Below, one piece after another: positions 1 through 64,000 of a stretch of 64,000 nt of DNA. The notes under the pieces were generated by a model that worked only from the letters and a program-made list of their open reading frames with translations, did no database searches and was not told the DNA's origin. How positions within the stretch are numbered: position 1 is the stretch's first letter; the number at the start of each line of letters is the position of its first letter. The position numbers were made by a program, and so were the translations under genes. Location of the stretch: the NCBI GenBank assembly GCA_965219455.1, contig OZ244744.1, forward strand, positions 416,001 to 480,000, in the 5' to 3' direction. Source of the stretch: Candidatus Latescibacterota bacterium (lineage in GTDB: Bacteria; Latescibacterota; UBA2968; GCA-2709665).

Positions 1-272
1 TGCCCGCAGTTCCCCACCACCTCGAGCGTTACGCCCTGCAAGACCGAACTCACCGCCCGCGGGTCCACGACCAGGGTGAAATCGGAATGACTGTGAATAT
101 CGATAAACCCGGGCGCCACGTAGCAGCCGGCCGCATCCACACACGGTACGCCCTCCGGCCGCCGGAACCGGCCGACGTCGACGATCCGGCCGTCGGCCAC
201 GGCCACGTCGGCCCGGACCGGCGGGCTACCCGTACCGTCAACTACCGTCCCGCCCGAAATCACCATATCCAT
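1..272 (-). CDS. N-acyl-D-amino-acid deacylase / amidohydrolase, N-terminal part (runs off the window edge)
   Basis: Hand translation from ATG 272: MDMVISGGTVVDGTG...VAPGFIDIHSHSDF...QGVTLEVVGNCG; HxH metal motif and GNCG are typical of D-aminoacylases. Not in the ORF track. Confidence 0.85.
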   Translation of the reverse strand, partial: MDMVISGGTVVDGTGSPPVRADVAVADGRIVDVGRFRRPEGVPCVDAAGCYVAPGFIDIHSHSDFTLVVDPRAVSSVLQGVTLEVVGNCG

Positions 273-320
273 GGTATTTTTTTCGATTCGCGAACCTGAT
301 GGAACCAACTCGCCCATACT

Positions 321-360
321 AAAAAAACAGTCTCGCAAGGTAACGCCATTACGAGACCGT
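321..360 (-). terminator. Intrinsic terminator after ankyrin gene 1
   Basis: Stem GTCTCG...CGAGAC followed by a T7 run on the minus strand; near-identical copy at 2730-2770. Confidence 0.7.
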
Positions 361-390
361 CCCGACACCTGGCACCAATACTGAAAGCAC

Positions 391-1113
391 TTACCTGTTA
401 CTCCCTTCAAGCAACCGCAGGTCGGCCTTTATTAGAAGATTCACGATATCCAAATGCCCATTCTCGTAAGCCAAATCCTGTGCGGTTTTTCTGTCCGGCG
501 AATCGTGAACCTGTTGGGGATACGTACGATTAAGATATCCGATCCTCTTAGGCGTGCGGCTGTTTGCGTCGACACCGGCGTGTCCACGTCGATCATAAAG
601 GCGACTTCGAGTAGAGCCACTTTTTTTACGCACGTCCGCGCCTGCCTGGATCAGCGCTTTGACGATCTCCACGTGCCCCCTCTCAGCGGCGAACATCAGC
701 GCCGTTTTCCCGTCTCTCAGCGCAAGGTTGGCGTGGTAACGGGAACGATGCGCCATGAACAGGGACTGAGGTCCGGAACTGTCGACATTTACGAACCGCT
801 CTCGGGTAAGCTCTGGAGCCAGATGGCGGTAGATGCGCGTACGCGAATTTGCGCCTATAGTCCAAGCCCTGACATCCAGTTCCGCACCGGCCTGAATCAA
901 CGCCCGGACTACGTCCAGGTGCCCTTCCCTGGCCGCCAGCGTCAGCGGGCTTTGCCCCTGAACCGTCCTGGCATTCACGTCGTGTCCATCGTGCAACGCC
1001 CGCTGCACGGCTTGCAGGTCTCCGAGCTCTGACAATTCCATCAACGAGGCGCCGCAACCCCCCACACCCATCACGATCAACAGAAATGCAAATGGCTTGA
1101 TCGTTCGAGACAT
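391..1113 (-). CDS. Ankyrin-repeat lipoprotein (paralog 1)
   Basis: Start ATG 1113 with GGAGG RBS; lipobox-like VGG-C; ankyrin motifs GQSPLTLAAREGHLDVVRAL, GKTALMFAAERGHVEIVKAL, TAQDLAYENGH. Confidence 0.85.
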   Translation of the reverse strand: MSRTIKPFAFLLIVMGVGGCGASLMELSELGDLQAVQRALHDGHDVNARTVQGQSPLTLAAREGHLDVVRALIQAGAELDVRAWTIGANSRTRIYRHLAPELTRERFVNVDSSGPQSLFMAHRSRYHANLALRDGKTALMFAAERGHVEIVKALIQAGADVRKKSGSTRSRLYDRRGHAGVDANSRTPKRIGYLNRTYPQQVHDSPDRKTAQDLAYENGHLDIVNLLIKADLRLLEGSNR

Positions 1114-1163
1114 TGGCCGCCTCCGCTGTGAGTCGATCATCGATCCTGCTCGTTCCAATCGAA

Positions 1164-1192
1164 AATATATCCACCTTCGCCTTTTAGGTCAA
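1164..1192 (-). promoter_or_regulatory. Sigma70-type promoter of ankyrin gene 1
   Basis: TTGACC-N17-TATATT on the minus strand. Confidence 0.6.
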
Positions 1193-1244
1193 ATCGTATC
1201 TCGACCCCCAATACCATAGCCGGAATTCTCCGCGACTAATTCGC

Positions 1245-1928
1245 TCATGGCCCTTCGACATCGACCCCGTTTTTAAGTAGCCTCAAGACTTCCTTCTCCA
1301 CTTCATCGTAGTCTATCTTTCCCGACCACTGCGCCACGATCCGACTCTCTCTATCGAGAAGATACATGGCCGGAATCGCTTTCACCTTGAACTGATACCA
1401 CGCGGGGGTCTGTTTCTCTTCGACAAAGATGGGATAGGAAATATCCAATTTGCCCACCATCTTCCTGATCTTCTCAACGCGGTCTTTGTCTTCATCAATA
1501 GACACACCCCAGACGTCAAAACCCTTGCCGGAATACGCGCTGTAGAGTTTCTGCAACCGGGGCATCGTCTCAAGACAGGGTTTGCACCACGTGGCCCAGA
1601 AATCCACGAGCACGACTTTGCCCTTCAAATTCCTCAACGACTTGTCCCCGCCCTCCAGTGTTTCAATGACGAAGGCAGGTGCAGGCCGCGGGAATACCGG
1701 TGGCAAATAAGCCACGGGATCTGCGTCGAATTCCTTTTCGCAGTTTTCAGAACAGAAATAGTACGCCTTGCCTTCATATTCAGAATGGGCTTTGACCTTT
1801 TCCAACTCCGTCTCGCCGCCCTTCAATGCACAGACAGGGCAGAGCGCCGTTTCGGGAATCCGCGTTTCAGCGAGAAGCGCTGGCGGACCTGACAAAACAA
1901 TCAGAATTAACAGAACGCTAAAACGCAT
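1245..1928 (-). CDS. Secreted YHS/TRASH metal-binding domain + TlpA-like thiol:disulfide oxidoreductase fusion
   Basis: Signal peptide; CPVC...YYFCSENC...F..DP..Y (YHS/TRASH); GKVVLVDFWATWCKPC (TlpA/ResA CxxC); GGAGG RBS. Confidence 0.85.
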   Translation of the reverse strand: MRFSVLLILIVLSGPPALLAETRIPETALCPVCALKGGETELEKVKAHSEYEGKAYYFCSENCEKEFDADPVAYLPPVFPRPAPAFVIETLEGGDKSLRNLKGKVVLVDFWATWCKPCLETMPRLQKLYSAYSGKGFDVWGVSIDEDKDRVEKIRKMVGKLDISYPIFVEEKQTPAWYQFKVKAIPAMYLLDRESRIVAQWSGKIDYDEVEKEVLRLLKNGVDVEGP

Positions 1929-1939
1929 TGATCCTCCAT

Positions 1940-2602
1940 CTAAAACCCGAGTGAAAGCGACAAACCCATGGTTTCAAGCCACACATAAATCACACTCACT
2001 CCGTATTGAGCGGCGAAATAATTCAGCATCAGGTGCCCCCGGTCGCCGTCGTACATCGGTCGAAATGAAAAGCCTTTGCCCAATTCGACCCCCACGCCAA
2101 AGGGAACATTGAGCTTCTCATCCCATTCCGAATAATTCAAACTGCCATAAAAAGACGTGCGCAGCCGGGGTATATATTTGCTTATCGTCGCAAAGTAAGA
2201 TTGTTCGCCCGCCGGCGAACCGATTCGATCCGAACTCGTGCCCAAGAAGAGCGCAGGCCGCGTCTCGGTCTCGGTTAACAGGAACAGAGTCACAAGAGGT
2301 CCCGCCTCTTTGGCTTTCGGGTTCAGCTCAACCCCGACCTGCAGGCGATGATGCAAACTGTAATTGGCGGTGAACCGCCACTGCGGGCGGTCCATTGAGG
2401 TATCTACGTACCGCCCCGAAAATGTAATCTTCGTATGGATGCCACTCCCCCGGAGTGGTGCGCCTTCGCCCGGTCAGCCTACTCACGTAGGTGTCATCGA
2501 AAATGTCGGCCGTTCACTCCGCGTGGAATCCGCGTCCGATTCCTGTGCAAAAACGGGGGAGGTACCGAGGTATAGGATCAAGAAAAAAAGGACGAATTTC
2601 AT
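1940..2602 (-). CDS. Candidate selenoprotein (220 aa): signal peptide, U-V-G-U (two in-frame TGA), beta-barrel-like C-terminal domain
   Basis: GGAG RBS then ATG 2602: MKFVLFFLILYLGTSPVFAQ...MTPT-TGA(2485-2483)-VG-TGA(2476-2474)-PGEGAPLRGSG..., continuing in frame into the 1940..2395 ORF; SECIS-like hairpin directly downstream; ends LSLSLGF. Confidence 0.75.
2437..2473 (-). promoter_or_regulatory. Putative bacterial SECIS element
   Basis: Perfect stem CCACTCC/GGAGTGG (2458-2442) with a G-rich loop; stem begins 15 nt after the second TGA, loop about 22 and 31 nt from the two TGAs. Confidence 0.65.
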
Positions 2603-2729
2603 CAATGTGCTCCGTTGACCGAGCCAAAATAATTCACGAAATGCCGTTTTCTTACTCAAGTCATTGTATTATGGTTAGACCAACAAACCTGCAATAACGA
2701 ACTTCAGGGACACAACTCGCGCATACCAC

Positions 2730-2770
2730 AAAATTCGGTCTCGCAAGATAACGCTTTTACGAGACCGAAT
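2730..2770 (-). terminator. Intrinsic terminator after ankyrin gene 2
   Basis: 11-bp stem ATTCGGTCTCG...CGAGACCGAAT plus T-run; shares its core with 321-360. Confidence 0.7.
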
Positions 2771-2798
2771 CTCCAACGGAGAAGACCGCTCCAGGGTC

Positions 2799-3596
2799 CT
2801 ATCTTGAACTCGATGGAGTCATCCCGGCGCCCGTTTCCAGGAGTAAATCGATGATCTCTTTATGTCCGTTCTGGTAAGCGAAGTCCAGTGCCGTGCTTCC
2901 GCCGATCGACCAGGAAGGACGGCCGGGGTATGAATGGACAATATCGTAATAGAGATGGCGGCCATGCTCAGGCCCGTAGTAACTGCCGCCATGTTTATCC
3001 TCTTCGTGTCCGATGTCTTCCGGTTGCGCGCCGGTGTAACCAGCGATATACCCGTCATAATCCTTATACGAAGGCATTCCGGAGGTCACGATTTCACCGC
3101 CGCTTGTCGCGAACAGGTCGGCGCCGCCTTCGACAAGCGCCTCGACAACATCCAGGTGACCGCCCTCGGCAGCAAGCATCAACGCTGTTTTACCGTCTCT
3201 CAGTACCCAACTCGCCGAGCCGCGTGTACGCTGCGCCATAAACCTGGACTGGGGCCCGGAACTGTCGGGGTTGACATACCGTTCCCTGATGAACGCGTAG
3301 CCGCCATGTCGATCCTGGCTTTCGACAGTATGGGCGCCTACGGTCCATGCCACGGCGTCGAGGTCCGCGCCGGCCTGGATCAGGGCCAGAACGACCTCCA
3401 GGTGACCCGCCCTGGCTGCCAGCGTCAACGGGCTGTGCCCCTGAGGCGTCCTGGCATTCACGTCGCGCCCGCGATCGAGGGCCCGCTGGACGCCCGTAAT
3501 GTCTCCACGCTGTGACAATTCTGTCAGCGAAGCGCTGCATCCGGCCGCGCCCACCAGTAAAAGAATCAGCGTTAATCTATTGATTTTAAAGGACAT
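2799..3596 (-). CDS. Ankyrin-repeat lipoprotein (paralog 2)
   Basis: Lipobox AAG-C; GHSPLTLAARAGHLEVV, GKTALMLAAEGGHLDVV, STALDFAYQNGH; clearly paralogous to 391..1113. Confidence 0.85.
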   Translation of the reverse strand: MSFKINRLTLILLLVGAAGCSASLTELSQRGDITGVQRALDRGRDVNARTPQGHSPLTLAARAGHLEVVLALIQAGADLDAVAWTVGAHTVESQDRHGGYAFIRERYVNPDSSGPQSRFMAQRTRGSASWVLRDGKTALMLAAEGGHLDVVEALVEGGADLFATSGGEIVTSGMPSYKDYDGYIAGYTGAQPEDIGHEEDKHGGSYYGPEHGRHLYYDIVHSYPGRPSWSIGGSTALDFAYQNGHKEIIDLLLETGAGMTPSSSR

Positions 3597-3644
3597 AGGT
3601 ACCTATAAAATGCATCCTGCTGAACGTACTCGAAGGCCCATGCA

Positions 3645-3673
3645 AATATACAGCCTTTCCAGCGCCGAGTCAA
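3645..3673 (-). promoter_or_regulatory. Sigma70-type promoter of ankyrin gene 2
   Basis: TTGACT-N17-TATATT, overlapping the hydantoinase B stop codon. Confidence 0.6.
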
Positions 3674-5427
3674 CCTGCTTTGCCACTGCACAGGACGGCT
3701 CCGTGTTCCACCATCCGTTGCCGCGTGTCCGCGGTTTCCGTCTCGCACACCGCGAGGTTCGTGGGGTCCAACACCACGCCGTACTCCTCCCGCGCCTGTT
3801 TCACGGATACTTTCCCGTTCTTTACGTCCCGCGCGACGGCCTCGGGGTCCCGTTCCATCGGGTCGCCCCATCCGCCTCCACCCGCCTGGCGGTGGTAGAT
3901 TCGCTCACCGGCCGACATCGTCGTTGATATCATGGTCGGCAACACCTTGCTGCCATCTTTATGATACAGCACATTGTTCGATCCCGTCGCCGGCCGGCCC
4001 CCGTACAATCCATACGGCAGGTGGTCCCTTCGGTCGGACCGAATCGCCAGGTGCGCCTCCCCGGCGAGCAGCGTCCACTCCCGCTCGATCGCCAGCCCGC
4101 CACGATATCGTCCGGCGCCCGCGCTGTCGCAAACCAGTCCGTACCGGTCGATCCTGACCGGATATTCGCACTCCGCCTGTTCAATGGGAATATTGCTGGC
4201 CACGTTCGCCGGATTGCACAGCCCGTCGTTTCCGTCCCGGTCCGGCCGCGCGCCCCAGGTTCCGGAGAGCAACTCATAGTAGACATAGGGCGACCGGTCC
4301 TGACGTTGGCCGCCGATGATCACCAGCGTATTGCCGCCCTCGCCCGCCGCCAACACCCGGTCGGGGAGCAGCCCGGCCAGCGCCCCGAATACCACGTCGG
4401 TCATCCGAAACCCCGTCACGCCGCGCATCGAGGACGCGCCGGGCATCCGCACATTCACGAGCGTGCCCTCTGGCGCGATGATCTCCAGCGGCCGGAACAT
4501 GCCTTCCGTGTTCGGAATCTCCTCCCGCATCACGGCGCGCACGCACAGGGCCACCACCGCTGCCGTAAACGAGAGCGTGCTGTTGACCGCCCCCGAGACC
4601 TGGGGGTCCGTCCCCGTGAAATCGGCAGTGAGCGAATCTCCCCGCACGGTCACGGTCACCCGGATTTGCACCCGGGGGCCGCCCACGCCATCGCTGTCCA
4701 GATAATCGGTAAAGGTATGGGATCCATCGGGCCAGGACGCGATCTCCGACCGTACCAGCCTTTCCGTATAGTCGATCAGATCCCGGGCGCACGCCAGGAA
4801 CATGTCGCGTCCGTACCGCTCAATCAGCGAATGCACCGCCCGCTCCCCGATGTGGCAGGCCGCCAACTGCGCCCGGATATCCCCGATCGTCATCTGCGGT
4901 ACCCGCACATTCGCCCGGATCAGGGAAAATATGGACTCGTCCGGCTCGCCCCGGCGATAGAGCTTCAACCACGGAATGCGAATGCCTTCCTGAAAGATCT
5001 CCGTGTTGTCGCACGCGGAACTGCCGGGCAGGCGTCCGCCCAGGTCAAGATGATGCGCCGTACTCACCGCAAAGGCCACCCGTTCGCTTTCCCAGAAAAT
5101 CGGCTGCACAATAAAGATGTCCGGAATGTGCATCCCGCCGTCGAAAGGATCGTTCAGAATGAACACGTCGCCAGGGTCGATGTCATCGCCGAAGCGTTCA
5201 AACAGTGCGGCCATCGCGTACGGTACCGACCCCAGATGCAGTGGGATCGTCACGCCCTGCGCGATCATCTGGCCGTTTCCGTTGCACAACGAGGTAGAAT
5301 AATCCAGGCAATCGCGCACAATGGTGGAAAAGGCCGTGCGATACAGCGCGGCGCTCATTTCATCGGCGGCCGCTGCAAGCGCATTCTGCATGATCTCACG
5401 GGTAATGGGGTCAATTTCCGTCATCAA
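3670..5427 (-). CDS. Hydantoinase B / oxoprolinase family protein
   Basis: RTAFS..VRDCLDYS, LNDPFDGGMHIPD, HHLDLGG..PGS, EIFQEG, GGGGWGDP.ERDPE.V.RDV. Confidence 0.92.
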   Translation of the reverse strand: MMTEIDPITREIMQNALAAAADEMSAALYRTAFSTIVRDCLDYSTSLCNGNGQMIAQGVTIPLHLGSVPYAMAALFERFGDDIDPGDVFILNDPFDGGMHIPDIFIVQPIFWESERVAFAVSTAHHLDLGGRLPGSSACDNTEIFQEGIRIPWLKLYRRGEPDESIFSLIRANVRVPQMTIGDIRAQLAACHIGERAVHSLIERYGRDMFLACARDLIDYTERLVRSEIASWPDGSHTFTDYLDSDGVGGPRVQIRVTVTVRGDSLTADFTGTDPQVSGAVNSTLSFTAAVVALCVRAVMREEIPNTEGMFRPLEIIAPEGTLVNVRMPGASSMRGVTGFRMTDVVFGALAGLLPDRVLAAGEGGNTLVIIGGQRQDRSPYVYYELLSGTWGARPDRDGNDGLCNPANVASNIPIEQAECEYPVRIDRYGLVCDSAGAGRYRGGLAIEREWTLLAGEAHLAIRSDRRDHLPYGLYGGRPATGSNNVLYHKDGSKVLPTMISTTMSAGERIYHRQAGGGGWGDPMERDPEAVARDVKNGKVSVKQAREEYGVVLDPTNLAVCETETADTRQRMVEHGAVLCSGKAG

Positions 5428-5462
5428 TTAACACTTCTCCCTAGTCCTGCCGCGGGCCATTT

Positions 5463-7556
5463 CTACGCCCCGGCCCCTTCCAGGACCACAAAGTCCTGCC
5501 TGTCACGATACACGCGCATGTCCGGAGGGACCACAATCGTGGAATCGTATTCATCGATCAGCAGGGGTCCATCGCGAGGCTCCGTCAACGCCGTGCGGTC
5601 GATTACGGGGGTTTCCACCCTTCCCCAGGCCTTCCCGAAATACGCCGGACGTGCGGACATCTTCCGCCCGCCCCGCCGCGCGGACCGTATTCGTCCGCTC
5701 CTTTCGGGTTGGGCGGTTCTGCCGATCAGGCGAACGGCAACCACCTCAACCGGATTATCGGGGTCTGACGAATGCCCGTATTGCTGCCGGTGTGCGCGTT
5801 CAAACGCTTTACAGAGGCTTTCTACCGTGGCATCCGTCCCCGGCGACTCCGGCACCGGAATCCGGATTTCCGATGCCTGGCCTCTGAAGCGCACGTCGAC
5901 ACTGTCGTTCAAATCCACCTGTTCGGCGGAATAACCCTCGGCCTGGAACCGGGCCACCATCTTTGTCTTCAGATCCTTCTGAATGGCACCCAGCGTTTCG
6001 TCACTCAAACCGTCCCCTGAGAGCAGGCAACTGAACACATCGTGATGCTCCACGCCCGAGTACAGAAGCCCCAACGCACTGAACAACCCCGGCAACGGAG
6101 GCACAATGACTTTCGGACTGCGCAGTTCTGCGGCCAGCCCGGCGGCATGAATCGGTCCGGAACCGCCGAACGCGATCAGGGAGAACGCCCTCGGATCCCG
6201 CCCCCGCTCCGTGGACACGGCCCGAAGCGCCCGCATCGACCGGGCATTGGCAATCCGGTGTATGCCCTCCGCGGCCTCGAGCAGATCCAGACCCAGCGGG
6301 GCTGCGATCCGATCCTGGACGACCCTTCGCGCGGCCTCGACGTCTACGGAGACCTCGCCGTCGGCCAGTTCACCCGGCCGGATGTATCCGAGTACCACGT
6401 TGGCGTCCGTTACCGTGGGTTCCTCTCCTCCACGGCCGTAACAGGCGGGACCCGGCACGGCGCCGGCGCTTCTGGGACCGACCCGCAACCCGCCGGCCCG
6501 ATCCAGATACGCCACGCTTCCTCCGCCCGATCCCACCTCGGCGATATCGATGCTCGGCGCACGGATCAACTCGCCGCCCCCGCCCACCAGCCTGTTTCCG
6601 GCCGACACGGATGCGCCGACCTCGTATTCCGTGCTGTAGGAAATCTCCCCATCTTCGACGATGGACGCTTTCGCTGTGGTGCCTCCCATATCGAACGTGA
6701 TGAGATCGGCGATGCCCAGCCGGGTTCCGGCGAAACGGGCCGCAAATACACCCGCCGCGGGGCCGGACTCGAGTACATAGACCGGTCGCCGCGCCGCATC
6801 CCCCTCCGGCGTCAACCCCCCGGCGGACTGCATGATCAACAACGGCGCCAGAACGCCTTCTTTTCTCATGCCATCCCGCATCGCCCTGAGATAACGCTGC
6901 ATGACCGGACGCACGTACGCATTCAGCACCGTGGTTGCCGTACGTTCGTACTCGCGCCGTTCCGGCAGAATCTCCGACGAGAGAGACACCGGTACGTCCG
7001 GAAACGCGCTTTTGAGAAACTCACCGATAGCATGTTCGTGCGAGGGATATGCGTAGGAGTGAAGCGTGCATACCGCAATCGACTCCACCTGCTCATGTTC
7101 CAACGCCGCTTTGACCGCTCCGAGTTCCGCTTTGTGCAGGGGCACAAGCACTTCGCCGCCGGCGGCAATGCGTTCCGTCACCTCAAACCTCAGGTGCCGG
7201 TCTACCAGCGGTTCGGGTTTGTCAAAGAACAGATCGTACATCTGAGGCGCCCTGATACGCCGCAATTCCAGGACGTCGCGAAATCCGCGCGTGGTAATCA
7301 GCGCCGTCCTGGCGCCCCGACGCTCCAGGACGGCGTTGGTCGCCACGGTGGTCCCATGCGAGACGTCCCCAATCGAACCGCCCGGTACGGAGGACTCCAG
7401 CAGCAGGCGCCCGACGGCGTCCAGAACGGCCCGCTCAAAATCCGGCGGCGTAGAGGGTATTTTATGCGTCCATATATTCCCCTCAATGTCCATGAGGATC
7501 ACATCTGTGAACGTCCCGCCGACGTCGGCGCCGATTCTATACGATGGCTCATTCAT
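5463..7556 (-). CDS. Hydantoinase A / oxoprolinase family protein
   Basis: DVGGTFTD, HGTTVATNA, ESGPAAG, DMGGTT, GPRSAGAVPGPACYGRGG.EPTVTDA. Confidence 0.93.
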   Translation of the reverse strand: MNEPSYRIGADVGGTFTDVILMDIEGNIWTHKIPSTPPDFERAVLDAVGRLLLESSVPGGSIGDVSHGTTVATNAVLERRGARTALITTRGFRDVLELRRIRAPQMYDLFFDKPEPLVDRHLRFEVTERIAAGGEVLVPLHKAELGAVKAALEHEQVESIAVCTLHSYAYPSHEHAIGEFLKSAFPDVPVSLSSEILPERREYERTATTVLNAYVRPVMQRYLRAMRDGMRKEGVLAPLLIMQSAGGLTPEGDAARRPVYVLESGPAAGVFAARFAGTRLGIADLITFDMGGTTAKASIVEDGEISYSTEYEVGASVSAGNRLVGGGGELIRAPSIDIAEVGSGGGSVAYLDRAGGLRVGPRSAGAVPGPACYGRGGEEPTVTDANVVLGYIRPGELADGEVSVDVEAARRVVQDRIAAPLGLDLLEAAEGIHRIANARSMRALRAVSTERGRDPRAFSLIAFGGSGPIHAAGLAAELRSPKVIVPPLPGLFSALGLLYSGVEHHDVFSCLLSGDGLSDETLGAIQKDLKTKMVARFQAEGYSAEQVDLNDSVDVRFRGQASEIRIPVPESPGTDATVESLCKAFERAHRQQYGHSSDPDNPVEVVAVRLIGRTAQPERSGRIRSARRGGRKMSARPAYFGKAWGRVETPVIDRTALTEPRDGPLLIDEYDSTIVVPPDMRVYRDRQDFVVLEGAGA

Positions 7557-9220
7557 CCGGGAATCACCGGCAAACGCAGGTATGAAGCATATTGGCGGCT
7601 ATGATGGATCGTCTGGCGGGCGACCCGTACATCATCGTCCAGACCCGGGGTATTCCCCGTATTCAGGTTCCTGTCGAAACGCGGAAAGTTGCTGCTGGAA
7701 ACTTCCAACCTGATCCGATGGCCAGCCTTAAACGAATTACTGGTCTCCCATAGGACGATCCTGTATTCCACGACCGCCCCCGGGCGAATCAGACTCGGTC
7801 TGTGATACGACTCCCGGAATCTCGCCCGTACGATGCCCTCCGTAATGTGGATCGCCATGCCATCCGGATGTACGTCGACGAGGGTGGCCGTAAAATCCGT
7901 ATCCCGTGCATCCGATGCGGCAAACAGGGTGAGTTCCACCGGACCGGTCACTTCCACATCCGACGCCAACGCTTCCGTCGTATACACCAGTACATCCTCG
8001 CGACGTTCCACCGAACACCGATCCCTGGGACCCGTGTTGGCGGGAAACATACTCTGTCCGCCCATCGTCGGTACCGGATCCTCGGGATCGTAGTCGAACC
8101 GATCCGCGGGCTCGTCTCCCGGGCCTTCGCGAGTGAGTTCTCCGTCGCCGAGCAGCGAGCCGGCGCGGCCGCCGCTGTGCAGATAGTACGCTGTGTACTC
8201 CGTTCGCGCCAACGGCCACTCGTTTTCCCAGCGCCAGACATCTTCGCCCATCACGAAAATCCTGACGGGCGGTTCTTCGTCGATCCCGGTATCGATCCCG
8301 CGCAACCGTTGATCGTACCAGCGCAGGTGTTCACGGGGAATATCCACCACGGCGTCAGACCCGAAGTCAATATCTCCAAAGGGTTCCGCGCTCCCGATCT
8401 GCGAATGCGTCCAGGGACCCACCATCAGACGGCTCAATCGCCGGGTCCGGGCGTCGCCTGCGTCCATCCGCCATCCGCGAAAACACTTGAAGCCTTCGTG
8501 GACCAGATTGTCGTACCAGCCCGTCACGAAATAGGCCGGCGTTCTCACCTCCCTGTACCGGCCTTTCATGCTGTATGACGACCAGAACGCGTCGAATTCG
8601 TTGTGCCTGACCACCTCCCTGAAGAACGGCCGGTCCGCGATACCGTCCATGGCCGAAATCAACGGCAGCCGGCGGTAGATCCGGTCCCAGTCCAGCAGGT
8701 CCCGGGGCGCGTTCTGATTGGTCCGTTCGCCGAGCCAGATCCAGTTCATCGCATTCTGCAATTGGAGGACGCCGTTGTAACGCAGGTGCCCGTAGTTGTC
8801 CTCCTGATTCGCAATGGGCATCAGTCCCTTCACGAAGGGACTCCGATGCGGCGCCGGCAGAATTTGGGTGAATCCCGGGTAGGATATCCCGAACATCCCG
8901 ATATTCCCGTCGCACCACGCCTGCGCCCCGATCCATTGCTGCGTGTCATAGCCGTCCCGCGCCTCGTCCACGTACGCCCGCCACTTTCCCTCGGACTCAT
9001 AACGCCCCCGGCTGTCCACCATGATCACCGCGTATCCGGAACTCGAAAAACGCACGGCCCAATCCACATACCTGGGGTGCTGCGTACTGTAGGGCGACCG
9101 GATCAGCAGAACGGGAAACCGCTCTCCACGCGCGGGGCGATACGCCGCACCGTAAAGGTTCACCCCGTCTCTCATGGGGATTTTCAGGTCCAGTTGAATC
9201 CGAATGTCCGCAACCGACAT
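7553..9220 (-). CDS. CocE/NonD family serine hydrolase
   Basis: IPMRDGV.L, RSPY, RGRYESEG, G.SY nucleophile motif, GPWTH, SSNFPRFDRNLN. Confidence 0.92.
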   Translation of the reverse strand: MSVADIRIQLDLKIPMRDGVNLYGAAYRPARGERFPVLLIRSPYSTQHPRYVDWAVRFSSSGYAVIMVDSRGRYESEGKWRAYVDEARDGYDTQQWIGAQAWCDGNIGMFGISYPGFTQILPAPHRSPFVKGLMPIANQEDNYGHLRYNGVLQLQNAMNWIWLGERTNQNAPRDLLDWDRIYRRLPLISAMDGIADRPFFREVVRHNEFDAFWSSYSMKGRYREVRTPAYFVTGWYDNLVHEGFKCFRGWRMDAGDARTRRLSRLMVGPWTHSQIGSAEPFGDIDFGSDAVVDIPREHLRWYDQRLRGIDTGIDEEPPVRIFVMGEDVWRWENEWPLARTEYTAYYLHSGGRAGSLLGDGELTREGPGDEPADRFDYDPEDPVPTMGGQSMFPANTGPRDRCSVERREDVLVYTTEALASDVEVTGPVELTLFAASDARDTDFTATLVDVHPDGMAIHITEGIVRARFRESYHRPSLIRPGAVVEYRIVLWETSNSFKAGHRIRLEVSSSNFPRFDRNLNTGNTPGLDDDVRVARQTIHHSRQYASYLRLPVIPG

Positions 9221-9280
9221 TAGAGGTACCCGGTTTGAAGATTCCCGAACCGTTGAGTCCGGGTCCGCAATCGACCCGCG

Positions 9281-10720
9281 CTATGTCGCCAACCTGTCGA
9301 GTACGTTACGCGTGATGGTCGCGACCGCGCTGCGGTCCCTGTACAGCCCGTGCGCCCACTCGATGGTCGCGGCATTGAATACCGTACCCTCGAACTCCGT
9401 TTCATTTATGGCCACCGTGCCGTAGCACCTGGCTTCACCCTCTTTCCCGCCCTCCTTGACCAGACGGTGGCCGTCGGGCGTCATACATTCGGCAAGGGCC
9501 ACAATTCTATATTCCGGCGACACGCCATCCGTGCCGGTGTACTGCGGCCGTCCATTTTCGAATTTCAGGTCCGCCGCATCCGCCTCCACACCTACGATCG
9601 AGTCCTCCCTTCCGAATTCGTCCCCTTCTTCCAGCTCTGTACCCCCAAACACCCAGTGGTCCGCATCGCACACACGATAATATCCCCAATCTTCGGTCGT
9701 AGGGGCCAGGAACACATTCGGATCGGGTGTCTTTGTGTGGACAAACGACGTGTAGAACAAGCCGATGGTCCTCTGGCGCAAATCGTCCAGAAAACACAGA
9801 AACGACGTCTCCGGTCGCTCGGGGGTCGGATGGTCGTGATAATAGGGCTTCGCGCAATAGATCTGCCTGCCCTGATTTCTCAACTCGATCTCCTGGCAGA
9901 AACAATTCCCGCCGAAGAGAATCAAATTGCCCCCATCCTGAACGAAACGCTGCAGCTGTTCGCACTCGCTCCGGCTGTTGTATTCATCGTGACCGAAGCG
10001 CACATTCGCCCGGTAGTCTTTCAGAATATCGGGTTCCGCGTCGTGGTCGCCGTTCACACAATAATCGACGCGGTACCCTTCGGCATCCAGCCAGGACGTG
10101 AAAAACTGATCCCAGATATAGAAGTTACCCAGACATTCCATCTGAAGGGGGCGTTCGAAACTCAGTAGCTTGGCATGCTGCCGATCTGTGGAAATGTAGT
10201 CGTAGAAGCACTTGCCGCCCACGTTATTGTAGGCCTGGTAGGTATTTGTCGCAACCGTAAGCAACATCGGCGCTTCCGGAGACCTGGGCCGCACCACGAA
10301 GAAAATCTCCCGCAGCCCCTGTCCGGTGGGGAAGGTTGCAAGATAGATCCCGCTCGTCCAGGTATCCGGAACGACGAAAGACACCGTCGGCGCCCACCTG
10401 TATCCATCCTGATAGCCCAGCGCCGGAACCTCCTGAAGCGCCCCCCGGAGGCCCTCGATTGTCTTGACCAACTCCCGCCTGGCACCTTCACGGAAAAGGA
10501 AAATCTCGTAGTATGACCGCGAGTTTGAAATGTGAAACGTGATCTCGTCGCCGGGTCTCACGCTCTGCCGGTCCGCATAGCCGCCCTCCATCAACTTCCA
10601 GCTGATCGTCGCATCCCATTCATGATGCGCCCAGATATGTTCTCTCTTCATCGTGGATACCGCCTTTCTCCGAATGGCCTGATCGCCAGCGACCGCGTGG
10701 TTGTGGGTTGTCCTTGACAC
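9281..10720 (-). CDS. N,N-dimethylformamidase beta-subunit family protein
   Basis: EGY...SV.PGD.I.FH, W.SG.Y, TNTYQAYN..GG..FY, SFERP, GHDEY, GVEAD, VFNAATIEW; start could also be ATG 10651. Confidence 0.75.
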   Translation of the reverse strand: MSRTTHNHAVAGDQAIRRKAVSTMKREHIWAHHEWDATISWKLMEGGYADRQSVRPGDEITFHISNSRSYYEIFLFREGARRELVKTIEGLRGALQEVPALGYQDGYRWAPTVSFVVPDTWTSGIYLATFPTGQGLREIFFVVRPRSPEAPMLLTVATNTYQAYNNVGGKCFYDYISTDRQHAKLLSFERPLQMECLGNFYIWDQFFTSWLDAEGYRVDYCVNGDHDAEPDILKDYRANVRFGHDEYNSRSECEQLQRFVQDGGNLILFGGNCFCQEIELRNQGRQIYCAKPYYHDHPTPERPETSFLCFLDDLRQRTIGLFYTSFVHTKTPDPNVFLAPTTEDWGYYRVCDADHWVFGGTELEEGDEFGREDSIVGVEADAADLKFENGRPQYTGTDGVSPEYRIVALAECMTPDGHRLVKEGGKEGEARCYGTVAINETEFEGTVFNAATIEWAHGLYRDRSAVATITRNVLDRLAT

Positions 10721-10795
10721 AGGTATTCACTCATTCCCATATTGCCCATGCACTCGGGAATTTCAAATCGCCGCCAAGTACGGAAGGGGTCTCCA

Positions 10796-11581
10796 ATGAA
10801 GTCCATCCGACTGGATGTCCGGTATTACCACCTCACCAGGAAAGCCTCCGTTGAAGAAAAAGACTTCCATCTCAGGATCCTTCAGCATGAATACCCGGTG
10901 GACCGGGTCGCGCTGGTGCTCGTCGACGTGTGGAGCGACCACTTCGTATCCACGCATCTGCAGCGCGGCAGGAACATCACCATAGAACGTATTCTTCCCG
11001 TTGCCGACGCCTTCCGATCCGTCGGGGCCGCGGTGATTCACGCGCCCAGCCCCGACTGCGCCAAACGCTATGCGGCGTGGACCCGTTTCGCGGGCGATGA
11101 GGAAGTCTTCGGCCGTTCGTCCCCGCCCCGGGACGACTGGCCGCCCGCGGAATTCCGATCAGGAACGGGCGACTATGAAGAGTGGGCCCAGCCAAAGGAT
11201 CCGCACGACGAGGTCTTCGAAGACATCATCAAGAACCGCCGCATCATTCCCGAAGCCGAACCCCGCGCCGGTGACGACGTTATCGTAACCGGCGCCCAAC
11301 TGCACCGCCTCCTGAAATACAGGGGAATCCTGCACCTGTTCTACGCCGGCTTCGCCGCCAACATGTGCGTCCCCTTCCGGGACTACGGCATGCGGGCAAT
11401 GAAGGACCGCGGCTACGACATTGTCCTCATCAGGGACTGCACCACGGCTATTGAAGTCGCGGAAACCTCCGAGAACCTGGACCTGTCACGGGCGGCCGTA
11501 ATCGACACGGAAGTCAACATAGGATACACGACGTCCCACAGCGACCTGGTTGCGGCCTGCCGGCAGGCGCAGCGAACGTAA
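10796..11581 (+). CDS. Isochorismatase/cysteine hydrolase family protein
   Basis: ALVLVDVW, YAGFAANMCV, LIRDCT; ATG 10796 with AAGGGG RBS. Confidence 0.75.
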   Translation: MKSIRLDVRYYHLTRKASVEEKDFHLRILQHEYPVDRVALVLVDVWSDHFVSTHLQRGRNITIERILPVADAFRSVGAAVIHAPSPDCAKRYAAWTRFAGDEEVFGRSSPPRDDWPPAEFRSGTGDYEEWAQPKDPHDEVFEDIIKNRRIIPEAEPRAGDDVIVTGAQLHRLLKYRGILHLFYAGFAANMCVPFRDYGMRAMKDRGYDIVLIRDCTTAIEVAETSENLDLSRAAVIDTEVNIGYTTSHSDLVAACRQAQRT

Positions 11582-11628
11582 GCATCTCCGTGCTTAAGGG
11601 ACTCCTCCTTGGCGCGGTTCACAGCGAC

Positions 11629-12612
11629 CTACGACGGCCCCAGAACGAACCTCGCGGCGTGTTGAATCACCTCCACGCCCGATCCGGGCCTGTGTGCGTT
11701 CTCGCTCAGGTGCCGACGCCAGGCGCGGGCCCCGGGCATTCCCTGAAAGAGGCCCTGGATGTGCCGCGTCATGCCGACAAGCGGCATGCCCAGGCGCAAC
11801 TGATCTTCAACGTACTCGCAGAAACGATCCAGGATTTCCCGCCGAGCGGCCACGGGGCGGGTATCGCCGTAGAACAACTGATCCATCGAAGCCAGAAAAT
11901 AGGGATTCTGATAGGCCTCGCGTCCAATCATCACGCCATCCACATTTTCGAGGTGCCGACGCACCTGGTCGCGGGTCGTGATTCCTCCGTTCAGAATCAC
12001 CTCCAGGTCCGGGAAGTCCTGTTTCAGCCGATACACCACGTCGTATCGCAACGGTGGGATCTCCCGGTTCTGCTTTGGACTCAACCCCTGCAGCCAGGCC
12101 TTTCTGGCGTGAACGACGAACACCCGGCATCCGCCGCCGGAAACGGTCCGTACGAAGTGGACGAGGTCCGCGTATGATTCCCGGCCATCGATTCCAATCC
12201 TTGTCTTCACGGTTACCGGAATCCCAACCGCATTGCGCATCGCCGCCACGCACCGGGCGACCAGGTCAGGCTCCGCCATGAGGCACGCGCCGAACCGACC
12301 GGCCTGCACCCGGTCGCTCGGGCATCCCACGTTCAGATTGATCTCGTCGTACCGGAAGTCTTCGCCGATCCGGGCACAGCGTGCCAGCGCCGCCGGATCG
12401 CTTCCTCCCAGTTGAAGCGCCACCGGATGCTCCCGGCGATGGCGTTTCAGAAGCTGCTCGCGGCGACCTCGTAGGACGGCATCGGCCGTAATCATCTCGG
12501 TATAGAGCAGAATATGCCTGGAAAACAACCTCAGGAAATACCGTTCATGCCTGTCGGTCCAATCCATCATCGGCGCCACCGACAGGCGTCTGTTGACCGT
12601 TTTTTCCGCCAA
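11629..12612 (-). CDS. dusA: tRNA-dihydrouridine(20/20a) synthase
   Basis: SVAPMMDWTDRH, LQLGGS, NLNVGCPSDRVQ, HARKAWLQGLSPKQNREIPPLRY; start approximate. Confidence 0.95.
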   Translation of the reverse strand: MAEKTVNRRLSVAPMMDWTDRHERYFLRLFSRHILLYTEMITADAVLRGRREQLLKRHRREHPVALQLGGSDPAALARCARIGEDFRYDEINLNVGCPSDRVQAGRFGACLMAEPDLVARCVAAMRNAVGIPVTVKTRIGIDGRESYADLVHFVRTVSGGGCRVFVVHARKAWLQGLSPKQNREIPPLRYDVVYRLKQDFPDLEVILNGGITTRDQVRRHLENVDGVMIGREAYQNPYFLASMDQLFYGDTRPVAARREILDRFCEYVEDQLRLGMPLVGMTRHIQGLFQGMPGARAWRRHLSENAHRPGSGVEVIQHAARFVLGPS

Positions 12613-12701
12613 CGTCAAACTCCACAAAAATAGACGGACCGTGGGACCAGGAGTGCCGCCGCCGGTACCTGATCTCCGCCCGATTCCGGGAGACCCTTTC
12701 T

Positions 12702-13559
12702 ATGCGCGTTGAACGCCTGCCGAACAACCCCATCATCCGCCCGCACATGGACGCCCGGATGGGGGCCAACATCAACGGTCCATCGCTGGTCCGGGCTCCC
12801 GACTGGCTGCCGAACCCCATCGGGAAGTATTACCTCTATTTCGGCCACCATAGAGGCGAGTACATCCGCGTCGCCTATTCGGACCGTCTCTCCGGTCCGT
12901 GGACAACCTACGTGCCTGGCGTGCTGGACCTCAACGAAGCCTACACGACAGGTCATCTCGCCTCGCCGGACGTTCATGTCGACGACGAGAGTCGCACAAT
13001 CAGGATGTACTATCACGGCCCGGTACCGGACCGTGGCCAACAGTCCAAGGTCGCGCTGTCTTCCGACGGGATTAACTTCACAGCTCGTCCGGAAGATCTC
13101 GGCAATTCCTACTTCCGGGTCTTCCAGTGGCGGGGCGCAACGTACGCGTTGGGTATGCCCGGCATCTTCTATCGATCGTCGGATGGCCTCACGGATTTCC
13201 GGCAGGGTCCCGTGCTATTCTCCGAAGACCAGCGGCACGCCGCGCTGAAACTGGATGGCAACACGCTCTCGGTCTTCTATTCCAACGCCCACGACTGCCC
13301 CGAACGCATCCTGCGGTCCAGGATCGACCTGACGCCGGACTGGATGAATTGGCGGGCGTCAAAGGCTGAGGTTATCCTCGAACCCGAAACCGTCTACGAG
13401 GGCGCGGACCTTCCCCTGCAACCCTCCAGGCGCGGATGGTCCCCCGAGCGGGTGCGTCAGCTTCGGGATCCGGGGGTCTTCAAGGAGGGCCCCGACACCT
13501 ATCTCCTCTACTCTGTTGCCGGTGAATCCGGAATTGCCATTGCAAAGATAACGGAGTGA
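12702..13559 (+). CDS. Hypothetical protein, glycoside-hydrolase-like beta-propeller
   Basis: NPII, NINGPS, YYLYF.HH.G.YIR.AYSD..SGPW, HLASPDV, QLRDP.VF, LLYSVAGESGIA. Confidence 0.6.
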   Translation: MRVERLPNNPIIRPHMDARMGANINGPSLVRAPDWLPNPIGKYYLYFGHHRGEYIRVAYSDRLSGPWTTYVPGVLDLNEAYTTGHLASPDVHVDDESRTIRMYYHGPVPDRGQQSKVALSSDGINFTARPEDLGNSYFRVFQWRGATYALGMPGIFYRSSDGLTDFRQGPVLFSEDQRHAALKLDGNTLSVFYSNAHDCPERILRSRIDLTPDWMNWRASKAEVILEPETVYEGADLPLQPSRRGWSPERVRQLRDPGVFKEGPDTYLLYSVAGESGIAIAKITE

Positions 13560-13583
13560 CCGACGGCGTGCCACGAAAAACCG

Positions 13584-13626
13584 AGCGGCGGGATTTCACG
13601 CCTTGTTTGCGCAGAACCCCGCCGCT
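13584..13626. terminator. Hairpin between convergent genes
   Basis: AGCGGCGGG...CCCGCCGCT inverted repeat. Confidence 0.5.
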
Positions 13627-13660
13627 GTATTGCAAATATTCCGCATAAACACCGGTTCAG

Positions 13661-14806
13661 TTACCCGGCAACCGGCAGTCCCAGTTCTTCTGCATTCACA
13701 ATACTCGGACAAGCGTTGGGCGCCCCGTCGCTCAAAAACGGCAGTATATCGTCCTGGTCCGCCCACGTGGGAAAGCCCCTCAGAATGCCGGCCACGTTGC
13801 TGGCGGCGAGCGTCGCCATGCCTTCGCGGGTCCAACTCGTCGCCGACGCGATATGGGGAACAATCACCACGTTGTTCAACTCATTCAATCCGGGTTTCAT
13901 TTCCGGCTCGTCTTCGAAGACATCCAGCCCGACGCGGAAGTCGGGATTTTTTCTGCAGTGCGCCACGAGTGCGCTTTCGTCGATGACTGGACCCCGGCTG
14001 GCATTCACGAGAATCGCATCACGTTTCATCAGGTTCAGAGTTTCCTCGTTCATCAGATTGTGGGTCGTCGAATCGAGAAGCGGATGCAGGCTGACCACGT
14101 CGGCCTCGCGCAACACCTCGGCTACGGAATCCGCTCTGGTAACGCCAACAGGCTCTTCACCCTGCCCCTCCAGGAACGCGGCGTAATCCCGAATGTAGTT
14201 CTCGAGCCTTTCGTTGGGATAGGGATCGTAATAGATAAAGTTCATCTTGAACCCTTCGACCATCATGCGGGCATAGGTCGCGCCGATCCGCCCCGCGCCG
14301 ACCACGCCCACGGTCTTCCGGTTCAGCAACTGCCCCAGGAACAGGGTAGGCAGCCATCCCTCGTACCTGCCGCCTCGCATGTATTCGTCGGCCTCCACCA
14401 CGCGACGCGCAGCCGAGAACGTAAGCGCAATCGCCATCTCGGCCGTGGTCTCAGTCAACACGCCAGGCGTATTTCCCACCGGGATTCCATTCTGTGTTGC
14501 CGCATCCACATCCACATTGTTGAAACCCACCGCATAGTTGCTATACGCCTTGCCGCCGGCCGCTTTCAGTGCCGAGAATAGTGGTTGGCCCCAGTCTTCG
14601 GTAAGCTGTCCGATCACGGCGTCGCACCGATCGCCTATTGCCGCCTTGATTTCATTCACCTGTAATATCCGGATGGAGGTATTATATTCAACGCAACAGC
14701 CCGCCTGTTCCAGAATATTCAGCCAGCGGTCGCCAGGAAGCTCCTTGGTAACCACCACGCGCAGATTCCCCGAAGCATTGAACGTCGTCCACTCTTTAGC
14801 AGCCAA
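13661..14806 (-). CDS. Hydroxypyruvate reductase / D-glycerate dehydrogenase (plant HPR1-like)
   Basis: AVGFNNVD, NTPGVLTETTAE, GAGRIG, N.SRG, LDVFEDEP, PHIASA; TTG start with AAGGAGG. Confidence 0.9.
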   Translation of the reverse strand: MAAKEWTTFNASGNLRVVVTKELPGDRWLNILEQAGCCVEYNTSIRILQVNEIKAAIGDRCDAVIGQLTEDWGQPLFSALKAAGGKAYSNYAVGFNNVDVDAATQNGIPVGNTPGVLTETTAEMAIALTFSAARRVVEADEYMRGGRYEGWLPTLFLGQLLNRKTVGVVGAGRIGATYARMMVEGFKMNFIYYDPYPNERLENYIRDYAAFLEGQGEEPVGVTRADSVAEVLREADVVSLHPLLDSTTHNLMNEETLNLMKRDAILVNASRGPVIDESALVAHCRKNPDFRVGLDVFEDEPEMKPGLNELNNVVIVPHIASATSWTREGMATLAASNVAGILRGFPTWADQDDILPFLSDGAPNACPSIVNAEELGLPVAG

Positions 14807-14969
14807 AACACGCCCTCCTTGGAAATTGAAGATTGGGTACGATGCTGTCGGCACACCGTGGCTCCGACCGGACCCGTCTCAGAAATTTCGCTTGATTTCC
14901 CGTCGAATATACGCAATCGGGTGCGCCAATCCGCCAACACCGGCGCCTGCCGGCTTGTGACGGCAGGAC

Positions 14970-16049
14970 TCAATCAGCCCTGTAGTCCGGAACGTCAACC
15001 GGCACGCTTCCCTGTTGGGCGGACAGATGCGCGCACAGACCCGGTGTTGAGAAGTCAAGGGACCTGTAAACATCTATCGGCACCGTCCCACGGCCGTTGA
15101 CCGCCCGTACGAACCGGTCCACCATGAAATATTCCGACGTCCCGTGCCCGCCCGCCAGCGCCTCATCGGGCGCATCGGGATCCGAGTCTTCGGCAGGAAT
15201 TGTCACCATTGGCCCCTCGCCCGAACGGGAAATCTTGGCCTCTTCCCACGGCGCCCGTCTATTTTCCAGGGTACCTTCGGTGCCGTAGAAAACCTGCCAG
15301 TGCATCGCAGGCTCCCGGGTCACGGTAAATCCGCACAGGATCTTGATGACGCATCCCTTCTCCGTCCGAAACAACCCCACCTCCATGTCAATCGAGCCGA
15401 TCTCGGGCGCGGTATGCGTGCCGGTTGACATGCCCACCGCGGAGACACAACGGTCGTCAAGGATATCCAGCACCGGTCCCAGGCTGTGCGTACAATAGTA
15501 GATGGGCGGCATCGACGCCCGCCACGTCAGCTGTCCCCCCGGACCTCGCATCAGTTTCCGGCAATCGTGTATATACTCCGCTTCCGCGTAGAAAACACGC
15601 CCGATCGCACCCGACTGGATTTTCGTCTTCCAGTCTTGAACATAATGGTAAAAGTTCATATTCTCAGCCATCATGTAGACCCGTCCGGTGCGCCGAACGG
15701 CTTCCGCCAACGCCTCACATTCCTCCAGCGTCCAGGCTGCCGGCACCTCGCTCAGGACGTGCGCGCCGGCTTCCATTGCCCGAATGGATTGTACCGCATG
15801 CAGGGGCGCCGGAGTCGCCACGACAACCACGTCCAGGTCCGCCGATAGAAATGCGTCAAAATCCGCGTACGTCTGTCCGACACCGAAAGCCTCGGCCGCC
15901 TGTTCCCGCCGCTCCGCTTCCGGTTCGCAAATCGCCGCCAGTTGCGTTTCCCGATGGTTTTGAAACGTATTTGCAAGGCTTCGTCCACGCCTCAAACCGG
16001 CTACGCCGACCTTTAACATATTTCCGTCCGAGACAGGGCGAGGCGGCAT
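14970..16049 (-). CDS. Gfo/Idh/MocA family oxidoreductase
   Basis: KVGVAGL, VVVATP..LH, HVLSEVP, YMMAEN, EAEYIH, YCTHSLGP. Confidence 0.85.
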   Translation of the reverse strand: MPPRPVSDGNMLKVGVAGLRRGRSLANTFQNHRETQLAAICEPEAERREQAAEAFGVGQTYADFDAFLSADLDVVVVATPAPLHAVQSIRAMEAGAHVLSEVPAAWTLEECEALAEAVRRTGRVYMMAENMNFYHYVQDWKTKIQSGAIGRVFYAEAEYIHDCRKLMRGPGGQLTWRASMPPIYYCTHSLGPVLDILDDRCVSAVGMSTGTHTAPEIGSIDMEVGLFRTEKGCVIKILCGFTVTREPAMHWQVFYGTEGTLENRRAPWEEAKISRSGEGPMVTIPAEDSDPDAPDEALAGGHGTSEYFMVDRFVRAVNGRGTVPIDVYRSLDFSTPGLCAHLSAQQGSVPVDVPDYRAD

Positions 16050-16082
16050 CGAGAGACTGCCGGACCTCCGCCGACTTACGCA

Positions 16083-19000
16083 TTAGACCCGTTCAACGAC
16101 GGGCTCGATGGAAAGATAAGGTTCGGTAGACGGGAGATGTCCGTTGCCGTTCATCGTCGCCGCCGCGGCCTGATACGCGGCCTCGATTTTGGGACGGATC
16201 ACCTCGCGATAACCGCGCACCTCGTCCGGCATCCGGAACAAGCGTACGTAGTCCCCGTACCGCTCTTCATGATCGAATTCAAACCGATCCACAAACTCGA
16301 CATACCAATCGCGGTACGCCTTCTCCTCTTTATGCCACGCCGGCATCAGTTTGCGCAGGAACTTCATGCGTTTCATCAGCTTCAGCATCCAATCCCGGGT
16401 CGTCAGTTTGAGATAGACATTGAACCCGAGGATATTGAAATTGCCCCGGTTGAAGTGACGGTAGGCAATCCGGTCTCCGCGCTCGGCGCACACGTTGTAT
16501 CGTTCGCAATCGCGCCGGTATTTCTCTTCGCTTGTCAGCAGATGCGCAACGTACACTTCATCTTTGTAAGCCATCACGCGGGGCAGGTACCTGATGACCG
16601 CGCGGGTCGCCTCGTACCCCTCCTCCGGCCGGTCGTTTCCGTACATCTTCCGCACCCGTCGTACGTAAGACCTGGCATAGTCCGCGCCGTCCCACTGCAT
16701 CAGATCGTACACGCCCAGGGCAAACTGCAGGCAATCCTCTTCGTCAAGGGCCAACGGCTCCACCTCAGCCGCCAATTCAAGATAGACATCGCGCGCTTTC
16801 CTGCCCTTTCCGCGTTCGAGAATGCCAGCCTTGTCTTCGACCAATTCCATGTAGGAAAGCGAGCGCTTCTCCTCGGCGACGACGTCCGGGTCGATGGCGA
16901 TTTTGCGCCCGAGGTCAAACGCTTTCAAATTGGACTCAAGGTCGCTACGTTTGAGGTTGCGCTCCATTGACCATTTTATGTGTTCCAGTTCCAGCGGCAA
17001 CACGCCCCGCTGATAGGCAACCCCGAGAAGGATGCTGTTGGCATAGATCTTATTGCCCAGAAAACGCTCCGAGATCTCCCCGAGGTCCATCCCGAAAAAT
17101 CCCTCTGCATTCGTGTGTTGTTTCAGCACGTCCTCCAGTTCCGAGGTATCGAATTCGTCCTGTCCCGTAAGCGTCAGTACCGTATGCCGCTTCCCTGTTT
17201 CCACTACCGCGGTGGTATGTCTCGGGCTGGCGACACGGCCGTTTCCCATGGACTCCAGCCCGCGCACCGCCTCCAGGATATCCAGGCCAAGAAGCAGATC
17301 GGCATGGCCGTAGGGGGTGATTTGAGATATAACGCGGTCGCCCTTTGCAAAACTTACATGGGAATACACAGCCCCATTTCGGATGGCCAACCCCTTTTTG
17401 TTGGTAAATCGAACGGCATAACCCTGCCGGGCGCCGGCCACGGAGAGAATCGCGGCGATGGTATTGATGCCCATGCCCCCCACCCCGGCAATGTACGCGT
17501 ACCACGTGGCGTCGAATGCCTTCACTTCGGGCGCAGGCAAGTTTGAAAGGTCGATTGCTTCCGTCTGCCTCTGCGCGGGCCCGGTGCGCTTTACAATGAC
17601 CTCCTCAAACGACGGGCAGGTGCCATCCCCATTGGAAACGGTCACCCTGGTACACGCTCCGTCCGCCACACACAGAGAAAGATCCGTGGCGATCTTGGGC
17701 CCGTGCAACGTCTGCTCAACCGTCAATCCGCTGCAACCGGTTGCCCGCGTGCATTCCAGGCAATATTCGCAGACCTCCGGCGTAATGTTGATATGCCGCT
17801 CCTCGGGCAGGTATCCCCTATCCTGAACGACCTCGTTCTGCGTCGCGCGCTGCCGGCGGTGGAATGTTATTCCGCACTCCTTGTCCGCAATGACAATCTT
17901 CACGCCATCCTTCAACAGCGCGCGCTCCAGTGTCTGCCGGTAGGACGTCCGTTCCGCTGGATTCATCCGCGCGACAAACACGCAATCTCCGGTGCCTGCC
18001 ATGCCCCGCACAACCTGTTCGATATCCTGGGCAAATGTCGGCTTGCCCAGAATATCCACGTCTACACCCGGCGTGGGCTGGTGCCCCGTCATTGCCGTTG
18101 TTTTATTGTCCAGAATGACGTAGGTAATGTCCTGACCGTGTTTTATCGAATCGGAGATCGCCGCCATTCCGCTGTGAAAAAAGGTCGAGTCTCCCATAAA
18201 GACAAGCTGCTTGTTGTCGATATACGGATCGATACCGGCTCCTGTGCCCCCGCCCAACCCCATCCCGGACAAATTGTGCATCAGCCGGTCGAATGGTTTG
18301 TATTTCAATAGGGAATAACAGCCGATATCTCCATGAAACACCAGGTCGGCCGGGTCTCTCTGGTGGTTTTTCTGCATATAGTCCGTACTGCTGAAATCGT
18401 CGACTACCCGATTCAACACACTGGCGGAATCCCGATGCGGGCAACCGGGGCAGAAGGAAGGGGTGCGAACCGCCGCCTGCACCAGGTAGTTGGCCGTCTC
18501 GTCAACGAGATCGACCTCCCGCACAATCCGATCCCGGTCGATGGGCACTGTGGGATCGTTCAGGCCCAGCAACACGGGAGCCAACGCCTTGAGCAGAATG
18601 GATGGATTCATACCCTTGCTGTCCGGGAAGCCCGGTTGACCGTTTGGAAAGCGCTTTCCCCAGATTCGGAACGGGCCGATCTCTCCATCCTGATGCAATC
18701 CCTGCAACGCGGCCGTGACCTGCCCTTCCAGAAACCCGCGCTTCTCTTCCACCACATATATCTCGTCGACAATGGCCACGAAAGCCTTCAGTATCTCAGG
18801 ATCTACGGGATACGTCAGCCCATATTTCAAAATTGGAATGCTGCCCTCCAGCCCCACCATATTCATCACATGCTCAAGGTAGCAATAGGCGAGACTGGAA
18901 CTGATGAATCCAACCCGCTTTTTCCCGGAAGCAGGCGGATACAGAATACGGTTCAGATTGTATTCGCGGGCATATTCGAGCAACTCCGGCATCCGTCGAT

Positions 19001-19724
19001 GAAGTACATCTTCCTCCTTGATGGCCGTGCTGGGGGGAATGATCACCCGGTCGTCGAGCGGAATCGACTCGCTGTCGATAGTTATTGGCGTGTGCGCCGT
19101 CAGTTCCGGGAAACGATTCGGCCCCACCGTAACGGTGCCCCCGCCATCCGCCTGGTTGGAGGTAATGAGATAGGCCACATAAAGGCGTGTTTTTTCCGAC
19201 AGATCGAACGCGACCCCGATCCAGTCCTTGATTTCCTGGAACGTACTCGGCTCAAGTACGGGCATATAAAGGTGTTTCGCGATAAACCGGGAATCGGCCG
19301 GCACCTGGGTGCCTTCGGACCACGTATCGTCGCCAAACACCGCCACCGCAGCACCCCCGGGGGCCGTACCCGCCATGTTACCAAGAGCAAGCCCGTCGGA
19401 CGCCACATGCGCACCCACACTCTTCATCACCGCCATAGCGCGGACGGACGCCATCTGGGAACCGTTCAACCGCGCGGCGCTGAGCGCTTCGTTATTGGCG
19501 ATCTGCACCACCACGCCCTGCTCAACCAGCAGTTCCCGGATGCGTTCCGCGGCATCGAAGACCTCGGCCACCGGAGAACCCGGGTAGCCCGTCAGCATAC
19601 CCATGCGGTGTTCCAGACCGCCCTTGACAATGAGCTCATTGCCGGTAAAGATCCCGACGCCTTCTTCCAGGAGAAATCTCGGATCCACAGCAATTTCCTT
19701 GGATGGTTGCCCGCTTGACGTCAA
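16083..19724 (-). CDS. Indolepyruvate:ferredoxin oxidoreductase family, fused alpha-beta single chain
   Basis: GYPGSP, R.PSFCPGCPH, GDIGCY, GDSTFFHSG..N.TTAMTGHQ (TPP), C..C..C ferredoxin-like motif, AGVGGMG, MAYKDEVYVA.L. Confidence 0.9.
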   Translation of the reverse strand: MTSSGQPSKEIAVDPRFLLEEGVGIFTGNELIVKGGLEHRMGMLTGYPGSPVAEVFDAAERIRELLVEQGVVVQIANNEALSAARLNGSQMASVRAMAVMKSVGAHVASDGLALGNMAGTAPGGAAVAVFGDDTWSEGTQVPADSRFIAKHLYMPVLEPSTFQEIKDWIGVAFDLSEKTRLYVAYLITSNQADGGGTVTVGPNRFPELTAHTPITIDSESIPLDDRVIIPPSTAIKEEDVLHRRMPELLEYAREYNLNRILYPPASGKKRVGFISSSLAYCYLEHVMNMVGLEGSIPILKYGLTYPVDPEILKAFVAIVDEIYVVEEKRGFLEGQVTAALQGLHQDGEIGPFRIWGKRFPNGQPGFPDSKGMNPSILLKALAPVLLGLNDPTVPIDRDRIVREVDLVDETANYLVQAAVRTPSFCPGCPHRDSASVLNRVVDDFSSTDYMQKNHQRDPADLVFHGDIGCYSLLKYKPFDRLMHNLSGMGLGGGTGAGIDPYIDNKQLVFMGDSTFFHSGMAAISDSIKHGQDITYVILDNKTTAMTGHQPTPGVDVDILGKPTFAQDIEQVVRGMAGTGDCVFVARMNPAERTSYRQTLERALLKDGVKIVIADKECGITFHRRQRATQNEVVQDRGYLPEERHINITPEVCEYCLECTRATGCSGLTVEQTLHGPKIATDLSLCVADGACTRVTVSNGDGTCPSFEEVIVKRTGPAQRQTEAIDLSNLPAPEVKAFDATWYAYIAGVGGMGINTIAAILSVAGARQGYAVRFTNKKGLAIRNGAVYSHVSFAKGDRVISQITPYGHADLLLGLDILEAVRGLESMGNGRVASPRHTTAVVETGKRHTVLTLTGQDEFDTSELEDVLKQHTNAEGFFGMDLGEISERFLGNKIYANSILLGVAYQRGVLPLELEHIKWSMERNLKRSDLESNLKAFDLGRKIAIDPDVVAEEKRSLSYMELVEDKAGILERGKGRKARDVYLELAAEVEPLALDEEDCLQFALGVYDLMQWDGADYARSYVRRVRKMYGNDRPEEGYEATRAVIRYLPRVMAYKDEVYVAHLLTSEEKYRRDCERYNVCAERGDRIAYRHFNRGNFNILGFNVYLKLTTRDWMLKLMKRMKFLRKLMPAWHKEEKAYRDWYVEFVDRFEFDHEERYGDYVRLFRMPDEVRGYREVIRPKIEAAYQAAAATMNGNGHLPSTEPYLSIEPVVERV

Positions 19725-19782
19725 CTTTTACCGCAAACCCGGAACCGCACCGGCCCCGAATTCTCCGGCCCGTGCACGAGCA

Positions 19783-21174
19783 CTATTCCATCAGCCGCCA
19801 TTGCGGGTTATACGTTTCCGCCGGATGCGTGGAGTGCACCAGTTCGAAGACTCCTGCGCCGCGACGATCCTTGAAGATGAATCTGACACCCCTCTGTTCT
19901 TCGTAAGTCCAGACTTCAAACGGCTTTTCATTGGAAGACGCCAGATTGTATTGAATGTCGCTCGGCTCGCCGAATTTGACGTAGATTCGTCCCTTGTCCG
20001 TATCCGACCCCCGCCTGCCCCGGCCAGCCGCGTAGTTGTTCTCGGCAAACCGCATTCGCTGGATGTGTTGAATCAGGCGTTCGTTTTCATCGGTTGCCGG
20101 CGTTGGATCCAGTTCCTTCCAGAACATTTTCAGATACGCCATCTGATCCTGCCTACCCTTCAGTTCTTTGTATTCCTTCCGCTGCGAACCCCTGGCAATA
20201 TATCGAATGGCTTTGTAATAGCGAATATTGTCCCGTTCCTCCTGAGTCAACTCCACGACTTTCTGCTGCACGCCCAGCGAAACCATCCGCCTCGCCCGGA
20301 GAACGGCGCGGTTGCTCCGGTCAAGCGCCTCTACTTGCAGGTAATACGTGCCCGGAGGCAGGTCGCCGGTATTGAAGACCTCTGTTTTTACCGCGCTTGT
20401 ACCTGGCTTCAGCAATCGCTGGTCGGCAAACTCCATCAGCGCGACGCCGGCCGTATCAAGCATGCTGTAACCCAGTATGAAAGTATTGTCTGCTCCCTCC
20501 ACAGGGGGCGACAGGTGATAGATCTCGAAATAGACTTCGATATCCCCGCCGGCCGGATAGGTGCGCGTCACGTTTGGAGTCACCAGCCAGCCATATCTCG
20601 AAAACCTGCCGTCCGTGTCGGTTTTGGATAGCCCGGATGCGAACAGCAGATCGCTGGATTTCAAGGCCTGCCTCTCAAAATCCCGAACCTGCAAAACACC
20701 TTTGGCCACCGCTTTGTAATCCTGCTTCAGGTCTCGAATCGAAAGCGTCATGCGATAGGTGCCCGGCTTCAGATCGAACCCGATCATATCGCGAAACGGC
20801 AGACCCGCGCCTTCGATATCCTCGGCGTTTTCCACCCAGACCTTCCGCTTCCAGGTCTCTTCGTTGACAACGGTACCTCCCGAGTCGGCCAGTGCGATGG
20901 ACAACTCCAGCTCCGCCTCGTACCGTTTTTTCTTTCGTCTGAATTTCAACTGACTCGCGTCGAGAAGAACGTAAATTTCCTGGCGGGTATATCCGACTGA
21001 ACTCTGAAATCCGGCGGTGTCCGTGAAAAATCTCAAATCTCCTTCGCCCATCAGCGGCAGATCCATGCGCCGCACCTCTCCACCGTGCCCCTCCGAGCAC
21101 CAGACCGTAACGCCCGCAACCAGCAGGGCGCCTATCCAAATCCGCTTCGCGATCCTCATTTCCAAGGTCTCCAA
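19783..21174 (-). CDS. GWxTD domain-containing secreted protein
   Basis: Signal peptide; FWKELDPTP.T.ENE, GSDTDKGRIYVKFGEP, EVWTY. Confidence 0.8.
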   Translation of the reverse strand: METLEMRIAKRIWIGALLVAGVTVWCSEGHGGEVRRMDLPLMGEGDLRFFTDTAGFQSSVGYTRQEIYVLLDASQLKFRRKKKRYEAELELSIALADSGGTVVNEETWKRKVWVENAEDIEGAGLPFRDMIGFDLKPGTYRMTLSIRDLKQDYKAVAKGVLQVRDFERQALKSSDLLFASGLSKTDTDGRFSRYGWLVTPNVTRTYPAGGDIEVYFEIYHLSPPVEGADNTFILGYSMLDTAGVALMEFADQRLLKPGTSAVKTEVFNTGDLPPGTYYLQVEALDRSNRAVLRARRMVSLGVQQKVVELTQEERDNIRYYKAIRYIARGSQRKEYKELKGRQDQMAYLKMFWKELDPTPATDENERLIQHIQRMRFAENNYAAGRGRRGSDTDKGRIYVKFGEPSDIQYNLASSNEKPFEVWTYEEQRGVRFIFKDRRGAGVFELVHSTHPAETYNPQWRLME

Positions 21175-21246
21175 GTTTGTTTGGATCTATTCGCAGCCGG
21201 GAATCAACTGCGGGAGGGGGGCTTTCCGCCCCGGGCCGAAACAGGC

Positions 21247-21275
21247 AATGTATTGAACTCCAACATTCAAGTCAA
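21247..21275 (-). promoter_or_regulatory. Sigma70-type promoter upstream of the GWxTD gene
   Basis: TTGACT-N17-TACATT; the spacer carries a TTGAA-N8-TTCAA inverted repeat. Confidence 0.55.
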
Positions 21276-21397
21276 CTCCAAAGCACCCGGCAATCCGTCA
21301 GGCCCTGGTGTCCCGTCCCAGAAATATGTCACCATTCATCCGCCGGTTCATCCCGTCTCGCAGCGTTGCCTTCGCTCGGCGGCCGAATTCAGGCAAT

Positions 21398-21802
21398 CTA
21401 TTTCCGGGACAGAACACTAGCGTCGGGCGAGACAAAAATCTCATCCTGCCGGATACGCACCGGGTATTTTCTGATTTTGAAATGCGGCGCCTCGGGACAA
21501 GCGCCGGATTCAAGATCGAACGTCAGGTTGTGCCAGAAACAGGTTAGCGTGCCGCCCCTGATCCCATCTGTCCCGATGGGGCGCTGGTTGTGTGGACAGA
21601 TATTGTCAATCGCCTCAATTCTGCCGCCCACGTTGAAAAGCCCGATTTCTCGGCCCATCATCATCACCAGCTTGCCGGTGCCGGGGGGGACTTCACGCAT
21701 CGAAGCCACACGAAAAAACCGCTGGTTTCGCCCAGAGCCGCCGGGGGCGTACTGACCGGTCCGGCACTGGCCTTTCGGACGCCATCGATTCAACTTGAAC
21801 AC
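21398..21802 (-). CDS. Rieske [2Fe-2S] ferredoxin
   Basis: AIDNICPH...LTCFWH..TFDLESG; start uncertain (GTG 21802 just after the lipA stop). Confidence 0.8.
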   Translation of the reverse strand: MFKLNRWRPKGQCRTGQYAPGGSGRNQRFFRVASMREVPPGTGKLVMMMGREIGLFNVGGRIEAIDNICPHNQRPIGTDGIRGGTLTCFWHNLTFDLESGACPEAPHFKIRKYPVRIRQDEIFVSPDASVLSRK

Positions 21803-21806
21803 GGTC

Positions 21807-22715
21807 TCACCCTGCAACGACGTGGTTTGCGGCGTGGTAGGAACTCCGTACCAGCGGACCCGACTCCACGTGGCGGAATCCTCGCATCTGCGCAAAAATC
21901 CGGATCTTCTCGAATTCTTCCGGATGGTAAAATCTGGCAATGGATACGTGGGCCGGCGAGGGCTGCAGATATTGCCCCACGGTCAGAATATCGGTTCCCT
22001 GTTCGGCAATGTCGTCGATGGTCTGGTAAACCTCTTCCATGGTCTCGCCCGCGCCAACCATAATGCCGGACTTCGTTGTGATATCGGCATTGGCCACGCC
22101 GGCGCGGCGCAGCAATTCGAGGGACTGCACGTAATTCGCCTGGGGGCGCATCGTTCGATACAGTCTGGGCGGCGTCTCCACGTTGTGGTTCAGAATATCG
22201 GGACCGGCGGACATCACCGCCTCCAACGCGCGCCAGTTTCCCCGAAAATCAGGAATCAACACTTCCACCCGGGCTTCAGGACTAAGCCGGCGGATCGCCC
22301 GGATGGTGGCTGAAAATATCGACGCGCCCCCATCCGGCAATTCATCGCGGTTCACAGATGTCACTACGGCGTGTCTCAGCCCCAGCCGCCGGACGGCTTC
22401 GGCGACCCGGCCGGGTTCTTCCACGTCGAGACCTTCGGGCCGCCCGGTCTTCACCGCACAAAACCCGCAGCTGCGAGTACAGATGTCTCCCAGAATCATG
22501 AACGTGGCCGTACCGGCCCCCCAGCATTCACCGATATTCGGACACTTCGCACTTTCGCAAACGGTGTGCAGATCCAGTTCCCGCATGAGCCGGTTCAATT
22601 CGCGGTACCCGGCATTGCCGGGCGCGGGTACCCGGAACCAGTCGGGCAATCGCCGGTTTTTCCTCGGGTTCGGGTTTTCGATTTGCAGGCTCATAAAGGC
22701 ATGTGGGTCCGGCAT
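21807..22715 (-). CDS. lipA: Lipoyl synthase
   Basis: [34 protein letters not shown]. Confidence 0.97.
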
Positions 22716-22762
22716 CGCTTGCGAAGTCCCGGCGCGACCGCAAGGGGTTTTAAGACAGCTTC

Positions 22763-24139
22763 TCAGCGTTCGGGTTCGCCTATTAGCGTGTGTGACGTTG
22801 CGTTCGTGATTCTGACGTTCACGAATGTATTGGTTTTAATCCCGTTTCTCGGAAACACAACCGTTTTGAATCCGTCTGATTTTCCTACCGCCTGCCCTCT
22901 ACCCCGCTTCGCGTCGCCCTCCACGAGCACCTCCCGTAATTTTCCGACGTAGCGCCTGTTGATCTCGCTGGAGATCCTCGTCTGCTGGGCAATTACGGCC
23001 TCGAGCCGCCGTCCCTTTTCGGTTTCCGACACCGTATCGGGAATCTCCCGGTAGGCCACCGTACCCTTCCTGGGCGAATACTTGAACATAAACGCCGAAT
23101 CGTACCGTACCTGTCTCATCAGCGCCATGGTCGACTCGAAATCCGAATCCGCCTCGCCCGGGAATCCCACAATGATATCCGTGGATAGACAGAGCCCTGG
23201 CAGGGCCGTTCTCAGCCGGGTGACCAGGTTCAGGTACCGGTCCTTGGAGTAGGTCCGCTTCATGGCCTTCAAAACCGTGTCGGAACCTGACTGCACCGGC
23301 AAATGGATGAAACGGCAGATCTTTCTCTCCTCGGCCATGGTACCGATCAGTTTTTCCGAAAAATCGCTGGGATGCGGCGACGTGAAGCGAATCCGCCGTA
23401 TACCGTCCACACCTGCCACCATCTTCAACAGATCGGCAAAATCGGATTCGCCGTCGTGATAGGAATTCACGGTCTGCCCGAGCAGGGTCACCTCCTGGAA
23501 CCCCTCCGACGCAGCCATGCGAACCTGTCGCAACAGGTCGCCGGCAGGCACGCTCCGCTCCCGGCCGCGCACGTAGGGAACGATGCAGAACGTGCAGAAC
23601 TTGTCGCATCCGCGCATGATCGTGATCCAGGCATTGGTGCCTTCCTGGCGAACGGGATCCAGATCCAGATAATCCTCGTGCCGGTCGAGCCGCACGTCCA
23701 ACGCGGGATTCCCGGCCGCCTCTTCGATCAACTGGGGCAGGCGACGATAGGAATCGGGCCCGACCACGAGATCGACGTACGGCAACTCGTTCAGAAGTTG
23801 CTCGGCAAGGTGCTTGGCCATGCATCCGCTCACGCCGAGTACGAGGTCCGGGCGCGTCCGCTTCGCCTGGCTAAGTTGAGAAAGGCGGCCCACCACCCGC
23901 TCCTCCGCCCGCTCTCGAATGGCGCAGGTATTCAACAGCACCACGTCCGCGTCTTCAAGACCGAACGCCCGACGGAATCCCGCCTTCTTCAGAACGCCCA
24001 TCATCAGTTCCGTGTCGGACACGTTCATCTGACAGCCATAGGTCTCAATATAGACCCGATACGCTGCGCCAGAGAAGGGCAGGTTCACTTCATCCGCCAA
24101 GGAAATGTCCGACTGTCGTTCAATGTCCAGAAGCCGCAT
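22763..24139 (-). CDS. miaB: tRNA-2-methylthio-N6-dimethylallyladenosine synthase
   Basis: [40 protein letters not shown]-terminal TRAM; ATG 24139 with GGAG. Confidence 0.96.
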
Positions 24140-25370
24140 CCGGCACTCCAGGATGATTGTCCGTCTTCGATGAGTCAGGAGATTTCTGCTTCCTGTCGCG
24201 GAGTCCCCGATGTTCGACCCCACAGTCGATCTCGTCGATCGCCAGCCTGATTTCCTCGCGGACGGCGTCGTCCGTCTCGGCGCCACGGGCCGCTGAAAGC
24301 GCACGGCGCGCATCGGGTCCGCCGATGCGGCCCAGCGCCCAGGCCGAATGCCCGCGGACAAGGGGTTCACTATCGGATAGCGCGGCCACCAACGCGGGAA
24401 TATCGGCCAACGTACCGCGATTGCCCAGAGCCACGGCGGCGTTCCGCAACAACCCGCGCCGTTTGGCGCGTTTGACAGGGCTCCCGCGAAACCTCCGGCT
24501 GAAGGTCGTCTGGTCCATGGCCAGTAACCCGGAGAGGTCGGGCGCGTCCAGATCCTCGCGGGCTTTCAGAGCCGGCTCGTCGGTCGGCCTGGCATGTTTC
24601 AGGTTCCACGGACAGACTTCCTGGCATATATCGCAACCGTAGACCCAGTCCCCTATTTTTTCCCGATAAGGCCTGGGAATCGCGCCTTTCAACTCAATCG
24701 TCAGGTACGAGATGCACCGATTGGAATCCAGCACGTATGGCTGTGGAATCGCTTCGGTCGGGCAGGCATCCATACATAGTCTGCAAGTCCCGCAATGGTC
24801 GGCAACGGGACGGTCGAGGGCCAGAGGCAGGGTCAGCAGAATTTCTCCGAGGAAAAACCACGACCCTCTGCGCTTATGTATGAGGTTGGTGTGCTTGCCG
24901 AACCACCCCAGGCCGGCCCGGGCGGCGAAATCGCGCTCCAGCACAGGACCCGTATCCACGTAGACCCGTCCCCGCACCTCCGGTTTCAGGCCCTGAATCC
25001 ATTCCAGCAAACGCTCCAAACGGGCGGTCATCAGGTCGTGATAGTCGTCGCCCCTGGCATACCTGGAGACCTTCCCCCTGGACCGCCCATCGGCAGAAGG
25101 CGCACCCGTCGCCTGATCGTAATTCATCCCCACGCAAAGGACCGTTCTGGCGCCCGGGAGCACCTGCTCGGGATGCGACCTGCGGTCGAGATTCCGGCCA
25201 AGATAAGCCATCTGGCCGGCATATCCCCGCGACAGCCAGTCCAGATAAAAAGCCCAGTGCTCCGGTGGCCCGGCGGGCGCAACCCCGACGGGGTTAAAAC
25301 CCATCCCGCGCGCCTTCCGCTTGACCTGCGCGGTCAACTTCCGCTGTTCGGTTTCCAAATCCGTGGTCAT
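24120..25370 (-). CDS. queG: Epoxyqueuosine reductase
   Basis: YARGDDYH, VDTGPVLER, CGTCRLCMDACPT, CISYLTIE, GCDICQEVCPWN, HEAT-like tail. Confidence 0.95.
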   Translation of the reverse strand: MTTDLETEQRKLTAQVKRKARGMGFNPVGVAPAGPPEHWAFYLDWLSRGYAGQMAYLGRNLDRRSHPEQVLPGARTVLCVGMNYDQATGAPSADGRSRGKVSRYARGDDYHDLMTARLERLLEWIQGLKPEVRGRVYVDTGPVLERDFAARAGLGWFGKHTNLIHKRRGSWFFLGEILLTLPLALDRPVADHCGTCRLCMDACPTEAIPQPYVLDSNRCISYLTIELKGAIPRPYREKIGDWVYGCDICQEVCPWNLKHARPTDEPALKAREDLDAPDLSGLLAMDQTTFSRRFRGSPVKRAKRRGLLRNAAVALGNRGTLADIPALVAALSDSEPLVRGHSAWALGRIGGPDARRALSAARGAETDDAVREEIRLAIDEIDCGVEHRGLRDRKQKSPDSSKTDNHPGVPDAASGH

Positions 25371-25387
25371 GGCAGCCAAACAAGCCC

Positions 25388-25421
25388 AAAAGGACAGGGA
25401 ACGGACGCACCCTGTCCTTTT
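25388..25421. terminator. Bidirectional intrinsic terminator
   Basis: AAAAGGACAGGG...CCCTGTCCTTTT. Confidence 0.7.
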
Positions 25422-25443
25422 CTGTTTAACAACATCAAAACCA

Positions 25444-25824
25444 TCAGGCCCTCACCCGGGACCTGAAATCCGCAACTGCCGCCCTGACTGAATCTCTGGC
25501 CAGCGCGGCCGCATGTCGTCTTGTGGGCGGCAGTCCGCCCAGCCTGGTCTCGACATCCGCCCGGGAAACCGCCCCCGCAGCGGCCACCGACAGCCCTGCC
25601 ACCATTTCCGTCAGTACGGAAGCGGCGGCGATGGTGGCCGTGCATCCCTGAGCCTGAAACACTGCCCGTACGATCCGCTCATCCACGATTTTCAGTTGAA
25701 GCGACACCACCGCGCCCGATGCCGGATTTTCGACGGAGCCGACGCCGTCCGCATCGTGCATGGTTCCTGCGTTGCGCGGATTCCTGAAATGATCCAGGGC
25801 AATTTCGCTATAGGTCTCGGCCAT
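25444..25824 (-). CDS. IscU/NifU-N family scaffold-like protein (degenerate ligand set)
   Basis: YSEIALDHFRNPRNAG, F.AQGC...AAAS, LGGLPP.R.H. Confidence 0.8.
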   Translation of the reverse strand: MAETYSEIALDHFRNPRNAGTMHDADGVGSVENPASGAVVSLQLKIVDERIVRAVFQAQGCTATIAAASVLTEMVAGLSVAAAGAVSRADVETRLGGLPPTRRHAAALARDSVRAAVADFRSRVRA

Positions 25825-25845
25825 GGAGCCCAACCACCCGCCGGC

Positions 25846-26343
25846 TCATCGGGTATTTTCAAGTGGCCTTCGAGGCGGCGTAAGCGTCACCCGGTCTTCC
25901 ACGGCCAGCAGTTGCTCTTTGGTATAGATCAGTTCGGCGCGGCTCTCCGCTGCCAGTTCGGTTCGCTCCGTCATGACGATCGCGTCTTCCGGACAGGCTT
26001 CAACACACATGCCGCAGAAAATACACCGGAGCATATCGATGTCAAACCGCTTGGGATGTTTCTCCCGATCCTCCCACGGCGCTTCTTCGGCCTCGATGGC
26101 GATGCAATCCGCCGGACAAGCCGTGGCGCACATGTAGCATGCGACGCATTTCGGGCGACCCTTATCGTCCTTCGTTAGCTTGTGCAGCCCTCGGTATCCG
26201 CTGGGTTTTGTCCAGGTTTCTTCCGGATACTGCATCGTTATCTTCTTGCCGAGCAGATGCCTGAAGGTCAGAGACAGACCCTTTGTGATTGCCGGAAGGT
26301 ACATTCTTTCGGTCAGAGTCATTTCGTGACCGACCTTTTTCAT
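25846..26343 (-). CDS. nuoI: NADH-quinone oxidoreductase subunit I
   Basis: TMQYPEE, YRGLH, CVACYMCATACP, DMLRCIFCGMCVEACP; ATG 26343 with AGGAG. Confidence 0.9.
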   Translation of the reverse strand: MKKVGHEMTLTERMYLPAITKGLSLTFRHLLGKKITMQYPEETWTKPSGYRGLHKLTKDDKGRPKCVACYMCATACPADCIAIEAEEAPWEDREKHPKRFDIDMLRCIFCGMCVEACPEDAIVMTERTELAAESRAELIYTKEQLLAVEDRVTLTPPRRPLENTR

Positions 26344-27961
26344 ATCGGCGTTCTCCTCTCCTGTTTCGGGATCTGCCCTTACGCCGTTTATTGGAACGGC
26401 CCGCCCACTGGGTGGCAACCGTCTGTCGGATGATCGTAACCTGAATCTCGCCGGGATAGGTCATTCCCTCCCGGATGCGCTGCGCAATTTCAAATGACAG
26501 ACCCCTGGCGTGTTCGTCGTCCACCCGGCCGGCATTCACCATCACACGGATCTCCCGGCCGGCATTAATGGCATACGCGTCACGTACGCCATTAAATCCC
26601 CGGGCAATATCCTCCAGATCGCGTACCCTTCGAACATACCCTTCCGCGTCGTCCCGGCGGGCGCCCGGACGGGAGGACGAAATGGCGTCCGCAGCCTTTA
26701 CCAGGAAGGATATGGGAGAACTGGCCTCGGCGTCTCCGTGATGGTAGAGAATAGCATTCCCCACCTCAGGCCCTTCGCCATGTTGCCGCACCATCGCCAC
26801 GCCGATATCGGTATGCGTTCCTTCCTGCTCCTGATCGACCGCCTTACCGATGTCATGCAACAGTCCGGCCCGCCGCGCCAGCATCTCGTCCATCCGCAGT
26901 TCCGCAGCCATTGCGCCTGCCAGGAACGCAACTTCCTTGGAATGTCCCAACACACTCTGACCGTAGCTGGTGCGATACTTCAGGCGTCCCAACATCGTTA
27001 CCAGTTCGGAGTGCAAGTTGTCGATGCCCACTTCCTTGACTGCGCGCCGCCCCTCCTCTTCGATCAGGGTCTCGATACGAGTCTCACAATCGGCCACAAC
27101 CTCTTCCACCCGGCTTGGATTGATTCGCCCCTCCTTCACCAACTGCTCCATCGCCAGCCTGGCCACATCCCGCTTTACCGGATCGAAGCTGGAGAGAACC
27201 ACGGCTTCGGGCGTATCGTTAACGATCACCTTCACACCGGTCGCAGCTTCGAATGAGATAATATTCCGCCCCTCCTTGCCGACGATTCTTCCCTTGATAT
27301 CGTCGTCGGGCAGCGCCACAACCGAAATGGACGATTGTACGGTCTGATCCGTTGAACATCGTTCAATCGCCTGCGCAATGATCTTTTTTGACTCACGCTC
27401 GGACCGGTCCTTGGCCTGATCGATGATCTCCATACCCATCGCGGTCGCCGTATGCCGCAAATCGGTCTCGATCGTCTCCAGGAGCATTTCCCGGGCGCGG
27501 TCCACATTCATGCCGGATATGCGTTCAAGTTGGGCGCGTTGTTCGGTCAGTACCTGATCGAGTTCCTGCTGATTCTGATCCAGGCGTACCACGCGCTGCC
27601 GTACGTCGCGCTCCCGGCGATTCAGCTCCTTGTTTCGCAGTTTGAGGTTATCGTGCTGCTCCAGTATGCCGTTCTCTTTTTCGTTGAGGTCCTCACCCCG
27701 CCGTTCCAATTCACGCCTCTTGCTATCCAGTTCGCGCTCGAACGTCGTCTTGGCATCGTACCACTTGTTCTTCTCTTCGAGAAATGTGGCTCTGCGCTCC
27801 CGGCCCGCCTTCTCAACCAATTTTGAAATCCGACGCTCGGTGTGGTGTTCAATTTCCTGAATTCTGCGGGCCTTGAGCCTCGCGCATAAAAACCACCCGG
27901 CAGCGAAGAGGAGAAACGCGCATGCAATGGCAAGACAAACTGAGTATGCATCCAGCGCCAT
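26162..27961 (-). CDS. rny: Ribonuclease Y
   Basis: N-terminal TM helix, coiled coil, KH (KGRIVGKEGRNI), HD (RTSYGQ..LGHS, LLHDIGK), ADAIS.SRPGAR, YPGEIQVTIIR; extended basic C-terminus. Confidence 0.95.
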   Translation of the reverse strand: MALDAYSVCLAIACAFLLFAAGWFLCARLKARRIQEIEHHTERRISKLVEKAGRERRATFLEEKNKWYDAKTTFERELDSKRRELERRGEDLNEKENGILEQHDNLKLRNKELNRRERDVRQRVVRLDQNQQELDQVLTEQRAQLERISGMNVDRAREMLLETIETDLRHTATAMGMEIIDQAKDRSERESKKIIAQAIERCSTDQTVQSSISVVALPDDDIKGRIVGKEGRNIISFEAATGVKVIVNDTPEAVVLSSFDPVKRDVARLAMEQLVKEGRINPSRVEEVVADCETRIETLIEEEGRRAVKEVGIDNLHSELVTMLGRLKYRTSYGQSVLGHSKEVAFLAGAMAAELRMDEMLARRAGLLHDIGKAVDQEQEGTHTDIGVAMVRQHGEGPEVGNAILYHHGDAEASSPISFLVKAADAISSSRPGARRDDAEGYVRRVRDLEDIARGFNGVRDAYAINAGREIRVMVNAGRVDDEHARGLSFEIAQRIREGMTYPGEIQVTIIRQTVATQWAGRSNKRRKGRSRNRRGERRYEKGRSRNDSDRKNVPSGNHKGSVSDLQASARQEDNDAVSGRNLDKTQRIPRAAQANEGR

Positions 27962-28266
27962 TGAAGCCTCCCGTGTTCGAAAAAATTTAGGTCCAGGTCA
28001 ATCGATTCACGCACATTCGGCCCTACCGTGAATTGTCGCTTTTGCTCATTACAGCAATGCGACGCCGGTTCTCCGGAATTCGCCAACAGAGCCAATTGCT
28101 GCCCGCACCCGTGCGGGAGCAGGCTTGCAATGTGCAACAAAATCAACATAAGACTCCGGTTCAGCTGATCGATCGGACGACAAAGGGAGGCATCCGTCCC
28201 GGACCCCTCCCTCCCTTAATCCAGAAACAAACCGGCTGCTGCCACAAAACACGCCGGTTCATTTCA

Positions 28267-28590
28267 TTATACACCAAACGACTCCCCACAGCCGCACTGA
28301 TTCGTGGCATTGGGATTCAGTACCCTGAAGCCCGTACCCATCAGCCCATCGTCATAATCCAGTTCGGACCCGGCGAGATAGAGCGCACTCTTCATGTCCA
28401 CAAACACCCTGACGCCGTTGCTTTCGATAGTGTCGTCATCTTCGCCGGGGCCATCTTCAAAGCCCATCTGGTACTGCAACCCGGAACATCCGCCTCCGAC
28501 CACCTTCATCCGGAGACCGGCTTGGGGAACGCCTTCGCGTTCCAACAGGTTCCTGATCTTTACCGCTGCAGCCTCGGTGACCGTAACCAT
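28267..28590 (-). CDS. erpA: A-type Fe-S carrier (ErpA/IscA/HesB)
   Basis: GGGCSG.QY, NPNA...CGCGESF. Confidence 0.9.
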   Translation of the reverse strand: MVTVTEAAAVKIRNLLEREGVPQAGLRMKVVGGGCSGLQYQMGFEDGPGEDDDTIESNGVRVFVDMKSALYLAGSELDYDDGLMGTGFRVLNPNATNQCGCGESFGV

Positions 28591-28630
28591 TGTGCCCTCA
28601 ACCTTCTCGGAAATCTTGAAACGTTACCGC

Positions 28631-29107
28631 TCAACCGATCGTGGAAAGACAGCGTTTTACAGCGTCGAAGTCGGGCAGTTCGGTCGCGTCTTCCGAAACT
28701 TCCGCGTACCGGATGATCCCTTGTTTGTCTACAACGAACGCCGCCCGTTTCGCGACACCCTTGAAACCCAAAAGATCCTGATATTGAGCTCCGTAGGCGG
28801 CGCTCACGTCTTTGTTGAAATCGCTCAGCAGTTGAAAGGATATACTGTTCTGGTCCGCCCAGGCCTCCTGGGCGAACGGACTGTCCACACTAATGCCCAG
28901 CACCTGTGCATTCAGGTCATCATATTCCGAAAGACCTCCGCTCACCGAACACATTTCGTCGGTACAGACCGAGGTATACACCAATGGAAAAAACAGCAAC
29001 ACGACGTTCTTATTTCCCTTAAAACCGCTCAACATAACATCCTCCAGGTCGCCGCGTTTGCTCTTTAACGTGAAGTCTGGCGCCTGATCGCCTACATTGA
29101 GCCCCAT
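28631..29107 (-). CDS. Peroxiredoxin (AhpE/BCP-like)
   Basis: APDFTL, FFPLVYTSVCTDEMC, GISVDS, LLSDF, RAAFVVD. Confidence 0.88.
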   Translation of the reverse strand: MGLNVGDQAPDFTLKSKRGDLEDVMLSGFKGNKNVVLLFFPLVYTSVCTDEMCSVSGGLSEYDDLNAQVLGISVDSPFAQEAWADQNSISFQLLSDFNKDVSAAYGAQYQDLLGFKGVAKRAAFVVDKQGIIRYAEVSEDATELPDFDAVKRCLSTIG

Positions 29108-29215
29108 CGGTTGATCCTTTCGTGAAATTTCAATAAAGCGGCCGTATATTCAAACAACAAACGAAAATCGTCTACAATGCTCCGGCGCGCGGTTTCGGCT
29201 GACCGGGCGCCCGGT

Positions 29216-29830
29216 CTAGGAGGTCGCTGCCGCGAACCGGGCCGCCACCGCGTCCCAGTCAATCACGTTTCCCCAGGCCTCAATATAATCGGGGCGCAGG
29301 TTCTGATAATTCAGATAGTACGCGTGCTCCCAGACGTCCAGCCCGAGAATCGGCGTGCCGTCGCCCGTCATTAGCGGGCTGTCCTGATTCGCGGTACTGA
29401 GAATCTCCAGTTTTCCGTCGTTCACGACCACCCACGCCCATCCGCTGCCGAAACGGGTGGTTGCCGCCTGGGCGAACTGGTCTTTTGCCGCATCGAGGCT
29501 GCCAAATGCGTCTTCGATAGCGTCGGCCAGATCTCCGGAAGGTTCTCCACCGCCACCGGGCGACATCACCGTCCAGAACAGACTGTGATTGGCATGCCCG
29601 CCGCCATTGTTCCGAACCGCGGTGCGAATTGCCTCCGGAACACCATCGAGATTACTGATGAGATCTTCAACACTCTGGGCGGCCAGATCGGCGTGCCCTT
29701 CGAGTGCGTTGTTCAGATTCGTAATATAGGCGTTATGGTGCTTGCTATGGTGAATCTCCATTGTTCGGGCGTCGATATGGGGCTCCAGAGCATCATAACT
29801 GTACGGCAGATCCGGAAGTGAATATGCCAT
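29216..29830 (-). CDS. sodA: Superoxide dismutase (Mn-type signature)
   Basis: [27 protein letters not shown]. Confidence 0.93.
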
Positions 29831-29900
29831 TGAGTACACTCCTTGTTGAATGAGGATGGGCGACAGATCCAGATATTACAATCGATTATGAAGGAAACAA

Positions 29901-29929
29901 AATATAACGAACTCCAGGCTCAACGTCAA
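29901..29929 (-). promoter_or_regulatory. Sigma70-type promoter of sodA
   Basis: TTGACG-N17-TATATT. Confidence 0.6.
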
Positions 29930-29968
29930 GTGATTTCCACCCCGCCTTATTTATAAAAAAACTTATAC

Positions 29969-30874
29969 TTATGGTATTTCGTGCAGCGTTGGTCCTTCGG
30001 TTTCCACGACGATATTGTCGATGAGCCGGGATTGGTCAAACTGCACGGCCACCGCCAGAAGCACCCGGCCTTCAAGCCTGTCAACGGGCTGAAAATTCTC
30101 GGTATCGACCGCCGCGACGTAATCGACCTCCGCGCCCGATCTCTGTCGCACGCGGCGGTTCATGGCGGCAACCACCACGGATGCGCGCTTTTCGCCCGCC
30201 AGCACCAGATCTCTTCCTTCCTGCAGGGCCCTGTAAAGCACAGTGGCGCACTGGCGAAAACAGGGTGTCAGGTAAACGTTTCGAGAGCTCTTGGCCAACC
30301 CGTCAGCATCTCTCACCGTCGGCGCGATCAGGATGTCTACGTCAAGATTCAGATCTCTCACCAGCCGGCGGACAACACCCGCCTGCTGGGCGTCTTTCTG
30401 TCCGAATATGGCCAGGTGCGGCTTGACGGCGGTAAAGAGCTTTAACACGACCGTGGCGACACCCCTGAAATGACCGGGGCGGGATGCTCCGCACAGGTGG
30501 TCCGCCAGCTTCTCCACCTCCATGTACGACGCATGGCCGTCAGGGTACATCTCCTCTGTCGAAGGTGCGTAAATCAAATCGCCGCCCTCTGCCCGGATGA
30601 ATTCGCTGTCTCGTGCGAAATCGCGCGGATACGTCGTGAAATCTTCATCAGGGCCGAACTGGATGGGATTGACGAAGGTACTCACGACCGTCCGGTCGGA
30701 CGACCGCCGCACCTGGCGTATCAGACTCGAATGGCCCTCGTGCAGATAACCCATGGTAGGAACCAGTCCGATCCGAATTCCATCCCTCCGCATCTCGTCT
30801 GCAATGCGGTGCATTTCTCTCACCGTCCGTATGACCCGGACCTTTCCCATCGTCTGGGGGCTGCCTTTCTCCAC
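29969..30874 (-). CDS. panC: Pantoate--beta-alanine ligase
   Basis: VPTMGYLHEGH, FVNPIQF, RPGHFRGV, FGQKDAQQ, GLAKSSRN, RLIDN; start could be 30850. Confidence 0.96.
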   Translation of the reverse strand: MEKGSPQTMGKVRVIRTVREMHRIADEMRRDGIRIGLVPTMGYLHEGHSSLIRQVRRSSDRTVVSTFVNPIQFGPDEDFTTYPRDFARDSEFIRAEGGDLIYAPSTEEMYPDGHASYMEVEKLADHLCGASRPGHFRGVATVVLKLFTAVKPHLAIFGQKDAQQAGVVRRLVRDLNLDVDILIAPTVRDADGLAKSSRNVYLTPCFRQCATVLYRALQEGRDLVLAGEKRASVVVAAMNRRVRQRSGAEVDYVAAVDTENFQPVDRLEGRVLLAVAVQFDQSRLIDNIVVETEGPTLHEIP

Positions 30875-30938
30875 ACAACAACGCAGGGCAAGAGATCCCC
30901 GCCCCGCGTTCTTGTCGCTGTACGACCGGACGTTGTGT

Positions 30939-31823
30939 TTAATCCTCCGCCAGTGCCTTGAACTTCCGTAACTCTTCGTTCCTGATTCGATAACGATGTT
31001 CCTCGGCAGGATACCGCTTCGCCTTCACATCGTTTACGTACGCCGAAAAGGCTTTGCACATGGTACTTCCCAATTCCGCGTACCTTTTGGAATACCGAAA
31101 TGAAAAGTCGTTGAGGCCCAACAGATCCGGCGCCACGAGCACCTGCCCGTCGCACCGGCGGCCCGACCCGATGCCGATCGTGGGAATGCTCAGTGCGCGC
31201 GAAACAACGCCGGCCACCTGCTCGGGAACACATTCCAACACCACGGCGACCGCCCCGGCGACCTCCAGCGCGAGCGCGCCCGCAAGGACCAGCGCGGCCT
31301 CATCCGCCCGGTCTCCGTAGACATGCCGGTTTCCCTTCCAGGTCTGCGGCATATGGCCCACATGGCCAACCACCGGAATGCCCTCGGCCGTAATCGCCGC
31401 GATTCTCCCGGCCACATCCTCGGCGCCCTCGAGCTTTACCATATCGGCCCCCGCGTCCGCCAGCAACCGGGCGTTGTTGACCGCCTGGGAATCTGTCTCA
31501 TAGGACCTGTAAGGCAAATCCGCCAACAGGATTGCCTTCTGGACACCCCGCCTGACCGCGCGGGTATGGTGAAGCATATCCGCCATGGTAACCTGTTGGG
31601 GACTCTCGTATCCCAATATATTGATCCCCACCGAATCGCCGACCAGGATGACATCCAAGTTCGATGCATCCTGCAGGATGGCGGTCGGAAAATCGTAGCA
31701 CGTCAGCATGGAGATCGGTTCGCCTCGCCTTTTCATCTCCACCAGAAAATTGGGAGTGGCACGCAATTGCTCGTCGGACACGCCTTGAACTCCCTTATCG
31801 GTATATCCGTATTCCATATCCAT
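30939..31823 (-). CDS. panB: 3-methyl-2-oxobutanoate hydroxymethyltransferase
   Basis: MLTCYD, LVGDS, ADLPY.SY, VKLEG, LECVP, IGIGSG..CDGQVLV..D.LG. Confidence 0.95.
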   Translation of the reverse strand: MDMEYGYTDKGVQGVSDEQLRATPNFLVEMKRRGEPISMLTCYDFPTAILQDASNLDVILVGDSVGINILGYESPQQVTMADMLHHTRAVRRGVQKAILLADLPYRSYETDSQAVNNARLLADAGADMVKLEGAEDVAGRIAAITAEGIPVVGHVGHMPQTWKGNRHVYGDRADEAALVLAGALALEVAGAVAVVLECVPEQVAGVVSRALSIPTIGIGSGRRCDGQVLVAPDLLGLNDFSFRYSKRYAELGSTMCKAFSAYVNDVKAKRYPAEEHRYRIRNEELRKFKALAED

Positions 31824-31832
31824 ATTCCGTCA

Positions 31833-32474
31833 TCAGGCCTTAATTTGAAACGGACAATAGTAGCGAGTGCCCGCAGGTGGCGCTTTCACCTGCTGCAGCA
31901 ATACCTCCAGGCCCTCCGGATTCCGCACGAAGTCGACCTGTGACACGTTGATGATGAGCAAAGGCGATTCGGTATAGTGAAAGAAAAAATGGGTGTACGC
32001 CTCAACGAGCCGTGCCAGGTACGTTTCAGTCATCAGACGTTCGTACGCCGGCGTCTGCTTTCGAACTCGTCGCAAAAGATCTTCGGTCGAATTGTGGAGA
32101 TATATTACCAGGTCGGGATTCGGCACCTTCTCCCGAAGCGTCTCGGACATACGCTCGTACAACGAAAGTTCGGCGTCGTTCAGGCAGACATGGGCGTATA
32201 TACCGCTTCGGGCGAACAGATAGTTGCTGACCACCGTGGACTCGAAGAGGTCCATCTGGTGCAGATCCTGCTGCTGCCGGTACCGGTGCAGCATGAAGAA
32301 GACCTGCGTCTGAAACCCGTAGTGCTCGGGGTTTTCGTAAAAAAGGGGTAGAAACGGATTCTCTTCCGCCTCTTCAAGAACCAGGCGCGCCTGCATGGAC
32401 CTTCCGAGGAGGCGGGCAAGATCGGTCTTGCCCACACAAGGGGGCCCTTCGATTGCGAGATAGCGTACGGCCAC
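31833..32474 (-). CDS. Deoxynucleoside kinase
   Basis: AIEGPPCVGKT, NPFLPLFY, Q.FF...RY.Q, PDLVIYL; usual folK-dnk-panB context. Confidence 0.85.
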   Translation of the reverse strand: MAVRYLAIEGPPCVGKTDLARLLGRSMQARLVLEEAEENPFLPLFYENPEHYGFQTQVFFMLHRYRQQQDLHQMDLFESTVVSNYLFARSGIYAHVCLNDAELSLYERMSETLREKVPNPDLVIYLHNSTEDLLRRVRKQTPAYERLMTETYLARLVEAYTHFFFHYTESPLLIINVSQVDFVRNPEGLEVLLQQVKAPPAGTRYYCPFQIKA

Positions 32475-32485
32475 AAATTACGCCT

Positions 32486-32998
32486 TTATGTGCAAACCGA
32501 CAGCAGCGAAACCCCTTCCAGCTTCCGCACTTCCTGCGTCGGAACGATCGATTCGGCCAATTCCGAAAAGGTTTTGTTGAACACGGGATGGCGACCTCGC
32601 GGCGCCAACTCGCACAGGGGAACCAGAACAAAGGCCCGCTCGTGTAACCTCGGATGAGGTATTTGCAGACCTCGACGTCGGATAACCGCATTCCCGTAGA
32701 GCAGGATGTCCAGATCCAGGAGCCGCGGACCCCACCTCTGTTCGCGGATTCTTCCGAACCTTCTTTCAACCGCCAACAGACATTCCAGCAGCGCACGCGC
32801 GTCGAGGTCTGTTTCCACGGCAAGCACCGCATTCAGGAACATCGGTTGCTCGGTTACCCCGATCGGCGCAGTCTCGTAGACCGGAGAAGCAGCCTTCACC
32901 TCAAGTCTATCGTGAGTGTCCAGCACGGCCGTGGCCCGGCGCAATACAGCCGCCCGGTCGTCCAGGTTCGCCCCCATACCGATGTAAGCGAGCGCCAT
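32486..32998 (-). CDS. folK: 2-amino-4-hydroxy-6-hydroxymethyldihydropteridine diphosphokinase
   Basis: YIGMGANL, YET.P, FLNAV, RWGPRLLDLDILLY, PHPRLHERAFVLVPL. Confidence 0.95.
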   Translation of the reverse strand: MALAYIGMGANLDDRAAVLRRATAVLDTHDRLEVKAASPVYETAPIGVTEQPMFLNAVLAVETDLDARALLECLLAVERRFGRIREQRWGPRLLDLDILLYGNAVIRRRGLQIPHPRLHERAFVLVPLCELAPRGRHPVFNKTFSELAESIVPTQEVRKLEGVSLLSVCT

Positions 32999-33165
32999 AG
33001 CAGTCCGTTGAAAAAGTCGCTCTGCAGGCGAGGCCGAGTCATTGTGGCCGAAGACAAGGCGCGCGACCGCGTCGAATCGGAGGATTCGGGGAGGGAGTGC
33101 AACGCAGTAATTCGGCCACAAGGGCCGGACGCAGCCCGGATGAACTTTTTCAACGGGCTGATAGG

Positions 33166-33522
33166 TCATCCCCGCTCCACTTCGACCTCTACGCCGTCGA
33201 ATATCGCTTGCATGGGCGGATTGGGTTTGCGAACCCTGACCCGCAGACGCTTCAGATGGAGGCTCGACTGCAGCACCTCGGCGATGCGGTCGGCCAGGGC
33301 CTCCACCAGACCGAAACGCTCACCCGTTACCACCGCGTGCGTCGTTTCATAGACCCGTGAATAGTCGACGGCGTCGGTGGCGCCGTCGTGGGCATAACCC
33401 CGAAAGTCCGAGAAGATCTCCACGTCCACCTCGAACCACTGCCCCAATTTCGCCTCTTCGGGAAACAGCCCATGGTAGGCATAAAACCTCATATTTCTCA
33501 GGCGCAATACGTCGTTTCCCAT
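33166..33522 (-). CDS. folB: Dihydroneopterin aldolase
   Basis: FYAYHGLFPEEAKLGQ.F.VD, VDYS, LVEALA, RKPNPP. Confidence 0.93.
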   Translation of the reverse strand: MGNDVLRLRNMRFYAYHGLFPEEAKLGQWFEVDVEIFSDFRGYAHDGATDAVDYSRVYETTHAVVTGERFGLVEALADRIAEVLQSSLHLKRLRVRVRKPNPPMQAIFDGVEVEVERG

Positions 33523-33540
33523 TGCCTATCTCAGCCGCCC

Positions 33541-33621
33541 CCAGCGGATGCGGGCCACCGTACCCCTCTCGAATTGCCTCGCGTAACGACACCGGCGCCG
33601 TCGGGGCCGCCTTACTCCCGG
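33541..33621 (-). promoter_or_regulatory. Possible THF-riboswitch-like structured leader of folB
   Basis: Lies between the promoter and folB; starts CCGG-GAGTAA and ends CGGT...GCATCCGCTGG, resembling the conserved ends of THF-I; the core is not canonical. Confidence 0.3.
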
Positions 33622-33636
33622 CACTCCATTCATATC

Positions 33637-33665
33637 AATATAAATGAACAAATGTGCAGAGTCAA
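33637..33665 (-). promoter_or_regulatory. Sigma70-type promoter of folB-folK-dnk-panB-panC
   Basis: TTGACT-N17-TATATT. Confidence 0.6.
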
Positions 33666-33759
33666 CAACCCTCTGGATTCCGGCCGGATAAGACCGCCTC
33701 GCGCCGGTGCGCTCGTTTGTGACAGAAAGCCCTTGACATCGCCGATTTCCGCCTTTATT

Positions 33760-34854
33760 CTAGGATGACGGACCGTCTCCGGGTCGAGCTGCCTGTCGTC
33801 GGAAAAACGGCAGTTCGACAACCTCGGCCCGACCTCCGCCATCGACAGACAGGAAACGGCCGAGCTGTTCATACCCCCGGCGGACGGAGGCCAGCGATAC
33901 CACCCGCCCCAGGGCAGGTGAACGCAGGCTGCTTGTAATCCACCCGATCTGTTTTTCGCCGTCACGAAGGGGTGTTTCAGCGGGCGGAACTGTCTCCGTC
34001 TCGAGGCGGAGACCAACCAGATATCGTCTGGGCTTGCCCAAATTGTGCATCTTGGCGATCGTTTCCTGGCCAATAAAACATCCTTTTGCGAAATCGACCG
34101 CGTGATAGAGGCCCGCTTCCAGCGGTACAACCCTCTCGTCCATGTCCACTCCGTAACGTGGAATTCCGGCCTCTATTCGCAACGCCTCCAATGCCCGAAT
34201 ACCCACGGGTCGCGCGCCCGCGGAAATTAACGCATCCCAGAGGTGCGGGGCTTTATCCGCCGTTATCCGGAGGTCATAGCCGGGCTCTCCCGTATAGGAA
34301 CGCGCGGTCACGGACACATCCGCGCCATCCATCGCACGGACGACGGTATGGCAATCCGCAAGATCGGCGGGCACCTCACCCAACACACGCGCGATCAGCG
34401 CCAGGGAGGCCCGTCCGTGTACGCCCAATAACGCCTGTTCCCCGGTAACGTCTTTGATATCGACGTCATCCGCGATCAGGAATTTATCCAGGGACGCCAT
34501 CAATTTTTCCTGCAATCCCGGCTCCGTTTCCAGCAGGAACCCTTCCGCACGGTGATACACCCATACGTCGGTCAGTGTCTGGCCCCGAGGCGTCGTCATT
34601 GTCGCATAATTGCCCCCTCCGGTTTCCAGCCCCTGGACCGTATTGCTCAACATCCCGTGCAAAAAACGTGCACTGTCAGATCCGGTAACCAGCAGGTGGC
34701 CCCTGTCGCTCCGATCGACCAGGCCCACTGCCTCACGAACCGAAGCGTACTCGGATGCGGCATCGCCGTAATGCGCCGCCTCCTCCCTGCCGTCAATCCG
34801 TTCGAATACCGCGCCCGCCGTCAGTTTGGCTGCACGCAGCGCTGAAACAGTCAT
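33760..34854 (-). CDS. ygfZ: YgfZ/GcvT-family folate-binding protein
   Basis: G.D...FL.G..SN, RIEAGIP, KGCFIGQE signature; ATG 34854 with GGGAGG. Confidence 0.85.
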   Translation of the reverse strand: MTVSALRAAKLTAGAVFERIDGREEAAHYGDAASEYASVREAVGLVDRSDRGHLLVTGSDSARFLHGMLSNTVQGLETGGGNYATMTTPRGQTLTDVWVYHRAEGFLLETEPGLQEKLMASLDKFLIADDVDIKDVTGEQALLGVHGRASLALIARVLGEVPADLADCHTVVRAMDGADVSVTARSYTGEPGYDLRITADKAPHLWDALISAGARPVGIRALEALRIEAGIPRYGVDMDERVVPLEAGLYHAVDFAKGCFIGQETIAKMHNLGKPRRYLVGLRLETETVPPAETPLRDGEKQIGWITSSLRSPALGRVVSLASVRRGYEQLGRFLSVDGGGRAEVVELPFFRRQAARPGDGPSS

Positions 34855-34903
34855 TGGCGACCTCCCGATTGAATGCCGAAAAGACACGTTTACGTGCTGA
34901 TGA

Positions 34904-34932
34904 AACTTATTTTGAACCCCCGGCCATGTCAA
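34904..34932 (-). promoter_or_regulatory. Sigma70-type promoter of the ygfZ-like gene
   Basis: TTGACA-N17-TAAGTT. Confidence 0.55.
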
Positions 34933-35001
34933 GCAAAACCAGCGTGGCGACATCGATTCCGCACAGACTCTGAAACGCCGCTTGTCCGCCGCGTATCCGG
35001 C

Positions 35002-35568
35002 ATGAAACGCTTCATTCCAACGGCCCTTCTCGTGCTTGTCGCCTGCGGCCACGGCCTGGGTCCCGGGCCGCCCGACGGAACGGGCATCAAGGGAACGCTC
35101 ATATTCAACGGCGAGTGGCCGCCGGAAACCAACGACGTCGCCGTGGCAGTCTACAGGCGTCGCCCGCAAACCCTGGCCGATTTCTTCAACATTGCGGGCT
35201 GGGACACAACCGTGACCATCGGTGCGGTCCGTTACGAATATTTCGTTCCTCTGGAAGAGCCGGGCACCTATGAATGGATTGTGGTGGCCTGGCGGCCCGA
35301 AGGCGGCTTCTGGAACTTCGACTCCTTGCTCGGCTGTTACCACGTCGGCAACGACACCCTGCCCACACCGGTGCAGGTTAACCTGGGTGAAACCACAAAA
35401 AATGTCGATATCCAGACCTATTTCGACCTCGTGCAGGGCGCCGATCGGCCGGATCGTCACATTTGCACCGGCTTTTTGCCTCCTCTGCCTTCTTTTTCCG
35501 GGCACAACCCTGCAGGCGGAAACCTCCGGTACGATGGTCGGACGAGCAACCGACGAAAAGACAGGTGA
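35002..35568 (+). CDS. Hypothetical lipoprotein upstream of a TonB-dependent receptor
   Basis: MKRFIPTALLVLVA-C lipobox; beta-sandwich-like GIKGTLIFNGEWP, PGTYEWIVVAW. Confidence 0.65.
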   Translation: MKRFIPTALLVLVACGHGLGPGPPDGTGIKGTLIFNGEWPPETNDVAVAVYRRRPQTLADFFNIAGWDTTVTIGAVRYEYFVPLEEPGTYEWIVVAWRPEGGFWNFDSLLGCYHVGNDTLPTPVQVNLGETTKNVDIQTYFDLVQGADRPDRHICTGFLPPLPSFSGHNPAGGNLRYDGRTSNRRKDR

Positions 35569-37615
35569 CCCGTTGCCGGGCGCCAACATCGTATTGCTTG
35601 GCACCGGCATCGGAACGGAAACCGGCGTGGACGGAGAATTCAGACTGACCGGTTTACCGCCGGGCGTCTACACCGTCTCCGTCTCCATGCTGGGTTTCGC
35701 ACCGCATATGGCGAAAGACATTCGCGTTACCGCGAACGATACCCTCCGGCTGTCCGTCCAACTCTCGTCGACGCCGATCAAAATGCCCGCCATCGTGGTT
35801 TCCGCGAGCAAACGCGCACGAAACGTGGTCGACGCGCCAACAAGCGTCTCGCTAATCGGCTCGGAGGAACTCCAGTCCGACAATTCCGTCTCCCTGAATG
35901 AATCCCTGGAATACGTTCCCGGCGTAAATATGGTGGGAGGCCAGGTCAACATAAGGGGGTCCAGCGGTTATTCCAGGGGAACGGGAAGCCGCGTGCTCAT
36001 GCTGATCGACGGCTTTCCGGCACTATCCGCCGACAACGCCGACGTCAAGTGGGACGCCATTCCCATGGACCAGATCGCGCGCGTGGAAATCATCAAAGGC
36101 GCCGGGTCCGCGCTCTACGGCACCGGCGCGCTCGGCGGCATCATCAACGTCATCACGCGGAATCCGTCGCCCGAACCGGAGACCCACTTCCGGTTTCTGG
36201 GCGGGCGATACAGCGAACCCAGCCATCAGGAGTGGCGCTGGTCGTCGAGCGGGCGGTACTTCGAGGGCACGGACATCAGCCATTCCCGGCAGTCCGGTAA
36301 CACGGGTTTCATTCTGGGCGCCGGACAGAAATGGACCAACGGATTCAGAGAAAACGCATGGCACAGGAGATACAAACTCTTCGGCAAACTCAGGCATCGC
36401 TTCAAGGCTGCGGCGACGTTTACCGCAACCTGCAACTGGGCCCTGGACGATCACGGCACCTTCGTCCTGTGGAAAGACAGAAACGAGCCCCTGGAAGTGC
36501 CTGAGAGCGCAAAAAACGACAAAACCGTATCTCAGAAGCTGAATCTGAACGTCGACTTCTATCACCTGCTCAACCCGCAATCGGGCTATCGACTCAAATC
36601 CTTCGTGTATCGCACGGAATTTGACAACGAAATTAGCGGGCGAACCCGGTCGGAAGCCTACAAATTCGGCCAGGAACTCCAGTTGGATCTCCAGCCCGCC
36701 GCAAAGTTGGCGCTAACTGTCGGAACGCAGTGGATCCATGATACCGTGCATTCTTCAGATCACCTCTTCGGCAATCACACCGGGCTCAACCTGGCCGCCT
36801 ACGCCCAGGCCGAAATCGAAGCCGCGGATCGGTTTACGCTGTCCGGGGGCAGCCGCTACGACCGTTACCGCACCGACGACCGCAACGAGGAAAATCGCCT
36901 CAGTCCCAAGCTGGGTTTCTCTTATCGCCCATCCGGGCGTACCACGCTGCGCGCGACCCTGGGATGGGGCTTCAGAGGGCCCTCAATCGCCGAAATCTAC
37001 ACCGACGCCACCTTCTCCGCTATTCCCATTGTTCCCAATACCGGCCTGGTGGCCGAAAGAAGCATCTCCACCGAACTTGCCCTGGATCACCGTCCGACTC
37101 CCTGGTCTCACCTCAATGCCGCGGCATTCTGGAGCCGCTATCAGGATCTCGTCGAGGCCCGGCCGGACGCAACCGGGCGCGTCAGTTTCAGGAACGTGGC
37201 CAGAGGCCGAACCGCCGGCGTCGAAGCGGGCCTGGCCGCCGCGTTGCATCCGTTGCGCTTCGAAGGGAACTATACCTTCATCAGCGCGATTGAGAATCTG
37301 CCGGAGGGCGACCAGCCGCTTCCGTATCGCCCCCGGCACATTGCCACCGCCGGATTGCAGACCACGTTCCGCCGGCTCACATTGGTAGGCCGATTCAAGT
37401 TCAGAAGCCGAATCCTGCGGGCATCCGGACTATTGCCGGAAGGGAACCGCGATCTCATACCGGTTTATCTGCTCGACCTCTCGGCCGCGTACACGCTCGG
37501 GCAGGTCCAGGTGGTGCTGAAGGCTCATAACGCCCTGGCGTACAACTACGCCGTTGTGGAACGCAATCTGGGGTCGCCCCGACGCATCTCTCTCGGCATA
37601 ACGGCCCGGCACTGA
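35402..37615 (+). CDS. TonB-dependent outer-membrane receptor
   Basis: Signal peptide, carboxypeptidase-regulatory-like domain (G...D..TG.PLPGANI), plug (IRGS..RVLMLIDG, RVEIIKGAGSALYG..ALGG.INVIT), barrel (L.AERS, N...YNY); start uncertain. Confidence 0.9.
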   Translation: MSISRPISTSCRAPIGRIVTFAPAFCLLCLLFPGTTLQAETSGTMVGRATDEKTGDPLPGANIVLLGTGIGTETGVDGEFRLTGLPPGVYTVSVSMLGFAPHMAKDIRVTANDTLRLSVQLSSTPIKMPAIVVSASKRARNVVDAPTSVSLIGSEELQSDNSVSLNESLEYVPGVNMVGGQVNIRGSSGYSRGTGSRVLMLIDGFPALSADNADVKWDAIPMDQIARVEIIKGAGSALYGTGALGGIINVITRNPSPEPETHFRFLGGRYSEPSHQEWRWSSSGRYFEGTDISHSRQSGNTGFILGAGQKWTNGFRENAWHRRYKLFGKLRHRFKAAATFTATCNWALDDHGTFVLWKDRNEPLEVPESAKNDKTVSQKLNLNVDFYHLLNPQSGYRLKSFVYRTEFDNEISGRTRSEAYKFGQELQLDLQPAAKLALTVGTQWIHDTVHSSDHLFGNHTGLNLAAYAQAEIEAADRFTLSGGSRYDRYRTDDRNEENRLSPKLGFSYRPSGRTTLRATLGWGFRGPSIAEIYTDATFSAIPIVPNTGLVAERSISTELALDHRPTPWSHLNAAAFWSRYQDLVEARPDATGRVSFRNVARGRTAGVEAGLAAALHPLRFEGNYTFISAIENLPEGDQPLPYRPRHIATAGLQTTFRRLTLVGRFKFRSRILRASGLLPEGNRDLIPVYLLDLSAAYTLGQVQVVLKAHNALAYNYAVVERNLGSPRRISLGITARH

Positions 37616-37634
37616 ACCCAACAAGGAGATTTCC

Positions 37635-38603
37635 ATGAAAGCGATTCAAGTTTCCCGCACCGGCGGTCCCGAAGTCCTGTGCTATAAGGAAGTCCCGAAT
37701 CCGGAGCCCGGCCCGGGTGAAGCACTGGTCGAAATCGAAGCCATTGGTCTGAACTATATAGACACCTACCACCGCACGGGGCTTTTTCCGCTCGACTTGC
37801 CCTTTATTCCGGGCCTCGAGGCCGCGGGTACGGTGGCGGCTCTGGGTTCTGAAGTCACCGAATTCCAATTGGGGGACCGCGTGGCCTACGCAGGGGTGCC
37901 CTGCTCGTATGCCGAATTCGTGGCCGCGCCACGGGAGCGGCTCGTCAGACTTCCCGATGGCGTGGACGCCGCCGCCGGCGCGGCTGCCATGCTCCAGGGA
38001 ATGACATCCCATTATCTCGTGCACAGCACGTATGTCGTTGCGGAAGGCGACACCGTTCTCATCCACGCCGCCGCGGGCGGCGTGGGGCTCATCCTGGTCC
38101 AGATGGCGAAATTGCGGGGGGCGCGGGTTATCGGCACCGTGTCAACGGAAGAAAAAGCGCAACTGGCACGGGACGCGGGAGCGGATGAAACCATCAGATA
38201 CACCGAACAGGATTTCGAAGCCGAAGTCAATCGCCTCACGAATGGCGGGGGCGTGCACGTCGCATACGACTCGGTGGGGAAAACCACCTGGGAAAAAAGC
38301 ATGAATTGCCTTCGGCCCCGGGGTTGCCTCGTGCTCTTCGGCAATGCCAGCGGCCCCGTACCGCCCGTAGACCCGCTGCTGCTCTCCCGTCACGGCTCGA
38401 TATTCCTGACGCGCCCCACCCTTGTCGACTACACCGCGACCCGGGAGGAACTGCATCTTCGCGCCGGGGACGTGCTTGCCTGGCTGCAAACCGGCAAGCT
38501 CAGACTGCGCATCGACCGCACGCTTCCCCTTTCCAATGCGCCCGAGGCGCACCGGCTTCTGGAAGGCAGGCAGACGAAGGGCAAGGTGCTCCTGACCCCG
38601 TAG
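37635..38603 (+). CDS. qor: NADPH:quinone oxidoreductase (zeta-crystallin-like)
   Basis: GGPEVL, GLNYID.Y.RTG, AAMLQGMT..YL, HAAAGGVG, YDSVGK, FGNASG, GKVLL. Confidence 0.9.
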   Translation: MKAIQVSRTGGPEVLCYKEVPNPEPGPGEALVEIEAIGLNYIDTYHRTGLFPLDLPFIPGLEAAGTVAALGSEVTEFQLGDRVAYAGVPCSYAEFVAAPRERLVRLPDGVDAAAGAAAMLQGMTSHYLVHSTYVVAEGDTVLIHAAAGGVGLILVQMAKLRGARVIGTVSTEEKAQLARDAGADETIRYTEQDFEAEVNRLTNGGGVHVAYDSVGKTTWEKSMNCLRPRGCLVLFGNASGPVPPVDPLLLSRHGSIFLTRPTLVDYTATREELHLRAGDVLAWLQTGKLRLRIDRTLPLSNAPEAHRLLEGRQTKGKVLLTP

Positions 38604-38674
38604 AATACCTGAAATATAAACACGGGTCGAGCGTCTAGTTCGCCCCGTGTTCCGCGCGCATCCGCCTCAGGTCG

Positions 38675-39424
38675 TCAGATGCAGAGTTCCCGCCTGATTC
38701 CCCTGACATCCATCTCGAATTCAATCTCACACACCGGCGGTCGCGCACGGTACAACCTGAAACCGTGCCGCTGCGCCATTCCCACTCCGGGCAGCACGAC
38801 CTCATCCAGAACACCCTCCAGCGGGTGCGCCGTGTATACATCCACCGTCGTCACCTGGTCCCAATTCGCCCCCATGCCCGCCAGCCGCTCCGCCATCACC
38901 CGCACCACGTACGCCGCTTTTTCGCGCATCGCGTCAGGGCCTGTCTCGCCTCGCCTCACGATGCCGTCGTTCACCAACTCGCCTCCAAGCAATTCACCGG
39001 CACCCGCGACGACGAACGTACCGCTGTTTTCTTCGCGGCAGGGTATGGTGTACGAAAACCCGTGCATCACGGTCTCGCCCGGCGGATTGAGCAACGGGGC
39101 AACATTGGTTCGCGCCACCGGATTCATCCCGTCCACATGCAAGTCCCAGGATCTCAAAAGGTCACAATACGCCTCGTTGAACCTGATGAACCCGTGCATC
39201 GGATGAGGTTTCGGGCAGCGTAGTTCCACCCCGCAAAGCGCATGCCGGTCCCGACCCGAGTCACACAGATGCATATCGACCTTCTCAAACCCGGCCAGCC
39301 ACGGCAGCGCATCCTTCAACGTCGCGTGTACGACCTCGTACCCGGTCGCGGCAATCACCCCGCAGGAATAGGGAATAATTCCTTTGAGGAATTGATACCG
39401 CCCTTTTTTATTCTCAATAAGCAT
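38675..39424 (-). CDS. CnbZ-like (2-aminomuconate deaminase / RidA-related) protein
   Basis: YS.GV.A..GYE, ELR.P, GF..FN..Y, NPVARTNV.P, FSYT, RPPV...EFEMDVRG. Confidence 0.7.
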   Translation of the reverse strand: MLIENKKGRYQFLKGIIPYSCGVIAATGYEVVHATLKDALPWLAGFEKVDMHLCDSGRDRHALCGVELRCPKPHPMHGFIRFNEAYCDLLRSWDLHVDGMNPVARTNVAPLLNPPGETVMHGFSYTIPCREENSGTFVVAGAGELLGGELVNDGIVRRGETGPDAMREKAAYVVRVMAERLAGMGANWDQVTTVDVYTAHPLEGVLDEVVLPGVGMAQRHGFRLYRARPPVCEIEFEMDVRGIRRELCI

Positions 39425-39490
39425 AAATCGAAGCCGTGGAGACGGATCTTTCCCAGGAACCCGATCAGCCGATCGCGTGCCCTTCGCCGA

Positions 39491-39510
39491 CCCTTCGACA
39501 GGCTAAGGGT
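39491..39510. repeat. Single REP-like palindromic unit
   Basis: CCCTTCGACAGGCTAAGGGT, resembling the widespread CCCTTCGACA(A/G)GCTCAGGG intergenic repeat. Confidence 0.4.
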
Positions 39511-39556
39511 CTCGGTACGTTCATGTTCGTTGCGTGCGTTGCCTTCGTATCGATAC

Positions 39557-40615
39557 TCAATCCAGAGGGTGCCTCAGATACGCCATCAGCAGCCGCGCTG
39601 AATTCAGAATCCCTTCCATCGAACAGATCTCGTACCCGTGGGTATTTTCTCCCGGATACGCGATGCAGGCCGCCCGGCCGGCCGACCCGATCCGCTTCGC
39701 AATACTGGCATCGCTCCCATAGGAAGTCACTACGGCTGGCTGCGTTTCGAATCCCATCCGTGTTGCCAGCCCGTCCAGGTGACGCAACGTCCGTTCGTGG
39801 TAAACTCCCGACGCATCGCCCCATAGCAGAACCGGATTGCCGCAATTCTCAATCTGATACTCTTCGGCCACGGGTGCGATATCCAGCGCGACCGCCGTCT
39901 GAGCGGGCAGTTGTCCGATCGAAAACGCGGCGCCCTGCGCGCCGATCTCCTCCTCGGAACTTGCCACAAGATACACATCGCGCGGCGGCGGCGTTTCCGC
40001 CAGTTGCCTGGCCGCCTCGAGCAGGACGGCCAGTCCTGCCCTGCAGTCCAGATTGTAACCGCAAATGAAATCTCCCAGGAACACGGGTGGTTTTCGGGAC
40101 CGCGCCAGCACCGCCTTGCTGCCGCGATGCACGCCGAGTTCTCCCAGTTCCCCGGCGGAGCGCTTGGTCTCGATCCAGAACGTCTCCCATTTTATCGCCT
40201 TGCCGGTTTTCAGAGGACCGGCCGGACTTTCATCGGAAACATGCTTGGACCCTACGGAAAGGATGCCCGTCACCGGTTCATCTTCGGTCAGGACGTCAAC
40301 CGGCCCCTCGCCCATCGCCCACGGATGGAGCCCGCCCAGTGGACGCACGCGCAGACGTCCATCGTCCTGGACACGCTTGACCATGAGTGCGATCTCATCC
40401 TTGTGCGCCGTGACGGCAACCGGCGCGCCATCCCCCCGGCCCTTGATATGAACCACGATGCTCTCAGCGGCATCCTGCCAAACCGACGCCGCAAGGGGTC
40501 GCACCTCATCCATCACAATGGCGTCGACTTCGCCTTCGGCCCCTGGAGGGGCATGGGCCATAAGGAGTTTTTCCAGCAACTTCAATAAACGTGAACGATC
40601 AATTCGCACATCCAT
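39557..40615 (-). CDS. M42 family metallopeptidase/hydrolase
   Basis: P.G.EGE, AHKDEI, LDCRAG, SEEEIG, GSDA, THGYE; ATG 40615 with GGAGG. Confidence 0.85.
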   Translation of the reverse strand: MDVRIDRSRLLKLLEKLLMAHAPPGAEGEVDAIVMDEVRPLAASVWQDAAESIVVHIKGRGDGAPVAVTAHKDEIALMVKRVQDDGRLRVRPLGGLHPWAMGEGPVDVLTEDEPVTGILSVGSKHVSDESPAGPLKTGKAIKWETFWIETKRSAGELGELGVHRGSKAVLARSRKPPVFLGDFICGYNLDCRAGLAVLLEAARQLAETPPPRDVYLVASSEEEIGAQGAAFSIGQLPAQTAVALDIAPVAEEYQIENCGNPVLLWGDASGVYHERTLRHLDGLATRMGFETQPAVVTSYGSDASIAKRIGSAGRAACIAYPGENTHGYEICSMEGILNSARLLMAYLRHPLD

Positions 40616-40818
40616 CGGAATGCCTCCACAGACAGTCATTCGGCATGCCACCGCGGTCGCGTCACATCGGACGAAACATCGTGACGTAAGGAACCCGGAT
40701 CAGAAAGAACGATGCTTAGTGTATGCCGAATCGACCGGAAAATCCCGCGACCCGGCGCCGGTGAAAAGGACCCACGGAATCAGAAACGGAGATTCGCAGT
40801 CCGCATCGGAAATTTCGC

Positions 40819-40847
40819 TTGACATCCTGGTAAAAACGCCAAATATT
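40819..40847 (+). promoter_or_regulatory. Sigma70-type promoter of the sigma factor gene
   Basis: TTGACA-N17-AATATT. Confidence 0.55.
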
Positions 40848-40928
40848 CAGGTTGATTTCATCTCATACGTCCTCCCGCCGGTTGCAGAATCCCATCCACT
40901 GATCGCACATCCAATCGAGGTGATCTTC

Positions 40929-41791
40929 GTGGCCAGAAAGAGCGGAATCTACCGCGATGAGGTGAAAGATTCATTGCATCGCTACCTGGAGGACGTTGCC
41001 ACGTCCGAGCCGTTGTCGGCCCAGGAGGAAGTCGTTCTCGCCCGCCGAATCAAGAAGGGTGACCTCAAAGCCCGCAAGAAGCTTGTCGAGGCCAATCTTC
41101 GATTTGTCATTACCGTGCCCGCGAATATCAGAACCAGGGCGTTCCGCTGGCAGATTTAATCAGCGCGGGCAACCTGGGGCTCATCACGGCCGCGGAGCGA
41201 TTCGACGAAACCAGGGGTTTCAAGTTTATTTCGTACGCGGTCTGGTGGATTCGCCAATCTATCCTGCAAACCCTGGCGGAACATTCCAGGGTTGTGCGTC
41301 TTCCGCTGAACCGGGTGGACCTTCTGCGCCGTATCTCCCGCTACGTGAACAACCGGCAGCAGGTGACGTCCGGGCGACCTCCGGAAGAAGAAATCGCGGA
41401 GGAGCTGGGCATCACGGTCGAACAGGTGGTCGATACCCTCGCCAGCGGACAGCGCATCCTCTCGCTCGACATGACCTTCGGCGAAGACGAAGAAAACAGC
41501 CTGCTCGAAATCATGACGGACGAAAACCAGGAATCGCCGGACCATCTTCTCATGCAAAATTCACTTGAAGATGAGATCTTCGCGGCGCTGGATACACTGG
41601 AAGCAAGGGAACGGGAAGTCATTCGCCTCTATTTTGGCCTGGACGGCGACGTCGAGATGACCCTGGAAGAAATCGGTATCCGGTTCAGACTCACCCGTGA
41701 ACGCGTCCGGCAGATCAAAGAAAAAGCGCTCCGGAAGCTCCGCCACCCCACGAGAGGGCGCAAACTCATGCCCTATTCCGACGGCGCCTGA
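40929..41791 (+). pseudogene. RpoD/SigA-family sigma factor (short FCB type) with a one-base frameshift near 41117
   Basis: Frame 1 gives ...SLHRYL...LVEANLRFVITV; the shifted frame gives AREYQNQGVPLADLISAGNLGL...FKFISYAVWWIRQ...TLEEIG...TRERVRQIKEKAL. One G is missing in GTG[G]CCCGC. Could be a sequencing error. Confidence 0.85.
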
Positions 41792-41816
41792 ACAGAGACC
41801 TTGCAACAACCGTGAA

Positions 41817-41853
41817 AATCGAGGCCGGACGACTGGAACGTCCGGCCTCGATT
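41817..41853. terminator. Hairpin terminator between convergent genes
   Basis: 15-bp stem AATCGAGGCCGGACG/CGTCCGGCCTCGATT. Confidence 0.7.
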
Positions 41854-42691
41854 AACACCCTTTCACAATATCACCCAGTTCTTCTGCCGTCGCCCACAGC
41901 AGCGGAATGAGCAAATCTTCTTTAACCGAGCCATCGTGCATTCCACGATTCCCACCTTCGTCCCTTACGCGACGAGGAGACTCATGCATTCCGTGATCCG
42001 CCAGGATTATCACCGCGTATCCGGATGTCGCAAGACAGGCCAGCAGGCCTTTCAGATGCCGATCCATCTCCATGGCGGCCTGCCGGACCTCCGGCGCGTA
42101 AGGACCATACTGGTGACCGGCTTCGTCAATGTCCAGCAAATGTACAAACGCGAACGCGGGCAAACTCTCAACGATAAAACCGGGAACCTGGCCGTAAATC
42201 TCCTTATCGTTCCGTTCCTCAGCCAGCACCGTTCGGTCGGCAAACCGCTCTATATCCAATCCTGCCACATCCCGTTTGTGCACCGCCATCAACGTCTGCC
42301 CGCCCGCGTCTCTCACCCGATTGAAAACGGTATCCATTTGGGAGGAACGGGTGGCCCGGATCATTGTCTGTAAATCCGTCACGCCGTGCGAGGACGGAGA
42401 CACACCGGTCAACATCGTCGAAATGCAAATATAGGTCATCGACGGCAGCACGGAATGGACCTCAAGATGCCGACGCGCCGCGATCCGGTTCAACATCGGC
42501 ACGGCATCGCGAACAAATGCCCACAATGACGAGCCGAAACCGTCCACCACCACCAATGCAAGCCGGTCTGCGGCCTGCAGGGTCTCGACGACCTCCGCAA
42601 TCGGCGGCGCCTCGGCGCCTTCAGGCGCCGGCACGTTGAGTACACGGGCAACGGTCGGAGCGATAGCCCGCAAGTCAATCATTGCAGCCAT
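41852..42691 (-). CDS. Alkaline phosphatase superfamily (nucleotide pyrophosphatase/phosphodiesterase-like) protein
   Basis: VVVDGFG, PSMT, LTG..P..HG, DEAGH..GP, ADHG. Confidence 0.75.
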   Translation of the reverse strand: MAAMIDLRAIAPTVARVLNVPAPEGAEAPPIAEVVETLQAADRLALVVVDGFGSSLWAFVRDAVPMLNRIAARRHLEVHSVLPSMTYICISTMLTGVSPSSHGVTDLQTMIRATRSSQMDTVFNRVRDAGGQTLMAVHKRDVAGLDIERFADRTVLAEERNDKEIYGQVPGFIVESLPAFAFVHLLDIDEAGHQYGPYAPEVRQAAMEMDRHLKGLLACLATSGYAVIILADHGMHESPRRVRDEGGNRGMHDGSVKEDLLIPLLWATAEELGDIVKGC

Positions 42692-44057
42692 AACAAACCC
42701 TCATATCCAGAACCAGTTTTTTGAACCGGTCACCGCGCTCTTCGAAATTGCGAAAGCAATCATAGCTGGCCGATGCCGGAGAGAACAACACGGTATTGCC
42801 GGATTCTGCCCACCGCGCTGCGGCAGACACGGCGGCGTCCAGTGAATCCGCCGGTAAAATGCGTGTCGGGGATCCGGCCGGTACCGAAGCCGCTAACGCG
42901 TCCGCCGTCTGACCCGTCAGGATCAGATGCGACACCCTCCGCCCGATATGGCAACCCAGCGCGTCGTATGCCAAACCCTTGTCGTACCCCCCCGCGATTA
43001 ACACCACACCCGACGGAAGGGCCGCAAGCGCCACCTGCGTCCGGTCCGGACTTGTCGCGATCGAATCGTTATAGTACGTAACGCCTCCGATTTCGGCCAC
43101 CCGCTCCAACCTGTGGGGCACACCTTTGAACGTGCGGAGTACGGTTGCAATATCCGCTTCGTTCACGCCATTGGATAGTGCGGCCCCGCAGGCGGCCAGC
43201 GCGTTTGCCAGGTTATGCCGTCCTGGCAGAGCCACCGCGTTGACCGGACAAACGGTTTTTTCGGAATGCCCGACCCGGTGGCGTATTTTTCTATCGCCCA
43301 GGTAGACGTCGCAACCCGACGTCCGTTTCGTGCTGAACACGATGCGGCGCCCGTCACCGGACCACTGCCGGATTTCAGGGTCGTCTCCATTCAACACCAT
43401 CACGTCATGCACACCCTGATGGGCAATTATCTGCCGTTTCGCTCGTTTATAGGCCTGCAATGAACCGTGCATATCCAGGTGATTGGGGGCAAAATTCGTG
43501 ATTACGGCAGTCTGCGGACTCCATTCCATTTCGGTCAGCCGGTCGAGCTGAAAGCTGGACAGTTCGAGTACGACGTGCGTGTCCAACGAGATTTCCTCCA
43601 ACCGATCCAGCAGAGACCCCCCGATATTTCCGCCCACCATCGTCCGTGGCGCCTTACGCCGCATCATCCTCCCGACCAAAGACGTCGTCGTTGTCTTTCC
43701 GCTGCTGCCAGTAACCCCTACGACCGGCGCCCTGCATCGCTCTACAAACAGGCATATTTCCGTTGTTACGGGGACTCCCCTTTTCTCGGCTATCCTCAAG
43801 AACCGGGATGACCTCGGCACGCCGGGATTGGCCACGACAAGATCCGTCCCCCGGAAATCCGACGCCTCATGTCCGCCCAGCCGGTAGACAACGGGCAACG
43901 GCTCCAGTGCCCGCAGCGACTCCCGCAGCGCCTCGGCCGGTCGCAGATCGGTAACGGTCACCCGCGCTCCCTCCCTGCACAGAAACCGCACCGCGCCCAC
44001 GCCGCCGCCGAAAAGGCCCAGGCCCATGACGAGCACGCGCCGCCCTTCCAGCGACAT
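42675..44057 (-). CDS. murD: UDP-N-acetylmuramoyl-L-alanine--D-glutamate ligase
   Basis: GLGLFG, GVTGSSGKTTT, GGNIG, LELSSFQL, NHLDMH, HRLE, YNDSIAT, SPASASYD.F.NFEERG. Confidence 0.95.
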   Translation of the reverse strand: MSLEGRRVLVMGLGLFGGGVGAVRFLCREGARVTVTDLRPAEALRESLRALEPLPVVYRLGGHEASDFRGTDLVVANPGVPRSSRFLRIAEKRGVPVTTEICLFVERCRAPVVGVTGSSGKTTTTSLVGRMMRRKAPRTMVGGNIGGSLLDRLEEISLDTHVVLELSSFQLDRLTEMEWSPQTAVITNFAPNHLDMHGSLQAYKRAKRQIIAHQGVHDVMVLNGDDPEIRQWSGDGRRIVFSTKRTSGCDVYLGDRKIRHRVGHSEKTVCPVNAVALPGRHNLANALAACGAALSNGVNEADIATVLRTFKGVPHRLERVAEIGGVTYYNDSIATSPDRTQVALAALPSGVVLIAGGYDKGLAYDALGCHIGRRVSHLILTGQTADALAASVPAGSPTRILPADSLDAAVSAAARWAESGNTVLFSPASASYDCFRNFEERGDRFKKLVLDMRVCYGCND

Positions 44058-44686
44058 CACGGCTCACGCCCTTCCAACTTCGAAATCCTGCCACGCAACT
44101 CGAGCAGATCGAGGATTTGCTGCGCCGCCTCCTGGGGCGAACATTCGGCAGCCTTTATCACGAGTTCCGGATTCTCAGGCACCTCGTAAGGATCCGAGAC
44201 CCCTGTAAAATCCGGTATCTCACCCGCCCGCGCCTTTTTGTAAAGCCCCTTGGGATCCCTTTCTTCACAGATCTCCAGGGGGGTATCGACGAAAACCTCC
44301 AGAAAATCGCCCTGGTCCAGCATTCCACGAACCCCGTCCCTGTCGGCTTTGTACGGACTCACGAAGCTGCTTATCGCAAGGATCCCGGCATCCACAAACA
44401 GCTTTCCCACCTCGCCGATACGGCGTATATTCTCAGCCCTGTCCTCGGCCGAAAAACCCAGGTTCCTGTTCAGCCCGTGCCGGATATTGTCTCCGTCCAG
44501 TACATAGGCCAGTTGTCCCCGAGCGACGAGCGCGTGCTCTACGGTAAACGCTATGGTACTTTTCCCCGAGGAAGGCAGTCCGGTTAACCACACCAGACAC
44601 CCCGGCTGCGCCAACAGCCTCTCCCGCTCCGCCCGACTGACATGGCCTTCGTGCCACACAATATTGGTTGCTTTCGCTGCCGTCAA
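44057..44686 (-). CDS. cysC: Adenylyl-sulfate kinase
   Basis: NIVWH, WLTGLPSSGKST, LDGDNIRHGL, RDPKGLYKKARAGEI..FTGVSDPYE; TTG start with AAGGAGG. Confidence 0.95.
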   Translation of the reverse strand: MTAAKATNIVWHEGHVSRAERERLLAQPGCLVWLTGLPSSGKSTIAFTVEHALVARGQLAYVLDGDNIRHGLNRNLGFSAEDRAENIRRIGEVGKLFVDAGILAISSFVSPYKADRDGVRGMLDQGDFLEVFVDTPLEICEERDPKGLYKKARAGEIPDFTGVSDPYEVPENPELVIKAAECSPQEAAQQILDLLELRGRISKLEGREP

Positions 44687-44846
44687 GAACAGCCTCCTTG
44701 TATTGGAAACGTATACTTCGACTTGCCAGCCTTGCGGGAATCCGATCCATTCAGCCGGGGCATAGGCCCGAACGGGCAGCCTTCCGCGGCCCATTCGAAA
44801 TACGCTCGTTCGCCGTCGAATCTCCGCATCCAAACCGCACCAATTG

Positions 44847-45755
44847 TCAATCTGAAATTGACGCGCTGTATACGGGAATCCGGTCGACGGGCCGGAATTT
44901 TCGCTTATGTTGCCGCAATCCTGGCAGCCCCAGATCTCCGGCATCATTGACAAGATCGTAATCCATCAGGGCCCGGTAGACCTCCGTTCTCAAATATTCC
45001 GACAATCCCCGCACGTCGGGATCCGTTTTTGCGATAAAAAAATTGGCCAGCCCCGCGTGCATCCGGCCCGCGATCGCGAAGGCCGCGATCCGGCCCTCCA
45101 CCTCCACGCACCAGCCCTGAAGTTCTTCGGATCTCCAGTGTCCATACATCGATAACGCCGACCGTGTATATCCCCAGTCAAGCAGGAAATCCCTCTTGCG
45201 CCCCTGCCGTTTCCGCCAATATTGTAAAAGCGCCTGGCAGGCTGGCACGTCCGCGGGCGTCATTTCCCGAAAATTCGGATCCGCCTCCCTTCGGAAGCGC
45301 CTCAGTCTCTTGCGCAGATCCCGGTACGGCCGTCCCACGGCCGCCACGACCTTAGACGGATTGTACAGATATTCACGCGACTTGATCCGAACATCAAGTC
45401 GATCCCGCGGCAGGCGCAGCCTGTCCGCCTCATCCAGCCACAAAATGCGTGGATATCGACCTTCGTTGATCGCACGCATCCGGTCCAACATGGAAACGAG
45501 GGGGTCAGCCGACAGCGGAATCGGAGGTACGACAAGATCGAACCAAACGCGGCCATTTCTGGTCGCGCGACGCACGGGAAGCCAAAGCGCGCCCTCGTGC
45601 TCGGCCACGAACACTTCCCGTGCCGGAGGCAGGCTGAAACAACAAAGGAAGGGGGCGTAATAACACCACGCGCTCTTCAACGCAGACGCGAATATCCCCT
45701 GCAATCGGCCAGTATGCACGGGGTGAATGGGTTCGGCTTCAAACGGCAGATTCAT
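44847..45755 (-). CDS. DUF2156 / aminoacyl-tRNA-dependent transferase-like domain protein
   Basis: EYLY, C-terminal VNDAGDLGLPGLRQHKRKFRP matching the DUF2156 pattern N..DLG..GLR..K..Y.P. Confidence 0.7.
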   Translation of the reverse strand: MNLPFEAEPIHPVHTGRLQGIFASALKSAWCYYAPFLCCFSLPPAREVFVAEHEGALWLPVRRATRNGRVWFDLVVPPIPLSADPLVSMLDRMRAINEGRYPRILWLDEADRLRLPRDRLDVRIKSREYLYNPSKVVAAVGRPYRDLRKRLRRFRREADPNFREMTPADVPACQALLQYWRKRQGRKRDFLLDWGYTRSALSMYGHWRSEELQGWCVEVEGRIAAFAIAGRMHAGLANFFIAKTDPDVRGLSEYLRTEVYRALMDYDLVNDAGDLGLPGLRQHKRKFRPVDRIPVYSASISD

Positions 45756-46810
45756 CCCGTCTTCCGTGTCCGGTCGGCCGTGTAAAGCGATCCCTTATAG
45801 AAACCACGGACCAGGGGTGTCAACCGGTCCGTCGCAACCGTGCGAATCACCTGACTGACACCGGCCAGCATTTGGGCGCCGTCGTACCGATTGAAATCCG
45901 GAACGATCTCGACCGGCGCCAGACCGGTTTCCGTGATTGTCCTCACGGCGGCTAACGTCTCCTCGGGCCTGCGGTTGCCGAAGCAGATATATCCCTGCTT
46001 GCCCACCTCCGGCCGAAGCCCGGCTGCACCACGGGAAACGAACAGAGACAGCCCCGCAAGCGTATAGGGTGGATCGGTGAAAAACAGATCGAAATCTGCG
46101 GACATATCGCCTGGCAGATCCGACCTCAAGTCGTGTTCGACGGCCTCGACGGCCTGTCCCGTTTCATGCGACGCGGCGTTCAGATAGGCCACCAGCCGCG
46201 GATCGCATTCCAACACCACCACACGACGCACTGAAATTCCCAGGAAGTCCGCGAGAAGGCCGATCGCCAGAGAGGTGAGGTCGTCGTCTCCCAGAATCAG
46301 GATGTCCCGCCCTTCAAAACCGTCGTTTTCATACAGATACATGGCGCGCCGCAACGCGGTTTCCGCAGTCGCATGGGATTGATCCAGCCGCACGTCAACA
46401 GCCGGCCTCTGTTCCCCGAATGCCTCCATCCGTGCATGCAACGAACGCATCTCGTCGTCCAGCACGGGAAAATCCGGCCTCTGAAACCGCCGCCTACAAC
46501 CCAGACCCAGCTGTTTTTCAACCGCATTCCGACCGGCGGAAGACAGAATGACACCCCCACGTCTCTCCACCCAACCCCTTGATTCCAACTCGCCTCGTAC
46601 CGCCGCCACCACCGGAACCGGCAAACCCGTCTCCCGAGCCAGGTCGCGAACCGGCAGCGTCCCCGCCCGATAAATGGCCCTCAATATACAGCGAACGCCT
46701 TCCGGGCCCTCCGCCAGGCGCGCATCGGCCGCCACATCCGCAAGTACATTTCCCGAATGCCGGTTTTCAGTCCTGTTCGGCTTCCGTGTCCGTTGCCTCA
46801 CCGTCTCCAT
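45752..46810 (-). CDS. BpsA-like (N4-bis(aminopropyl)spermidine synthase / DUF43) protein with N-terminal wHTH
   Basis: DQSHATAET..RR, ILILGDDDLTSLA, HDLR, DPPYT..GL.LF.SRG; start uncertain. Confidence 0.7.
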   Translation of the reverse strand: METVRQRTRKPNRTENRHSGNVLADVAADARLAEGPEGVRCILRAIYRAGTLPVRDLARETGLPVPVVAAVRGELESRGWVERRGGVILSSAGRNAVEKQLGLGCRRRFQRPDFPVLDDEMRSLHARMEAFGEQRPAVDVRLDQSHATAETALRRAMYLYENDGFEGRDILILGDDDLTSLAIGLLADFLGISVRRVVVLECDPRLVAYLNAASHETGQAVEAVEHDLRSDLPGDMSADFDLFFTDPPYTLAGLSLFVSRGAAGLRPEVGKQGYICFGNRRPEETLAAVRTITETGLAPVEIVPDFNRYDGAQMLAGVSQVIRTVATDRLTPLVRGFYKGSLYTADRTRKTG

Positions 46811-47960
46811 TCTCCGATACCACGGACGTGTCCTCACCCGTCTCCCCGCCGCCGTTGTCCGACACTTCCTCGTCCGCAGGCTGGTCCTCCTCTTCCTCCG
46901 CCCCGTCGTCCTCCCACTCGAGCAGATTCTCATCGTCCTTGCGTTTCCGAAGAATCACGTAAATCAGGCTGATACCCGAAGCATAGGCGGACAACACGTA
47001 TGAACTGAAGATAACCGTGAGTAGAATCAACATCACGCCCAGAATTCCGCCTGCCAGCAGTTCGGATCCGGAAGGGGTACCTGCCGGCGGCAGAAACGCC
47101 GTAATGTCCAGGGACAACCAATCGCAACGGGTGAAGTCAAACGGAACATACCGGCCCGCGACGTAGACCATATTGGCCAGTTTTTCTTTCATAAACAGGC
47201 CGCAGGCCCAGCTGACCAACCCCATTGCGGAGGCCATAAAGGTTCCCAGCAAAACCGAGCCTATAAGGACAGAAATCTTCATCCAGAGCAAATACAATAC
47301 CAGCCGCCATGGCTGGCTCCAGGCCAACGAAAAGGACTGGATGGCCACCTCGAGCGCGTCTTCGCCCACCGTCCCCACGACCGCCGGAGACATCGTTATG
47401 GAAACGACAAACGCGATCGATATAAAAATAGCAACCAGCGCAGCAAAAAGGATCGGAATGAAGAAAATCCCGAATACCACTTCTCCCGCCCAGGGGATCA
47501 TCCCGGCCAGCCACCCGATCACGATGCCCGCGACGACAAAGAAGATCAACAGTGCCAGCGTGGCCACCGGCCCCCAGACAACGCCGCCCCAGTTCTGTCT
47601 GATAAATCCCCATGCGTCGCCCGAGGAATAAAAATCGTCTCCCTTAAGTTGCTGGTAGGTAATTTTGCAGATCATGCACACCGTCAAAAAAACCACAACC
47701 CATACATATAGCATTGCAACCACGTCGATCGCCGTGCCCGCCAGTGTGGCAGGAAATGGTGCAGGCCCGGGGAAAAGCCCGTACCGTTGCCAGATCTGTC
47801 CGAGCGTGGCCCCTGCCAGAAGCTGGTCGACAATGCCCAGGATGGAATATCCGGCATAGGCGATCAGCGTGCCGCACAAGCCCACCCAGATCTTTTTGCC
47901 GGACCATCCGAGCCGAACCGCTCGAAAGATATCCCGAATGTCAAAATGCAACTTGAACAT
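46767..47960 (-). CDS. Polytopic membrane protein with an acidic C-terminal tail
   Basis: About 6-7 hydrophobic helices; EWEDDGAEEEEDQPADEE tail; AGGAGAGG RBS. Confidence 0.75.
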   Translation of the reverse strand: MFKLHFDIRDIFRAVRLGWSGKKIWVGLCGTLIAYAGYSILGIVDQLLAGATLGQIWQRYGLFPGPAPFPATLAGTAIDVVAMLYVWVVVFLTVCMICKITYQQLKGDDFYSSGDAWGFIRQNWGGVVWGPVATLALLIFFVVAGIVIGWLAGMIPWAGEVVFGIFFIPILFAALVAIFISIAFVVSITMSPAVVGTVGEDALEVAIQSFSLAWSQPWRLVLYLLWMKISVLIGSVLLGTFMASAMGLVSWACGLFMKEKLANMVYVAGRYVPFDFTRCDWLSLDITAFLPPAGTPSGSELLAGGILGVMLILLTVIFSSYVLSAYASGISLIYVILRKRKDDENLLEWEDDGAEEEEDQPADEEVSDNGGGETGEDTSVVSENGDGEATDTEAEQD

Positions 47961-47990
47961 GGCAACCTCTCCTTCCGGTTCGAAGCCAAG

Positions 47991-48022
47991 AAAAAAAGGG
48001 CATGCCGCCCTCGAAGCATGCC
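47991..48022 (-). terminator. Intrinsic terminator in the leader of the membrane-protein gene
   Basis: GGCATGC...GCATGCC followed by T7, about 30 nt before the start codon. Confidence 0.55.
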
Positions 48023-48125
48023 GAAAGTACCAAAGTCACTTAAATTCAGAACCTTACACGCGCAGATGCAGACACGTAAACCACGAGAATATGATGCAAC
48101 AATGCCGGATCAAAGTCAAGCGAAA

Positions 48126-48171
48126 TAAAAAAGGATCTAAAGGTGAAGCCGAGGGTTCATTCCCTAGATCC
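48126..48171 (-). terminator. Intrinsic terminator after 48277..48852
   Basis: GGATCTAGGG...CTTTAGATCC followed by T6. Confidence 0.55.
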
Positions 48172-48276
48172 CGTGCCAGTCGTTGCTATGCAAAAAGCTT
48201 CCTGAAAATTCGGTTATCTCTCTCCTGAAAAGGGGTTCGGCGATCCATGAACCGAACGTGGACCGTTGCCGGCATC

Positions 48277-48852
48277 TCACCTTTCGTCAGATGGTTCGGG
48301 AATCGTCAGCCGGATCTGATGAAGAAAACGCTGGAGCGGCACATTGAAAGGTCGAGAGGATCGGTTGAGCGCCGGCTTGAACAGCGGCCCGGCCGGAAGG
48401 GGCGTCGTGCCAGGCTGCATCCTGACCTGGGCGGGGCCCTCCTGCGCTTCCGGTACGCGATAACAACCCTGTCCAAGTCCGAGGGGCCACGGCGATCCGT
48501 GCAGATCCGGTCCGGTAAGAAAAAGAACAACCTCTTCATCGACGCCGAACTCGGGAATGCCCGGAATATAGAGCCGGTGGCCGTCGGCGGTTCCGCCTGG
48601 CAACGTGAGGACGATCTCGTCTCCCGGATTGCCCTTGACCGGAGTCATTACCCTGAACCGGTGCTGTGTTACAATCTCTCCACGGCCATCATCCATATAA
48701 CTTCTGCGAGACACACACTGAACATGGGCGATCGTCTCCGCTTTTTCACACAGCGAATCGAACGCGAACCGTACCACGGTTGTTGCCTCAGGCTGCGGCA
48801 CCCAGACGGCCAGAATAACAATGGACAAAGCAGATCGCATCAGACCTGACAT
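48277..48852 (-). CDS. Secreted hypothetical protein
   Basis: Signal peptide (AxA-like PEA|TT); LPGG...G...IPG.PEF...EEVVLFL, GLGQG.Y pattern. Confidence 0.65.
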   Translation of the reverse strand: MSGLMRSALSIVILAVWVPQPEATTVVRFAFDSLCEKAETIAHVQCVSRRSYMDDGRGEIVTQHRFRVMTPVKGNPGDEIVLTLPGGTADGHRLYIPGIPEFGVDEEVVLFLTGPDLHGSPWPLGLGQGCYRVPEAQEGPAQVRMQPGTTPLPAGPLFKPALNRSSRPFNVPLQRFLHQIRLTIPEPSDER

Positions 48853-49001
48853 CGGACACCCGTTGAAAGTATAGGTGAATTGGGTAAGCAGAGCGGGCTT
48901 CTCTATCTGGAAACGCCCCTATCCGGTCATGGTTCCAAAGACGACACACGCCGATAATCCGGTGCGCCGTCACACCGGGGGAGATTCCGGTTGCGGCTGT
49001 G

Positions 49002-50369
49002 CTAACCCGGTCGTTCCGCAGGGGACCCATTTTCGGCCGGGCTTCCGCACCGGGACTTCGCGCCCCTCTCAAACAGACCCCGAGCGAGCAGCAACGCGCT
49101 TTCCCGATCCTTTACGCGGCCTTCAAGCTGGCCGTCCTCCACCGCCCTCAGCGCGGTCTTGAAGGCCGGCCCGGGCGGATATCCGAGCTTGATAAGATCC
49201 CGGCCGTTAATCAACGGCTCCGGTCGTATCTCCTCGGGCTCCAAAGCTTCCAGGGCCTGCCGGCAGAACCTGTAATTCTCCAGATTCCGGTGACTGGATA
49301 GGCAGTCGACCCGATGCAGTTCCAGGTGTTCGTCAAATCGCTCCAAGCGCAAAAACCGCTTCAACTTGCTTTTGCGCATCTGCCGTACGTGCATGAAGCG
49401 GTGATGGTCCGCCACAAGTCGAACGATGTGACCGGTGGCCTCCCTGGAAAACCGCAGCCTGCGGCATATCTCGTCGGTCATCCCGGCTCCCACGCGGTCG
49501 TGATTGTCAAATCGAATACGATCCGCTGACACAAACGTGCGCGGCTTTCCCACATCGTGCAACAGCACCGCCATAGCCAATTCCGGAGACGGATTGCGCA
49601 TCAGCCCCAGCATGATCAACGTGTGGGTCAACACGTCGCCTTCCGGATGAAACTCCGGCGGTTGAGGGACCCCATCGAGGGCCAGAACCTCCGGCACGAC
49701 CTCGGTCATCAGCCCGGAATCGATGAGCCACCTCACCCCGAGAGACCCGCCCCCTTCAGTCAGAATCCGGACAAATTCGTCCCGGATGCGTTCTTTGCTG
49801 ACCTCCGCGAGATTTCCACTGAAACGCCGGATTGCCGCGAAAGTCGCGCCATCGATCCGCCAGTGGAAGCGGCAGCCCAACCGCAACGCCCTCATCATTC
49901 GCAGCCGGTCTTCCGCAAACCGCTCTTCGGCGGGACCAATGGTTCGGATCACCTTCTCCTTCAAATCCGCCTGTCCGCCCACGTAATCCAGCACCCGATC
50001 CGCCAGTGGGTCCCAGAACATCCCGTTCACGGTGAAATCACGACGCCGGGCATCCTCGGTTTCGTCTGCGAATACGACCGCGTCGGGATGCCGCCCGTCG
50101 CTGTAGCCCAGATCACGCCGAAAACGGGCAACCTCGAAGACGTGCCCCGCCAGCCGCACTTCCACCACACCAAAGTGCGCGCCTACAGACTGGGCACGTT
50201 GAAAAATGCCGATCACCTGTTGGGGATCGGCATCGGTTGCAACATCGTAGTCCCGGGGTTCCACCCCCAGCAGGAGATCCCTCACGCACCCTCCGGCCAG
50301 CAACGCCCGGAACCCGCGCGCGTGGAGACGTCGTACCACTTCAATTGCCGTGTCGTGAGCAGATGCCAT
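49002..50369 (-). CDS. cca: CCA tRNA nucleotidyltransferase / poly(A) polymerase family with HD domain
   Basis: GGCVRD.LLG..P.DYDVAT, RRDFTVN, EDRLRMMRA.R, HPEGDV..HT, LLHDVGKP. Confidence 0.88.
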   Translation of the reverse strand: MASAHDTAIEVVRRLHARGFRALLAGGCVRDLLLGVEPRDYDVATDADPQQVIGIFQRAQSVGAHFGVVEVRLAGHVFEVARFRRDLGYSDGRHPDAVVFADETEDARRRDFTVNGMFWDPLADRVLDYVGGQADLKEKVIRTIGPAEERFAEDRLRMMRALRLGCRFHWRIDGATFAAIRRFSGNLAEVSKERIRDEFVRILTEGGGSLGVRWLIDSGLMTEVVPEVLALDGVPQPPEFHPEGDVLTHTLIMLGLMRNPSPELAMAVLLHDVGKPRTFVSADRIRFDNHDRVGAGMTDEICRRLRFSREATGHIVRLVADHHRFMHVRQMRKSKLKRFLRLERFDEHLELHRVDCLSSHRNLENYRFCRQALEALEPEEIRPEPLINGRDLIKLGYPPGPAFKTALRAVEDGQLEGRVKDRESALLLARGLFERGAKSRCGSPAENGSPAERPG

Positions 50370-50374
50370 TGCGT

Positions 50375-51667
50375 TTAGTCCAAAGGAACGGGAACCCGTT
50401 CGATCCGGGCGCCCAGCGCGCGAAGACGCTCGTCGATGCAATCGTACCCGCGATCGATTTGCTCGATGTTCCGGATCACACTTTGGCCTTCGGCGCACAG
50501 GCTAGCGATCAGCAACGCCATCCCGGCCCTGATATCGGGACTCGTAATCCGCTCCCCGTACAGTTTCGACGGCCCCACGATAACCGCCCTGTGAGGGTCG
50601 CAAAGGATAATCTCGGCCCCCATCTCGATCAACCGATCCAGCCAGAAAAGGCGGCTCTCATACATCTTCTCAAAAAACAGGACGGTTCCCCGCGCCTGCG
50701 TGGCCACCACAAGCGCGATGCTCATCAGATCCGCGGGAAATCCGGGCCAGGGATCGTCAAAAATCTTTGGAATCGCGTCTCCGACGTCCCGGACGATCTC
50801 CAGTTTCTGATGGTCGGGAACCAGAATATCGTCTCCGTGAACCACCACCTCCACCCCCAACCGTTCAAAAACCATCAGGCTCCGACGCATATGATGCGGT
50901 GCGGCGTCTCTGATCCGTATCTCCCCGTTGGTTACCGCCGCCAGGCCGATGAAACTCCCAACTTCCATATAGTCGGGACCGATGGTATGTTCGCCGGCGT
51001 GAAGCGTCTTTACCCCTTCAATGGTCAGTTCATTCGTGCCCACGCCTGAAATCCGGGCGCCCATGGCGTTCAGCAGATGACACAACTCCTGTACGTGCGG
51101 TTCGCAGGCGGCGTTCCGGATGACGGTTGCACCCTTGGCCAGAGTGGATGCCATGATCACGTTTTCCGTGCCGGTCACGCTCCGCTCATCCAGAAAAATG
51201 TCGGCGCCCGTCAATCCGTCCGGCGCCCACATTTCATAGACATGGTTGGTCTGGATGCGGGCGCCCAGCGCTTCCAGAGCGCGGAGATGTGTATCCAGGC
51301 GCCGGCGGCCGATTTTGTCTCCTCCGGGCCGTGGCGTTGTCGCACGGCCGTGTCGCGCCAGAAGCGGTCCGGCGAGCAGAATACTTCCGCGGGCTTTTCC
51401 GCACAAATCAGGATTCAGAGCGGTCTTGCTCAGGGAAGCCGCGCACGAGGTCAGTTCGGCCCGGCCCGTATGCTGAACCGAGACGCCCAGATCGCGCAAG
51501 AGCTTGATGAGGGTAATTACATCTCCGATGGGCGGCGCATTCTTCAACACCACCGTCTCGTCAGTCAATAGCGTTGCCGCAAGGAGCGTGAGCGCGGCAT
51601 TCTTGTTTCCGAAAGGCGTGACGGTCCCGGAAAGTGGAAATCCACCTTCGATTACGAACTGTTCCAT
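50375..51667 (-). CDS. murA: UDP-N-acetylglucosamine 1-carboxyvinyltransferase
   Basis: [48 protein letters not shown]. Confidence 0.96.
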
Positions 51668-51832
51668 AAGAACACACGCTCCGGCGACTCTCGAACAGGA
51701 GGACGGAGATTATATGTATATCGTGGTAAGTTACAATATATCATATCTTTACAGAAAACTCAAGGGAAATGTGCGCCGTGACGCGGCGGGTCGACGACGA
51801 CGGAATGAGCCGACCGCCGCGCGTAGGGCCAA

Positions 51833-52915
51833 TCAGACATCGGAAGCGGTCACGGCAGCCTCGGGGTGGATATAGAGTTGCCCGCAGCCGGCCGCGATAT
51901 CCACTCCCTTGCTGTAACGCACCGTCGTTGTCAGATGCGCATTCTTGAGGATCTGTACAAACCGATCTACGGCGTCCTGCGGCGGCCGTTCAAATGGTGC
52001 GTCTTCGATCGGATTCCATGGAATGACGTTGATTTTGCACGGTATGCCCCGGACCAGCGCAACCAGACGTCTGGCGTCCTCGATCGAATCGTTGAAACCG
52101 TGCAGAAGCACATATTCGAACGTCACCCGCCGGTCAATCCGCTGCCGATACGCCCTGACGGCGGCAAGAAGCTCGGCAATCGGCCAACGCCTGTTGATCG
52201 ACATAATTCTCGAACGCTGTACATCGTCTGTCGCATTCAGAGAAACCGCCAGACCGACCTTCAATCCCTCCCTGGCCAACTTCAATATGCCGGGCACATA
52301 GCCGACTGTCGAAAGCGTGATCCTGCGGATTCCTATGGCCAGCCCGTAATCCAGGTTCATCAGTCGGATCGCGCGAATGACATTATCGTAATTCAACAGC
52401 GGCTCCCCCATACCCATCATCACCACGTTGGTCAGGTCGTCGTCGCGCGCGCTCAGTTCACGGCGGACGTAAACCAGTTGATCCAGAATTTCGCCGGCGG
52501 TCAGGTTGCGGAGCAGCCCCATCCGGCCGGTCGCGCAAAACGTACAATCCAGCGGACATCCCACCTGCGACGAAACGCACAGCGTACGACGCCTGCCGTC
52601 GCGCATCAGGACGCTTTCGACGCGCTTGCCGTCCGGAAGTTCAAACAGGTACTTCACCGTGTCGCCGGCATCCGCGCCCGCCCTTGCCGCCACCTTCAGA
52701 CTCAAAATCGACGCACGCTTCCTCAGCGTTGCGCGAACCGCCTTAGTGAGGTCGGTCATCTCAGCGAAGTCGGTTGTGCCGCGATTGTAGATCCACGCCG
52801 CGATCTGCCTGGCGCGATAGGGCTCCAACCCGAGGGAAGCCACAAATGCCTCGAGTTCCTCGGGAAAGAATCCTTTCAGATCAACTCGGTCGCTTGTCTC
52901 CAAAGGGCCCGCCAT
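51833..52915 (-). CDS. rlmN: Dual-specificity rRNA/tRNA methyltransferase
   Basis: CVSSQVGCPLDCTFCATG, MGMGEPL.N, EYVLL, DIAAGCGQL. Confidence 0.96.
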   Translation of the reverse strand: MAGPLETSDRVDLKGFFPEELEAFVASLGLEPYRARQIAAWIYNRGTTDFAEMTDLTKAVRATLRKRASILSLKVAARAGADAGDTVKYLFELPDGKRVESVLMRDGRRRTLCVSSQVGCPLDCTFCATGRMGLLRNLTAGEILDQLVYVRRELSARDDDLTNVVMMGMGEPLLNYDNVIRAIRLMNLDYGLAIGIRRITLSTVGYVPGILKLAREGLKVGLAVSLNATDDVQRSRIMSINRRWPIAELLAAVRAYRQRIDRRVTFEYVLLHGFNDSIEDARRLVALVRGIPCKINVIPWNPIEDAPFERPPQDAVDRFVQILKNAHLTTTVRYSKGVDIAAGCGQLYIHPEAAVTASDV

Positions 52916-52990
52916 GTGTCCATCTCCTTGTTTTCACCGTACGTGTATGAGATTAACGATGCGGCGCTCCGGACGCAAGGAAAATATGGG

Positions 52991-53019
52991 TTGACAGAAA
53001 GTACGTTTTGCCCTATCTT
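52991..53019 (+). promoter_or_regulatory. Sigma70-type promoter of the M23 peptidase gene
   Basis: TTGACA-N17-TATCTT. Confidence 0.6.
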
Positions 53020-53131
53020 GCAAAATTCGTTCTGCCCTCATAACAATAAGTTACGTTCATTTTTCCGCTTGTTTCCGTTGGGTCTTCTCAAAGTCCCCAG
53101 ACCCCTTCCGGCATTCCAAGCAACTAAAAAT

Positions 53132-54499
53132 ATGCCTATTCGTAAACGTGATCACACGAACCGGCCTCCACGATCCGGTCGCCGGTTCAGGCTGACAAAG
53201 TTTGCTCTCATCGTCTTTGTCGTAACCGCCGCTGTACCGATCTGGCTGGCGGCCACCCGGCCGCCTGAACCCGAAACCGTTCAAAATCCCGAAGTCGTAC
53301 AGGAAGCGCCCCCGGTTCCAGCCCCTCTTCCGTCCAGTCCTGAACCGCAATTCTCGGAAGTCGAAGGGCACATCCGACACAGAGAAACATTCTGGGACGC
53401 ATTGAACCGGGAAGACGTCGCGCGATCCCAGATTTACGAACTGCTGGTCGCCTTCAAGAAAGGGATCCCCCGGGCGGAATTCAACCCCGGAATCGTCCAG
53501 AGCGGAGACCGCTACGAACTCGGCATAGACAGCCTGGGAGCCATACAGTCCTTTGAATTTATCAAGAGAGGAGCCATCGAGACCGGTTTTGTCGTAACGA
53601 GGAAGAACGGCAGGCTTACCGCGCGCAAAGAGCAGATACCTCTGGAGCGCCGGATCGCCCTCGTAACGGGTGAAATCCGCAACACCCTTTGGAACGCCCT
53701 GTTTGAAGCCGGTGAAGTCCCTGCCGTGCTGAGTGGCGAAATGGCCGCAATTTTTGAATACGACATCGACTTCATGGTCGATTGCCGCGTCGGCGACCGG
53801 TTTACCCTTGCACTGGAGAAATTATATAAAGACGGCCGGTTCCTGCGATATGGAGATATCCTTTCAGCCGAATACCAGGCGGCCCGAAAAAACCATCAGG
53901 CCTTTCTGTTCGAATCCGCGGACGGCCTTGTGGGCTATTACGATTCGAACGGCAAGTCGCTACGCGGCCTGTTTCTGAAATCTCCGCTCAAATACCGGCG
54001 AATCAGTTCCGGTTTTTCCAACCGCCGGTTCCACCCTATCCTTAAGAAGTACATCCCCCACCACGGCATCGACTACGCCGCCGGGTACGGCACACCCGTG
54101 TGGGCAACCGCCCCGGGTACCGTTGTTTTCAAGGGCCGGAAAGGCGCTCTCGGGAACTACATCGAAATTCGGCACCGAAACGGCCACAAGACCGGCTACG
54201 GCCACCTCAGCAAGTTCGGGCGCGGTCTGAAGAAGGGCTCGTACGTCAAACAAAAGCAGGTCGTCGGTTTTGTCGGCGCGACCGGTCGCGCCACCGGACC
54301 ACACCTTCATTACAACTTCTTTGTCAGAAACGGCAAGGGTTATCGCCTTCGAAACCCTGCCAGATTGGCCAATCGCTCCAAGGCCAGACCGCTATCCCCG
54401 GATCTACTGGCCAGCTTCAGGCAACAACGCGACCGCCTGCTGGCGCTGTTCGACGACCCGAAGGCGTCGGTTGTGACCAACCTGCAGGCCCCACCGTAA
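53132..54499 (+). CDS. M23 family peptidoglycan DD-metalloendopeptidase (MepM-like)
   Basis: N-terminal TM anchor; RISS.F...RFHPIL, HHGIDY, YGHLS, TGPHLHY; ATG 53132. Confidence 0.9.
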   Translation: MPIRKRDHTNRPPRSGRRFRLTKFALIVFVVTAAVPIWLAATRPPEPETVQNPEVVQEAPPVPAPLPSSPEPQFSEVEGHIRHRETFWDALNREDVARSQIYELLVAFKKGIPRAEFNPGIVQSGDRYELGIDSLGAIQSFEFIKRGAIETGFVVTRKNGRLTARKEQIPLERRIALVTGEIRNTLWNALFEAGEVPAVLSGEMAAIFEYDIDFMVDCRVGDRFTLALEKLYKDGRFLRYGDILSAEYQAARKNHQAFLFESADGLVGYYDSNGKSLRGLFLKSPLKYRRISSGFSNRRFHPILKKYIPHHGIDYAAGYGTPVWATAPGTVVFKGRKGALGNYIEIRHRNGHKTGYGHLSKFGRGLKKGSYVKQKQVVGFVGATGRATGPHLHYNFFVRNGKGYRLRNPARLANRSKARPLSPDLLASFRQQRDRLLALFDDPKASVVTNLQAPP

Positions 54500-54728
54500 A
54501 TCTCCACACACCCACCCGCGTCGCAGAATAGCCGACCCGCAGGCAAGATGAACTCACGTGCGAAGCGCCCGGTAAAGACGACCCTGCTCTCGACGACCGC
54601 GGCGGCGATAGAACCCCGATTCCATTAGATCGAGTTCCCTAAGTACAATCCGAAAAAGAGCCCGTGTGAGGCAATTGTCGGGTTTCGCCTGCACCGGGCG
54701 GGTTGCAGGCCCAGATGAAGGTGACATC

Positions 54729-55889
54729 TTGAGAATTGCGTACTTCGACTGCCATGCCGGCATAAGCGGCGACATGATTCTTGGCGCACTCGTGGATGCG
54801 GGCCTGTGTATTGAGACGTTACAGAGGGAACTCGACAAACTCCACCTGGAGGGAGTCCGACTTCGGACCGGAAGGGTTCACAGGCACGGCATCGCCGCGA
54901 CGAAAGTCGATGTCGTCGCCGACGAGGGGCATGTACATCGCCGACTGAGGGACGTGCTGGAAATCATCGAGACTGCGGACATCACGATCGGAACCAAACG
55001 GCAGACCGGCGCCATATTCCGGCGTCTCGCCGAAGCCGAAGCCGAAGTTCACGGCGTTTCAGTCGACCGCGTCCATTTTCACGAAGTGGGTGCGGCAGAC
55101 GCCATTGCAGATATCGCCGGCGCCGTCATCGGCCTGGAACAGCTCGGCGTCGAACGCGTCTACGCCTCACCCCTTCGATTCGGTCGCGGAACAACCCGAA
55201 GTTGCCATGGCGTACTGCCGATTCCCGTTCCCGCGGTGCTCGCCCTTTGCAGAGATGTGCCGGCCGAACGCACCGACATTCCGTTTGAACTGATCACACC
55301 TACCGGCGCGGCGATTCTGACCACGCTGGCAGAACAAATCGGCGCCAGTCCTCCCTTTCGAACCCGTCAGATCGGCTATGGGGCGGGCAGTCGCGACATC
55401 GATCAGGTACCGAACCTGCTCCGACTGGAAATTGGTGAATCCGAGTCCTCCCTGCAGGCAGACGCGGTCATCCTCATAGAAACCAACATTGACGATATGA
55501 CACCTGAAATCTACGGCTACCTGATCGACCGCCTGCTCGAGAATGGCGCCAGAGACGCGTATCTCACGCCCCTCATTATGAAAAAGGGACGGCCGGGGGT
55601 GATGCTCAGCGTGCTCGTCGATCCGGCCCATACACCTTCAGTCACGGATCTGATCTTCCGCGAAACCACGACGCTTGGCGTCCGTCTGCGCCGCGTCGAG
55701 CGGCAGACCGTCTCCCGGCGGACAGAAGTCGTTGAAACCGCATTCGGCCCCGTAACCGTTAAAATTGCCAATTACGACGGCAGGGCGCGAATTGCGCCCG
55801 AATATGAAGACTGCGCCCGAATCGCACGGGAAAAGGACATTCCGATACTGGACGTGTACCGCGCCGCTTCAGACGCCGCAGAACGCTGA
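54729..55889 (+). CDS. larC: Nickel pincer cofactor biosynthesis protein
   Basis: YFDCHAGISGDM.LGAL, VHFHEVGA.D.IADI, TPTGAA, ETNIDD, MKKGRPG, ETTTLGVR, PEYEDC. Confidence 0.92.
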   Translation: MRIAYFDCHAGISGDMILGALVDAGLCIETLQRELDKLHLEGVRLRTGRVHRHGIAATKVDVVADEGHVHRRLRDVLEIIETADITIGTKRQTGAIFRRLAEAEAEVHGVSVDRVHFHEVGAADAIADIAGAVIGLEQLGVERVYASPLRFGRGTTRSCHGVLPIPVPAVLALCRDVPAERTDIPFELITPTGAAILTTLAEQIGASPPFRTRQIGYGAGSRDIDQVPNLLRLEIGESESSLQADAVILIETNIDDMTPEIYGYLIDRLLENGARDAYLTPLIMKKGRPGVMLSVLVDPAHTPSVTDLIFRETTTLGVRLRRVERQTVSRRTEVVETAFGPVTVKIANYDGRARIAPEYEDCARIAREKDIPILDVYRAASDAAER

Positions 55890-55901
55890 ACGCTCAGGCG
55901 C

Positions 55902-58574
55902 TTACCCGTGCAACCACACGAACGCCGACGTCCGGATGCGACAGGTCACCGGCCCCGAAGCGGCACGCAACGGAAAGTACAGGTGGCGCATCGTACCGTT
56001 CGAAATTGAGAATCCCGGATCTTCCGTTGTCGCCAGGATGAGTCCTCGTGCATCTCGGATAACACGTTCCACGGCGCATCCCATCGTCAGGCCGTCCCCG
56101 AATCGTACGATTGCCATCGCCTTCTCGACATCGGCGTCCTCGCGGATATCGCCGGTCACCCGCAAGCCGTCAACCGGGTCTCCGTCCGCCTTTCTGAGAA
56201 CACCGGCCACCTCCAGATCATAGACCCCCTTGCCCCGAATCACCTCCTCTTCCCATCTCAACTCATCTCCGCCCCACAACCCCATGCACGTGGGGGCGCC
56301 GTCCCGTTCCCGTACAAACCCGAACTCGCCATTCAGGCTGAGTTTCCCAATGACCAGCGGCTCCTTGCGCCATACCGTGCGATGCACAATATGATCCACG
56401 TATCCTCCATGTCTCACCTCCAGCGCAACAGACCAATCGTCCGTGTATACCTGCCGGATCGACTCGATGAACGGAGATCCGCTGAAGGGCTCGTGGATCG
56501 CGGCAAACACGCTCGAAAGGGGCGCGCGTCCGCGGCGGCGTGCGACAAAAACGGGCATCCTGAACCGATCCAATTCGGCATCGTTTTCATTGGTTCGGCG
56601 CACTGACGGTGCGTCACCCAGGAAAATCTCCGCTTCCGAAAGTCCCGGCAGGTGACACCGCAGCCCGGCTTGCACTCCCTCCAGGCCGAATCGTACCGAC
56701 AATCCGTTGTCAACGCGACCGCGAAATACGTTCTGAATAAATCCGTAGCCCACAGACCGACCCCCGGCATCGCCGGCGTCCCCCCCATATTCGGGCATCC
56801 GCACGTTGACGCCCGGCAGCAGATTCGGTCCGAAAGGCCTTACGGGCACATCCGTTTCCGCCCATCCGTCCCGGTCCGCGCTTCCGTGCAACGTCCAGTC
56901 GTGCTGGGTACCTCCGCGCACATGGAAAATATCCACCGAATACACATGCCCATCACCCGCGTCGGCCAGCATGACCATTCGTCGGTATTCCCGCGCCAAT
57001 CCCGGGTATGCGCGTTCTCCTCCGGCTTCCAACCACTGCACGGGTTGATGTTCCGTCTCAAAAGCCAGCAACCGGCCGCGAGACGGCCCCCGATTGCCTC
57101 CCGTATACTGTTCCTGTTCATCGATCACCACCGTGTTGTGCGCCAACGTGCTGACGTTCCAGGACCTGTACCGCGAATGGGTGTATCCCAGGTCCGGCAA
57201 CAGTTCCTCGCCATTGGCGAAGAACATCAGATTCAACATGTCGGCGTGGTCATGTCCGTGGCCGCCTTCTGAGAAATGAAGGTGTACCTGCGTCTGGCGC
57301 CGCCCCACCCCACTCCCGAGCCACGCATGCCCCATTCCGCCAAACAAGGTCGGACACGAGCGCTCTGACGGCTTCAAGTCCTCATACCGCGCCCAGGTAT
57401 CGTGCACCGGTATCAGCCGTCCATCGGGGTACCTGAAAGCCTCGAGAACACGATCACAACGTGCCACCTCCGTAAACTCCGGAAGCGGATCCAGATTGAC
57501 GAATCGCCTGCCGTCTTCGGGATCCACATATCCCGGAGGATCGGAATATCCAGCCAGGGCGTCCAGGACACGCCGAAGGCCCGTCAACGTATAGCGGTGA
57601 TATGCGGGGCTGCCCTGGCACCAGAAACCATCCGCGGAGAAACGCCGGAACAGGCCGTGCGCGCACTGCACAGCCAGGTGTACCAGCGCGGGATCTCCCA
57701 TCACGCGGCCGGCAACCGCATATCCCTCGTAGGTCTCTGGACTGGCGTTGGTATAAAGGAGACCATGGAAGGCGTCCTGCCGAATTCCACCCCTGAAAAA
57801 CCCGTCCTCTATGCGGCGACTGACATCCTCACCCCGTTCTTCTGAAAGCCGCTCCAGTTCGCCGCTATCCCGAATCGAATCGTACGCGTAAATCATCTCC
57901 GTAGGGATCTCGGCGTAGCGCCACTCTCCCCACTTCCCGCCCCTGCGGGGAAAGGGTGGGTACATACACACCCGCTTTGCCGAATTCGCCACGTCCGTCC
58001 AGACGAGAAAACCCGGATAATTCCGCGCAATTGTGTCCAGAATCAACGCAGACCGCCGGGCATATTGCCGCTGATCGGTCGCCCGGTACAATCGACCGAG
58101 ATCCCTCGCACGATCGGCAAGATAGAAGCGTGCGCACCACCAGGCCCTGGCGCGGAAGAAGTATCTTCTTCCCGACGGATCTTCGTAAAAAGGGTATTCG
58201 ACCTCGATCCCCAGCGGATTCAATATGCGCATGGTCCGATTCTCGGCAAATTCACCTCCGGGAAAAACCGTTGCGCAGTGCCGGCAACGGACTCGTAGCG
58301 GGTCCTCGACTGACCAGTCGAGTTGCCGTTCTCTGACTCCCTCACCACAACAGGCGCAGGCCACGTACCTGAACCCGGTACGATCCGGCACCAGGGCAAC
58401 CAGCTCGTCCTCGGACATTGCCATCAACGGCGAGACGGCCCGCTGTAGCTTCTCCAGGGATTCGGCCGACGGCGAGACTTGGTAGACCGGGTGCGGGACT
58501 CCGGCGGCCGTGCACCTGCCTGGCCAGAGCCAGCACAGGACGAGAAGGCTGAACAACACACCCAATCCATCCAT
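55902..58574 (-). CDS. Secreted heparinase II/III family polysaccharide lyase-like protein
   Basis: Signal peptide; DG.W.QGS..YH, GHDHADMLN, DLGY, TLAHNTVVIDE..Q; N-terminal CxxC...CxxC. Confidence 0.8.
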   Translation of the reverse strand: MDGLGVLFSLLVLCWLWPGRCTAAGVPHPVYQVSPSAESLEKLQRAVSPLMAMSEDELVALVPDRTGFRYVACACCGEGVRERQLDWSVEDPLRVRCRHCATVFPGGEFAENRTMRILNPLGIEVEYPFYEDPSGRRYFFRARAWWCARFYLADRARDLGRLYRATDQRQYARRSALILDTIARNYPGFLVWTDVANSAKRVCMYPPFPRRGGKWGEWRYAEIPTEMIYAYDSIRDSGELERLSEERGEDVSRRIEDGFFRGGIRQDAFHGLLYTNASPETYEGYAVAGRVMGDPALVHLAVQCAHGLFRRFSADGFWCQGSPAYHRYTLTGLRRVLDALAGYSDPPGYVDPEDGRRFVNLDPLPEFTEVARCDRVLEAFRYPDGRLIPVHDTWARYEDLKPSERSCPTLFGGMGHAWLGSGVGRRQTQVHLHFSEGGHGHDHADMLNLMFFANGEELLPDLGYTHSRYRSWNVSTLAHNTVVIDEQEQYTGGNRGPSRGRLLAFETEHQPVQWLEAGGERAYPGLAREYRRMVMLADAGDGHVYSVDIFHVRGGTQHDWTLHGSADRDGWAETDVPVRPFGPNLLPGVNVRMPEYGGDAGDAGGRSVGYGFIQNVFRGRVDNGLSVRFGLEGVQAGLRCHLPGLSEAEIFLGDAPSVRRTNENDAELDRFRMPVFVARRRGRAPLSSVFAAIHEPFSGSPFIESIRQVYTDDWSVALEVRHGGYVDHIVHRTVWRKEPLVIGKLSLNGEFGFVRERDGAPTCMGLWGGDELRWEEEVIRGKGVYDLEVAGVLRKADGDPVDGLRVTGDIREDADVEKAMAIVRFGDGLTMGCAVERVIRDARGLILATTEDPGFSISNGTMRHLYFPLRAASGPVTCRIRTSAFVWLHG

Positions 58575-58756
58575 TGCCCTATCCGATCGCAATGATTATC
58601 TTTGCCTGACTATCGCAGGGAGGGACGTCGCACGGCGATTCGGGCCCGAAGATGAATCGTTTCGCCCGGACATTGTCCGTCCTGAAATACCACGTTTCCA
58701 AACCTTGACACGACCCTTGCGGGATTGCGGCGGCCGTTGGAAAAAGGAGAACCGCG

Positions 58757-59629
58757 ATGCAAGTCGACGTACGAATCGACCCGAACGAAGAAATCGGTTT
58801 CATGAACGTGGACGAAACCGACTTCAAGAGCTCCACGCCGTCCGAGCGAATCCGCCACCTCGAAGTCGAGGGATTCGTCGTTCTTCCGGATGTGCTCGAT
58901 GCGGAATTCATGGATCGCATCAAGCACGAAATGGCCGACGCGCCGATGCAGACGAAAGACTACAGCGCCGCACAGACCTACTGTCTGGAGCCTCAGTGGC
59001 GCAGCCGAGCCGTGGCCGAACTGATCGCGCACCCGCCAATGATCGAGTTCCTGGAGACACTGCTTGGCGAGGACATTGTGTTCACCCGAGGACTCTTCAC
59101 CCGGACGCTCTCGGGTTCGCCACCCATTTCGTTACACACCGATGGACAACCGTTCGGGTCATCCATCTTCGGATACGAAGGCAGTTCTCCGCGTCTGCTC
59201 CGCGTCCTGTATTACCTTGACGACCTGACCCCGGACCGGGCGCCCTTCCGGCTCGTCCCTCGCTCCCACCTGTCGTTTCACGCCGAAGCGAACCCCTACG
59301 TACGTTACAAATATCACCCCGGCGAGGTCACCCTTTGCGTGAGGGCCGGTACGGCGCTCGTGATCCCCATCAATTTGTTCCATGGCACCCATCCAAACAG
59401 AACCGGCTCCCAGCGCTCGCTGGTTCAACTGGGGTACCGCCCGGCGTGGGCGGGCCCCATTCAACCGATGCCGGAGTGGGACCCGGAACTCGTGGCTGCG
59501 GCCCCGGCCGAAACGAGGCGATTTCTGCAAAGCCCCAACACAACCGGTCTGGACTGGAACCAGCCGCACAAACCCATGGGCATGAAAAACGACGCGTGCG
59601 CTATTGATCCGGGGCGATGGGAGCGCTGA
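58757..59629 (+). CDS. Phytanoyl-CoA dioxygenase (PhyH) family Fe(II)/2OG enzyme
   Basis: EGFVVLPDVL, LHTD, YLDDL, VPRSH, FHGT, R; canonical HxD...H triad. Confidence 0.85.
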   Translation: MQVDVRIDPNEEIGFMNVDETDFKSSTPSERIRHLEVEGFVVLPDVLDAEFMDRIKHEMADAPMQTKDYSAAQTYCLEPQWRSRAVAELIAHPPMIEFLETLLGEDIVFTRGLFTRTLSGSPPISLHTDGQPFGSSIFGYEGSSPRLLRVLYYLDDLTPDRAPFRLVPRSHLSFHAEANPYVRYKYHPGEVTLCVRAGTALVIPINLFHGTHPNRTGSQRSLVQLGYRPAWAGPIQPMPEWDPELVAAAPAETRRFLQSPNTTGLDWNQPHKPMGMKNDACAIDPGRWER

Positions 59630-59685
59630 TCGCGGCCGTCTGCCAAGACACAGGTGAGGTCGAAATCCGAAAATAATACTCAGAC

Positions 59686-59720
59686 GAAAAAAGCCCGGCG
59701 AGCGTGTTTGGCCGGGCTTT
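59686..59720. terminator. Bidirectional terminator between convergent PhyH genes
   Basis: AAAAAAGCCCGGC...GCCGGGCTTTT; second hairpin CCGGATCCAT/ATGGATCCGG at about 59763-59792. Confidence 0.65.
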
Positions 59721-59811
59721 TACGTTTTTCCCGCGGGGACACGATCAGCGAAAAAAAGCCATCCGGATCCATAAGGGGATTCCATGGATCCGGTTCGGTG
59801 CAAATCTTCGA

Positions 59812-60627
59812 TTATCTCCTGTTTCGCAGGTACCAGACTTCCCTGAAAAACTGCTGGCGCGCTCCGGACATGGCCCCGATCACATCGGGATTCATACAGG
59901 GCTTGGGTTCGTGAAACCGGACCGTCACGTGGTTGTACGCGATGAGAATGGCGCGGCGGGGATTGTCGGGGTTTGTCCACGTCGATCCGGTATGCCGTAC
60001 CCCCTCCGAAAACATGATGAGACTCCCCGGAGGACATCCGTAGGTCTCCCAGACACCGGAGTCGGGATCATCGGCCTGCTCCGGCCACGTTCCATCCTGC
60101 GCTGAAAACAAATTCGCTTTATGCGAGCCCGGCACCAGACACGTGCCGCCCTGCCCCTTTCTGACTTCGTTCAGTTCCCAGACGATGCGTGTCATGCCGC
60201 TGTAAATCCTGCCGTTGTGAAAACGGTAGGACAGGGACGGATCGAGATTCGTCCCGCCCACGTGGGGCCGCCATTGATTCTGGGTCGTCTCGGCCGATCT
60301 ACCGGAGACAAACACGCTTTCGAGGCGAATGCGATCCCGTTCCGGGTGAATCACCTCCTGCAGAAGACCCATGACTCTCGGATGATCGATAAGGAATTCC
60401 GCGGGCCCGGCGATGGGCGCACGGTGGTGTGCGGGCAGACTCTCCTGGTTTCTCAATAGTATTTCCAGGTGCTCCCGCACCGTTTGAACTTCGTCGTTCG
60501 TGAGCACAGCTGGAATAACGAGAAAACCCTTCAGATCGAAGAGGAACTTCTCGTACTCCGACATCGGGTGGATCTGCGCGGGGTGGTCGTGTAACTGGAC
60601 ATCTGTGTCTTCATTTGTCGTCTTCAT
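59812..60627 (-). CDS. PhyH-family Fe(II)/2OG enzyme with an HxG motif
   Basis: FDLKGFLVIPAVL, PHVGG, WELNEV..GQGG..LVPGSHKAN, FSEGVRH; ATG 60627 with AAGGAG. Confidence 0.8.
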   Translation of the reverse strand: MKTTNEDTDVQLHDHPAQIHPMSEYEKFLFDLKGFLVIPAVLTNDEVQTVREHLEILLRNQESLPAHHRAPIAGPAEFLIDHPRVMGLLQEVIHPERDRIRLESVFVSGRSAETTQNQWRPHVGGTNLDPSLSYRFHNGRIYSGMTRIVWELNEVRKGQGGTCLVPGSHKANLFSAQDGTWPEQADDPDSGVWETYGCPPGSLIMFSEGVRHTGSTWTNPDNPRRAILIAYNHVTVRFHEPKPCMNPDVIGAMSGARQQFFREVWYLRNRR

Positions 60628-60863
60628 CGCAGGCGCTCCTTGTAAATCGGGCGGGGTGCCGCCGTGAATACTGACGTCGACAACCGGGGACTTCACAAGC
60701 GAACGGTCAGTCATTCGATCGCGATCTTTTCGCTTGCATGTACGAACAGTACCTCGTTCGCGCCGTCGTAGCGCCGGAGCGCTCGCTCCACCTCATCCGA
60801 TTCGACTTCGTTCAGGTCCAAGCCGGCGATCACCAGATCGGCCTCGGACGATCGTCGGACAGG

Positions 60864-62189
60864 TCAGTGAATCGACGAAAATTCCCGCCCCGCTGTCGGG
60901 TCGCCCGTTTTCCTGAAAAGAAAAATATATTCGTGTTTAAAGACATAGAAGCCGCCGGCAAGGGCACGGTAACGCCAGAGTTCCGCCTGGTTCCGCTTGG
61001 ATCGGGTTTCGTCGAAATTTTTCACAACGATGCTCTTCAGCGCGTAGCGTCTTTTCAGGACCTCATTCATGCAGTAGAACCCGAGCGGTATCCATTCGCC
61101 CTTGGAATATTTGTCTCCGACGACCAGAGCAAAGTACCGATCGGTCTCCAGATACGGTGTCACATTGTCCACCGTTTGACCGAACATTTGAAGAAACGCC
61201 TCTGTGCTCCCGGCGTTGGAAAGATCGTCGCTGTCGTCGGAAAATCGAATAATGTCGTGGTACGGAGGATGCATGATGAGAAGCTGCACCTGCCTGACGC
61301 GACACCTGTCCAGCGCGCCGCGAATGTCCATCTTTCGGTTGTCGCCAACGACGATTTCCGTTGTCACGTCGTCATCATTTCGGGTTGCCTCAACGAGCCT
61401 TCTTGCCTCCTCGGCGACCCCCTGATTGAGTTCCAGGCCGATGCCGTTACGCCCGAGCCGTCTGCATTCGATCAGCGTGGTCCCGCTACCGACAAATGTG
61501 TCCATTACCCAATCCTGCCGGCGGGTGTATCTGAGCATCATCTGTTGGGGAATCTGAGGGATAAAGTTGCCCCAATACCACCCGAGATGCCCGCCCGTCG
61601 AATCCCGCCGCTTCATGACCCACAGACTGTCCGTCAAGACGTCTTCATACTCCTTCCACCTCAGAAGATTGATGTCGTTGATCTCCAACTTCCTGACCTT
61701 CTGGACGCCGTCACGCAACCGCTTGACGTAATACCTTGCGCGTTCGACCGTCCGTGCCTCCAGGATCTGATTCAGTTCCGATACAACCACATCCCTGCGC
61801 AACGAAACGGTCTCATGCCCCGGCCTCGGCTCCGAGAATCCGTCGGAACTGCGTTCAGGAGATTCAACGACGTGTCGAACACTCAACGTCTTGCTTCGCA
61901 GTGCATCCACATCCGTCTGGCCGTAGATATCGTCGAGCGCCTGAACGAACCTCCTTCTGTCGAAAACCGCGCTCCCGTAGCCCAACGGCGACGTGTTCAG
62001 ATCTTCGGAATACCGCGCTTCCTGCTGGCTTGTTTCCTGCACAGACCCTGTTCCTCCTGCCGCCGCGACCACGGGTTTTTTAGTTAGAGGCGATGACTCG
62101 CGACGTTGCGCCGGCTTTGCGGTATGGTACTGAAATGCGACGGCCAATGCAAGCACAACGACGAGAACCGTACGCTGCCGGGAACTCAC
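60864..62189 (-). CDS. DNA N6/N4 methyltransferase-like protein with an N-terminal hydrophobic segment
   Basis: GNFIPQIP, DTFVGSGTT (motif I), GIGLELN, HPPY (motif IV), KHEYIFLFRK. Confidence 0.8.
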   Translation of the reverse strand: MSSRQRTVLVVVLALAVAFQYHTAKPAQRRESSPLTKKPVVAAAGGTGSVQETSQQEARYSEDLNTSPLGYGSAVFDRRRFVQALDDIYGQTDVDALRSKTLSVRHVVESPERSSDGFSEPRPGHETVSLRRDVVVSELNQILEARTVERARYYVKRLRDGVQKVRKLEINDINLLRWKEYEDVLTDSLWVMKRRDSTGGHLGWYWGNFIPQIPQQMMLRYTRRQDWVMDTFVGSGTTLIECRRLGRNGIGLELNQGVAEEARRLVEATRNDDDVTTEIVVGDNRKMDIRGALDRCRVRQVQLLIMHPPYHDIIRFSDDSDDLSNAGSTEAFLQMFGQTVDNVTPYLETDRYFALVVGDKYSKGEWIPLGFYCMNEVLKRRYALKSIVVKNFDETRSKRNQAELWRYRALAGGFYVFKHEYIFLFRKTGDPTAGREFSSIH

Positions 62190-62326
62190 CGGTGTCCGGC
62201 GTCACACGTCGGTTTTCTCCGAGACGCGTTCCGCACGCAGGCCGTTAGTCCTTTCACGATGGTTGGATGCATGTCGGGGCGTTTCCGCTTCGGTTTATCC
62301 AGGCCGGGATATCGGAGCCTACCGAT

Positions 62327-62371
62327 AAAAGCAAAGGGCCTGCGGCGAATTCATCGCAGGCCCTTCATTTT
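62327..62371 (-). terminator. Terminator downstream of tRNA-Val
   Basis: AAGGGCCTGCG...CGCAGGCCCTT followed by a T-rich tail. Confidence 0.65.
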
Positions 62372-62383
62372 CAGTGATTTATA

Positions 62384-62460
62384 TGGTGGGCGATACTGGA
62401 CTCGAACCAGTGACCTCTTGCATGTCAAGCAAGCACTCTAACCACCTGAGCTAATCGCCC
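62384..62460 (-). tRNA. tRNA-Val(GAC)
   Basis: GGGCGATTAGCTCAGGTGGTTAGAGTG-CTTGC-TT-GAC-AT-GCAAG-AGGTC-ACTGG-TTCGAGT-CCAGT-ATCGCCC-ACCA; full cloverleaf with encoded CCA. Confidence 0.97.
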
Positions 62461-62593
62461 ATCCATTTCGAACCGGTCATTTCGAGCACCCACAAACTGG
62501 CGACAACCCATTCGAGTTCCATTGGAATTGCACAGCCGGCGTGGGCGTCAATTCGTATCGACGGCACCGCCCCCTATGCCATTCCAGATAGCA

Positions 62594-62622
62594 AATCTAT
62601 ACCATATTATGGGCGAAGTCAA
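62594..62622 (-). promoter_or_regulatory. Sigma70-type promoter of tRNA-Val
   Basis: TTGACT-N17-TAGATT. Confidence 0.55.
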
Positions 62623-62720
62623 GCGGAATGTGGGATCGAACCGCTGGTTCGGGCGGCCGCCGATTCGTTGGAGATCAGCGGTCACGCGACCCATCTGTTG
62701 ACAGGCGGCGACCCTGGTAT

Positions 62721-63800
62721 TCAAACGCACCTAAGCACATCCTCGGCAAGCCGGGTACCCTCCACGCGTGCCCGGATCTTGGCAAATGCAAGTTCGCGGG
62801 AGGTTGACAGATCGTCGTCGAATGGAGAGAAACCACAATCGTCGGTGGTGCCCAATTGGGCGACGGGTATGTATCCGGCGGCCTCCACAACGCGGTCCCG
62901 TACCTCCTCGGGCGACTCCACGCGGGGTTCGATCGCGTCGATGACGCCGACAAAGACGCGGTGACCTGGCCGGATAAGCGTCCCGATCTGCTCCAGGGCC
63001 TTTCGAGGATCTCTTTCGGATGCCATGGCGACATAGAAGTTGCCCACGTTTATCTCGAACAACGTGGGGAGCAGGTCGCTGTAATCCACATCGGCACTGT
63101 GGGTGGCGTCCCAATCGCCTCCGGGACAGGTATGTACCCCCAGCCTCGCACGCTCATCGTCCGTAAACGATTCGAGGCCGGTATTCAGCAACGCCACAAA
63201 GCTTCTAAGGAGGTCGCCGGAGGGATCTAGTTTCACCGCCAGACGTCCCTCGGTGAAGTCGATCTGGACCCTGTGCGCGCCCGCATCCAGGCACCGGCGC
63301 GCTTCTCCGACGTGCTCACGTACGAGGTCCGCCAAAAACCGGTCGTTCGGATAGTCACCGATCCCGTCCGGCGGATAAACGAGACTGATCAGGGAGGGCG
63401 CGATCACGGCCTGTTTTACTCGGACCCGGGCGTGTTTCATTGCGTTCCGGAGGTACAGGTCGGCGCTTTCAGTATAGCGAAAAGGACCCTCTGTCAGACG
63501 TGGCAGCTGCCTGGTGTGACCATCGGAAAACTGGACTTCCACGCCGTCGGGAGCAATGTTCCCAGCTCCGCGCAGGCAATAGAATGCGAAACCGCCGAAT
63601 TTGCGCTGTTCGCCGTCGCTGATAACGGGGGAGCCCGTCTCCTCGAAACCGCGTATGGTCTCTATGGTGGCCTCATGGGCAACGGCATCGAGCGCCTGGA
63701 GGCTGATCCGGCCCTCGCGGAACTGCCGGTGCGCCTCCACCAGTTCCGCGGTTCGGGGGATGGAACCGATGGGTTCGGTGGGGATGGCATCATTGGACAT
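62721..63800 (-). CDS. Cobalamin-independent methionine synthase catalytic-domain (core-MetE-like) protein
   Basis: PTEPIGSIPR, ISDGEQ, VQIDFTE, HTC zinc motif, TDDCGFSP; single barrel only; ATG 63800 with GGAGG. Confidence 0.8.
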   Translation of the reverse strand: MSNDAIPTEPIGSIPRTAELVEAHRQFREGRISLQALDAVAHEATIETIRGFEETGSPVISDGEQRKFGGFAFYCLRGAGNIAPDGVEVQFSDGHTRQLPRLTEGPFRYTESADLYLRNAMKHARVRVKQAVIAPSLISLVYPPDGIGDYPNDRFLADLVREHVGEARRCLDAGAHRVQIDFTEGRLAVKLDPSGDLLRSFVALLNTGLESFTDDERARLGVHTCPGGDWDATHSADVDYSDLLPTLFEINVGNFYVAMASERDPRKALEQIGTLIRPGHRVFVGVIDAIEPRVESPEEVRDRVVEAAGYIPVAQLGTTDDCGFSPFDDDLSTSRELAFAKIRARVEGTRLAEDVLRCV

Positions 63801-64000
63801 GGCGTTCCTCCGGATAAACAGGCTGAAGTTCTGGCTGAGCGGCGAGAATTGATCGAACCTTAAAGACGTTTTCCAAATAATACCGCCACGATACCCTGGC
63901 CGGCATTTCGAAACAAACCGGCGGTTCCATCCAGCAGCTTCGCCGTTACGGGACCCATTCATTCAGGTCTTGCAACGTCCCCTGAATGAGTGGCCTGCCC

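What the first reader, a model, noticed from the sequence alone, without database searches (positions are those of the whole stretch)
1940..2602. Hidden double-selenocysteine (UxxU) exported protein with a SECIS-like hairpin
Seen: the track's 151-aa ORF has no signal peptide although it ends like an outer-membrane beta-barrel (alternating hydrophobic strands, terminal ...LSLSLGF). The same frame extends upstream to a GGAG-RBS/ATG at 2602 encoding a clean Sec signal peptide (MKFVLFFLILYLGTSPVFA|Q). The only interruptions are two TGA codons, at codons 40 and 43 (T-TGA-V-G-TGA-P), which is exactly CxxC spacing. A perfect 7-bp stem CCACTCC-GGG-GGAGTGG starts 15 nt after the second TGA. Established: bacterial SECIS elements lie just 3' of the UGA with a G in the apical loop; UxxU diselenide motifs are very rare (selenoprotein L is the known case). 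Inference: this is an unannotated 220-aa envelope selenoprotein with a redox- or metal-binding UxxU, and one SECIS may serve both UGAs.
Basis: partly seen in the sequence, partly recalled or inferred. Interest (0 to 1): 0.93.

Follow-up and report, generated by a model that had tools for sequence, protein, structure and literature searches.

The report
Two-selenocysteine outer-membrane barrel protein
A gene annotated as a short 151-residue protein is really a 220-residue exported beta-barrel protein whose tail very probably carries two selenocysteines three residues apart, a selenoprotein family that I could not find described.

Summary
On the minus strand, 2602..1940 is one frame: signal peptide, T-UGA-V-G-UGA-P at codons 40 and 43, a 7-bp hairpin 15 nt after the second UGA, then a 12-stranded outer-membrane barrel.

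Evidence that both UGAs encode selenocysteine:
- **Conservation:** the pair is TGA/TGA in 29 of 29 related genomic loci and 77 of 78 metagenomic loci. There is no TGG, TGC or TGT.
- **Coding signal:** codon periodicity runs through the region.
- **Hairpin:** it meets the published bacterial SECIS rules. Both of its synonymous-site pairs change in a compensatory way.
- **Machinery:** the genome has selA, selB, tRNA-Sec and selD, and uses TGA as an ordinary stop.
- **Cys homologues:** Armatimonadota homologues have PT-C-A-G-C-AGE at the same columns.

'W' at these positions in a few database proteins is most likely a table-4 gene-calling artefact.

A YHS + TlpA-like thioredoxin gene follows in 27 of 30 genomic loci. 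In Armatimonadota the YHS domains are fused to the barrel protein.

Best reading: a previously undescribed UxGU selenoprotein whose periplasmic tail is a soft-metal or redox site served by that partner. Selenoprotein status is about 0.85-0.9. The function is inferred, at about 0.4.

The parts
2610..2613 (-). GGAG Shine-Dalgarno-like motif, 7 nt upstream of the ATG
   Evidence: Read directly from the sequence.
1940..2602 (-). Full coding sequence: 220 codons plus TAG, with two UGA read as selenocysteine
   Evidence: The frame and the signal peptide are conserved in 29 genomic loci. Third codon positions vary in 28 of 28 codons around the UGAs, against 11 of 28 for the first and for the second positions.
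2546..2602 (-). Signal peptide, codons 1-19 (MKFVLFFLILYLGTSPVFA|Q)
   Evidence: Judged by inspection only; no signal-peptide predictor was run. The model shows a helix over residues 2-18. A comparable hydrophobic N-terminus is present in all aligned homologues.
2483..2485 (-). UGA-1, codon 40, predicted Sec
   Evidence: TGA in 29 of 29 genomic loci and 77 of 78 metagenomic loci, with one TAA. Cys in the Armatimonadota homologues.
2474..2476 (-). UGA-2, codon 43, predicted Sec
   Evidence: TGA in 29 of 29 genomic loci and 78 of 78 metagenomic loci. Cys in the Armatimonadota homologues.
2442..2458 (-). SECIS-like hairpin: 7-bp stem CCACUCC/GGAGUGG with loop GGG. The loop starts 22 nt after UGA-2 and 31 nt after UGA-1.
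   Evidence: (-10.0 kcal/mol). In one search, 98.6% of 518 cells are paired, 2 of 7 pairs are compensatory, and 0 of 500 shuffles reach the observed covariation score.
1943..2428 (-). 12-stranded outer-membrane beta-barrel domain, codons 59-220, ending in Phe
   Evidence: AF2 model, pLDDT about 80 over this part. Structural matches to FapF (Z 17.6), KdgM (Z 16.3), NanC and a designed 12-stranded barrel.
1940..2395 (-). The 151-aa table-11 ORF, which is a truncated annotation
   Evidence: Its Met71 is Leu or another residue in many homologues. Database homologues are called at 151-166 aa.
1245..1928 (-). Partner gene, 11 nt downstream: signal sequence, then a YHS/TRASH-like 4-Cys domain, then a TlpA/ResA-like thioredoxin (WCKPC)
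   Evidence: Pfam and NCBIfam hits. Invariant C30, C33, C59, C63, C115 and C118. Directly downstream in 27 of 30 genomic loci and present in 65 of 80 metagenomic loci.

Best explanation
Window 2602..1940 (minus strand) is one gene for a 220-residue exported protein. It has a Sec-type signal peptide and a roughly 40-residue flexible tail, which is periplasmic if the usual barrel topology holds. The tail carries the motif PT-U-x-G-U-PGEGAPLRGSG, followed by a 12-stranded outer-membrane beta-barrel.

How the UGAs are read: both UGA codons are decoded as selenocysteine by SelB and Sec-tRNA(Sec). Decoding is directed by a single 7-bp hairpin with a G(G/U)G loop that lies inside the coding sequence (it encodes A-P-L-R-G-S-G). 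The loop lies 22 nt from UGA-2 and 31 nt from UGA-1. This part rests on comparative evidence. Its likelihood is about 0.85-0.9.

How the protein works (inferred, about 0.4): the two selenols form a soft-metal site, with copper(I) the leading candidate, or a diselenide/selenol redox site at the periplasmic mouth of the barrel.
- The TlpA-like thioredoxin domain of the co-transcribed partner keeps the site reduced.
- The partner's 4-Cys YHS domain hands metal to it or takes metal from it.
- The two genes thus form a self-contained outer-envelope cassette.

That one hairpin serves both UGAs is inferred from spacing only.
For: 1. **Conserved UGA pair.** All 29 related genomic matches that span codons 40-43 carry two in-frame TGA, and they are in register. 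Of 80 metagenomic loci, 78 contain the region. Of these, 77 are TGA/TGA, 1 is TAA/TGA, and none has TGG, TGC or TGT.

2. **The region is translated in this frame.** Mean column entropy is 1.29 at third codon positions against 0.30 and 0.26 at the first and second. The 151-aa ORF's start Met is not conserved.

3. **The hairpin meets the published bSECIS constraints** (Fig. 2 legend of PMC13188914): loop 3-9 nt, stem 4-16 bp, G in the first two loop positions with the G[G|U]N pattern, 16-37 nt from the UGA, and MFE at or below -7.5 kcal/mol. Observed here: 3-nt loop GGG or GUG, 7 bp, 22 and 31 nt, and -10.0 kcal/mol.

4. **Covariation over 74 distinct sequences.**
   - Pair 3 is GC 38, AU 21, GU 9, other 6.
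   - Pair 6 is CG 63, UA 10, other 1.
   - Both pairs lie at synonymous third positions.
   - The covariation score is 0.179 against 0.102 +/- 0.008 in shuffles (0 of 500 reach it), and at most 0.071 when the partners are slid.
   - CTT/GGA occurs on three different pair-3 backgrounds.

5. **Sec machinery in the genome.** selA reaches 562 bits, selB 367 bits and tRNA-Sec 73.6 bits. selD itself has an in-frame TGA with its own GGUC-loop hairpin. selA is found in 33 of the 34 phylum genomes that have the gene.

6. **TGA is otherwise a stop.** It ends 16 of 39 long ORFs in the window.

7. **Cys homologues.** A profile search over 1.84 billion representatives found P0156, P0162, P0181 and P0223 with PTCAGCA(G/A)EA aligned to PTUVGUPGEG. 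All 17 Armatimonadota loci have TGC or TGT at both positions.

8. **Fold.** All top structural matches are 12-stranded outer-membrane barrels.

9. **Partner.**
   - The YHS-TlpA gene is adjacent in 27 of 30 genomic and 65 of 80 metagenomic loci.
   - It is the only neighbour conserved across the 10 fetched contexts and the window.
   - In Armatimonadota the YHS domains are fused in front of the CxGC tail and barrel.
   - A TlpA-like gene follows in 13 of 17 of those loci.

10. **Precedents from passages of papers.**
   - TlpA reduces copper-binding cysteines before metallation (PMC7558416).
   - PcoB is a 12-stranded barrel with a disordered periplasmic N-terminal region needed for copper resistance (PMC12509749).

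11. **RNA library.** Contigs of a metatranscriptome run bridge both UGAs and the hairpin. X17 record 4 covers 2346-2534 with no differences, and record 5 covers 2397-2646.
Against: - No selenium or peptide measurement exists.
- Folding energy does not support the hairpin. The region scores z = -1.02 on this sequence alone.
- The 45 nt after the second codon fold as well in the Cys forms (mean -16.3 kcal/mol) as in the Sec forms (-15.4).
- No Rfam family matches.
- Five of the seven stem pairs never vary, so they say nothing either way. Related sequences inflate the shuffle control.
- One clade carries a C.U mismatch at pair 3 (6 of 74 rows).
- The spacing differs from selD in the same genome (17 nt).
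- No bacterial case of one SECIS decoding two UGAs 9 nt apart has been tested, to my knowledge (recalled).
- Four database proteins show W at these positions, and I could not see their own DNA.
- The Armatimonadota genomes with the Cys form also have selA (5 of 5), so Cys use there is not explained by a lack of machinery.
- selA is nearly universal in the families that hold the gene (124 of 131), so co-occurrence is uninformative.

Against the functional part:
- The tail is modelled at pLDDT below 50.
- No metal gene other than the YHS domain is linked.
- 15 of 80 metagenomic loci show no partner within 1.5 kb. These include the low-GC clade of L147, where the next gene is an unrelated membrane protein.
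Confidence: 0.8

Rival explanations
1. The protein is a real two-Sec selenoprotein, but the UxGU tail is not a metal site. It would instead be a diselenide/selenol redox element. For example, it could be an oxidant-sensing plug that gates the barrel, or a peroxide or disulfide-exchange centre recycled by the TlpA-like partner.
For: - Most catalogued bacterial selenoproteins are thiol-oxidoreductase-like (passages of PMC13188914 and PMC2398784).
- The partner carries a thioredoxin fold with WCxPC.
- With the low-confidence tail included, the best structural alignments to FapF, autotransporter barrels and COG4313 start at model residues 36-43.
- The segment PGEGAPLRGSG is invariant.
Against: - The YHS/TRASH-type 4-Cys domain is conserved in the partner and is fused to the barrel protein in Armatimonadota. 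A pure redox relay does not need it.
- The tail's position in the model is unreliable, with pLDDT below 50.
- The invariance of APLRGSG is also explained by the overlapping hairpin.
Confidence: 0.25
2. The UGAs are read through by a near-cognate tRNA such as Trp, or by another recoding event that the hairpin stimulates. The protein would then carry W-x-x-W rather than Sec.
For: Database proteins P0020, P0065 and P0193 show W at both positions, and P0133 shows C..W. TGA and TGG differ by one base.
Against: - No TGG at either position in 107 loci.
- The closest DNA relatives of P0065 (85% identical) have TGA/TGA. P0020 and P0065 sit on contigs of 1480 and 1020 nt, where a table-4 gene call is a known artefact (recalled).
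- Homologues have Cys, not Trp.
- The hairpin fits the SECIS rules.
- TGA is a normal stop in the window.
Confidence: 0.04
3. The UGAs are true stops. A 39-residue secreted peptide and a separate leaderless 151-residue protein are made, and the hairpin has another role such as attenuation or mRNA stability.
For: This is how table 11 and the public gene callers read it.
Against: - Protein-coding periodicity and invariant residues continue between UGA-2 and Met71.
- Met71 is not conserved.
- A barrel without a signal peptide could not be exported (established knowledge).
- The Cys homologues are continuous through the motif.
Confidence: 0.04
4. The gene is a pseudogene or carries sequencing errors.
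For: Some relatives are clearly decayed. L038 has an extra TAA and a broken hairpin arm. L055 has a TAG. G133 and G135 hold only fragments. L141 has TAA in place of UGA-1.
Against: The same two TGA recur in 106 of 107 loci, spanning down to 55% protein identity, with purifying selection around them. DNA contigs of two further studies hold the stretch.
Confidence: 0.01

Closest known systems
[quoted passage not shown]
   Same: Two Sec in CxxC spacing, an in-frame bacterial SECIS, and Cys homologues with CxxC.
   Different: No sequence relation: NCBIfam and Pfam give no hit at E <= 1. Here the motif sits in a flexible tail in front of an outer-membrane barrel, not inside a thioredoxin, HMA or zinc-ribbon fold.
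Selenoprotein L
   Same: The UxxU motif.
   Different: SelL is a Prx/Trx-like fold with a 3'-UTR eukaryotic SECIS (recalled, and mentioned in PMC2398784). This protein is a bacterial barrel with a SECIS inside the coding sequence.
Outer-membrane selenoproteins in the 2026 catalogue: the GSU2204 / MtrB-PioB family barrel (NF041027) and the FCYXU TonB-dependent receptor (NF049945)
   Same: A Sec-containing outer-membrane beta-barrel protein.
   Different: No match to either model. Those have one Sec and much larger barrels (the sizes are recalled).
PcoB / CopB copper outer-membrane channel
   Same: A 12-stranded barrel preceded by a disordered, periplasm-facing N-terminal region needed for copper resistance, in a two-gene operon (passages of PMC12509749).
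   Different: No Pfam CopB hit. The tail carries UxGU rather than many His and Met. The partner is YHS-TlpA, not a multicopper oxidase.
TlpA with ScoI/CoxB (CuA assembly)
   Same: A periplasmic TlpA-like thioredoxin that reduces metal-binding Cys pairs before metallation (passage of PMC7558416).
   Different: The presumed substrate here is a Sec pair on an outer-membrane protein. The thioredoxin is fused to a YHS domain. Scores are far below the TlpA and ResA cut-offs: 65 against 230 bits and 94 against 170 bits.
FapF, KdgM and NanC 12-stranded barrels
   Same: The fold: Z 17.6, 16.3 and 13.9, rmsd 2.5-2.9 over 152-169 residues.
   Different: 7-15% identity and no family match. Their substrates (amyloid subunits, oligogalacturonate, sialic acid) are not implied.

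Membership tests
Bacterial selenoprotein (SelB/SECIS-decoded UGA) | In-frame UGA conserved among orthologues | tested here: met
   29 of 29 genomic loci. 77 of 78 metagenomic loci are TGA/TGA.
Bacterial selenoprotein (SelB/SECIS-decoded UGA) | Hairpin meeting the bSECIS model: loop 3-9 nt, stem 4-16 bp, G in the first two loop positions, 16-37 nt from the UGA, MFE <= -7.5 kcal/mol | tested here: met
   Rules taken from the Fig. 2 legend of PMC13188914. Observed: 3-nt G(G/U)G loop, 7 bp, 22 and 31 nt, -10.0 kcal/mol, with covariation. The bSECISearch program itself was not available.
Bacterial selenoprotein (SelB/SECIS-decoded UGA) | selA, selB, selC and selD in the genome | tested here: met
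   all four are above the curated cut-offs.
Bacterial selenoprotein (SelB/SECIS-decoded UGA) | Homologues with Cys aligned to the UGA positions | tested here: met
   P0156, P0162, P0181 and P0223. 17 of 17 Armatimonadota loci have TGC or TGT at both positions.
Bacterial selenoprotein (SelB/SECIS-decoded UGA) | Selenium shown in the protein | not testable with these tools
   Needs 75Se labelling or mass spectrometry.
Outer-membrane beta-barrel, 12-stranded class | N-terminal Sec-type signal peptide | tested here: met
   By inspection only. No predictor was run.
Outer-membrane beta-barrel, 12-stranded class | Even-numbered antiparallel barrel matching solved outer-membrane barrels, with an aromatic C-terminal residue | tested here: met
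   12 strands between residues 59 and 219. Z 14-17.6 to FapF, KdgM, autotransporter and NanC barrels. Terminal Phe.
KdgM, CopB or any other Pfam outer-membrane protein family | Sequence match to the family model | tested here: not met
   No Pfam family at E <= 1 for either the 220-aa or the 151-aa form.
PcoB/CopB copper channel | His/Met-rich N-terminal region and a multicopper-oxidase partner | tested here: not met
   The tail carries UxGU, with one Met and one His between the signal-peptide cleavage site and the first barrel strand, residues 20-58. The partner is YHS-TlpA.
Catalogued selenoprotein families with NCBIfam models (NF041027, NF049945, NF041115, GOS_B/C and others) | Match to the curated model | tested here: not met
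   No NCBIfam family at E <= 1 for P0001.
Selenoprotein L | UxxU inside a thioredoxin/Prx-like fold | tested here: not met
   The motif lies in a low-confidence tail (residues 19-53, pLDDT < 50) in front of a beta-barrel.

The most novel reading that the evidence does not exclude
This would be a natural diselenol metal site on the periplasmic tail of an outer-membrane channel. Together with a YHS-thioredoxin partner it would form a two-gene, selenium-dependent envelope cassette for copper or another soft metal. Its two UGAs, 9 nt apart, would be decoded from a single SECIS hairpin. That would make it the first outer-membrane metal gate built on selenocysteine and a ready natural test case for one SECIS serving two UGAs.
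Probability: 0.3. Interest if true: 0.75.

Novelty: new member of a known kind. Interest (0 to 1): 0.62.

Why it matters
- **Annotation.** Several hundred database entries of this family are truncated. 869 homologues were found, and nearly all of the 120 listed are called at 151-166 aa without a signal peptide. A few carry spurious W. Reading the UGAs as Sec restores an exported protein.
- **A new selenoprotein setting.** The family adds a two-Sec member in an unusual place, the flexible tail of an outer-membrane barrel, in a poorly known phylum. Sources name close homologues Candidatus Latescibacterota.
- **A natural experiment on SECIS rules.** There are two UGAs 9 nt apart and one hairpin. 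More than 70 natural variants show which stem positions may change.
- **A testable module.** Conserved synteny in one phylum and domain fusion in Armatimonadota link an uncharacterised barrel to a YHS domain and a TlpA-like thioredoxin. This is a testable hypothesis for metal or redox traffic across the outer envelope.

Tried and rejected
- **Pfam and NCBIfam** on the 220-aa and 151-aa forms: no family at E <= 1.
- **Rfam** on 2350-2560 at E <= 10: nothing.
- **Folding energy as evidence for the hairpin:** not significant on this sequence, and no different between Sec and Cys forms. I rely on position and covariation instead.
- **A second SECIS for UGA-1:** not supported. The 3-bp GCG/CGC helix and the hairpin holding UGA-1 in its loop show no compensatory change and are broken in several sequences.
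- **The search for related loci with the broad alignment A3:** The narrower Cys-form alignment A4 worked.
- **Complex prediction** for the tail and barrel with YHS-TlpA: not run, because the tool does not take read-through translations. The step was dropped, so whether the two proteins bind is untested.
- **Co-occurrence with selA:** 33 of 34 carriers have it. I reject this as evidence because selA is nearly universal in those families.
- **Searching for further conserved neighbours:** none beyond the partner in 10 fetched contexts plus the window.
- **Earlier findings of this scan,** by place and by sequence: nothing.
- **RNA-run contigs:** they cover only parts of the stretch, and DNA carry-over cannot be excluded. 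I treat them as a weak hint of transcription only. The uncovered parts say nothing.
Full report
**1. Observation**

On the minus strand a GGAG (2613..2610) lies 7 nt before ATG 2602. The frame then reads MKFVLFFLILYLGTSPVFA|QESD...TPT-UGA-V-G-UGA-PGEGAPLRGSG and runs open to TAG 1942..1940, ending ...LSLSLGF.
- The UGAs are at 2485..2483 (codon 40) and 2476..2474 (codon 43).
- After a 15-nt spacer comes CCACTCC-GGG-GGAGTGG (2458..2442).
- Under table 11 only a 151-aa ORF (1940..2395) and a 58-aa ORF are listed.

Taken alone it is only mildly unusual. In the window, 20 of 1734 TGA triplets are followed by a comparable hairpin. The region folds no better than shuffles: z = -1.02, and 33 of 200 shuffles fold as well.

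**2. The two UGAs are conserved and lie in translated sequence**

A six-frame search of 168 genomes of the same phylum found the gene in 34.
- All 29 matches that span codons 40-43 carry two in-frame TGA, down to 55% identity.
- I confirmed on the DNA that these are TGA-NNN-GGN-TGA in register, each preceded in frame by a signal-peptide-like N-terminus.
- L054 is cut by a contig end and could not be scored.

A scan of metagenome contigs kept the best 80 of 265 relatives.
- It was seeded with the peptides PGEGAPLRG and GTSSDRIGS. It therefore favours Sec-type lineages, but it is blind to the codons in question.
- 78 of the 80 contain the region. Of these, 77 are TGA/TGA and 1 is TAA/TGA. None has TGG, TGC or TGT.
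- L109 and L129 start downstream of the motif.

Across 74 distinct sequences, third codon positions vary in 28 of 28 codons around the UGAs, against 11 of 28 for the first and for the second positions. The stretch between UGA-2 and the annotated Met71 is therefore under protein-level selection in this frame. Met71 itself is Leu or another residue in many homologues. TGA ends 16 of 39 long ORFs in the window, so the genome does not reassign TGA globally.

**3. The hairpin**

The bacterial SECIS model quoted in a 2026 review requires (Fig. 2 legend of PMC13188914, read as a passage):
- a 3-9 nt loop and a 4-16 bp stem;
- G in the first two loop positions, mostly N1-G-[G|U]-N-N2;
- 16-37 nt between the UGA and the loop;
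- MFE at or below -7.5 kcal/mol.

This hairpin has a 7-bp stem and a G(G/U)G loop closed by C-G. Its energy is -10.0 kcal/mol. The loop starts 22 nt after UGA-2 and 31 nt after UGA-1.

I counted base pairs on 83 aligned sequences, 74 of them distinct. Three rows were left out: the decayed copies L038 and L055, and L141, which has TAA at the first position.
- 98.6% of 518 cells pair.
- Five pairs never vary, because they sit at first and second codon positions of invariant residues.
- The two pairs at synonymous third positions both change compensatorily.
- Pair 3 (Pro CCN with Ser AGY) is GC 38, AU 21, GU 9, other 6.
- Pair 6 (Leu CTY with Gly GGR) is CG 63, UA 10, other 1.
- The covariation score is 0.179 against 0.102 +/- 0.008 in shuffles (0 of 500 reach it), and at most 0.071 when the partners are slid.
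- The CTT/GGA state occurs on three different pair-3 backgrounds, which argues for repeated events.

Meanwhile, the third positions of the 15-nt spacer vary freely.

Results against the hairpin:
- Folding energy does not separate Sec forms (mean -15.4 kcal/mol) from Cys forms (-16.3).
- Rfam finds nothing.
- One clade keeps a C.U mismatch at pair 3.
- No second hairpin for UGA-1 is supported.

**4. Machinery**

The genome has selA (562 bits), selB (367 bits) and tRNA-Sec (73.6 bits) side by side. It also has selD with its own in-frame TGA. That TGA sits in a ...CG-U-AAK... context and is followed by an AGUCC-GGUC-GGACU hairpin whose loop starts 17 nt after the UGA.

selA is found in 33 of the 34 genomes that carry the gene. 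The exception is 81% complete. However, selA is nearly universal in those families (124 of 131), so this adds little.

**5. Cys homologues and the 'W' entries**

A word-based search found 869 homologues. Nearly all of the 120 listed are 151-166 aa, which are truncated calls. Two full-length entries, P0020 and P0065, show W at both positions.

A profile search of 1.84 billion representatives gave 210 hits. Among those that reach the N-terminus:
- P0156, P0162, P0181 and P0223 have PTCAGCA(G/A)EA aligned to PTUVGUPGEG.
- P0133 has C..W, and P0193 has W..W.
- Several others lack the motif.

A genome scan with the Cys forms returned 17 loci. By their record titles, 16 are Armatimonadota (Fimbriimonadaceae, Chthonomonas, Armatimonadota). 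One (L067) is titled Methyloversatilis; its motif peptide matches that of an Armatimonadota locus (L070) at 28 of 29 residues. All 17 have TGC or TGT at both positions.

For the W entries:
- The nearest DNA relatives of P0065 (L139, L145, L149; 85% identical) read A-P-T-TGA-S-A-TGA-P.
- P0020 and P0065 come from contigs of 1480 and 1020 nt.
- I therefore read the W as table-4 gene calls. That this artefact exists is recalled, and their own DNA was not seen.

The Cys/Sec pairing at both columns is the classical signature of a selenoprotein. It argues strongly against Trp.

**6. Fold**

An AlphaFold2 model built from 25 aligned sequences has mean pLDDT 71.
- Residues 59-220 score about 80 and form 12 strands.
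- Residues 19-53, which hold the UxGU tail, score below 50.

Foldseek and a second aligner return only outer-membrane barrels:
- FapF: Z 17.6, rmsd 2.5 over 169 residues.
- KdgM: Z 16.3, with 153 of 170 residues aligned.
- Also a COG4313 channel, autotransporter barrels, NanC and a designed 12-stranded barrel.

With an even number of strands, both termini should face the periplasm (established knowledge of such barrels). This places the tail there.

**7. Partner and mechanism**

Eleven nt downstream lies a gene for a signal sequence, a YHS domain and a TlpA/ResA-like thioredoxin. Its invariant residues are C30-x2-C33...C59-x3-C63 and WC115xPC118.

Linkage:
- The gene follows directly in 27 of 30 genomic loci. 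One exception has a 455-aa ORF inserted between the two genes, and one is cut by a contig end.
- It is present in 65 of 80 metagenomic loci.
- The 15 without it include short contigs. They also include the low-GC clade of L147, where the next gene is an unrelated membrane protein.
- In 10 fetched contexts of about 16-20 kb plus the window, the barrel gene and this partner are the only families shared by three or more loci.

In Armatimonadota the arrangement is a fusion. The order is signal peptide, YHS domains (three matched stretches in L064, E 2.4e-18), the PTCAGCAGEA tail and the barrel, all in one 406-aa ORF. A separate TlpA-like thioredoxin gene follows it. A thioredoxin-like hit lies downstream in 13 of 17 of these loci.

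Synteny in one phylum and fusion in another tie four elements together: the barrel, the (U/C)xG(U/C) tail, the YHS domain and the thioredoxin.

From known biology:
- TlpA reduces copper-binding cysteines before metallation (passage of PMC7558416).
- PcoB is a 12-stranded barrel whose disordered periplasmic N-terminal region is needed for copper resistance (passages of PMC12509749).
- YHS/TRASH domains are predicted heavy-metal binders (recalled from the Pfam description).

The most likely mechanism is therefore a soft-metal site, with copper(I) first, or a redox site on the tail. The thioredoxin would keep it reduced and the YHS domain would serve it. This step is inference, at about 0.4. A purely redox or gating role is the main functional rival.

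**8. Expression hint**

Contigs of a metatranscriptome run bridge both UGAs, the hairpin and the annotated start. X17 record 4 covers 2346-2534 with no differences, and record 5 covers 2397-2646. DNA contigs of two other studies also hold the stretch. DNA carry-over in RNA libraries cannot be excluded.

**9. Comparison and novelty**

No Pfam or NCBIfam model matches, including the curated selenoprotein models.

Full-text searches found no description of such a protein. The terms were 'UxxU' + selenoprotein, selenocysteine + Latescibacter, selenoprotein + 'YHS domain', and selenoprotein + outer membrane + beta-barrel + SECIS. For the two reviews and the GOS paper I read only passages around the search terms.
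- The 2026 catalogue's three UxxU entries are a Prx-like protein, NF041115 and the FmdB family.
- Its outer-membrane entries are NF041027 and NF049945.

I file this as a new member of a known kind: a bacterial SECIS-decoded selenoprotein. Its unusual features are a double Sec, a position in the tail of an outer-membrane barrel, and two UGAs 9 nt apart in front of one hairpin.

**10. Verdict**

- Observation: confirmed.
- Selenoprotein status: about 0.85-0.9.
- Function: inferred.
- Interest: 0.62.

Noticed in passing
Database proteins P0020, P0065, P0193, P0133: Public gene calls show W at one or both Sec positions. The closest DNA relatives of P0065 have TGA there, so these look like table-4 calls on short contigs. 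P0133 (P-A-C-V-G-W-PGEG) may be a CxxU form.
   Followed up: partly
L038 (G144), L055 (G142), G133, G135, L141: Decayed copies of the gene. They show an extra TAA at codon 20 with a broken hairpin arm, an internal TAG with truncation, fragments only, or TAA in place of UGA-1.
   Followed up: partly
L064 2404-4090 (Fimbriimonadaceae chromosome): The Cys form is a 406-aa fusion of YHS domains, a CxGC tail and the barrel. A TlpA-like thioredoxin gene follows 4 nt later. Five of five such genomes also have selA.
   Followed up: yes
L160 (G060) 8239-11177: A 455-aa ORF sits between the barrel gene and the YHS-TlpA gene. It looks like an insertion into the cassette and was not identified.
   Followed up: no
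window 391-1158 and 2799-3596, minus strand: Two ankyrin-repeat proteins, each with an N-terminal hydrophobic segment ending in Cys, flank the cassette. They are 46-48% identical to each other. The flanking is seen only in some genomes of the same genus.
   Followed up: partly
G000:C1:3407174-3408097 (L015) and C1:4374106-4377628: selD of this genome is itself a selenoprotein (..CG-U-AAK..) with an AGUCC-GGUC-GGACU hairpin 17 nt after the UGA. selA, selB and tRNA-Sec are adjacent to one another.
   Followed up: partly
window 2477-2491, minus strand: A weak hairpin, CCUAC-GUGA-GUAGG, holds UGA-1 in its loop. It is only partly conserved, shows no compensatory change and is broken when residue 41 is Thr, Ser or Met.
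   Followed up: partly
L147 1351-3542: A low-GC clade of the family (233 aa, A-P-T-U-S-A-U-P) lacks the YHS-TlpA neighbour. The next gene encodes an unrelated 335-aa multi-pass membrane protein.
   Followed up: no
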